Shown here: positions 1 through 32,797 of the stretch, in pieces | How the letters are laid out: every line of letters begins with the position of its first letter | Position numbering within the stretch: position 1 is the first letter of the stretch | From: a virus | Lineage: Duplodnaviria > Caudoviricetes | Direction: 5' to 3' (one strand) | DNA length: 32,797 bases | IMG/VR virus record: IMGVR_UViG_3300033076_000895 | Coordinates: 1 to 32,797 of that record | Made by a program: the position numbers and the translations under genes | The notes under the pieces: generated by a model | Databases searched by the model: none | What the model was told of the DNA's origin: nothing | What the model saw: the letters and a program-made list of their open reading frames with translations, nothing else

Positions 1-438
1 ACTGTTAGTTCTCCATTTGTTTCTGGTAGTGGTGGTAATGGTACTGTAGTTTTAAGATATTCAGGTACTCCAATAGCAACTGGTGGTACAATTGTAACTT
101 CAGGTTCTTTCACATATCACTATTTCGCATCTTCATCTAATTTTAATCTCACATTAAGTCCTTTATTAATTAGACCAGGAGCACCTGGAGAGAGTGGAGC
201 AGTAACTGGTTCTAACGCAGGAAATAATACTGGTGGTGGAGCAGGTGGCTCATTCTATAATATATCAGGTTCTAAAGGTGGAAGTGGATTCGTAGCATTA
301 AGATACGAAGGAGCTCCAATAGCAACTGGTGGACAAATGATTGGAACTGACCATTACACATATCACATATACACAGCAAGTGGAGAGTTCTACGCAATAG
401 GACAAGAAACAAATCCAAATATTAATCCTTGCCCATAA
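1..438 (+). CDS. 3' end of a glycine-rich tail fibre/adhesin (partial, 5' truncated)
   Basis: Frame 1 is open from base 1 to TAA at 436-438. It contains two copies of the GGxGxVxLRY..PIATGG....TYH.F/Y module typical of Gly-rich phage fibre domains. Confidence 0.8.
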   Translation, partial: TVSSPFVSGSGGNGTVVLRYSGTPIATGGTIVTSGSFTYHYFASSSNFNLTLSPLLIRPGAPGESGAVTGSNAGNNTGGGAGGSFYNISGSKGGSGFVALRYEGAPIATGGQMIGTDHYTYHIYTASGEFYAIGQETNPNINPCP

Positions 439-469
439 AGCAAAAAATCAATACAAAAAAACAAACAAT

Positions 470-477
470 TGTTAAAT
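470..477 (+). promoter_or_regulatory. Putative late promoter core TGTTAAAT (copy 1, before scaffold)
   Basis: One of 8 intergenic copies, all on the + strand upstream of virion or packaging genes. Confidence 0.75.
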
Positions 478-495
478 AATTAAATCAAAAATAAT

Positions 496-1173
496 ATGAA
501 CGCAAAACAAGTATTAGATAAAGTATTAGCAGCTCTTTCTTTAGTGAAGGAAGATGTTCAATTTACAGACGCTAAACTAGCTGATGGTACAATCTTACAA
601 TCTCCTACCTTTGATTTAGGTGAGAGTATTGAAGTAGTACACGAAGATGGAACTAAAACTCCAGCACCTAATGGTGAGCATGAAGTTGTTCTTAAAGATT
701 CTGAAGGTAAAGACGTTAGAATTCAAGTACAAGTTCAAGATGGTAAAATAGTTGAAAGAAGCAATGTAGAAGAAGAAACTCCGGCAACGGATGAAGCTGT
801 TGATATGGCAAGTATCGCAGGTGATGATATCGCATCTCCAGAAGCTCCGAATGAAATTCAAACTGAGCCACAAGATATTCCTCAAACTATGGAAACTCTT
901 TCTTATAGAATTGAAGAATTAGAGAAATTAGTAAAAGAGCACTTAATTGATAAAGCTCCTACTAAAGAATCTCAAACAGAAAAAACTGAGCCTGTATCAA
1001 TGGCAGCAGTTGATGGTGATGAAGAAGATTCAGTTGATTCTGATGAAGAAGAATTACCAAAATTGGATGGTGCACCAATTGATGATGAACCAAAACCAAC
1101 ACACAAATTTAGTAATAAGAAAAATACTGTAGGAAACTCACAGAACACTTTCTTATCAAAATTATATAATTAA
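496..1173 (+). CDS. Capsid scaffolding protein
   Basis: Acidic 225 aa protein with a short coiled coil (LSYRIEELEKLV) and an AP.GEH motif, directly upstream of the major capsid gene. Confidence 0.7.
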   Translation: MNAKQVLDKVLAALSLVKEDVQFTDAKLADGTILQSPTFDLGESIEVVHEDGTKTPAPNGEHEVVLKDSEGKDVRIQVQVQDGKIVERSNVEEETPATDEAVDMASIAGDDIASPEAPNEIQTEPQDIPQTMETLSYRIEELEKLVKEHLIDKAPTKESQTEKTEPVSMAAVDGDEEDSVDSDEEELPKLDGAPIDDEPKPTHKFSNKKNTVGNSQNTFLSKLYN

Positions 1174-1196
1174 ACAAAACAAAAAAATCATTTAAC

Positions 1197-2153
1197 ATGA
1201 GAAAATTACAAAAATTCGCAGGTGAACAACCAGCAATAACTACTACCTACGCAGGTGAGTTCGCTGGTAAGTACATCGCAGCGGCGTTGTTATCTGCTAC
1301 TACTTTGGACAAGAAGTATATCACTATTCTTCCTAACGTAAAGTATAAGCAAGTATTACAAAAAATCGCTGTAAACTCTATTGTGAACGATGCTTCTTGT
1401 AACTTTATTACTTCTGGAACTGTAGCTCTTACTGAGAGAATCATAGAACCAAAAGAATTACAAGTTAACTTAGAACTTTGTAAGCAAAACTTTGTAAATA
1501 GCTGGGAGGCTTTACAATTAGGATACTCTGCATTTGACGAGATTCCAAAAGACTTTACTGATTTCTTAATCAGCTATGTAGGTGGTACAGTAGCTCAAGC
1601 AACTGAACAATCTATTTGGACTGGTGTAGCAGCAACTAACGGCCAATTCGCAGGTTTATTACCAGCGTTATCAGCTTCAGTAGCAGCTGGTGGAGCAGGT
1701 GCTGTATTACAAGCAACTGGTTCAGGTGCAATCAATTCATCTAACGTATTAGCTAGATTGGATAACGTGTACAACACAATCCCTAACACTGTTTATGGTA
1801 AAGAAGATTTATTAATCTATGTACCAACAAACGTGGCTAAAGCTTATCAACAAGCATTAGCTGGTGGAGCACAAGGTGCAAACGGTTGGAACAACCAAAT
1901 GAACGTTGGTGAAAAACCAATGAACTTCAATGGTGTTGAAATCGTTATGTGTCCTGGTATGACTTCTAACTACATCGTAGCAGCTCAAAAATCTAACTTA
2001 TACTTCGGTACTGGTTTGATGAGTGATTACAATGAAGTAAGAGTGTTAGACATGGCACAAATTGATGGTTCTCAAAACTTTAGAATCATAATGAGATATA
2101 CAGCAGCAACACAATTCGGTATCGGAAGTGATGCAGTTATCTATATCCCATAA
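1197..2153 (+). CDS. Major capsid protein
   Basis: 318 aa. Motifs ITTTYAGEFAGKYIAAALLS, NLYFGTGL and DGSQNFRIIMRYTA resemble Bacteroidota phage capsid proteins. Codon usage looks biased toward high expression. Confidence 0.85.
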   Translation: MRKLQKFAGEQPAITTTYAGEFAGKYIAAALLSATTLDKKYITILPNVKYKQVLQKIAVNSIVNDASCNFITSGTVALTERIIEPKELQVNLELCKQNFVNSWEALQLGYSAFDEIPKDFTDFLISYVGGTVAQATEQSIWTGVAATNGQFAGLLPALSASVAAGGAGAVLQATGSGAINSSNVLARLDNVYNTIPNTVYGKEDLLIYVPTNVAKAYQQALAGGAQGANGWNNQMNVGEKPMNFNGVEIVMCPGMTSNYIVAAQKSNLYFGTGLMSDYNEVRVLDMAQIDGSQNFRIIMRYTAATQFGIGSDAVIYIP

Positions 2154-2162
2154 GAAAAATAT

Positions 2163-2212
2163 TGAGTGAGTAATAGGGAGATTAAAGTTAAAACTATATC
2201 TCCCTTCACTTA
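2163..2212 (+). other. Bulged stem-loop after the capsid gene (possible mRNA stabiliser or processing site)
   Basis: TGAGTGA/TCACTTA plus AGGGAGAT/ATCTCCCT stems. No U-tract follows. Confidence 0.55.
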
Positions 2213-2244
2213 AAACAAAATTAACAAAACTAAAAAACAAAACT

Positions 2245-2805
2245 ATGGCTTGTGATTTATCATCAGGAAGAAACGAAGTTTGTAAAGAGAGTATCGGTGG
2301 TTTGAGTGGTGTATATTTTATTAACTATGTTAATAACAATGGTACATCTGGTTCATTCACAACTGATGCTTCTGGCTACATTACTTCATTCCCATCTGCT
2401 AGTGCATACTACTATCAGTTGAAAGGAACAAGTGCATATACTGAAACTGTTAATACATCTCGTGAAAACGGTACAACATTCTTCTCTCAGGAGTTAGTGT
2501 TAAACCTTAAGAAAATCACACAAGAGATGAATACTCAATTGAAGCTTATGGCTTATGGAAGACCTCAAATCGTTGTTGTAACAAACAATGGTGATTCTTT
2601 CTTAGTAGGTAAGACTTTGGGAGCTGATGTAACTGCTGGTACTATTGGTACTGGAGCTGCATTAGGTGATTTGTACGGATACTCAGTTACCTTTACTGGT
2701 ACTGAACCTGTTCCTGCAAACTTTATCTCTGGTTCTACTTCAGCTGCAAATCCTTTCGGAAGTGCAACGAATAAACCAACAATTGTATACGGTAGCAATA
2801 ACTAA
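2245..2805 (+). CDS. Major tail tube protein
   Basis: 186 aa, starts MACDLSSGR..CK..IGG and contains SRENGTTFFSQEL and GDLYGYSVTFTG.E. It is co-transcribed with the capsid gene up to a terminator. Confidence 0.7.
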   Translation: MACDLSSGRNEVCKESIGGLSGVYFINYVNNNGTSGSFTTDASGYITSFPSASAYYYQLKGTSAYTETVNTSRENGTTFFSQELVLNLKKITQEMNTQLKLMAYGRPQIVVVTNNGDSFLVGKTLGADVTAGTIGTGAALGDLYGYSVTFTGTEPVPANFISGSTSAANPFGSATNKPTIVYGSNN

Positions 2806-2827
2806 TCAGTATTACACTTAAAATATT

Positions 2828-2856
2828 AAAGGGAGGACAAAGTTCTCCCTTTTTTT
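2828..2856 (+). terminator. Rho-independent terminator
   Basis: AAAGGGAGGAC-AAA-GTTCTCCCTTT followed by a T-run and ATGTC. Confidence 0.85.
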
Positions 2857-2886
2857 ATGTCTAATAACTAAAAAGAATTTGTAAGT

Positions 2887-2894
2887 TGTTAAAT
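2887..2894 (+). promoter_or_regulatory. Putative late promoter core TGTTAAAT (copy 2)
   Basis: Lies directly after the terminator, with AACTA 16 nt upstream, and would restart transcription for the portal operon. Confidence 0.75.
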
Positions 2895-2924
2895 TAATAG
2901 ATAAAAACAAGTTAAAGACACGCT

Positions 2925-3287
2925 ATGTTAGCATACTATATTTCAGGAAGTAATATATTCACATTTAGAACAGCCCCAACTGGTTCTTCTAATCTTACAT
3001 TACACTTGCAGAATATGATGACATTAAAGAATTCATCTTCTTCAATTTCACCATATACCTACAATGCATACGAAAGTATGTTATCATTCACAGCTTCTAT
3101 TTCATCATCATTAGTTGGTGGGGAATATAGAGCATACATATCTGATGGCACTTCTTCTATTTGGAATGGTTCTGTTCAAGTTTATACATCTCAATCGGTG
3201 GATAAAGCTAATTATGAAAACCAAATTCCTTTAGAGCAAGTATATAAGAGCAATTTAACTGAAAACGAATATATAATTTTAGACTAA
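2925..3287 (+). CDS. Hypothetical virion protein (possible head closure)
   Basis: 120 aa, Ser-rich and beta-like, located between the tail tube and portal genes. Confidence 0.5.
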   Translation: MLAYYISGSNIFTFRTAPTGSSNLTLHLQNMMTLKNSSSSISPYTYNAYESMLSFTASISSSLVGGEYRAYISDGTSSIWNGSVQVYTSQSVDKANYENQIPLEQVYKSNLTENEYIILD

Positions 3288-3288
3288 T

Positions 3289-4578
3289 ATGAAAGTAGCA
3301 CAAAACTTTAGTGTAGTAAACCTTACACAACAAGATATCCCAGTTATTATTGAGGATACAAAGACAAGACATCCGTGGATACCTGTTGGTATCATAATGC
3401 CTGATGATTTCTTTAGTAACATAACTGATTCATATAACAACTCTACAACTAATGCAGCTTGTGTTGGTGGTATAGCTGATATGATATTTGGTAAAGGTAT
3501 CTATTGTGAAAACGAAGCTCTTAAAGATGATTTCAGAAAGATGTTATCTCAAGAAGAAATTAAAAGAGTAATATTTGATTTAAAATTATATGGTAATGGA
3601 TGTTTCCAAGTATATTGGGATGATTCGCATACAAAGATTATTAAAATGTATCATACTCCAGTACAAAGTATTAGAGCACAAAAATTATATACTTCTCCTA
3701 AAATTGAAGGATATTATTATTGTACTAATTGGAATGATATGAAAGCTCAAAGAAATAAAATATATATTCCTGCTTTCGGTACATCAAATGAGAAGATGGA
3801 ATTACTTTATATAAAGGATTATTCACCTGGTAAATTCTATTATTCACAACCTGATTGGTTTGCTGGTTTACAATTTGCTTATGTAGAAGCTGAATTATCT
3901 AACTTACATCTTAACAATATTGAGAATGGTTTCTTACCATTAGTGATGGTTAATATGAACAATGGTATTCCAGCTCCTGAAGAAAGAGATACAATTGAAG
4001 ATATGATTGAATCTAAATTTACAGGCACTAGAAACGCTGGTAGATTTATCTTAACATTCAATGATGATAAGGAAAGACAACCAACAATTGAAACTATCCA
4101 AACTGATAATTTGCATGAGAAATTTAAATATGTAGCAGATTACGCACAGGATAGAATATTGGTTTCACATAGAGTTACATCGCCACTTTTAATGGGTATT
4201 AGAACGGCTGTAAACGGATTTAGTTCTAACAGTGAGGAAATGCAAACAGCTTACTCTATTCTTCAAACTATGACAATAGAACCATTCCAGAATTTGATTT
4301 TAAACCAATTAGATAAAGCACTTTCTGATGGTGGATGGGAAGACTTAGGATTATACTTTGAACAATCTACTCCATCAGCTCTTTTAGCATCACAAGCTGA
4401 AGCAACTGGACAAACTATTGAAGAAGTTAAAAAAGATATAGCAGAAGTTGGTGAGAATCCAGCAGTTACCGATACGGAAGGTGAGGGTGTAGGTGGTGAG
4501 GCTCAAGACCAAACAACTCCAATATCAATGAGCAATCCTAATTTTACAAAAGAATACGAAGTATATAAAACAAACTAA
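3289..4578 (+). CDS. Portal protein
   Basis: 429 aa with S.TNAACV.GIADMIFGKG, DLKLYGN, KFTGTRNAG and HRVTSPLLMGI, which are HK97-type portal features. Confidence 0.85.
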   Translation: MKVAQNFSVVNLTQQDIPVIIEDTKTRHPWIPVGIIMPDDFFSNITDSYNNSTTNAACVGGIADMIFGKGIYCENEALKDDFRKMLSQEEIKRVIFDLKLYGNGCFQVYWDDSHTKIIKMYHTPVQSIRAQKLYTSPKIEGYYYCTNWNDMKAQRNKIYIPAFGTSNEKMELLYIKDYSPGKFYYSQPDWFAGLQFAYVEAELSNLHLNNIENGFLPLVMVNMNNGIPAPEERDTIEDMIESKFTGTRNAGRFILTFNDDKERQPTIETIQTDNLHEKFKYVADYAQDRILVSHRVTSPLLMGIRTAVNGFSSNSEEMQTAYSILQTMTIEPFQNLILNQLDKALSDGGWEDLGLYFEQSTPSALLASQAEATGQTIEEVKKDIAEVGENPAVTDTEGEGVGGEAQDQTTPISMSNPNFTKEYEVYKTN

Positions 4579-4582
4579 GAAT

Positions 4583-5101
4583 ATGGCATACGCATTATTT
4601 ATAAGCAGAAACGATATTATCAAACAAACTCCATTACAGGGTTCTATTGATGCAGATAGATTACTATCATTTGTGAGAACAGCACAAGACAAATACCTTT
4701 TAAACTTATTAGGTACTGTTCTTTTCTATTATTTACAAGCACAAATAGAAGCAGGTACTGTAAGCCAATTAGGTCCATACTACCAAGATTTAATTAATGA
4801 CCATATTAAGCCAACACTTATTTGGTATTCAGTAGCAGAATATCTTCCATTTTCAAATACACAATTTAAGAGTGAAGGAGCTGTAAGATTAAAAACTGAT
4901 AACTCAGAAACTGTTGGTAAAGACCAAGTAGATTATCTATTACAAAAGGCTCTTAACTCAGCAGATTTCTACGCAACTAGAATGCAAAACTATCTAATAT
5001 CATACTCAAATCAAATACCTCAATACCTACAATCAATTGGTAATCAAACTCAGGTATTCCCTGATATGGGTAATGCATATTTTGGTGGTATAAATTTATA
5101 A
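4583..5101 (+). CDS. Head-tail adaptor/connector
   Basis: 172 aa helical protein (AQDKYL..LLG..L, IKP.LIW) immediately after the portal gene. Confidence 0.6.
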   Translation: MAYALFISRNDIIKQTPLQGSIDADRLLSFVRTAQDKYLLNLLGTVLFYYLQAQIEAGTVSQLGPYYQDLINDHIKPTLIWYSVAEYLPFSNTQFKSEGAVRLKTDNSETVGKDQVDYLLQKALNSADFYATRMQNYLISYSNQIPQYLQSIGNQTQVFPDMGNAYFGGINL

Positions 5102-5105
5102 TATT

Positions 5106-5621
5106 ATGGCTGTAGTAAACAATCAGGCAACTAACTATTCGTTATACTATAACGCATTAGATTATTTTAAAACAATAATGAGCAATCATCCTTCTATTGA
5201 GCAAGTATCAACAGGTGATATGTCTCAATTAGATGACTTAGAATTTCCTCCATATCCATTGGGGAATATACTAATAACTGAAGCTAAGTTTAATGGTTCA
5301 AAAACTATCTATTCTTGCCAACTTACAGTTGCTGACAAGCTTAAGTTAAAGAATAACGAATCAACCGGAGTGTATAATGCGCAAACTGTACCTTTCTATG
5401 GTACTGATGATATGGTTGATATACATGCTAACACCTTATCTATAATAAACGATTTACTATCTTATACAGAATATGCAGTACAAGCATTTGATATTGATGG
5501 TAATATAAATTGTATAGCATTTAGAGAAGATTTTCCAAATGGATTAGCCGGATGGGTTTGTTCATTTGATTTAATTTCTCATAACGATAGACCAAGATGT
5601 TTATTTAATCTTTATCCATAA
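5106..5621 (+). CDS. Putative tail terminator protein
   Basis: 171 aa with YPL.NI and F.E.F.N.LAGW. Its position in the connector cluster fits this role. Confidence 0.5.
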   Translation: MAVVNNQATNYSLYYNALDYFKTIMSNHPSIEQVSTGDMSQLDDLEFPPYPLGNILITEAKFNGSKTIYSCQLTVADKLKLKNNESTGVYNAQTVPFYGTDDMVDIHANTLSIINDLLSYTEYAVQAFDIDGNINCIAFREDFPNGLAGWVCSFDLISHNDRPRCLFNLYP

Positions 5622-6106
5622 TGGCTGCATTCTCATTTCCTGGCGTTAAAGCAATTGCTGATGCATATCGCAAAACAGCGCAGGATAAGATGTTGCAAGG
5701 ATACCCTGGTCGTAATCCTAACAAACCTGTTAAACCTATTATTGGTAAAGGTGAAAATGCTGGCAATCTATATAGAAGAATTGGTTCGTATAACACTGCA
5801 GCTAATATGGCTACAATGCGTTCAACAAAATTAGGAAACAAAGAAGAATTAAGTAATATTACAATATCCCTAAACTTTGCACCTCCGGGAGCAACTTATG
5901 GTAAATGGGTAGAATGGGGTAATGGAACTCAAAGTGGATATGGTGTACCAAGACCATTTGCAGCAGATGCAGGTAAAGACCCAGAACTTAAAAGAGTAGT
6001 TGATGCTGCTATGTTAGGTAATAATGGGTTAATCAATAGATATATTAAAGCAATTCAAGCTGATATTGAGGATGAGATGGAAAGCTTGGGATTTAAGAAA
6101 AGCTAA
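5621..6106 (+). CDS. Putative tail completion protein (HK97 gp10-like)
   Basis: Basic 161 aa protein with G.LYR.I, YGKWVEWG.G and PRPF motifs. Confidence 0.55.
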   Translation: MAAFSFPGVKAIADAYRKTAQDKMLQGYPGRNPNKPVKPIIGKGENAGNLYRRIGSYNTAANMATMRSTKLGNKEELSNITISLNFAPPGATYGKWVEWGNGTQSGYGVPRPFAADAGKDPELKRVVDAAMLGNNGLINRYIKAIQADIEDEMESLGFKKS

Positions 6107-6132
6107 CCATCAATAACATAATCCTCTTAAGT

Positions 6133-6140
6133 TGTTAAAT
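6133..6140 (+). promoter_or_regulatory. Putative late promoter core TGTTAAAT (copy 3)
   Basis: Intergenic, 15 nt before the ATG at 6156. Confidence 0.75.
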
Positions 6141-6155
6141 TAAAAAGATTTAACG

Positions 6156-7319
6156 ATGTCTCTTTCTATAACACAAAATCCAGCAACCGCATCATTAGCA
6201 CAATCTCCAATGGCATTTACGCTATCGGAAAGTGGTGATGTTGTATTAAGCTCATCATTCCAATATTTCACAGACTTATACTATTGGACTGGTTCACTAA
6301 ACCAATCAGGTTCTATAAAATATCAATTAGTAAAGTATCCAAATGCAAGTAGAGTGGGTATTTTTGATGTAAGTAGAGTAATCAATTCTACATTACAGGA
6401 TTTAAGACAAACTAATCCATCAAATGTAAAATTTTATAAAGTTGATGGATATTATCGCTATTTATCAGGTTCATCTTATGTGACAAGTTCTCACGTTGAA
6501 TCTGATGTATATAAAGCTTTAGATGGGTATGGTTTATTTCAAGAAGCAATCAACGGACCAATATATGGTAAGTCACCTTATTGGCCATTAATGAGTGATG
6601 GGCCTGTAACACAATCTTTTTATGAACTTAATACAGGTACAATGGGTGTATATACTCAAGGTGCTGGTGAATCTGATTTACCTACTAAAATAACCTATGA
6701 ATCAAATTTAGGAACGGCAAATATAAATGTAAGTGGAAGTATATCTTCTTCTCAACAAATACAACAAGTTCCTTTATTCCCAGCTCAAACAGGATTTCCT
6801 TTTAGTTCAAATGGATTAGAGTGGTACACATTACAACCTTTTAAAAGTAGTACTGCATTAGCTCCTTCAATAAGATATGAATATAATTGTTTACAAAAAT
6901 ATCCTAATGTTAGAATCAAATGGAAAAATAGATACGGACAATTTGATTATTTCAATTTCTATATGATTAGTAAGAAATCTTTCAAAACTGAAAAGAGGAC
7001 TTACCAGCCACAAGTTGGTACTTGGCAGGGTAGTACTTTAAGCTACAATAATTACGATTCACAAAATCTTAACTATTTGGTAGATTCTAATCAGGGATTA
7101 AATGTAAATACATTTTGGATTCCTGAGAATTACAACGATATCCTGAAGCAATTATTATTAAGTGATGAAATATACTATGTAACTACAGAAAGCTCTCAGG
7201 ATTTAACGCCTATCACCATAGATACGAATTCTATTGAGTTTAAAACTAATGTAGTAGATGGATTAATTCAATACTCATTTGATTTCAGATTTGGTCAGAA
7301 TTATAAACTAATAATCTAA
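6156..7319 (+). CDS. Tail protein (distal-tail-like)
   Basis: 387 aa. The C-terminal W.NRYG.FDYFNF...LLLSDEIY...IQYSFDF motif is typical of Bacteroidota siphovirus tail proteins. Confidence 0.6.
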   Translation: MSLSITQNPATASLAQSPMAFTLSESGDVVLSSSFQYFTDLYYWTGSLNQSGSIKYQLVKYPNASRVGIFDVSRVINSTLQDLRQTNPSNVKFYKVDGYYRYLSGSSYVTSSHVESDVYKALDGYGLFQEAINGPIYGKSPYWPLMSDGPVTQSFYELNTGTMGVYTQGAGESDLPTKITYESNLGTANINVSGSISSSQQIQQVPLFPAQTGFPFSSNGLEWYTLQPFKSSTALAPSIRYEYNCLQKYPNVRIKWKNRYGQFDYFNFYMISKKSFKTEKRTYQPQVGTWQGSTLSYNNYDSQNLNYLVDSNQGLNVNTFWIPENYNDILKQLLLSDEIYYVTTESSQDLTPITIDTNSIEFKTNVVDGLIQYSFDFRFGQNYKLII

Positions 7320-7322
7320 TAT

Positions 7323-9335
7323 ATGTCAGTAATTAGTACACAAGGAATTAAGTTTAATTTAGTAGCTGAAGGACAAATACTTGATTTATTTAAAGATGAA
7401 CAAGTCCTATTATCGGATAACGTAACTGGTCTTTTTGATTTGGGTGTTATACCTGCTGACTTTACTAGACAAATTACTTTGCCTGGTTCTAAAAAGAATA
7501 ACGCATTCTTTGAGCACGTTTATGATATTAGTGTTCAATCTCCTGATACATTTGCTACTAACGTTAAAGTACCTTGTTACTTAGATTTTCAGGGTATTTA
7601 TTTAGCACAAGGTTATCTACAATTAAATAAAGTAAGTTTATATCAAAATAAATTTATTGATTCATATGAGGTAACAATCTATGGAGCTGTATCTTCTTTT
7701 GCTAGACAAATTAGTAGAGCTTATTTAAATGATTTAACTTCATTAGCAGCTTATAATCACACATCATCAGTTTCAGCTATTACATCTTCTTGGAGTGGTA
7801 GTTTATTTAATGGTGATATAGTTTATCCTTTAGCTGAATATGGACAAAAGATACAATACAATCCTGAAGAAGCTAACTATGGAATAGATTCACCTTATGA
7901 TGCTTTATGTGTGCAGGATTTTAAACCTGCTATTAAAGCTAAGGTTGTATGGGATGCTATATTTGCAGAAGCTGGGTTTACTTATTCATCATCCTTTATT
8001 AACGATGGTGGGTTAGATGATATATATTTGGTTTGTAATAGACAATTAAGATATCCATTATACGCAGAAGCAAACCCTGAAACATACGGACAATTTAGAA
8101 TAGCGCCTATATCAGGAAGTGGAGCTACTGATATTGTATTGACAGCAACTACTGATTATAGATTACCATGGGCTAATATCATAACAAATCCTGGTGGACA
8201 AATGGGAAGTGATTTAGTATTTCGTAATACATATCCAACTCAATTAAGAGGACTTATAAATCTTAATTTTCAAATAAGTGCTTCTGGTGCTGGAAATAGT
8301 GTACCTTTATTTACACTTAAAATTAAAAATGTAGATACAAATGTAAATACTTCTGACCAAAGATTAGGAGTGATAAATGCTTATATGGACCAAGTTTATC
8401 AATATAATAATCCTACAACAAGAACACAAACATTTAACGTAACACAGCAATTCAATTCTGATTTATTACCATCAGGTTCTTACGCATTTTATTTAATGTA
8501 TAATTACTCAGGTTCAGCTTCAAACTTTACTTTAACATTAGACCAAGGTGGACAACCTAAATCTTTTTTAGATGTATATAAAGCAACATCAATAGGTGAT
8601 GGATTAGTAATGGATATACCTTTGAATATGCCATATGGTACTAGAGGAATTAAACAAATTGATTTCCTTACATCTATTCAAAAGAAATTTAATTTGGTAA
8701 TGTATCCATCTAAAAATAGAGCTAATCAATTTATAGTAGAATCTTTTAATAGATGGTATGATAAAGGTAGAAGATGGGATTTTGATAGATATATTAACCT
8801 TGATAAAATGATTGAGGTTATACCAACTAATAACTTTGCTGTTAATGAATTAAATTTTGGTGATACATTAGACCAAGATTATGTTTCATTACAATTTAGT
8901 AAAGCTGCTAATAGAGAATTTGGTAAGAGTTATTATGTAGATACTCAAAACTTCTTTTCGCAAGGTAAGTTTGAAGTTAAGACGGCATTGGCATCAACAC
9001 CATTATTACAAATAACTAATACTGGTTTATCAGGTTCTGTAGCTGGATTAAACCCTACACCTGTAACTTCATATGCGTATGAAATTGGGGATGCAGGATG
9101 GAATAGTAAATATAATGCATGTAATAACACATCTTACTATCCAACAACAGTATATGCTGCATCTTCTACACCTGAAAATGTTAGACAATTCTTCTATGAT
9201 GACCAATTATCAATTGGATTTAATGGTAATTATGAATATTGGAAATGGTCTTTAGTTGGTGCATACGATTATTATACTTCACTAATTATATACAGTGGTA
9301 ATGTATTTTCAACACAAAATTGCGGAGGAGTTTAA
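7323..9335 (+). CDS. Tail tip/hub protein, N-terminal part with a C-terminal accessory domain
   Basis: 670 aa with LDLF.DE, FTRQITLPGSKKNN.FF, YPLAEYG, FKPAI and FL.SI.KKFNL. Confidence 0.65.
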   Translation: MSVISTQGIKFNLVAEGQILDLFKDEQVLLSDNVTGLFDLGVIPADFTRQITLPGSKKNNAFFEHVYDISVQSPDTFATNVKVPCYLDFQGIYLAQGYLQLNKVSLYQNKFIDSYEVTIYGAVSSFARQISRAYLNDLTSLAAYNHTSSVSAITSSWSGSLFNGDIVYPLAEYGQKIQYNPEEANYGIDSPYDALCVQDFKPAIKAKVVWDAIFAEAGFTYSSSFINDGGLDDIYLVCNRQLRYPLYAEANPETYGQFRIAPISGSGATDIVLTATTDYRLPWANIITNPGGQMGSDLVFRNTYPTQLRGLINLNFQISASGAGNSVPLFTLKIKNVDTNVNTSDQRLGVINAYMDQVYQYNNPTTRTQTFNVTQQFNSDLLPSGSYAFYLMYNYSGSASNFTLTLDQGGQPKSFLDVYKATSIGDGLVMDIPLNMPYGTRGIKQIDFLTSIQKKFNLVMYPSKNRANQFIVESFNRWYDKGRRWDFDRYINLDKMIEVIPTNNFAVNELNFGDTLDQDYVSLQFSKAANREFGKSYYVDTQNFFSQGKFEVKTALASTPLLQITNTGLSGSVAGLNPTPVTSYAYEIGDAGWNSKYNACNNTSYYPTTVYAASSTPENVRQFFYDDQLSIGFNGNYEYWKWSLVGAYDYYTSLIIYSGNVFSTQNCGGV

Positions 9336-9346
9336 AATAAATAATT

Positions 9347-9883
9347 ATGGCACAAAAAATACCTATATACATTCCAACTTACATTTCTTCAATTGATTAT
9401 GCTCCTTCAAGAGTTCAACCAAGAATATTTTATTCAAATGGTATGCTTGATTGTGAAGCTTATTATATACAAGGATTTAATTTACCAAGTAGCGCTTCAA
9501 TATACGCTTATGAACAGACAGCATTTCCGTATTTTGATAACTACAGTGTAGTATCTGGTTCTCAATTTCCAACAACAGGTTCTAAATCATTACTTTTTAA
9601 TAATGAGCAATCTGTATATGGAAGTACACCAACCAATTCTTTATATTCTGATTATTGGAGTAGATATGTTGAATTACTTTATAATCCTAGAACTAGAATA
9701 ATGAATGCATCTGCTATCATTCCTTTGGCTGATTATTTTGATATGGAATTAAATGATATTGTGAATTTTAGAGGAAACGATTATCACCTTAGAGCGATTA
9801 ATGATTATAATCTATCAACAGGAGAATGTAATATTCAGTTATTAGGACCTATATTAGAGGGTTCATTAAATGTAACTTCTTAA
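9347..9883 (+). CDS. Tail tip protein, C-terminal-type module
   Basis: 178 aa with PRIFY, SLYSDYW..Y..LY and L.LND.V...YHL..I.DY.L.TGE...LL. Confidence 0.6.
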   Translation: MAQKIPIYIPTYISSIDYAPSRVQPRIFYSNGMLDCEAYYIQGFNLPSSASIYAYEQTAFPYFDNYSVVSGSQFPTTGSKSLLFNNEQSVYGSTPTNSLYSDYWSRYVELLYNPRTRIMNASAIIPLADYFDMELNDIVNFRGNDYHLRAINDYNLSTGECNIQLLGPILEGSLNVTS

Positions 9884-9884
9884 A

Positions 9885-9892
9885 TGTTAAAT
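9885..9892 (+). promoter_or_regulatory. Putative late promoter core TGTTAAAT (copy 4)
   Basis: Only 4 nt before the ATG at 9897. Confidence 0.7.
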
Positions 9893-9896
9893 TAAT

Positions 9897-10046
9897 ATGA
9901 TAAAGAATATAATAGATTTGTTGGCAATGGATGATTTTTATGGTGTATCTCACAATGTAGATATAGCTAAAGGAATTAACAAAAGACCTAATAGCTGGAA
10001 AGCTTTTAGAGAATTAATAAAAAGACATTGGAAAAGTAAAAAATAG
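9897..10046 (+). CDS. 49-aa hypothetical protein (missing from the ORF track)
   Basis: Translates as MIKNIIDLLAMDDFYGVSHNVDIAKGINKRPNSWKAFRELIKRHWKSKK. It fills the gap exactly: promoter motif before it, stop 2 nt before the tape measure ATG. Confidence 0.75.
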   Translation: MIKNIIDLLAMDDFYGVSHNVDIAKGINKRPNSWKAFRELIKRHWKSKK

Positions 10047-10048
10047 CC

Positions 10049-12301
10049 ATGGCAGATAATGTAACAAAATACACAACCGAAATTGATATTGATACCTCAT
10101 CTTCAATTGCTGAATTAAAAAAGCTGAAGAAGGAATTAAGAAGTATCCCTTTAGATACAGAAGAATTTAAGGTTGCGCAAGCAAGAATTAATGATATTGA
10201 AGATAGCTTAAAAGGAGCTAGAACTGGAGCTGATAGTTTCGTTGAGGTATTGGGTAAATTACCTGGTCCTATTGGAAACATTGGTAATTCAGTAGCTGGA
10301 ACTGTATTATCTTTAAAAACATTCACATCACTTAAATTTGGTGACCTTCGTTCATCATTTGGTGAATTATCTAAAGATGTAATTGATATTGGTAAAGGTA
10401 TTGGTAGACTTACAGGTCTTACTAAATTATATGAATTTACTAACCAAGCTTTATCTAAATCATTTGTTGCTTTAGGTGTAAGTGAAGGTGTTGCAGCAAC
10501 AGGAGCTAAGGCTTTATCAGCTGCATTAATTTCAACTGGTATTGGTGCATTAGTAGTAGCAATTGGATATGCAGTATCTAAGTTAATTGAATTTGCCGGC
10601 TCAACTGAAGAATCTGATAGAGCAGCTAAAGCATTTAACGCAACTATTGAGGAGCAAGAAAGATTATTACAAAATGATGCAGAAGCATTAGATACAGCAG
10701 CTAAAGCGGCTGTGACAAGAGCTAAGTTAGCAGGTAAGAGTGAAGCTGAAATTGTTGAATTACAAAAAGGATTTAATAAAGAAAAATTAGAAAATCTTAG
10801 AGCTTATGATGAGCAATTATTCCAACAATCAAGAGAATTAAATAAGAATGATAAATTAAGTGCTGAAGAAAAGTTAAAGCTAAGTGAAGAATTAAACAAA
10901 AAGATTTTAAAGAGTGGACAAGATATTACTAAACAAATTCTTTCTAACTCTCAGTTTGAATTAGATTCACAATTATCTGCAAAAGAAAAAGCAGATGCTA
11001 AAGCTGCACAACTTGGTGAAAAAAGTAAAGCAGCTAAATTAAAACAAAAAGAAGAAGAAAAGAAAGCTTTAGAGGCTGCTGAAAAGGTAATAGTTGAAGC
11101 TTACTTATCTACAATTACTGAAAGAGATTCAGAAGTATTTAAAAGAGGACAAAAGTTAAATGAAGATATAGCTGCATTAGAAAAAGCTGGTATTAAAGAT
11201 TTAACAGGTGTAAAAGAAGCATATCGTTTAGATGTACAAAAGATTGAAGATAAATACAATAAAGAGGATTTAGAAAAGAAAGCTGATGCTGATAAAAAGG
11301 TAAGTGAATTTGATTCTAAGGTAGCTGAAATTCGTATTGCTGCAATTAAAGATGAAGTAGTAAGAAGTAAAGCTGAAAGACAAAAGCAATATGATGATGC
11401 TTTAATGGAATTAGAGGCTGATAAAGAATTCATTAAAAGAAGTGAAGAAGAAAAGAATGAAATCCGTAAGAATCTTAAAACAGCATTAGAAAATGATTTA
11501 GCAAAAATAGATGATGATGCTAAACTTAAGAAGAATGAAAAGGATGTTAAGGCTATTGATGATGAGTTAAGATTATTAGAATTAAGAAGTGCTGGTATGA
11601 TTACTGGTACTAAAGCTTATTTTGAAGCAAGAGCAGCAATATTAGATGCAGAAGAAGCAAAAGAATTAGCTAAAGCTGAATTAACTGAAGCTGAGAAAAC
11701 AGCAATAAAAGATAAGTACGCTAAATTAAGACAACAATTAGATGAGGATGAGATTGCATCATATGGTAAAGTAATATCAGCAACATTGGATGCATTAGGT
11801 TCAGTAACATCAGCAATCGCTAGTGGATACGATGAAGAAGCTAAGACATCTAAAGAAGCATTTGAAAAGAGAAAGAAATTGCAAAAAGCAACAGCTTTAT
11901 TATCTGCAGCTAGTGGTATCGTACAAATACTTACACAGCCATCTACATTACCTTCTCCATTTGATTTTATTGTGAAAGGTATAAACGCAGTGGCATTAGG
12001 TATCTCAACAGCAGTTCAAATTAAGAATATAGATAAAACTCAATTTGATGGTGGTGGAAGTAGTGGAAGTACTGCAGCTCCAGTAGCATCGGCGCCGGCA
12101 CCAACAGTACCTACTGTTGCAAAGATAGGCGTACCTCAAATTTCCGGTACAGAGGGTGGTAATAATCCTACCTCACAAATTGCTCAGACCCTATCTAAAG
12201 CAAGTGATAAGCCCGTGAAAGCGTATGTCGTATCAGGTGATGTAACTTCTCAACAGGCATTAGATAGAAGAACCACAAGAGCAGCAACCTTTAGTGGATA
12301 A
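10049..12301 (+). CDS. Tape measure protein
   Basis: 750 aa Ala/Lys/Glu coiled coil with hydrophobic segments (ALISTGIGALVVAIG) and a C-terminal PVKAYVVSGDVTSQQALDR. Confidence 0.85.
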   Translation: MADNVTKYTTEIDIDTSSSIAELKKLKKELRSIPLDTEEFKVAQARINDIEDSLKGARTGADSFVEVLGKLPGPIGNIGNSVAGTVLSLKTFTSLKFGDLRSSFGELSKDVIDIGKGIGRLTGLTKLYEFTNQALSKSFVALGVSEGVAATGAKALSAALISTGIGALVVAIGYAVSKLIEFAGSTEESDRAAKAFNATIEEQERLLQNDAEALDTAAKAAVTRAKLAGKSEAEIVELQKGFNKEKLENLRAYDEQLFQQSRELNKNDKLSAEEKLKLSEELNKKILKSGQDITKQILSNSQFELDSQLSAKEKADAKAAQLGEKSKAAKLKQKEEEKKALEAAEKVIVEAYLSTITERDSEVFKRGQKLNEDIAALEKAGIKDLTGVKEAYRLDVQKIEDKYNKEDLEKKADADKKVSEFDSKVAEIRIAAIKDEVVRSKAERQKQYDDALMELEADKEFIKRSEEEKNEIRKNLKTALENDLAKIDDDAKLKKNEKDVKAIDDELRLLELRSAGMITGTKAYFEARAAILDAEEAKELAKAELTEAEKTAIKDKYAKLRQQLDEDEIASYGKVISATLDALGSVTSAIASGYDEEAKTSKEAFEKRKKLQKATALLSAASGIVQILTQPSTLPSPFDFIVKGINAVALGISTAVQIKNIDKTQFDGGGSSGSTAAPVASAPAPTVPTVAKIGVPQISGTEGGNNPTSQIAQTLSKASDKPVKAYVVSGDVTSQQALDRRTTRAATFSG

Positions 12302-12314
12302 AATGAAATTAAAT

Positions 12315-12322
12315 TGTTAAAT
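12315..12322 (+). promoter_or_regulatory. Putative late promoter core TGTTAAAT (copy 5)
   Basis: 4 nt before the ATG at 12327. The 20-bp context is identical to copy 4. Confidence 0.7.
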
Positions 12323-12326
12323 TAAT

Positions 12327-13400
12327 ATGATAAAAGACCAAATATACGAATTAGTATTAGAAGATGATGCAGATGAAGTATTCGCCATTTCATTGGTAGA
12401 AGAACCAGCAATTGAATCTAACTTTGTTTATTTCAATAAGCAAGGTGTACAATTCACAGCTATAAGTGATGAAAAGCGTCTTGTAATGGGACCTATATTG
12501 GTTCCTGATAAAAAGATTTTAAGAGTAGATGAGATGGGTAATCCATACTATGTATTCTTTAAACCTAACACAATTAAGAAGTTATCTGAAATGTATTTAG
12601 AAAAAAAATATAACTCTGAAACAACATTAGAACATGATAAAAAAATTGATAATATATCGTTGGTTGAAAGCTGGATTGTTGAAAGTAGAACAAAAGATAA
12701 ATCCGCAATCTATGGCCTTAGTCTTCCAATTGGTAGCTGGGTTGGCACTTTTAAAGTTAATAATGATGATATCTGGAATAACTATGTAAAGACTGGTGAT
12801 GTAAAAGGATTCTCAATTGAGGGAATGTTTTCACATAAATTGGTTGAAGCATCTATGGTAGAAGATATTATGGAAAAAGAAATTACTGAATTAAGTAATG
12901 AAGAAGCTGAAATAATATTGAGTAGAATGAAAGCCCTAATCAAAAAAGATAGCAGATATAAATCTGGTAAAAGAGTTGATATGGAATCTTATTCTGATTA
13001 TCCAGATGGAGTAAAGAACAATGCTAAGAAAGCAATTGAGTGGGCTAATAGTAATGGTTGGGGAAGTTGTGGTACTCCTGTTGGTAAGCAAAGAGCTAAT
13101 CAATTAGCAAAGGGTGAACCTATTTCAGTAGATACAATTCAAAGAATGTATTCATTTCTTAGTAGACATGAAGGTGATTTAGAATCATCAAAAGCATTTG
13201 GTGATGGTTGTGGATATCTTATGTATATGGCATGGGGTGGTAAAGCAGCATTAGGTTGGGCTCACAATAAATTAAAAGGTTTAGGATTAGTAGAAGCTGA
13301 GGGACAACCTTCAGTAGCATCATCTTATCCTGGTGAAGGACCAACAAAAAAGAAAAAAACAAAAATGTGGAGTGATGTATTCGCTTCAATAAAACAATAA
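12327..13400 (+). CDS. XkdF-like putative prohead serine protease with a C-terminal accessory domain
   Basis: ISLVEEPAIE, KRLVMGPILVPDK, GSWVGTFKV and VKGFSIEG.F. The C-terminal SYSDYP..GTPVG..RANQLA..WGG domain is common in phage head proteins. Confidence 0.75.
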   Translation: MIKDQIYELVLEDDADEVFAISLVEEPAIESNFVYFNKQGVQFTAISDEKRLVMGPILVPDKKILRVDEMGNPYYVFFKPNTIKKLSEMYLEKKYNSETTLEHDKKIDNISLVESWIVESRTKDKSAIYGLSLPIGSWVGTFKVNNDDIWNNYVKTGDVKGFSIEGMFSHKLVEASMVEDIMEKEITELSNEEAEIILSRMKALIKKDSRYKSGKRVDMESYSDYPDGVKNNAKKAIEWANSNGWGSCGTPVGKQRANQLAKGEPISVDTIQRMYSFLSRHEGDLESSKAFGDGCGYLMYMAWGGKAALGWAHNKLKGLGLVEAEGQPSVASSYPGEGPTKKKKTKMWSDVFASIKQ

Positions 13401-13403
13401 ACT

Positions 13404-13772
13404 ATGGCAACATTCGTAGAATTTTTAAGTACATTAAATTCAGCTAAACAACAAACAATATTTTGGCATAACCAAACAACTAGCTATTCAACTCATAAAG
13501 CTTTGAATAAATGGTATGATGGTATAGTAGGTAGCTTAGATGGCTTAGTAGAATCAGTAGCTGGTATATATGGTAGACCTGTTGGGTATACTGTAGTAGA
13601 ACCAACTGATTGGACTAGTACTGAAGATACAATTGCATATTTCCAAAATCTTTATCAATATGTACAAACATCTAGAAATGATTTGTATAAAGAGACTTGG
13701 GTACAAAATCAAATTGATGAAATAGCTGCAAGTATTGCACAAACTATTTACTTACTAACATTGAATAAATAA
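13404..13772 (+). CDS. Ferritin/Dps-like four-helix protein
   Basis: WH.QT.SY..HKAL..WYD....DGLVE...G.YG and QNQIDEI...YLL follow the Dps-type ferroxidase ligand pattern. Confidence 0.7.
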   Translation: MATFVEFLSTLNSAKQQTIFWHNQTTSYSTHKALNKWYDGIVGSLDGLVESVAGIYGRPVGYTVVEPTDWTSTEDTIAYFQNLYQYVQTSRNDLYKETWVQNQIDEIAASIAQTIYLLTLNK

Positions 13773-14185
13773 TGATTAATTTAAAAGTAGCCTCTTATCT
13801 AAAGAGAATGAATATGGCACAATGTCCTCCGGCAACGCAGGATATTAAAACTAATTTAAAGAATAGACAAGTTGCTATTGATACTGCTATGTATGGTCCT
13901 TTGGATATTAAAAATCCTGGTGATTATTGGGATAAAATAGCAGCTAAATGGAATGTACCAGTTGAGGAAGCTAAAGGTGAAACTTGTTCTAATTGTGCAG
14001 CATTTAATATTACTAAAACAATGTTAGAATGTATAGCTGGTGGTATAAGTAAAGGAGAAACTAAATCAGACCCTTGGGATGTTGTAGAAGCTGGTGATTT
14101 AGGGTATTGTGAGTTTTTTGATTTCAAATGTAATGGTAACAGAAGTTGTTCAGCTCACGTAGATGGTGGACCAATTAAAGATTAA
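13772..14185 (+). CDS. Cys-rich conserved phage protein (HiPIP-like Cys spacing)
   Basis: CPPATQD...CSNCAAF...GYCEFFDFKC...SC. Confidence 0.55.
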   Translation: MINLKVASYLKRMNMAQCPPATQDIKTNLKNRQVAIDTAMYGPLDIKNPGDYWDKIAAKWNVPVEEAKGETCSNCAAFNITKTMLECIAGGISKGETKSDPWDVVEAGDLGYCEFFDFKCNGNRSCSAHVDGGPIKD

Positions 14186-14188
14186 GAA

Positions 14189-14539
14189 ATGATAAATACC
14201 TTCTTAAAGAACTTACAACAATTTGCTGATAGAAATGAAAAGACTATTAGTATAAATGAATTCTTACAATTGCTTAAAACAAGCAATCAGTCTGATAAAA
14301 TAAATGTATTGTGGAGTACGGAAGGTTCTGCTGATGGAAGTGGTAAACCTCCTCACACTGCTAGATATCTAATGTGGTGGGATGAAGGAGCTTATGTTGG
14401 TGGAGATGCCGGCGGTAGTGCTACTAAAGAATCTCAAAACCAATTTAACTTAAGAACAACTGGTGGTAGATGGAGAACTTTAAGTTATGATAATATTATA
14501 TCAGCAAGTTTCAAAAATAGAATCTATACCATAGGTTAA
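14189..14539 (+). CDS. Hypothetical protein (possible SH3/WYL-like fold)
   Basis: 116 aa, tightly packed in the operon, with C-terminal GRWRTLSYDNII. Confidence 0.5.
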   Translation: MINTFLKNLQQFADRNEKTISINEFLQLLKTSNQSDKINVLWSTEGSADGSGKPPHTARYLMWWDEGAYVGGDAGGSATKESQNQFNLRTTGGRWRTLSYDNIISASFKNRIYTIG

Positions 14540-15405
14540 ACCTTACACAATCCTTTTTCAGCTAATTGCTTTCTAACGGTGTAGTCATCAACACCAAACA
14601 TTCTAGCAAAGCCAGATACGCTGAATCTTCTATTATTTAGAGGAGAATAGTTTTCAACACAAAATTGTATTTCTTCTTCGGTTAATTCTTGCTTTTCTAA
14701 GTACGGAATAGCCATACCTGTTCTATCCCATTCCTTTCTAAAAGTATCGTAGTGAGAACTGATTCTATTAAATACTTTAGTAATATAATGTCTATCTACA
14801 TGCTTACCATCTATTGTAGTTAGATTATTCATTATAGTTCTACGATTAAAATCTTCAATAGAATCTATATTACGAATTAATTTAATAACCTCATCAATTA
14901 CAGGTACAAACTTTCTAGCAGCTGCGGTAGTTAATTTATCTTTATTAGATTCTAAGTAATCAGCAAATGCGTACAACACACCTGATGTATGTTCTATCTC
15001 ATCCAATCTTTTATCTGAATCATCTGCTATATCCCAATTATCATTTAATTGGTCTAATTTCAACGTTCTCTTAGTTCCTGTATATCCTCTTGTATTATGA
15101 AAGATATAGTAATTGCGAGCGCAGACTGTTAGGTATGAAAATGCTTTTCCCTTACCTTCCTTAATTCTAAATAACCTTTCTGAAAGATAACAAGTACAAT
15201 CTAACATAATTTCTAATGGTTCACCTTCCATATAAACAGGTTTAATCTTATTATAATAAACTTCTGCTATTTTGTATATTGCTGGATAAATAATAAGAAA
15301 ATGTCTATCCCTTTCTAATTGTGTTTGTGAAGCATTATATAATTGAATCGCTTGTTCGACCGATTCATTAAAATATTGATTGTTTGGATTTTTCTTACGC
15401 CCCAT
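14536..15405 (-). CDS. Sigma-factor-like protein (T4 gp55-like region 2) with a C-terminal HTH
   Basis: YF.E..EQAI..YN, IYKIAE and KGKAFSYLTVCARNY (a region-2-like motif). The C-terminus VSGFARMFGVDDYTVRKQL looks like an HTH. Confidence 0.65.
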   Translation of the reverse strand: MGRKKNPNNQYFNESVEQAIQLYNASQTQLERDRHFLIIYPAIYKIAEVYYNKIKPVYMEGEPLEIMLDCTCYLSERLFRIKEGKGKAFSYLTVCARNYYIFHNTRGYTGTKRTLKLDQLNDNWDIADDSDKRLDEIEHTSGVLYAFADYLESNKDKLTTAAARKFVPVIDEVIKLIRNIDSIEDFNRRTIMNNLTTIDGKHVDRHYITKVFNRISSHYDTFRKEWDRTGMAIPYLEKQELTEEEIQFCVENYSPLNNRRFSVSGFARMFGVDDYTVRKQLAEKGLCKV

Positions 15406-15419
15406 TATAACTTAGTTTA

Positions 15420-15905
15420 TTATTTAACAATTTTGTGTTTACATTTATTAAAATGCCATTGAAACATAGAAGATGATTTACCAACTTTTCCACAATGAGG
15501 ACATGTATGTATTTTTGAACAATTTAATTTACCTAATAAAGACATATGGCCTGATTCAGCATTTTTTTTACCTTGAATAGTTCCTTGCGCTAATCCACCA
15601 AGTTTAGCAATCTCAATATGTTTATCTTTATTATTAAGTTTCCATTCTTTTGCTGCTTTTAGCATTGGTTCTATTGGTGCATTACCACTTCTACACCAAT
15701 CATAACTTTGTTTATATGTTGTATTATCAATAGTATAACCATATTCTTTTTGTAATTCCATTTCTCTATTTGATACTATATTAATATCAGTATAAATTTC
15801 TAATATTTCATAATAATCATAACCTTGTTTTTTTACTCTAGCTTTTGGATTAGTTGAACATCCAATTTTTACATTTGGAATGTGATAAATGTAATACTTT
15901 TTCAT
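15420..15905 (-). CDS. GIY-YIG-like endonuclease with a C-terminal zinc finger
   Basis: YIYHI...KIGCS...R...RE.ELQ and TCPHCGKVG....WHF.KC. Confidence 0.65.
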   Translation of the reverse strand: MKKYYIYHIPNVKIGCSTNPKARVKKQGYDYYEILEIYTDINIVSNREMELQKEYGYTIDNTTYKQSYDWCRSGNAPIEPMLKAAKEWKLNNKDKHIEIAKLGGLAQGTIQGKKNAESGHMSLLGKLNCSKIHTCPHCGKVGKSSSMFQWHFNKCKHKIVK

Positions 15906-15928
15906 ATTTGATTGTTATTAATATATTG

Positions 15929-15960
15929 TAAAGATACAAAATTTAATTGATAAAACCAAA
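15929..15960 (-). promoter_or_regulatory. Bacteroidota-type host sigma70 promoter (-33/-7)
   Basis: The minus strand reads TTTG-N20-TATCTTTA, 23 nt upstream of the ATG at 15905. Confidence 0.75.
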
Positions 15961-15964
15961 TAAT

Positions 15965-16444
15965 ATGCCAGTAAAACCAACCGCATCTGAAAGTGAAGAC
16001 CAATTTATAGGAAGATGTATGAGTGAAGAAAAGGATAGTTTTCCTGATGAAACTCAAAGATACGCTGTATGCAAATATAAATGGGATACATCTAATATGA
16101 GTAAGATAAAAGATACTACATCTAAAGTAATGGCTAAAGTAAATTATATTAATAAATTTGAAGGTATTAATTTAGCAGCTCCATTAGAAAAAGGACCTAA
16201 TGACCCATGTTATGAAGATTATGTTCAAATTGGAACAAAAGATTTAGATGGTAGGTCAGTCCCTAATTGTGTACCTCTTTCATCAGAAGCAGATAAAGTA
16301 CAAATGGAAAAGAAATACAACTTCGCAGAGGGTGGAACAAGTTACCCTTGGGATGAATGTATTGCAGACCAAACTGCTAGATATGGTGATGAAGAAACAG
16401 CTAAAAAAGTTTGTGGATATATAAAATCAGAATACGGAAGTTAA
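15965..16444 (+). CDS. Multi-module Cys-containing head-associated protein (start probably 15965, not 15947)
   Basis: Three small modules: MPV.P...ESE..FI.RCM...QR.AVC, PCYEDY..IG.K...VPNCVP and YPWDECI...KVCG.IK. The ATG at 15965 has the usual TAAT context. Confidence 0.7.
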   Translation: MPVKPTASESEDQFIGRCMSEEKDSFPDETQRYAVCKYKWDTSNMSKIKDTTSKVMAKVNYINKFEGINLAAPLEKGPNDPCYEDYVQIGTKDLDGRSVPNCVPLSSEADKVQMEKKYNFAEGGTSYPWDECIADQTARYGDEETAKKVCGYIKSEYGS

Positions 16445-16513
16445 TAACTAAACATAATAGGGGATTTATCTATTCTAAATTGCCATTTACTGTATATATT
16501 TCCTATCCCCTAT

Positions 16514-16540
16514 AAGGTCCTCTATTTGAGGACCTTTTTT
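16514..16540 (+). terminator. Rho-independent terminator
   Basis: AAGGTCCTC-TATTT-GAGGACCTT followed by TTTT-ATGTC. Confidence 0.85.
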
Positions 16541-16545
16541 ATGTC

Positions 16546-16629
16546 ATTGATTATCAACACGTTAGCTAAATGTGGATAACTTGTGGATAAATCACTTAAA
16601 AATCTTTTATTGAGTATCAACACGTTAGC
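16546..16629. promoter_or_regulatory. Candidate origin/regulatory site: two DnaA boxes between two 21-bp IHF-consensus repeats
   Basis: TGTGGATAA at 16571-16579 and 16582-16590. ATTGA(T/G)TATCAACACGTTAGC at 16546-16566 and 16609-16629. Confidence 0.65.
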
Positions 16630-16658
16630 CGGGAACTACTAAAATAAAGGGTAAAAAG

Positions 16659-16690
16659 CTTGTTTATTTGGTATATTCTTCGTATCTTTA
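16659..16690 (+). promoter_or_regulatory. Bacteroidota-type host sigma70 promoter
   Basis: CTTG-N20-TATCTTTA before the ATG at 16713. Confidence 0.7.
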
Positions 16691-16712
16691 GGTATAATCA
16701 AAAATTAAGAAT

Positions 16713-17477
16713 ATGAGTAAAGTGGGATTAGTTGTAAGAAACAACGCAGAGCAAACAGCAGTTAATATGTGTATAGAAGCACATAAGTGGTTAAACAAAA
16801 AGTTTGGAGTTGATACCAAATTAACATTCAGTAGAGAGGTTAATTGGGGTAATGGGGTACATTATGCAGGATTTTATACAGACTCAAATAAAGAAGTAAG
16901 AATAAACATTCGTAACCTTTATGGTAATTCAATCAAAGATATCCTAGCTGTATTAGGGCATGAGATTAGACATGCTATTCAATGTAAAGAAGGGTCATTA
17001 TCTAAATTTGCGGTTGCAAAGGGTAGAGGTAATAATTCTTATGTTTGGGGTAGCTGGAATGGGAAATATGAGTACCATACATACGAAGATGCACCTTGGG
17101 AAATAGATGCTAGAAAATATCAATACAAATATGCTGATATGGCTATTAAAGCATTAGGATTTGAAAAAGATGCTGATATCAAATTACCTTATGGTAGTGT
17201 AACAACTAAACTTACTGATGAAACTATTCAAGCTTTTCTTAAAAAGAATAAATCAAAAGATATTAAGTTATTAAGAGCCTATGATAAAAGAGGTAAATCA
17301 AACCCTAATGGATTTTGGTGGTTAGATTTAAAGCAAACCAAATATAAAGAATGGAGTAGAGAAAATATAAACGATGCTTATACAAAATACGCTAAGTTTA
17401 TGGAAACACAATTCGTTGCATATAAAACCAAAAAAGAAAAGTTTGGTGGATTTTCACTAAATGATTTAAGATTTTAA
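16713..17477 (+). CDS. Zincin-like metallopeptidase
   Basis: LGHEIRHAIQ (HExxH) and downstream PWEIDAR (third ligand). Confidence 0.75.
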   Translation: MSKVGLVVRNNAEQTAVNMCIEAHKWLNKKFGVDTKLTFSREVNWGNGVHYAGFYTDSNKEVRINIRNLYGNSIKDILAVLGHEIRHAIQCKEGSLSKFAVAKGRGNNSYVWGSWNGKYEYHTYEDAPWEIDARKYQYKYADMAIKALGFEKDADIKLPYGSVTTKLTDETIQAFLKKNKSKDIKLLRAYDKRGKSNPNGFWWLDLKQTKYKEWSRENINDAYTKYAKFMETQFVAYKTKKEKFGGFSLNDLRF

Positions 17478-17487
17478 AACAAAAGTT

Positions 17488-17799
17488 ATGGAAGATAGAA
17501 TATTATCATTAGAGAGGCGATTAATGGCGCTTCTCAATTCCCTGCCTAAAGAAATGCAGGATAGAGTAGAAGAAGAAAAGTTTGTAATGAGAAAAGAAAC
17601 TGGTAAGAAATACAAAGTGCAATTCCTTATTGAAACTGATAAAGGTACTAAACCAATTACAATAGATAACATATGGGCATGGTCTGATGCTGATGCTATG
17701 TATGTTGGTAGTGTAGTATATGTTAAACCTGAAATGGATAGGTTACAAAAGAATGGAGTAATACGATTTTATAAGATAATAAATAAAAAAGTTTTGTAA
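17488..17799 (+). CDS. Hypothetical protein
   Basis: 103 aa, directly after the peptidase gene. Confidence 0.65.
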   Translation: MEDRILSLERRLMALLNSLPKEMQDRVEEEKFVMRKETGKKYKVQFLIETDKGTKPITIDNIWAWSDADAMYVGSVVYVKPEMDRLQKNGVIRFYKIINKKVL

Positions 17800-17823
17800 T
17801 ATCAAAATAATTTCGTATCTTTA
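17793..17823 (+). promoter_or_regulatory. Bacteroidota-type host sigma70 promoter facing an ORF-free region
   Basis: TTTG-N19-TATCTTTA. Confidence 0.7.
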
Positions 17824-17864
17824 TAAAATAAAACTACCAAAAACGCTGTTTGAAAAATAACGGC

Positions 17865-17872
17865 ATATTTAT
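17865..17872 (+). promoter_or_regulatory. ATATTTAT motif, putative phage-sigma (middle) promoter
   Basis: Also present intergenically at 19298 and 19422. Confidence 0.45.
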
Positions 17873-17909
17873 TAGTACATAAACCCATAAAACACCTTAA
17901 ACTTTAAAA

Positions 17910-18190
17910 CGAATAGACCCTTGAACATTCTGTATTAGTAGATACTGAATATACGGAGGCATGGTATCTCTTAAATAAAGAGTAGATAACCTTCAGGTCA
18001 AAAATGGTATGAGTTATAATACTGGTAATGGAATTGATTAATGTTTCTGTAGACACTCTTTAGTTAATCAATGTTGAAGTTATCGTAGAAGGCTTGATAC
18101 TGATTTAAAAAAATCCCTAAAGAGTGGTCTGTCTCCTGTAAAGCAGTGTGAGTGATTGACCGAAACCTTTTAAGGGTTTCGCTCACAATC
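17910..18190 (+). ncRNA. Candidate structured ncRNA with multibranch stems and two pseudoknots
   Basis: No ORF, two upstream promoter motifs, and at least seven complementary segment pairs including G-U pairs that favour the + strand (details in findings). Confidence 0.65.
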
Positions 18191-18203
18191 AAATCACTTA
18201 AAA

Positions 18204-18235
18204 TTTGGTAGTTTCAAATAAATTTCGTATCTTTA
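18204..18235 (+). promoter_or_regulatory. Bacteroidota-type host sigma70 promoter
   Basis: TTTG-N20-TATCTTTA before the ATG at 18259. Confidence 0.75.
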
Positions 18236-18258
18236 CATAACAATAAAAAATATAATGA

Positions 18259-18747
18259 ATGGCAAATTACATCAAAGAAAATTATTCAGTATTTGATAAA
18301 ATACTAAATATATTAGTAGATAGCTCACAGTCTACTGAATGGAAAAATGGGGAGCATAGAATTGAATTTAAAAATCTTAATTTAGCTGGATACAGGGAGT
18401 TTTTATATAATTTAAGTGAGATTGAAATACAGGCTAATAGTCAATTATATCAACAATATCAATTTTGTCAGAATTTATTTAGATTATGTGAAAGATATAA
18501 AAGTATTGGTATGGATGCTTTTAATGGTAATGAGATAAAGTTTTATGAATTATTGAAAGATAATATGTGGCAATGGTTAAAACAAGATTTAAATTTAGTA
18601 TTAAAAGACTCAGAAAGAAAGCATTACACTAAACTTGCATTTGATTATAAAAATGAAGGAAATGCTTCAGTACAATTTAATAGTTACTTAGCATCTACTA
18701 AAGAAGCCGCAATGAATAATATACACAAAAAAGTAAACTTTGGATAA
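18259..18747 (+). CDS. Hypothetical early protein
   Basis: 162 aa behind a host-type promoter. No motif recognised. Confidence 0.7.
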   Translation: MANYIKENYSVFDKILNILVDSSQSTEWKNGEHRIEFKNLNLAGYREFLYNLSEIEIQANSQLYQQYQFCQNLFRLCERYKSIGMDAFNGNEIKFYELLKDNMWQWLKQDLNLVLKDSERKHYTKLAFDYKNEGNASVQFNSYLASTKEAAMNNIHKKVNFG

Positions 18748-19123
18748 TATGAACGAATTCTATGTAAAAAAGAATGGTGATAAGATTATACTAACAATTA
18801 TTAGTAAATCAGAAACAAGTATTGAATTAGATATAGAAGATGCAGCTGATTTAGCATTGGATATTCAACAATACATTCAGCAATATATAAATCAAAATTC
18901 AAATGATGCATACAATGAGAAGGCAAAGATGCAATCTAAAGCTCAAAATGATGCAAAGAATATATTATCAGCTGACATGAATAGATGGATTGATAATCAC
19001 TTTGGAAGCAAGTATGACTTAGACCCAATTGAAAGAGCAGTAAAAGAAAAAGAAATAGAAAAACTATTTGGTGATGTCTATACAGTAGACTTGATTAATA
19101 ACAAATTAACTAAAAAGAAATAA
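18740..19123 (+). CDS. Hypothetical early protein
   Basis: 127 aa, overlapping the stop of the previous gene. Confidence 0.65.
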   Translation: MDNMNEFYVKKNGDKIILTIISKSETSIELDIEDAADLALDIQQYIQQYINQNSNDAYNEKAKMQSKAQNDAKNILSADMNRWIDNHFGSKYDLDPIERAVKEKEIEKLFGDVYTVDLINNKLTKKK

Positions 19124-19124
19124 T

Positions 19125-19274
19125 ATGAATTTAGAAGAATTATTAAAGAAGCCATTTAATGAATTAACTAAAGAAGAAGTTGAATGGGCTTTCGCGAATA
19201 TTAATTGGGAAGAATTAGCTAAAGCATATATTGCTCAGCAAGAAGAATTGCAAAGACTGGCAGAAAATAATTAG
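19125..19274 (+). CDS. 49-aa acidic helical protein (missing from the ORF track)
   Basis: Translates as MNLEELLKKPFNELTKEEVEWAFANINWEELAKAYIAQQEELQRLAENN and starts 1 nt after the previous stop. Confidence 0.7.
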   Translation: MNLEELLKKPFNELTKEEVEWAFANINWEELAKAYIAQQEELQRLAENN

Positions 19275-19297
19275 GATAGAATATGTTACATAGTTTT

Positions 19298-19402
19298 ATA
19301 TTTATAATCAGTTCTGGTTTTTTAATTTGCCAAAATTTGGATTTTCCGGAACTATTATCCTATACAACAGGGGAGTCATTGTCATTTATGGCTCCCTTTT
19401 TT
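19298..19402 (+). ncRNA. Candidate ~95-nt sRNA (ATATTTAT motif, hairpin, terminator)
   Basis: ATATTTAT at 19298-19305, stem AGTTCTGG/CCGGAACT (19310-19317/19346-19353), then a terminator. Confidence 0.45.
19369..19402 (+). terminator. Rho-independent terminator
   Basis: GGGAGTCAT-TGTCATTT-ATGGCTCCC followed by TTTTTT-ATGTC. Confidence 0.85.
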
Positions 19403-19421
19403 ATGTCTTAACGAACTACTA

Positions 19422-19429
19422 ATATTTAT
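19422..19429 (+). promoter_or_regulatory. ATATTTAT motif, putative middle promoter for the HNH-to-ECF-sigma operon
   Basis: The only promoter-like motif I see between the terminator and the ATG at 19448. Confidence 0.5.
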
Positions 19430-19447
19430 ACACACAAACAATATACA

Positions 19448-19837
19448 ATGGCAAAATTAGAAATTAGAGATTTAAAATCGTTTCCTGACTATTATGCTGG
19501 GAATGATGGAAACATCTACACAACAAAGATATCTCCAAGATATAATCCTAAAGGTGAATTAAAAGTATTAAGACCACGCATACATCCAAACGGATATTCA
19601 TACTATGGATTATTTGTAGGTAAAGGACCTAACAAACAAAGATTATGGAGAAGGGGTCATAGATTGGTAGCAGCTACATTTATAGGACCAATTCCGAAAG
19701 GTAAAGAGGTTAATCACAAGGATGGTAACAAAAACAATAATGTACCAGAGAATTTAGATTATATGACTCGTAAACAGAATGTAAATCATTATCACACAAT
19801 ATTAAAACCATTAAGAAATGAAAATAAAGCAAACTAA
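19448..19837 (+). CDS. HNH endonuclease (NUMOD4/HNH_3 type)
   Basis: HRLVA..FI......VNHKDGNK.NN...NL......N..H. Confidence 0.85.
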   Translation: MAKLEIRDLKSFPDYYAGNDGNIYTTKISPRYNPKGELKVLRPRIHPNGYSYYGLFVGKGPNKQRLWRRGHRLVAATFIGPIPKGKEVNHKDGNKNNNVPENLDYMTRKQNVNHYHTILKPLRNENKAN

Positions 19838-20474
19838 TATACAAAATACAGGCATTAGTGACCATAGTTTTCCTGGATATCAACATGGTGATGGTATAAG
19901 TTTATCAGAAGCAATTGAACATGATATGTACGCATTCGCTGATGATTTAAAAAGAATGTATCCAAACGCTCGTAAGTTTTTGGACATTGGTAGTGGTGCA
20001 GGATTTATATCTAAAAGAGTTAGAGAATTTGGTGAAGATTATTTAGCAGTAAGTTTAGATGGTAATTATGAAACATTAGAATTATCTACTATTAATAAAG
20101 ATTATCATATTATTTTAAGAACTGATGTAGATTATACAATAGTAGATGATGTGGATGAAATAATACAATTTGATGTAATAACTTCATTTGAGCATTTTGA
20201 ACATATACAACCAGAAACATTTCCACAATTTATTAATAATATTAAAAAGCATATGCATAAAAATACAGTCTTATATGCATCAGCTGCAATTTGGGCATAT
20301 ACTGGTGAAGTAGATAGAGTACATTGTAATATAAAAACAGTCCAAGAATGGAAAGCAGAAATGGACAAATATGGATTTGAAGAAATACCAACTAAATTAT
20401 TTACAAAAGAAAATACATCAGGTTGTGGATTAAGATGGGATATTACAGCAGAATTAGCTTATAAACTAAAATAA
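19818..20474 (+). CDS. Class I SAM-dependent methyltransferase
   Basis: FLDIGSGAG and FDVITSFEHFEHI. No DNA-methyltransferase DPPY or PC motif. Confidence 0.8.
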   Translation: MKIKQTNIQNTGISDHSFPGYQHGDGISLSEAIEHDMYAFADDLKRMYPNARKFLDIGSGAGFISKRVREFGEDYLAVSLDGNYETLELSTINKDYHIILRTDVDYTIVDDVDEIIQFDVITSFEHFEHIQPETFPQFINNIKKHMHKNTVLYASAAIWAYTGEVDRVHCNIKTVQEWKAEMDKYGFEEIPTKLFTKENTSGCGLRWDITAELAYKLK

Positions 20475-20475
20475 C

Positions 20476-20664
20476 ATGAAATGTATATGGAGATTCGGAA
20501 CATGGTTAGAGGGTTTAATTAATGTAGTAACATTAGGCCATGGAAAAAATTTAGCAGGTTGGATAGCTTGGACATTTTTTAAAAACCCTGATTGTGGATG
20601 TGAAAGACGTAAAGATTATTTAGATAATCTATTTGGATGTAGTAACGAAATAAAATTATTTTAA
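20476..20664 (+). CDS. Small Cys-motif protein
   Basis: 62 aa with DCGCERRK..L.NLF. Confidence 0.65.
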   Translation: MKCIWRFGTWLEGLINVVTLGHGKNLAGWIAWTFFKNPDCGCERRKDYLDNLFGCSNEIKLF

Positions 20665-20665
20665 T

Positions 20666-20917
20666 ATGGGAGAGGCACCAGTACCACAAAGTAAATACCA
20701 TCCTTTTAGTTTAGAGGAGTTTCAATGTATTAAACAAGACTTAGCAGGAATCACACATACCCTTCCAACACACTTAGCAGGTATATTTTGGAGTAGATGT
20801 AATGCAGTAAGAGGAACTGATACTCCGCAACCATGCACATGTTCTTCATCAGCTCGTCACTGGGGTAACTGCGTCTCGGACTTGCAAGCATTTGTTAAAC
20901 GAATAGAAAATGAATAG
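20666..20917 (+). CDS. Small Cys-motif protein
   Basis: 83 aa with QPCTC....W..C. Confidence 0.65.
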   Translation: MGEAPVPQSKYHPFSLEEFQCIKQDLAGITHTLPTHLAGIFWSRCNAVRGTDTPQPCTCSSSARHWGNCVSDLQAFVKRIENE

Positions 20918-21371
20918 TATGTATTATATCTACCACATAGAAGGTGTTAAGATTGGATGCTCAACTAATCCAAAAGAAAGAGTTAGGAGACAGGGATATT
21001 TAAACTATTCTATTTTGGAAAGCTATAATGATATTAATATTGCAGCTAAAAGAGAAATAGAATTACAAAAAATATATGGGTATATTGAAAAGAACATTGG
21101 AACTGATTATGTTCAACAATATCAATATGGAGTAAAAGGTAGAGAAGCTGCAAAAGGATTAGGAGCTAAAGCTCAGATAGAAAACAAAATTGGTATTTGG
21201 GCATTAAATAAAAATCAAAGAAGTAAAATACAAAAGAATGCATCCAAATTTGGTGGAGTAGCACAGTCACAAATAATAAGAACATGTCCTCATTGTGGAA
21301 AAGTTGGTAAAGGAAATGGTATGTTCGGAGCTCATTTTGATAGATGTAAATTAATTAATGGACAAGCATAA
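20910..21371 (+). CDS. GIY-YIG-like endonuclease with a C-terminal zinc finger (paralogue of 15420-15905)
   Basis: YYIYHI..VKIGCSTNPK.RV..QGY and TCPHCGKVGK...MF..HF..CK are shared by both copies. Confidence 0.65.
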   Translation: MNSMYYIYHIEGVKIGCSTNPKERVRRQGYLNYSILESYNDINIAAKREIELQKIYGYIEKNIGTDYVQQYQYGVKGREAAKGLGAKAQIENKIGIWALNKNQRSKIQKNASKFGGVAQSQIIRTCPHCGKVGKGNGMFGAHFDRCKLINGQA

Positions 21372-21897
21372 AGAAAATAATAGAAGATTAGCTAATTTAT
21401 ATTCAGAATCACATAACTGGTTATCTGCAGCAGCATATAATATAACAAAGAACAAAGATACTTCAGAAGACTTAGTAGCAGACCTTTATGTATATCGTGG
21501 AGAGAAAGTAAACCCTGCTTTATGGTGGGGACAGAATTCATTTAATGTAATGTATTGTTATTCATTCATTAAGACCAGATTCCTAAATAAGATTAAAAGA
21601 GATAAGAAGATACAATATCATTCGGACGTGTATGATGATAGAGTAGATACAGAATATGATGAGGAGTATGATGCAAAGCTTGAATCAACATACAATGATA
21701 TAGTAGATGAGCTAAAGAGAATGGAATATACAAAGCAATGGGCTAGTTCTAAATTAGCACAATTATATTGGTTTAATGAAGAAATGACATTGGAGAAGTT
21801 AGCAGGAGAGATAAAGATATCAAAGAGTACAGCCTTTTTAAATTGTAAGAAGGTAAAGACACATATAAAAAATACATTAGAGAACCCTTTTAAATGA
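21358..21897 (+). CDS. ECF-type sigma-70 factor
   Basis: 179 aa. Region 2 is LY......AAYNI.....SEDLV.DLY and the region 4 HTH is MTLEKLAGEIKISKST. Confidence 0.75.
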   Translation: MDKHKENNRRLANLYSESHNWLSAAAYNITKNKDTSEDLVADLYVYRGEKVNPALWWGQNSFNVMYCYSFIKTRFLNKIKRDKKIQYHSDVYDDRVDTEYDEEYDAKLESTYNDIVDELKRMEYTKQWASSKLAQLYWFNEEMTLEKLAGEIKISKSTAFLNCKKVKTHIKNTLENPFK

Positions 21898-22523
21898 AAG
21901 ACTTAAAACAATTATTTACAAACACATACCAATCAAGAGGATGGGGAATTGATGGACCGGCATCTGGACCTGGTTCTTCATTAGACTATACTGAAAACAT
22001 TCGTACAATCTTATTGAATATAATAAAGGAAAATGGAATTAAAACTATATGGGATTGTTCATGCGGTGATTGGACTTGGATGAAAGAGATTAAAGATGAA
22101 TTACCAAACTATATTGGAAATGATATTGTAAATGAATTGATAGCCATTAATACAAAAGAGTATGGTGGAGATAATATTCAATTTCAATGTGGAGATATGT
22201 TAGAAGAATTAAGAAAGCTAGATACTATGTCTATTGATTTAATCCTATGTAGACATACCTTAGAGCATTTACCAACTGAATACGCAATAGATGTTGTGAG
22301 AGAGATACATAGAGTAAGTAAGCATTCACTAATAACATCAAACCAAAGAGGTAATTCAGAAATAGATGCAAATGGAATTAATTCTAGGAATGTTGATTTA
22401 GAGAAGGATGCGTACTTTGATATATTAGGTAAGCCAATACAAAGATACTATGATACAAAGGGAATACCAACCGAAGGTGAGTATGGAATGAATCTATATG
22501 AGAATTGGCATCAACAACTATAA
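21894..22523 (+). CDS. Class I SAM-dependent methyltransferase
   Basis: SGPGS, WDCSCGDW, YIGNDIV and DLILCRHTLEHL. Confidence 0.8.
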   Translation: MKDLKQLFTNTYQSRGWGIDGPASGPGSSLDYTENIRTILLNIIKENGIKTIWDCSCGDWTWMKEIKDELPNYIGNDIVNELIAINTKEYGGDNIQFQCGDMLEELRKLDTMSIDLILCRHTLEHLPTEYAIDVVREIHRVSKHSLITSNQRGNSEIDANGINSRNVDLEKDAYFDILGKPIQRYYDTKGIPTEGEYGMNLYENWHQQL

Positions 22524-22595
22524 CCCATTCAGGAATTAGGTACAACCCTATTATAACCTAATTTAAGAGGGTCTAACTACAAAGGTGAGGTAATG

Positions 22596-22603
22596 TGTTA
22601 AAT
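22596..22603 (+). promoter_or_regulatory. Putative late promoter core TGTTAAAT (copy 6, before terminase)
   Basis: AACTA lies 16 nt upstream, the same spacing as in copy 2. Confidence 0.75.
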
Positions 22604-22643
22604 TAATACACAATCGTTTAAATAACGGCAAAACATCGTTAAA

Positions 22644-22949
22644 ATGGCAAAGTTTGAAAAAGGAAATAAAATAGCTAAAGGTAGGCCTCCCGGCGCATTG
22701 AATAGGAGTACTGAACAAATGCGATTGACAATATCAAGAGCAACTAATGTAATATTAGATACTTTAGCTACTGATTTGCAAGAGATTAAAAAGAAAGACC
22801 CTAAAGCCGCTATTGATATTGCATTAAAGCTTTTAGAATTTAATGTACCTAAACAAAGTAGAATTGAAATGAAAGCTGAGATAGAGCAAAGGATACAACA
22901 GATATCAGTAAACATAACACAAAAGGTAATAGATGAATCTGGAAATTAA
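22644..22949 (+). CDS. terS: Terminase small subunit
   Basis: FEKGN...KGRPPGA.N N-terminus, overlapping the terL start. Confidence 0.75.
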   Translation: MAKFEKGNKIAKGRPPGALNRSTEQMRLTISRATNVILDTLATDLQEIKKKDPKAAIDIALKLLEFNVPKQSRIEMKAEIEQRIQQISVNITQKVIDESGN

Positions 22950-24093
22950 TACAACTATAACCTATCAATATCAGGAAGATACACCAACACGTGTTACTCA
23001 TCACATTGGAGGAACTCGTAGTGGTAAAACATATGCTTTACTTCAATGGTGTATAGTAAAGGCGCTATCCAATAAAGAAACTATAACCATTGTCCGTAAA
23101 ACAATTCCATCTCTCAAGCGAACTGTGATGAAAGACTTTAAAGATATCATGCAGAGCTTGGGAGTTTGGAATGAAAATGATTTTAATATTAGTGATAGGA
23201 TATACACATTCTATACTGAATCGGTAATACAATTCATATCCACAGACGATAGTGACAAGCTAAGAGGATTAAAGAGTAGCATCTTATGGCTGGAAGAAGC
23301 TAATGAGATAGATGAATCAAGCTACTTTCAGTTAATGATTCGTACAACAGGTCCAATAATACTATCCTACAACCCAACCATATCACCTTACCACTGGATT
23401 AGACAAATGCAAGATTGTACTCGTTACTTTACAACATATAAGAACAATCCTTATTTGGAAAGAACTGTTGTTAAAGCAATTGAGGAGTTACAGCATACTA
23501 ATCTGAAAGCATGGAAGGTATATGGTTTGGGTGAATACACAACAAATGAAAAGGCTGTATTCCAATTCAATACAACGGAATGGTTGCCTGAAGAAGCAGA
23601 GTTTGTAGCATTCGGTTTGGACTTTGGTTATTCATCAGACCCTACTGCATTAGTATCAGTTTGGAAATACAATGGTGAGATACATTTGATTGAGCATTGC
23701 TATGAGAAAGGATTAGTGACATCAGATATAGATAAGATGTTAAGAGGAATAGTAAAGGATAGAGAGGAGATATGGGCTGATAGTGCAGAACCTCGTTTAA
23801 TAGATGAGCTATATCGTTTAGGATGGAACATAAAACCCGTAATCAAAGGTAAGGATAGTATTAACTTTGGTATTCAGGTAATGAACAACTATAAGATAAA
23901 CATACCAAAGACATGTCAGAACCTAATCAATGAGTTCTATTCGTATGAGTGGAGTAGTGATAGATTTGGAAAGCAATTGGATAAGCCTATTGATTTTAAC
24001 AATCACTTAATAGATGCTGCCCGATATGCTTGTATGATGAGATTGAGTAACAAAGCAACAGCTGCCGGCAAATATATAATAAAGGTAAGATAA
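22933..24093 (+). CDS. terL: Terminase large subunit (PBSX family)
   Basis: Walker A GGTRSGKT, Walker B LWLEEANE, YNP, nuclease motifs GLDFG..DP and NHLIDAARY. Confidence 0.93.
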   Translation: MNLEINTTITYQYQEDTPTRVTHHIGGTRSGKTYALLQWCIVKALSNKETITIVRKTIPSLKRTVMKDFKDIMQSLGVWNENDFNISDRIYTFYTESVIQFISTDDSDKLRGLKSSILWLEEANEIDESSYFQLMIRTTGPIILSYNPTISPYHWIRQMQDCTRYFTTYKNNPYLERTVVKAIEELQHTNLKAWKVYGLGEYTTNEKAVFQFNTTEWLPEEAEFVAFGLDFGYSSDPTALVSVWKYNGEIHLIEHCYEKGLVTSDIDKMLRGIVKDREEIWADSAEPRLIDELYRLGWNIKPVIKGKDSINFGIQVMNNYKINIPKTCQNLINEFYSYEWSSDRFGKQLDKPIDFNNHLIDAARYACMMRLSNKATAAGKYIIKVR

Positions 24094-24785
24094 TGAGAGT
24101 AGCAATACTATTAGCCGGTCCGATGAGAAGTACACCTGATGTAATAGCTAACCATAAACAAATGATTGGTGAGCATGATTTGTATGTAAGTTGTAGACAA
24201 GAAGATTATAACGATTGGATTAATTCAGAATGGAATGCTAAGGAGATATACATAACACCTGAAATAGATTTTGAAACATCAGATTGGGCAAAGATGTGTA
24301 AAAATAAAAGTGTAGTATTCAGAACTATATTAGAAAGATTATATTGGCAATATTGGAATTTAAATAATTGTATTAAGAATATGCCGAAAGGATATGATTA
24401 CTATATTAAGAGTAGAAATGATATGATATATGAATCAGTATTAGAATTAAATTGGGAAGCAATAACTAATAAAGAAATATGGTGTCCTGAGAAAACATTT
24501 TGGGGATATGAATGGATTGGTAATGGATTTTTTAATGACCAATTATGGATTTGTAAAGAAGAAGTATTGGAATTGGCTGCAAGCTTTGTTACTGATGCGG
24601 TACATTTAACTAATGCATTTGGTGAAACTATTAAAAAAGGATTATTAGAAGATTGTATTATTGAAACAGCTTTTATGTTATGGTTATGTAATTGGGATAT
24701 TAAACAAAAGAAATTTAGTTACACATATACAAAGAATCACTTTGGTTGGACTAAAATGCATTATGATAGAGATGAATTTAAATAA
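24093..24785 (+). CDS. Putative glycosyltransferase-like protein
   Basis: MRVAILLAG..R, YDY.IK.R.D and F.NDQ.W. This pattern is seen in phage and capsule sugar-modifying proteins. Confidence 0.5.
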   Translation: MRVAILLAGPMRSTPDVIANHKQMIGEHDLYVSCRQEDYNDWINSEWNAKEIYITPEIDFETSDWAKMCKNKSVVFRTILERLYWQYWNLNNCIKNMPKGYDYYIKSRNDMIYESVLELNWEAITNKEIWCPEKTFWGYEWIGNGFFNDQLWICKEEVLELAASFVTDAVHLTNAFGETIKKGLLEDCIIETAFMLWLCNWDIKQKKFSYTYTKNHFGWTKMHYDRDEFK

Positions 24786-24792
24786 TAATAAT

Positions 24793-25101
24793 ATGGAACA
24801 AAAAGAAATGGTAGTAGATTTAGAAAACCTAAAGAAAGAGGATTTTATGGAGATGGCAAAGTATATCAAACACTTAGAAGGATTATTAGATGCAGCTATT
24901 GAAAAACAAAGAGAGTTAAAAGCATATGCAGTTACTCTATCTACACAAAGGAATCAGGAGCATCAAAGATATTTGGAGTACAAAGCTCTTTATGATAGAA
25001 CGCAAATAGGTGTAATAAATGTAACGCCTACACAAGCTAAGATAGAAATACATAATAGCTTAATTAACCCTGAACAATATAGAGAAAAGAAACAATTTTA
25101 A
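24793..25101 (+). CDS. Hypothetical coiled-coil protein (start probably 24793)
   Basis: The ATG at 24793 follows the previous stop. The 24661 start given in the ORF track overlaps the upstream gene. Confidence 0.65.
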   Translation: MEQKEMVVDLENLKKEDFMEMAKYIKHLEGLLDAAIEKQRELKAYAVTLSTQRNQEHQRYLEYKALYDRTQIGVINVTPTQAKIEIHNSLINPEQYREKKQF

Positions 25102-25102
25102 T

Positions 25103-25756
25103 ATGAAACAAACAATAGAAATAGAAGTACCTAAAGACTGGAGTGCAGTATCTCTTAAAGATTACTTAGCATTTAGAAAAGATATGGAAGCGTATAAAGA
25201 TGAGCCTGAAGCTGTGATAGCTTGTATGTTTCATCACCTATGCCACTTCCCCGTACAATACTTACAATCGTTAGATATTGATACATACACAAAGGTAAGA
25301 GATGACTTGTATTCTTTTATAAGCAGATTAGATTATCCTTTAAAGAAGTTTGTGACAATAGATGGAATAGAATATGGATTTGAACCTGACTTATCTAAAA
25401 TGAGCTATGGAGCATATGTGGATATATCAAAGTATCAATCAGTAGGTATAGATGATAATTGGGCAGAAGTAATGAGTATTCTATATAGACCTGTAACTAA
25501 TAAAGGTAAGACACTATATGATATAGAACCATATAAGGCTAATATAAACGGAGACCTGTTTATGGATGTACCAATGGATGTACATTTTGGGGCTGTTTTT
25601 TTTTTCAACAATTTACTAAAAGACTTACTGAATTCTACCCTGAGCTCTTTGATAACGGAGAAAGCACTTCCTCACAACATCAAATCAATTTTGGAAGAAA
25701 ATGGAAATCTTATTCATCGCTTATCCAATTGGCAGGGAACAATATCCTCAAAGTAG
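25103..25756 (+). CDS. Tail assembly chaperone (0-frame product)
   Basis: VP.DW..V.L..Y, YGFEPDL..M.YG.Y.D and MSILYRP, with a slippery T10 run at 25596-25605. Confidence 0.75.
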   Translation: MKQTIEIEVPKDWSAVSLKDYLAFRKDMEAYKDEPEAVIACMFHHLCHFPVQYLQSLDIDTYTKVRDDLYSFISRLDYPLKKFVTIDGIEYGFEPDLSKMSYGAYVDISKYQSVGIDDNWAEVMSILYRPVTNKGKTLYDIEPYKANINGDLFMDVPMDVHFGAVFFFNNLLKDLLNSTLSSLITEKALPHNIKSILEENGNLIHRLSNWQGTISSK

Positions 25757-25869
25757 ACGAGATAACGGACCAACCATTAGAGAAGTGTTTAATGTACTTA
25801 GCATTCCAAGCAGATAGGAATGAATTAGAAGAACTCATGCATAAGGAAGCTATGAAAAAGATTGGATAG
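25103..25869 (+). CDS. Tail assembly chaperone, -1 frameshift product (gpGT-like)
   Basis: The -1 frame is open from the T10 run to TAG at 25867-25869: FQQFTKRLTEFYPELF...FGRKWKSY..LIQLA...PLEKCLMYLAFQADR... Confidence 0.75.
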
Positions 25870-25888
25870 TAATATTTTTCTCTTTAGT

Positions 25889-25896
25889 TGTTAAAT
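25889..25896 (+). promoter_or_regulatory. Putative late promoter core TGTTAAAT (copy 7)
   Basis: Intergenic, 15 nt before the ATG at 25912. Confidence 0.75.
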
Positions 25897-25911
25897 CTAT
25901 AAAGAATTCAG

Positions 25912-26127
25912 ATGCCGATATTAAAACCTGCACAACCACCAGCTCCACCTAAAGAACATCCTACTGTTGGGTATTACACACCAAGCAAAAACAATAGAGG
26001 AAGTGGTAGAGGAAAGAGTGGATGTTTATGTTTAAATCGTAATTACTATTCACTTAAATGCTGTCATGGTTATTTAGGTGAGCAAGGAATAGGATTAATA
26101 TATGCAACTGGTTCTTTAAATCCATAG
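25912..26127 (+). CDS. Small CLC...YS..CC.G.L..Q.IG protein (paralogue 1)
   Basis: GCLCLNRNYYSLKCCHGYLGEQGIG. Confidence 0.7.
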   Translation: MPILKPAQPPAPPKEHPTVGYYTPSKNNRGSGRGKSGCLCLNRNYYSLKCCHGYLGEQGIGLIYATGSLNP

Positions 26128-26130
26128 AAT

Positions 26131-26382
26131 ATGCCAACACCATCGTACAGTAGAAATATGAGAAAATGGACTGGAATATATTTCGGTCCAACAAGAGGTA
26201 GAGCAATTCCACATAATAAGCGTAGAGCTTGTTTGTGTACTGATTCGGATACCTACTCAACTGAATGTTGTGAAGGTGCACTAATCGGACAAAGTATAGG
26301 ACAGACTGCAAGTGCTGGTAGAAATAGAGGACCATTTAGTAGAGGATTTAGTAGTGGATTTGATATTGGAACAACAGAATAA
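26131..26382 (+). CDS. Small CLC...YS..CC.G.L..Q.IG protein (paralogue 2)
   Basis: ACLCTDSDTYSTECCEGALIGQSIG, with C-terminal FSRGFSSGF. Confidence 0.7.
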   Translation: MPTPSYSRNMRKWTGIYFGPTRGRAIPHNKRRACLCTDSDTYSTECCEGALIGQSIGQTASAGRNRGPFSRGFSSGFDIGTTE

Positions 26383-26398
26383 AACAAAGATATAAAAT

Positions 26399-29300
26399 AT
26401 GTCTAATTTAAATAAAACACAATTAGAGGCCGTAAACCAAACTAATTTTCCTAATAATAATGTAGGAGCTATTACTCCTGAGAAATTAAGAGAATTCAAT
26501 ACTGATATTATTGATTCAATGACAACTGAAGGAGAGTTTCAAACAACCTCAGCTTCTTTGAATTCAGATGTAATATCTTTACAAGCGCAAGTAAACGCTT
26601 TAGTATTAAGTGGTAGTGGTATCGTTATTAAAGATGAAGGTACATCACAAGGTACTGTAACTGTATTAAACTTTATAGGACCAACAATACAAGCTAATGT
26701 AACTGGTTCAATGGCTAACATATATGCTAACACATCTGGATTAGCAACAACAGGTTCAAATAACTTTGTAGGCGGACAACAAATATTAGGAGATAGTGGA
26801 GTAACTGGTTCATTTAATATATCAGGCTCTTTAATAATAAACGGAACATCATATACATCAGCAACTAGCGGAACGGCTGGTACTTCAGGTACTTCAGCAA
26901 CAAGTGGGACTAGTGGCACTTCAGGTACGAATGGTACAGCAGGTACTGGAGGCTCTTCAGGAACTTCTGGTACAAGCGGCACATCTGGAACTTCTGGTTC
27001 ATCAGGAACATCAGGTTCTTCTGGAAGCAGTGGGACTAGTGGTACAAACGGAACAGCAGGTAGTGGTGGTAGCTCAGGAACATCTGGAACAAATGGTACT
27101 GCTGGTAGCGGAGGTTCAAGCGGTACAAGTGGTACATCCGGTAGTAGTGGCACATCAGGAACCTCTGGTACATCAGGTTCTTCAGGAACATCGGGTACAA
27201 GCGGCTCAAGTGGGACTAGTGGTACAAATGGTACGGCTGGTAGTGGAGGCTCTTCAGGCACATCAGGAACTTCAGGAAGTAGTGGTACATCAGGAAGTAG
27301 CGGTACAAGTGGTACAAGCGGAAGTGGAGGTTCATCAGGAACTTCAGGAACAAACGGAACTGCTGGTAGTGGTGGAAGCTCAGGCAGCAGTGGAACAAGC
27401 GGTAGCAGTGGGACTAGTGGAACTTCAGGTTCTTCAGGCACTTCTGGTACAAGCGGAACAAATGGTACTGCAGGAAGTGGAGGTAGCAGTGGCACATCGG
27501 GAACATCTGGTACATCAGGTACAAGTGGTACGAATGGTACAGCAGGTAGTGGAGGTAGCAGTGGGACTAGTGGCACATCGGGAACAAACGGAACTGCAGG
27601 TTCTTCTGGAACAAGCGGAGCTGATGGACAATCGAATACATTCTTTCAATATCAAGCAAAGACTGGTACAACAACTGGTGACCCTGGTAGTGGACATATA
27701 ATTTGGGATAATGCAACTCAACAATCAGCAACATCAATAAATGTAAGTGAGTTAGATGAAAATAATATTAATAATGATTTATTCTTAAGCAACATTCCAT
27801 CAGGCTCAATTATAGTAATACAAAGTAAAACTAACCATTTGGATTATCAAAAATGGACAGTAGGTACTTCAATAGACAATACAACATATTGGACATTCCC
27901 TGTAACTCTTGTAAACTCAACATATTCATTTAGTAATAATGAGCAAGTTTTATTTATAATATCTCAAACACCTTCAGGTACTTCTGGTACTTCAGGTACA
28001 AATGGTACAACAGGAACTGCAGGAAGTAGTGGCACATCAGGAACGTCTGGTAGTAGTGGGACTAGTGGAGTGAGTGGTAGTTCGGGCTCAAGCGGAACGT
28101 CTGGTACTTCAGGAACATCAGGCACATCTGGTGTAAGTGGAAGTAATGGAACAAGCGGCACGAGTGGTACATCAGGAAGCAGTGGAAGTTCAGGTTCATC
28201 AGGAACTTCTGGGACTAGTGGAGTGAGTGGAAGTAATGGAACAAGCGGCACGAGTGGTACATCAGGAAGCAGTGGAACTTCAGGTACAAGTGGAAGTAGT
28301 GGCACAAGCGGTACATCGGGTACTTCTGGGACTAACGGAACTGCTGGTAGTAGTGGTTCATCAGGAAGCAGTGGGACTAGTGGTACTTCAGGTACATCGG
28401 GAACAAATGGTACTGCAGGAAGTGGAGGTAGCTCAGGTAGTAGTGGTACTTCTGGTATCAATGGTACATCAGGTATAAACGGAAGTAGTGGTTCAAGTGG
28501 AACTTCTGGTACTTCTGGATTAACAACAATATTAACAATAGGTGATGAGGGTATATCGCAAGGAGCAGCAACATTCTTAAACTTTAGTGGAAGTGGTGTT
28601 GTAGCAACTGTAAGTGCTGGTACGGCATCTATAATAGTAGCAGGAGCAGGTAGTGGATTTCCTTTCACTGGCTCAGCACAAATAACAGGCTCTTTAGGAG
28701 TGACTGGCTCAATAAATCAATCAATTGGAATTTATAGTGGTAGTCTTATTTCAAACATATACGATACATACACAAATGTACCAGCAGTAACAAACATAAT
28801 AACTATAACATCAGCTTCATACGCAACTTTAGTAGCAGGTAATACAACTGACCCTAATACAATGTATGTGATTAGTGGAAGTAATTTAACAGCTGGAAGT
28901 AGTGGTACTTCTGGTACATCAGGTACATCAGGTGCACCAGGTACATCAGGTACATCAGGAACTAGTGGTACTTCAGGAACTTCTGGATTAGGTTCAAATG
29001 GTACATCAGGAACATCTGGTGTAAGTGCAGCTGGTTTCCCTTTTAGTGGGTCAGCTGAAATAACTGGTTCATTAATTGTGACAGGTAGTATTAGAAATGT
29101 AGTAATATCATCTTCTATATCAGCTACAACATCTTCAATTGATTTAAGAAGAAGTAATTTCTTCACAGCAGGTGTAAGTACAGGTAATACACATTTTCTT
29201 ATTACAGCATCTTTAGGTGGACAAAGCTCACAAATATTGGTAACAACATTGGCTGTAAGTTCTTCAATAGGATTTAGTTCAAATGTATATCAGAAATCAG

Positions 29301-30373
29301 GTTCACAATATGTACCTACTCCAGCAATTGGTTCATTAGACCTTTTAGAATTATTTAGTTTTGATACAAATAAAGTATTAATTACAAATACAACAAATTT
29401 TGCACAAACTACTCCTCCTCCAGTAGCTGCATTATCAGCATTCTACTTAGTAGTTGCAGGTGGTGGCGGAGGAGGTGGAGTTGCAGGTGGCGGAGGAGGA
29501 GGTTTACGTTCAAATATTACAGGTTCTGGTGGAGGAGGAGCTGCAGAATCAGCATGGAATCCAACAGCTGGTGTGGCATATAATATTAAAGTAGGTGCTG
29601 CAGGTGCATCTGCTGGTAGTGGAACAACTGCTCAAGGTGGTAATGGTGGCGATTCATATATTACAGGAAGTGCAATTTATATTGTATCTACTGGAGGTGG
29701 AGGTGGAGGTGGCTTCTCAGCAACAGCAGGAATTAAAAATGGTTTAAATGGTGGGTCTGGAGGCGGAGGCGGAACATATGTAGCAGGGTCAACAACATCA
29801 ACAGGAGGAACTGGAACGGCAAATCAGGGATATAATGGTGGAAACACTGGTACATTCACACCAGCACCTTATTATGGTTCAGGTGGTGGAGGAGCTGGTG
29901 CTGTTGGACAAGCAGGTCCTGCAGGGACAGTAGCGGGAGCAGGTGGTGCTGGATTATTACATAATATTGATGGAAATAATTACTACTGGGCAGCAGGTGG
30001 TGGAAGTGGAATTCAAGGAGCAGGAGCAACAGGTGGTAACGGAGGAATCGGCGGAGGCGGCGGTGGAGGCGGCTACAATGGTGGAGCTGGTACTGGTGGT
30101 GGAACTGCTCTAAACTCTGGAGGTAATGGTGATGTTGGCGCAGATGGTAATGGTGGTAATGGTGGAACTAACACTGGCTCCGGCGGTGGTGGAGAAGGTG
30201 TTACATTAGGTACAGCAGGTGCAGGTGGTAGTGGTATTATTATTATATCCATACCTTCAACAAATTCAGCAACATTCTCAGTTGGTGTAACTCAAACATC
30301 AGCAACTGTTGGTAGTAGAAAAGTATATACAATCACTGCAGCTGGAGTAACCGATACAGTAACATTTAGTTAA
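26399..30373 (+). CDS. Long fibre protein with Ser/Thr collagen-like (G-X-Y) repeats and a Gly-rich C-terminal domain
   Basis: 1324 aa with three SGT/SGS/NGT/AGS repeat blocks and a YLVVAGGGGGG...AGGSGIIII domain. Confidence 0.85.
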   Translation: MSNLNKTQLEAVNQTNFPNNNVGAITPEKLREFNTDIIDSMTTEGEFQTTSASLNSDVISLQAQVNALVLSGSGIVIKDEGTSQGTVTVLNFIGPTIQANVTGSMANIYANTSGLATTGSNNFVGGQQILGDSGVTGSFNISGSLIINGTSYTSATSGTAGTSGTSATSGTSGTSGTNGTAGTGGSSGTSGTSGTSGTSGSSGTSGSSGSSGTSGTNGTAGSGGSSGTSGTNGTAGSGGSSGTSGTSGSSGTSGTSGTSGSSGTSGTSGSSGTSGTNGTAGSGGSSGTSGTSGSSGTSGSSGTSGTSGSGGSSGTSGTNGTAGSGGSSGSSGTSGSSGTSGTSGSSGTSGTSGTNGTAGSGGSSGTSGTSGTSGTSGTNGTAGSGGSSGTSGTSGTNGTAGSSGTSGADGQSNTFFQYQAKTGTTTGDPGSGHIIWDNATQQSATSINVSELDENNINNDLFLSNIPSGSIIVIQSKTNHLDYQKWTVGTSIDNTTYWTFPVTLVNSTYSFSNNEQVLFIISQTPSGTSGTSGTNGTTGTAGSSGTSGTSGSSGTSGVSGSSGSSGTSGTSGTSGTSGVSGSNGTSGTSGTSGSSGSSGSSGTSGTSGVSGSNGTSGTSGTSGSSGTSGTSGSSGTSGTSGTSGTNGTAGSSGSSGSSGTSGTSGTSGTNGTAGSGGSSGSSGTSGINGTSGINGSSGSSGTSGTSGLTTILTIGDEGISQGAATFLNFSGSGVVATVSAGTASIIVAGAGSGFPFTGSAQITGSLGVTGSINQSIGIYSGSLISNIYDTYTNVPAVTNIITITSASYATLVAGNTTDPNTMYVISGSNLTAGSSGTSGTSGTSGAPGTSGTSGTSGTSGTSGLGSNGTSGTSGVSAAGFPFSGSAEITGSLIVTGSIRNVVISSSISATTSSIDLRRSNFFTAGVSTGNTHFLITASLGGQSSQILVTTLAVSSSIGFSSNVYQKSGSQYVPTPAIGSLDLLELFSFDTNKVLITNTTNFAQTTPPPVAALSAFYLVVAGGGGGGGVAGGGGGGLRSNITGSGGGGAAESAWNPTAGVAYNIKVGAAGASAGSGTTAQGGNGGDSYITGSAIYIVSTGGGGGGGFSATAGIKNGLNGGSGGGGGTYVAGSTTSTGGTGTANQGYNGGNTGTFTPAPYYGSGGGGAGAVGQAGPAGTVAGAGGAGLLHNIDGNNYYWAAGGGSGIQGAGATGGNGGIGGGGGGGGYNGGAGTGGGTALNSGGNGDVGADGNGGNGGTNTGSGGGGEGVTLGTAGAGGSGIIIISIPSTNSATFSVGVTQTSATVGSRKVYTITAAGVTDTVTFS
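26860..29035 (+). repeat. Degenerate 9-bp coding repeats in three blocks (approx. 26860-27625, 27975-28520, 28890-29035)
   Basis: TCAGGTACA, AGTGGAACT, TCTGGTACT and similar synonymous variants. Confidence 0.85.
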
Positions 30374-30391
30374 TAATTAAAAAAATAATAT

Positions 30392-30772
30392 ATGGCACAT
30401 TACGCAGTATTAGATGAAAATAACATAGTAGTAGATATGTTCGTTGGAAAAGACGAAGATGAAATAGTATTGGATGAAAACGGAAATCCTTATAATTGGG
30501 AAGTATATTATGGAGCTAAAAGAACTTCATATAATACTTTCCACGGAGTACACAAATTAGGTGGTACTCCACTTAGAATGAATTATGCTGGATTAGGATA
30601 TACATACGATGAAAGCAAAGATGCTTTTATTCCTCCTAAACCATTCCCATCTTTTCTTTTTGATGAACAAATATGTGATTGGAAAGCACCAATACAAGTT
30701 CCAAATGAAGAAGGTAAATTCTTTGTATGGAATGAAGAAATAATTAATTGGGTAGAGATTACAAATTCTTAA
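30392..30772 (+). CDS. Putative fibre assembly/accessory protein
   Basis: MAHYA.LDENN.V, RTSYN, R.NYAG.GY.YD...DAFI.P.PFPS and W.AP...P are typical partners of Gly-rich fibres. Confidence 0.7.
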   Translation: MAHYAVLDENNIVVDMFVGKDEDEIVLDENGNPYNWEVYYGAKRTSYNTFHGVHKLGGTPLRMNYAGLGYTYDESKDAFIPPKPFPSFLFDEQICDWKAPIQVPNEEGKFFVWNEEIINWVEITNS

Positions 30773-30773
30773 T

Positions 30774-31346
30774 ATGCAAACAGTCTATATAGGAAATACT
30801 TTAATAAATGATGTGATGTTAGGTTCACAAAGAATGATATTAAGAACTAATCCATTATATATCGGAGCATTTGCATATGGTGGAATAATAATACAATTAG
30901 ATGGAACTGCGCCAAATTATACAGGTGGAATTGTAGTAGCATTGAATGATGCTTATGCTGGAACAACATTTCCATTTACAACATGGGGCTGTAGTGGAAC
31001 AACAATTGGTACATCAGCAGCTGTTGGGAGTGGTGGAACTAATACTGCAGCTATTTTAGCTGGGTGTGCAACACGTCCTATATTAGCATCATTAGCAGCT
31101 GATTATGTTGAAGGTGGCTATTCAGATTGGGTTTTACCATCTGAAGGTGAAATGGATTTGATAAATACTTATCGTGCTCTAATTCCAAATTTAGGTAATC
31201 AACCATATGCAACTTCTACTGAAGGTACTACTGTATCTACTCAATTTAGAATGAGATATATTGATAGTATTGCATTCTCTCGTTCAAAAAGTGATAATGG
31301 CTCTTCTCAAAATGTTAGATGTGTAAGATACTTTACTATACCTTAA
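30774..31346 (+). CDS. DUF1566/C-type-lectin-fold receptor-binding-like protein
   Basis: GGII, G..NT.AI...C, GYSDW.LPS..E, Y.TSTE and VRCVR.F. Confidence 0.7.
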   Translation: MQTVYIGNTLINDVMLGSQRMILRTNPLYIGAFAYGGIIIQLDGTAPNYTGGIVVALNDAYAGTTFPFTTWGCSGTTIGTSAAVGSGGTNTAAILAGCATRPILASLAADYVEGGYSDWVLPSEGEMDLINTYRALIPNLGNQPYATSTEGTTVSTQFRMRYIDSIAFSRSKSDNGSSQNVRCVRYFTIP

Positions 31347-31368
31347 TCAATAAAAAAATAGTTATAAT

Positions 31369-31376
31369 TGTTAAAT
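31369..31376 (+). promoter_or_regulatory. Putative late promoter core TGTTAAAT (copy 8)
   Basis: Intergenic, 17 nt before the ATG at 31394. Confidence 0.75.
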
Positions 31377-31393
31377 AATAAAACAAACAAAAT

Positions 31394-31675
31394 ATGAAAT
31401 TAGAAACTCAAAACTCATATGTAACTAATCCTCAATTCGTAGGTGGTGTAGCAGTAACTCCAATATCTGGTTCAGCTTTTGCAGCTGCTGGACAAGCTAA
31501 TCCTCAATTTGGATTTACAGCTGGTGGATTATATGTTGGAGAAATAGGTACATTAATTGTAAAGACTTGGGATGATTCTGTATTTACAATGGTATCTGCA
31601 TCAGGATTTATACCTGGTATTATTACAGCTGTATCTGCATCATCAACTGCTGGTAACATAGTAGCATTAAAGTAA
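31394..31675 (+). CDS. Small virion protein (head spike-base-like)
   Basis: GLYVG..G.L.V......F......F.P.....V....TA..IVAL, reminiscent of the RcGTA Rcc01079-type spike base. Confidence 0.55.
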   Translation: MKLETQNSYVTNPQFVGGVAVTPISGSAFAAAGQANPQFGFTAGGLYVGEIGTLIVKTWDDSVFTMVSASGFIPGIITAVSASSTAGNIVALK

Positions 31676-31678
31676 TTT

Positions 31679-32731
31679 ATGTATAATTTAAACTATAACG
31701 TCACTAACGCTAGATTAAATAGACCTGTTGGTAGAGCTTTTGTACCTACACCTAGAGTTGATGCTTATTCAGCAAGTTTAGTTGTAGCAATACCTGGAAC
31801 AATATTCAGAAATGGATATGTAAATGTATTCAATCAAGTGATGGAATATGATGATATAGCTGCATATATTGTAAGTGGAGCTGTATTAAATTATTCAACC
31901 GGTCAATATTATAAGCAAGGTCCAAATTATACTTGTACACTAACACAAAGTTTTAGTCAACAAGGTGGACAATCTTTATCAGCATCATACTATACAGGTT
32001 CAACTACTGTTAATAATTTTGCTAGTTCAGGATATAATACTTCAATGTACTTTAGTGGAAGTGCAATAATATTATTATCTTCAGATTCTAGCTCAATGGC
32101 AACTAGAGGTGGAACTAATATAGGAACATCAAGTAATTGGGTAATGGAAGCATATGTAGCATATGATGTAATCCCACAAAATTTCTTTTCTGGAAGTACA
32201 CTTATTGGAGCTTCAGTTAATAGAGGATTTATGGGAAAATATCTTACTACCATTGGAGGGACAACTGGTTCTTCTTATGGAACTAATGTAGGTTGGAGTG
32301 GAAATTCAGCCCAAGTTATTGAACCTAATTATGTAACTAATACTGGTAGATTTATAGGAGCTTATGGAAATGGACAATCTACTGGAGAGCAAATAGTTTA
32401 TGGAACTTCTGGTGCAACACAACAACCAAATAAATTTTATCATTTTGCTGTAAGTTATTCGACAGGTAGTGTACAAGGTAGTGTAGGAGAAATAAAATAT
32501 TATCTATCAGGAAGTTTAATTGGAGGTGGAGCACTTAGTGCAATTAATAATATTAATACTTCATCAATTCAAACTAATTTATTTGGTGGAGTACTATCTG
32601 GCCAATATGGAGCATTTTTCCAAGATTTTAGATTTTATAATGGAACTAATAAAAATTATACAGGTTCAGCAATACCATTACCACCATCAATGATAATAGG
32701 AAAAAATGAGCCATATCCACAATATTCATAA
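31679..32731 (+). CDS. LamG/concanavalin A-like lectin virion protein
   Basis: W.MEAYV, FYHFAVSY, Y.SG.L.G and FFQDFRFY.G. Confidence 0.7.
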   Translation: MYNLNYNVTNARLNRPVGRAFVPTPRVDAYSASLVVAIPGTIFRNGYVNVFNQVMEYDDIAAYIVSGAVLNYSTGQYYKQGPNYTCTLTQSFSQQGGQSLSASYYTGSTTVNNFASSGYNTSMYFSGSAIILLSSDSSSMATRGGTNIGTSSNWVMEAYVAYDVIPQNFFSGSTLIGASVNRGFMGKYLTTIGGTTGSSYGTNVGWSGNSAQVIEPNYVTNTGRFIGAYGNGQSTGEQIVYGTSGATQQPNKFYHFAVSYSTGSVQGSVGEIKYYLSGSLIGGGALSAINNINTSSIQTNLFGGVLSGQYGAFFQDFRFYNGTNKNYTGSAIPLPPSMIIGKNEPYPQYS

Positions 32732-32797
32732 AAATGAATACAAATATTCTGATGTTTCAAATGTCATTGAAAATGACACAATTGGGAAAATAGGCTA

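What the first reader, a model, noticed from the sequence alone, without database searches (positions are those of the whole stretch)
17910..18190. Candidate novel large structured RNA with two pseudoknots and an alternative end pairing
This is the largest ORF-free gap (17800-18258). It is preceded by both a host promoter and an ATATTTAT motif, and the next gene has its own promoter, so the RNA appears to be the product. Nested pairings read from the sequence: P1 GGAGGCA 17955-61 / TGTCTCC 18130-36 (extended by TAC/GTA and ACTG/CAGT); P2 GGTATC 17963-68 / GATACT 18096-101; P4 GATAAC-C-TTCA 17985-95 / TGAAGTTATC 18075-84; P5 ATTGATTAA 18033-41 / TTAATCAAT 18064-72; small hairpins at 17968-82, 18005-24 and 18102-15; and a 3' hairpin TGTGAG...CGAAACC/GGTTTCG-CTCACA at 18147-87. 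Pseudoknot 1: the P5 loop CACTCTTTAG 18054-63 is perfectly complementary to CTAAAGAGTG 18117-26. Pseudoknot 2: GGTCAA 17996-18001 pairs with TTGACC 18156-61, which lies in the bulge of the 3' hairpin. AGACCCTTGAA 17915-25 can alternatively pair with 18169-79, excluding the 3' hairpin. I do not recognise it as tRNA, tmRNA, RNase P, an intron or a small ribozyme. Inference: a ribozyme-like or scaffold RNA, or a replication-primer RNA given the missing replication genes. The adjacent early ORFs 17488 and 18259 are candidate partners.
Basis: partly seen in the sequence, partly recalled or inferred. Interest (0 to 1): 0.88.

Follow-up and report, generated by a model that had tools for sequence, protein, structure and literature searches.

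The report
Folded RNA replaces phage replication initiator
This small lake phage carries an uncatalogued, roughly 220-base folded RNA exactly where its close relatives carry the protein gene that starts DNA copying, never together with that gene, so the RNA likely starts phage DNA replication itself, a job so far described for folded RNAs in two plasmid families.

Summary
Sixteen distinct homologues support a ~220-nt core (17916-18131): a three-way junction, an A-rich linker, a long stem with a kink-turn, and one pseudoknot (95% of cells paired, 20 pairs with two-sided changes, 0 of 500 shuffles). P1, P2, P4, pseudoknot 2 and the alternative end pairing do not; the 3' hairpin is a separate module. 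There is no Rfam match and no fixed partner gene.

The context is the key result. In related phages the same slot, behind the same promoter motif, holds a replication-initiator gene of several unrelated families. Of 19 whole contigs, 9 have an initiator and no such RNA, 7 have this RNA and no initiator, 3 have other structured-looking non-coding blocks and no initiator, and none has both. Two RNA carriers are 94% and 100% complete, and the swap recurred at least five times on a gene tree.

Best reading: an RNA-based origin that works like ColE1 RNA II but is unrelated to it. Function is inferred from gene content, not tested.

The parts
17793..17823 (+). Host-type (Bacteroidota) promoter: TTTG 17793-96, 19-nt spacer, TATCTTTA 17816-23
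   Evidence: Sequence; consensus TTTG/TANNTTTG read in passages of PMC6847099; last base differs from consensus
17845..17864 (+). Small terminator-like hairpin between the host promoter and the TATTTAT motif; stronger terminators sit here in several relatives
17865..17872 (+). TATTTAT motif that precedes the slot content in relatives (initiator genes and RNAs alike); likely a second promoter. The cassette swap point lies just behind it
   Evidence: promoter role inferred
17873..17915 (+). Unstructured A/C-rich leader, its 3' half conserved in close homologues
17916..17999 (+). Domain 1, three-way junction: P1 17916-19/17996-99; P2 hairpin 17928-49; P3 17955-59/17990-94, extended by 17965-67/17986-88 and hairpin 17968-82
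   Evidence: P1 100% paired, 2 pairs with two-sided change; P2 5 such pairs; P3 100%, 1 such pair; hairpin 3 such pairs
18000..18006 (+). Conserved single-stranded linker A(A/C)AAATG
   Evidence: Alignment A7
18007..18100 (+). Domain 2, long stem: P4 18007-14/18092-100; P4b 18020-29/18079-87; predicted kink-turn (bulge 18073-75, G-A pairs 18076-77 with 18032-31); P5 18033-41/18064-72; 22-nt apical loop
   Evidence: P4 98% paired, 3 two-sided pairs; P5 100%, 3 two-sided pairs. Kink-turn columns invariant in 16 of 16
18050..18131 (+). Pseudoknot: apical loop 18050-63 with 3' tail 18117-31 (10 + 4 bp, one bulged G)
   Evidence: 96% paired, 8 of 14 pairs never vary, 1 two-sided pair (L017/L328 lineage only), 2 one-sided; duplex -15.4 kcal/mol
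18147..18187 (.). 3' hairpin: a separate module, not part of the conserved RNA; found in the window, L037 and L258, each before an ORF-18259-like gene
18204..18235 (+). Host-type promoter of the next gene
17488..17799 (+). 103-aa ORF of no known family; common upstream neighbour of the slot, not a fixed partner
19448..19837 (+). HNH endonuclease gene used as anchor; initiator or RNA lies about 0.9-1.9 kb upstream of it in relatives
16571..16590 (.). Two DnaA-box matches (TGTGGATAA), 1.3 kb upstream; the box consensus is recalled

Best explanation
The element is a covarying ~220-nt structured RNA that stands in the place of the initiator gene of a Bacteroidota-type lake phage, and it likely acts in cis as the replication origin by folding during transcription so that its 3' end would stay hybridised to the DNA and prime or open replication with host enzymes. 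Shown: the fold, the shared promoter region, the exclusive swap with initiator genes, and the lack of any recognisable phage replication gene in carriers. Inferred: that the cassette supplies origin function (about 0.7), and that it does so as an R-loop primer processed by host RNase H and Pol I with host primosome loading, as ColE1 does (about 0.5). Speculative: the kink-turn brings the apical loop back to the polymerase, where the loop could pair either with the RNA's own tail (pseudoknot) or with the displaced non-template DNA strand, which has the same sequence as that tail, and so hold the bubble open.
For: Slot content in relatives is an initiator: PHROG/Pfam name types A, B, C, D and I as replication initiation, primosomal, DnaD-like or Lin1244-like proteins, and 6 of 7 initiator genes examined carry 3-5 in-gene tandem repeats of 11-15 bp. 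Whole contigs: 9 of 19 initiator only, 7 of 19 this RNA only (G043 and G047 are one phage), 3 of 19 another non-coding block only, 0 both. HNH-anchored loci: 19 of 41 initiator, 11 of 41 this RNA, 0 both, 11 neither, of which 7 are short of 1.8 kb upstream. No initiator hit among 43 window ORFs or among the ORFs scanned from carriers G043 (100% complete), G044, G034, G033 and G018, with a positive control hitting. The RNA label needs 8 changes on the HNH tree, at least 5 forced by well-supported branches. Pairs with homologous flanks on both sides of the slot: L271/L030, L167/L019, L018/L020; L034 and L106 share the promoter up to the swap point. G050, which has neither in the slot, carries the type-2 block elsewhere on the other strand, so the pattern is more than one slot holding one thing. 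The type-1 3' tail recurs at the 3' end of the otherwise unrelated type-4 block (E 0.007, top hit in 41 kb).
Against: No experiment shows origin activity. Seven of the 19 'initiator' rows are not named as initiators by any library (types G/H: DUF6291 or unknown PHROGs; types E/F/J: no hit, Atlas leads of 0.88-0.90, low-confidence model with only weak winged-helix matches). An initiator of an unknown family among the unannotated small ORFs of carriers cannot be excluded; L017 and L328 have a 96-aa ORF of no family overlapping the RNA's 5' end. ColE1 hallmarks are missing: no G run over 3, no antisense host promoter, half the length. DnaA boxes occur in both kinds of phage and could carry initiation. 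GC skew shows no switch at the RNA. The pseudoknot's covariation rests on one lineage. The Fisher value (5e-5) treats related phages as independent.
Confidence: 0.5

Rival explanations
1. The cassette supplies initiation, but the RNA works as a cis-tethered scaffold that recruits a host initiator or helicase loader, replacing the initiator protein rather than priming synthesis.
For: Same exclusivity data. Invariant junction and linker bases beyond pairing needs. The unrelated initiators end in a similar short acidic helix, by eye a host-protein contact that the RNA could mimic. No G tract.
Against: I know no bacterial precedent (own knowledge). It does not explain how the duplex is opened without iterons; no tandem repeats at 17700-18400.
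Confidence: 0.18
2. The slot is a hypervariable accessory site; the initiator-like genes are dispensable (replication starting from DnaA boxes or plain transcription), and the RNA is a trans-acting RNA such as a decoy or protein sponge.
For: One slot holds one cassette, so part of the exclusivity is trivial. DnaA boxes lie near the slot in both kinds of phage. The RNA often has its own promoter and the next gene another.
Against: All 10 initiator-less whole contigs carry a large non-coding block, one of them outside the slot; none was found with neither. Carriers never keep an initiator elsewhere, although rearranged relatives show that the gene can sit apart from ORF 17488.
Confidence: 0.2
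3. It is a 5' leader (riboswitch, antiterminator or processing ribozyme) for the genes behind it.
For: In 6 of 13 carriers shown an ORF starts within about 45 nt of the RNA's 3' end. A competing 5'-3' closing helix exists in close homologues. AUG-codon-stop follows the linker in 16 of 16.
Against: Downstream genes are unrelated between carriers, and others have their own promoter after the RNA. The closing helix has no two-sided change and breaks in L271, L017 and L328. No Rfam riboswitch or ribozyme match. It leaves the missing initiator unexplained.
Confidence: 0.08

Closest known systems
ColE1 RNA II pre-primer (PMC5043065, passages read)
   Same: No element-encoded initiator; a promoter-driven non-coding RNA whose fold would govern origin opening with host enzymes.
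   Different: No sequence match; about 220-300 nt against 550; no antisense promoter seen; no G tract (recalled as a ColE1 feature); phage, Bacteroidota-type host; swaps with protein initiators; kink-turn and pseudoknot.
MRB (marine RNA-based) Vibrio replicons (PMC3035462, abstract and discussion read)
   Same: Rep-less origin encoded as RNA; that 2010 paper names ColE1 and MRB as the only such plasmid families.
   Different: MRB is defined by a 68-nt antisense RNA I and is limited to Vibrionaceae plasmids; no such RNA or homology found here.
T4 oriF/oriG R-loop origins (PMC3016281, passages read)
   Same: Phage origin made of a promoter and a transcript that primes leading-strand synthesis.
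   Different: T4 R-loops need no specific sequence, only an AT-rich unwinding element, and use phage replication proteins; here the RNA has a conserved fold and no phage replisome gene was recognised.
Lambda O-type initiator with in-gene iterons (recalled)
   Same: This is what sister phages carry in the slot.
   Different: The window has neither the gene nor iterons.
Kink-turn arms of SAM-I and lysine riboswitches (k-turn rules from abstract openings of PMC5061560 and PMC4382518; riboswitch layout recalled)
   Same: A kink-turn bends a long stem so that its loop can pair back; 3n = G predicts folding in metal ions alone.
   Different: No Rfam match and no fixed downstream metabolic gene.

Membership tests
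ColE1/MRB RNA-based replicons | No element-encoded initiator protein | tested here: met
   unknown families cannot be excluded
ColE1/MRB RNA-based replicons | Promoter-driven structured non-coding RNA in the replication region | tested here: met
   transcription itself only weakly hinted
ColE1/MRB RNA-based replicons | Sequence or structure homology to RNA II or RNA I | tested here: not met
   No Rfam hit; no meaningful hit in 72,556 plasmid records
ColE1/MRB RNA-based replicons | Antisense regulator RNA I on the opposite strand | tested here: inconclusive
   No minus-strand host-type promoter across the RNA; other promoter types and RNA reads not available
ColE1 | G-rich tract that helps hybrid formation (recalled) | tested here: not met
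   Longest G run 2-3 in 16 of 16
ColE1/MRB RNA-based replicons | Persistent RNA-DNA hybrid, RNase H and Pol I dependence, autonomous replication | not testable with these tools
   Needs bench work
T4-type R-loop origin | Promoter plus AT-rich unwinding element, RNA sequence not specific | tested here: not met
   The RNA's sequence and fold are under selection; AT-richness downstream is uninformative in a 33% GC genome
Any Rfam 15 family (tRNA, tmRNA, RNase P, introns, ribozymes, riboswitches, GOLLD, ROOL) | Score at or above gathering threshold | tested here: not met
   Window, L007, L017, L271, L328: 0 hits; two chance-level hits at E 1 and 3.7; ARAGORN 0
Standard kink-turn | [quoted passage not shown] | tested here: met
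   Sequence pattern in 16 of 16; the bend itself is predicted

The most novel reading that the evidence does not exclude
A group of small lake phages has repeatedly replaced its initiator protein and iterons with protein-free RNA origins of up to four unrelated folds; in this one a kink-turned arm captures the displaced DNA strand at the transcription bubble and locks an R-loop that starts replication.
Probability: 0.3. Interest if true: 0.93.

Novelty: new variant of a known kind. Interest (0 to 1): 0.8.

Why it matters
Folded-RNA origins are described for ColE1 and MRB plasmids, and the trigger that makes RNA polymerase form a persistent hybrid at ColE1 is called speculative in the review I read (PMC5043065). 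A 220-nt RNA with a covariation-backed fold that swaps cleanly with protein initiators between near-identical phages gives natural matched pairs for testing that step. It would give many phage genomes that seem to lack replication genes an explanation, assign a job to a class of orphan phage RNAs, and could yield small protein-free replicons for Bacteroidota genetics.

Tried and rejected
Rfam, ARAGORN: nothing. GenBank phages and PLSDB plasmids: only short chance hits. GTDB pattern scan: 105 stretches, none confirmed (80 by covariance model; all by nhmmer); five Bacteroidota genomes: 0, so no host link beyond the promoter type. The metagenome scan covered 55 of 64 parts and its pattern misses the L271 and L328 variants. 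The MFE and RNAalifold 5'-3' closing helix rejected as the conserved form. Coding rejected: frame-shifting indels and short stop-free stretches. Partner proteins rejected. Expression: one 258-nt contig in lake RNA run X20 covers 17866-18096 at 95% identity and begins 25 nt before TATTTAT; it is a contig of depth 3 and may be DNA, so it is no proof; RNA run X4 has no cover there. GC skew uninformative. Structure of the type-E slot protein: pLDDT 56, no match at E 0.001, no profile match to type D. Types 2 and 3 show no model match to type 1. Literature: four searches for an RNA replacing a phage initiator returned 12, 0, 3 and 0 papers, none describing this in listing or abstract opening. The alignments of the 10,000 phage RNA candidates in PMC10690425 could not be read (files 1, 2, 4 and three large files not searched; main-text passages), so the family may be listed there unnamed.

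Full report
Setting. The window is a whole virus record of 32,797 bases, 94% complete by CheckV. It has portal, terminase, protease, tail and methyltransferase genes; none of 43 ORFs scanned matches an initiator, helicase, primase or polymerase family in PHROGs or Pfam. Both ends fall in the virion-gene block, so the missing part is probably not in the early region (inference). Promoters match the Bacteroidota TTTG/TANNTTTG type (passages of PMC6847099). Relatives come from virus and metagenome contigs; two runs that I laid are labelled lake water.

Observation. The plus strand of the core folds better than the minus strand (z -2.36 against -1.01), and the supported helices hold invariant G-U pairs, which points to a plus-strand RNA and not a DNA hairpin. 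Rfam and ARAGORN find nothing.

Homologues and fold. Protein-anchored and pattern scans gave 16 distinct copies, 81-289 bits with model R1: 13 close ones including the window, L271, and the distant pair L017/L328. On a MAFFT alignment not fitted to any structure, a revised fold of 65 pairs has 95.2% of cells paired, 20 pairs with two-sided changes and a covariation score of 0.278, each reached by 0 of 500 shuffles; slid controls give 38-45%. I derived this fold by eye from these same sequences, so the figures lean in its favour; RNAalifold finds P2, P3, the 17968-82 hairpin, P4, P4b and P5 on its own. P1 reads GACC/GGUC, GGCC/GGUC, GUCC/GGAC and GGUC/GACC in four lineages. PK2's partner is absent in 15 of 15 homologues and the 3' hairpin is in 1 of 15. 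The RNA is therefore about 17916-18131: a three-way junction, an A(A/C)AAAUG linker, a long stem with a kink-turn pattern invariant in 16 of 16, and one pseudoknot from the 22-nt apical loop to the 3' tail. The pseudoknot is 96% paired but mostly invariant, with one two-sided change in one lineage, so it is well kept but only modestly proven.

Context. Genes on both sides of the RNA differ among carriers, which rules out a fixed partner. In relatives without the RNA, the slot upstream of the HNH gene holds a 150-215-aa gene. Types A, B and I match PHROG replication-initiation and DnaD-like families, C a primosomal family and DUF1376, D Lin1244_N; G and H match DUF6291 or unknown families; E, F and J match nothing and rest on position, in-gene repeats and weak leads. 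Six of 7 such genes examined carry 3-5 tandem 11-15-bp repeats, as lambda-type initiators with in-gene iterons do (comparison recalled); 17700-18400 has none. The same TATTTAT motif precedes initiators and RNAs, and the swap point is just behind it.

Exclusivity. Among 41 de-duplicated loci with the clade's HNH gene (at least 45% identity), 19 have an initiator, 11 this RNA, none both, and 11 neither; 7 of those 11 have under 1.8 kb upstream. The de-duplication dropped L100, an initiator carrier that is 99.7% identical over 3 kb downstream to L103, which has a non-coding block instead. Among 19 whole contigs, 9 have an initiator only, 7 this RNA only, 2 a type-2 block, 1 a type-4 block (type 4 seen). 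Of records at least 90% complete, G000 and G043 have the RNA and no initiator; G022, G024, G026, G048 and G049 have an initiator and no RNA. A PHROG scan of 94 ORFs, mostly early-region genes of carriers, found no initiator in any carrier, with the control hitting; ORFs under about 60 aa and large virion genes were left out. On an HNH gene tree of 33 rows the RNA label needs 8 changes, at least 5 forced, and is no more clustered than shuffles, so this is repeated exchange and not one ancestral loss. G050 has nothing large in the slot but carries the type-2 block elsewhere on the other strand, which is the best sign that the pattern reflects need and not just position. Types 2-4 are less well shown: type 2 has two variants with some paired changes but no folding excess (z -0.5, +0.6), type 3 is one sequence (z -4.0), type 4 one sequence (z -0.8).

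Mechanism. A phage that loses its initiator also loses the iterons inside that gene, so the incoming cassette most simply brings the origin with it (inference). The known way to do this without protein is an RNA that forms a persistent hybrid, is trimmed by RNase H, is extended by Pol I, and exposes a strand for helicase loading (ColE1; passages of PMC5043065). I put this at 0.5, origin function by any route at about 0.7. The anatomy suggests how it might work: both domains finish folding 15-30 nt before the 3' tail is made, and the kink-turn would return the apical loop to the base of P4, near the polymerase. The loop is complementary to the tail and hence also to the displaced non-template DNA strand there; pairing with that strand would hold the bubble open. 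This step is speculation. The near invariance of loop and tail, and the reuse of the tail in type 4, fit a role for that sequence beyond RNA-RNA pairing but do not prove it.

Against. No function was tested. ColE1 hallmarks are absent. Seven of 19 initiator calls are unnamed. DnaA boxes occur near the slot in both kinds of phage, so host DnaA may contribute or suffice. Expression rests on one low-depth contig in one lake RNA run, and no host is linked.

Known systems and novelty. It works like ColE1 RNA II or MRB RNA II but is a member of neither; PMC3035462 (abstract, discussion) names those two as the only RNA-initiated plasmid families in 2010. T4 origins use R-loops without a specific RNA fold (passages of PMC3016281). 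Four literature searches showed no report of a folded RNA exchanged with a phage initiator; the library lacks most subscription papers, and the candidate alignments of PMC10690425 could not be read. Earlier notes of this scan describe RNAs in initiator slots of other phages; no look-alike sequence was found, my reading was noted before I saw them, and they are unchecked, so they are leads and not support.

Verdict. A real, uncatalogued structured RNA with one pseudoknot, likely an RNA-based phage replication origin. Interest 0.8; new variant of a known kind.

Noticed in passing
L031:245-490, L252:3790-4045, L458:1990-2240, L454:4157-4416 (minus): Type-2 non-coding block of about 245 nt, no Rfam match, in initiator-less phages; shares a GG-CACAAA-TG-GTATG-like linker with type 1 by eye; G050's copy lies outside the slot.
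   Followed up: partly
L258:835-1150: Type-3 block of about 310 nt in the slot (z -4.0), containing the same 3' hairpin as window 18147-87; single sequence.
   Followed up: partly
L103:3855-4115: Type-4 block in the slot; its 3' end matches the type-1 tail (E 0.007). Near-identical phage L100 has an initiator there.
   Followed up: partly
window 18004-18012: AUG-codon-stop after the linker in 16 of 16 copies, with three different stop codons; may only reflect purine preference in P4.
   Followed up: partly
L034, L037, L271 leaders; L017:2598-2888: Some carriers keep an ATG-GCA at the initiator's start position; L034 and L271 read 33 codons through domain 1, and L017/L328 have a 96-aa ORF of no family ending in P2. 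Not in the window.
   Followed up: partly
alignment A9 (slot initiators): Unrelated initiators end in a similar short acidic amphipathic segment; small 55-60-aa ORFs behind the slot carry a similar segment and remain behind the RNA in L153, L166 and L271.
   Followed up: no
window 17866, 19299, 19423; 469, 31368: TATTTAT recurs before the HNH gene; TTGTTAAATA precedes two late genes. Probably two phage promoter classes.
   Followed up: no
window 1-13400: No major capsid protein was named by PHROGs or Pfam among the virion genes.
   Followed up: no
window 16571-16590: Two DnaA-box matches before the early block; single boxes sit just before the slot promoter in L001, L009, L010, L034, L106 and L145.
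   Followed up: partly
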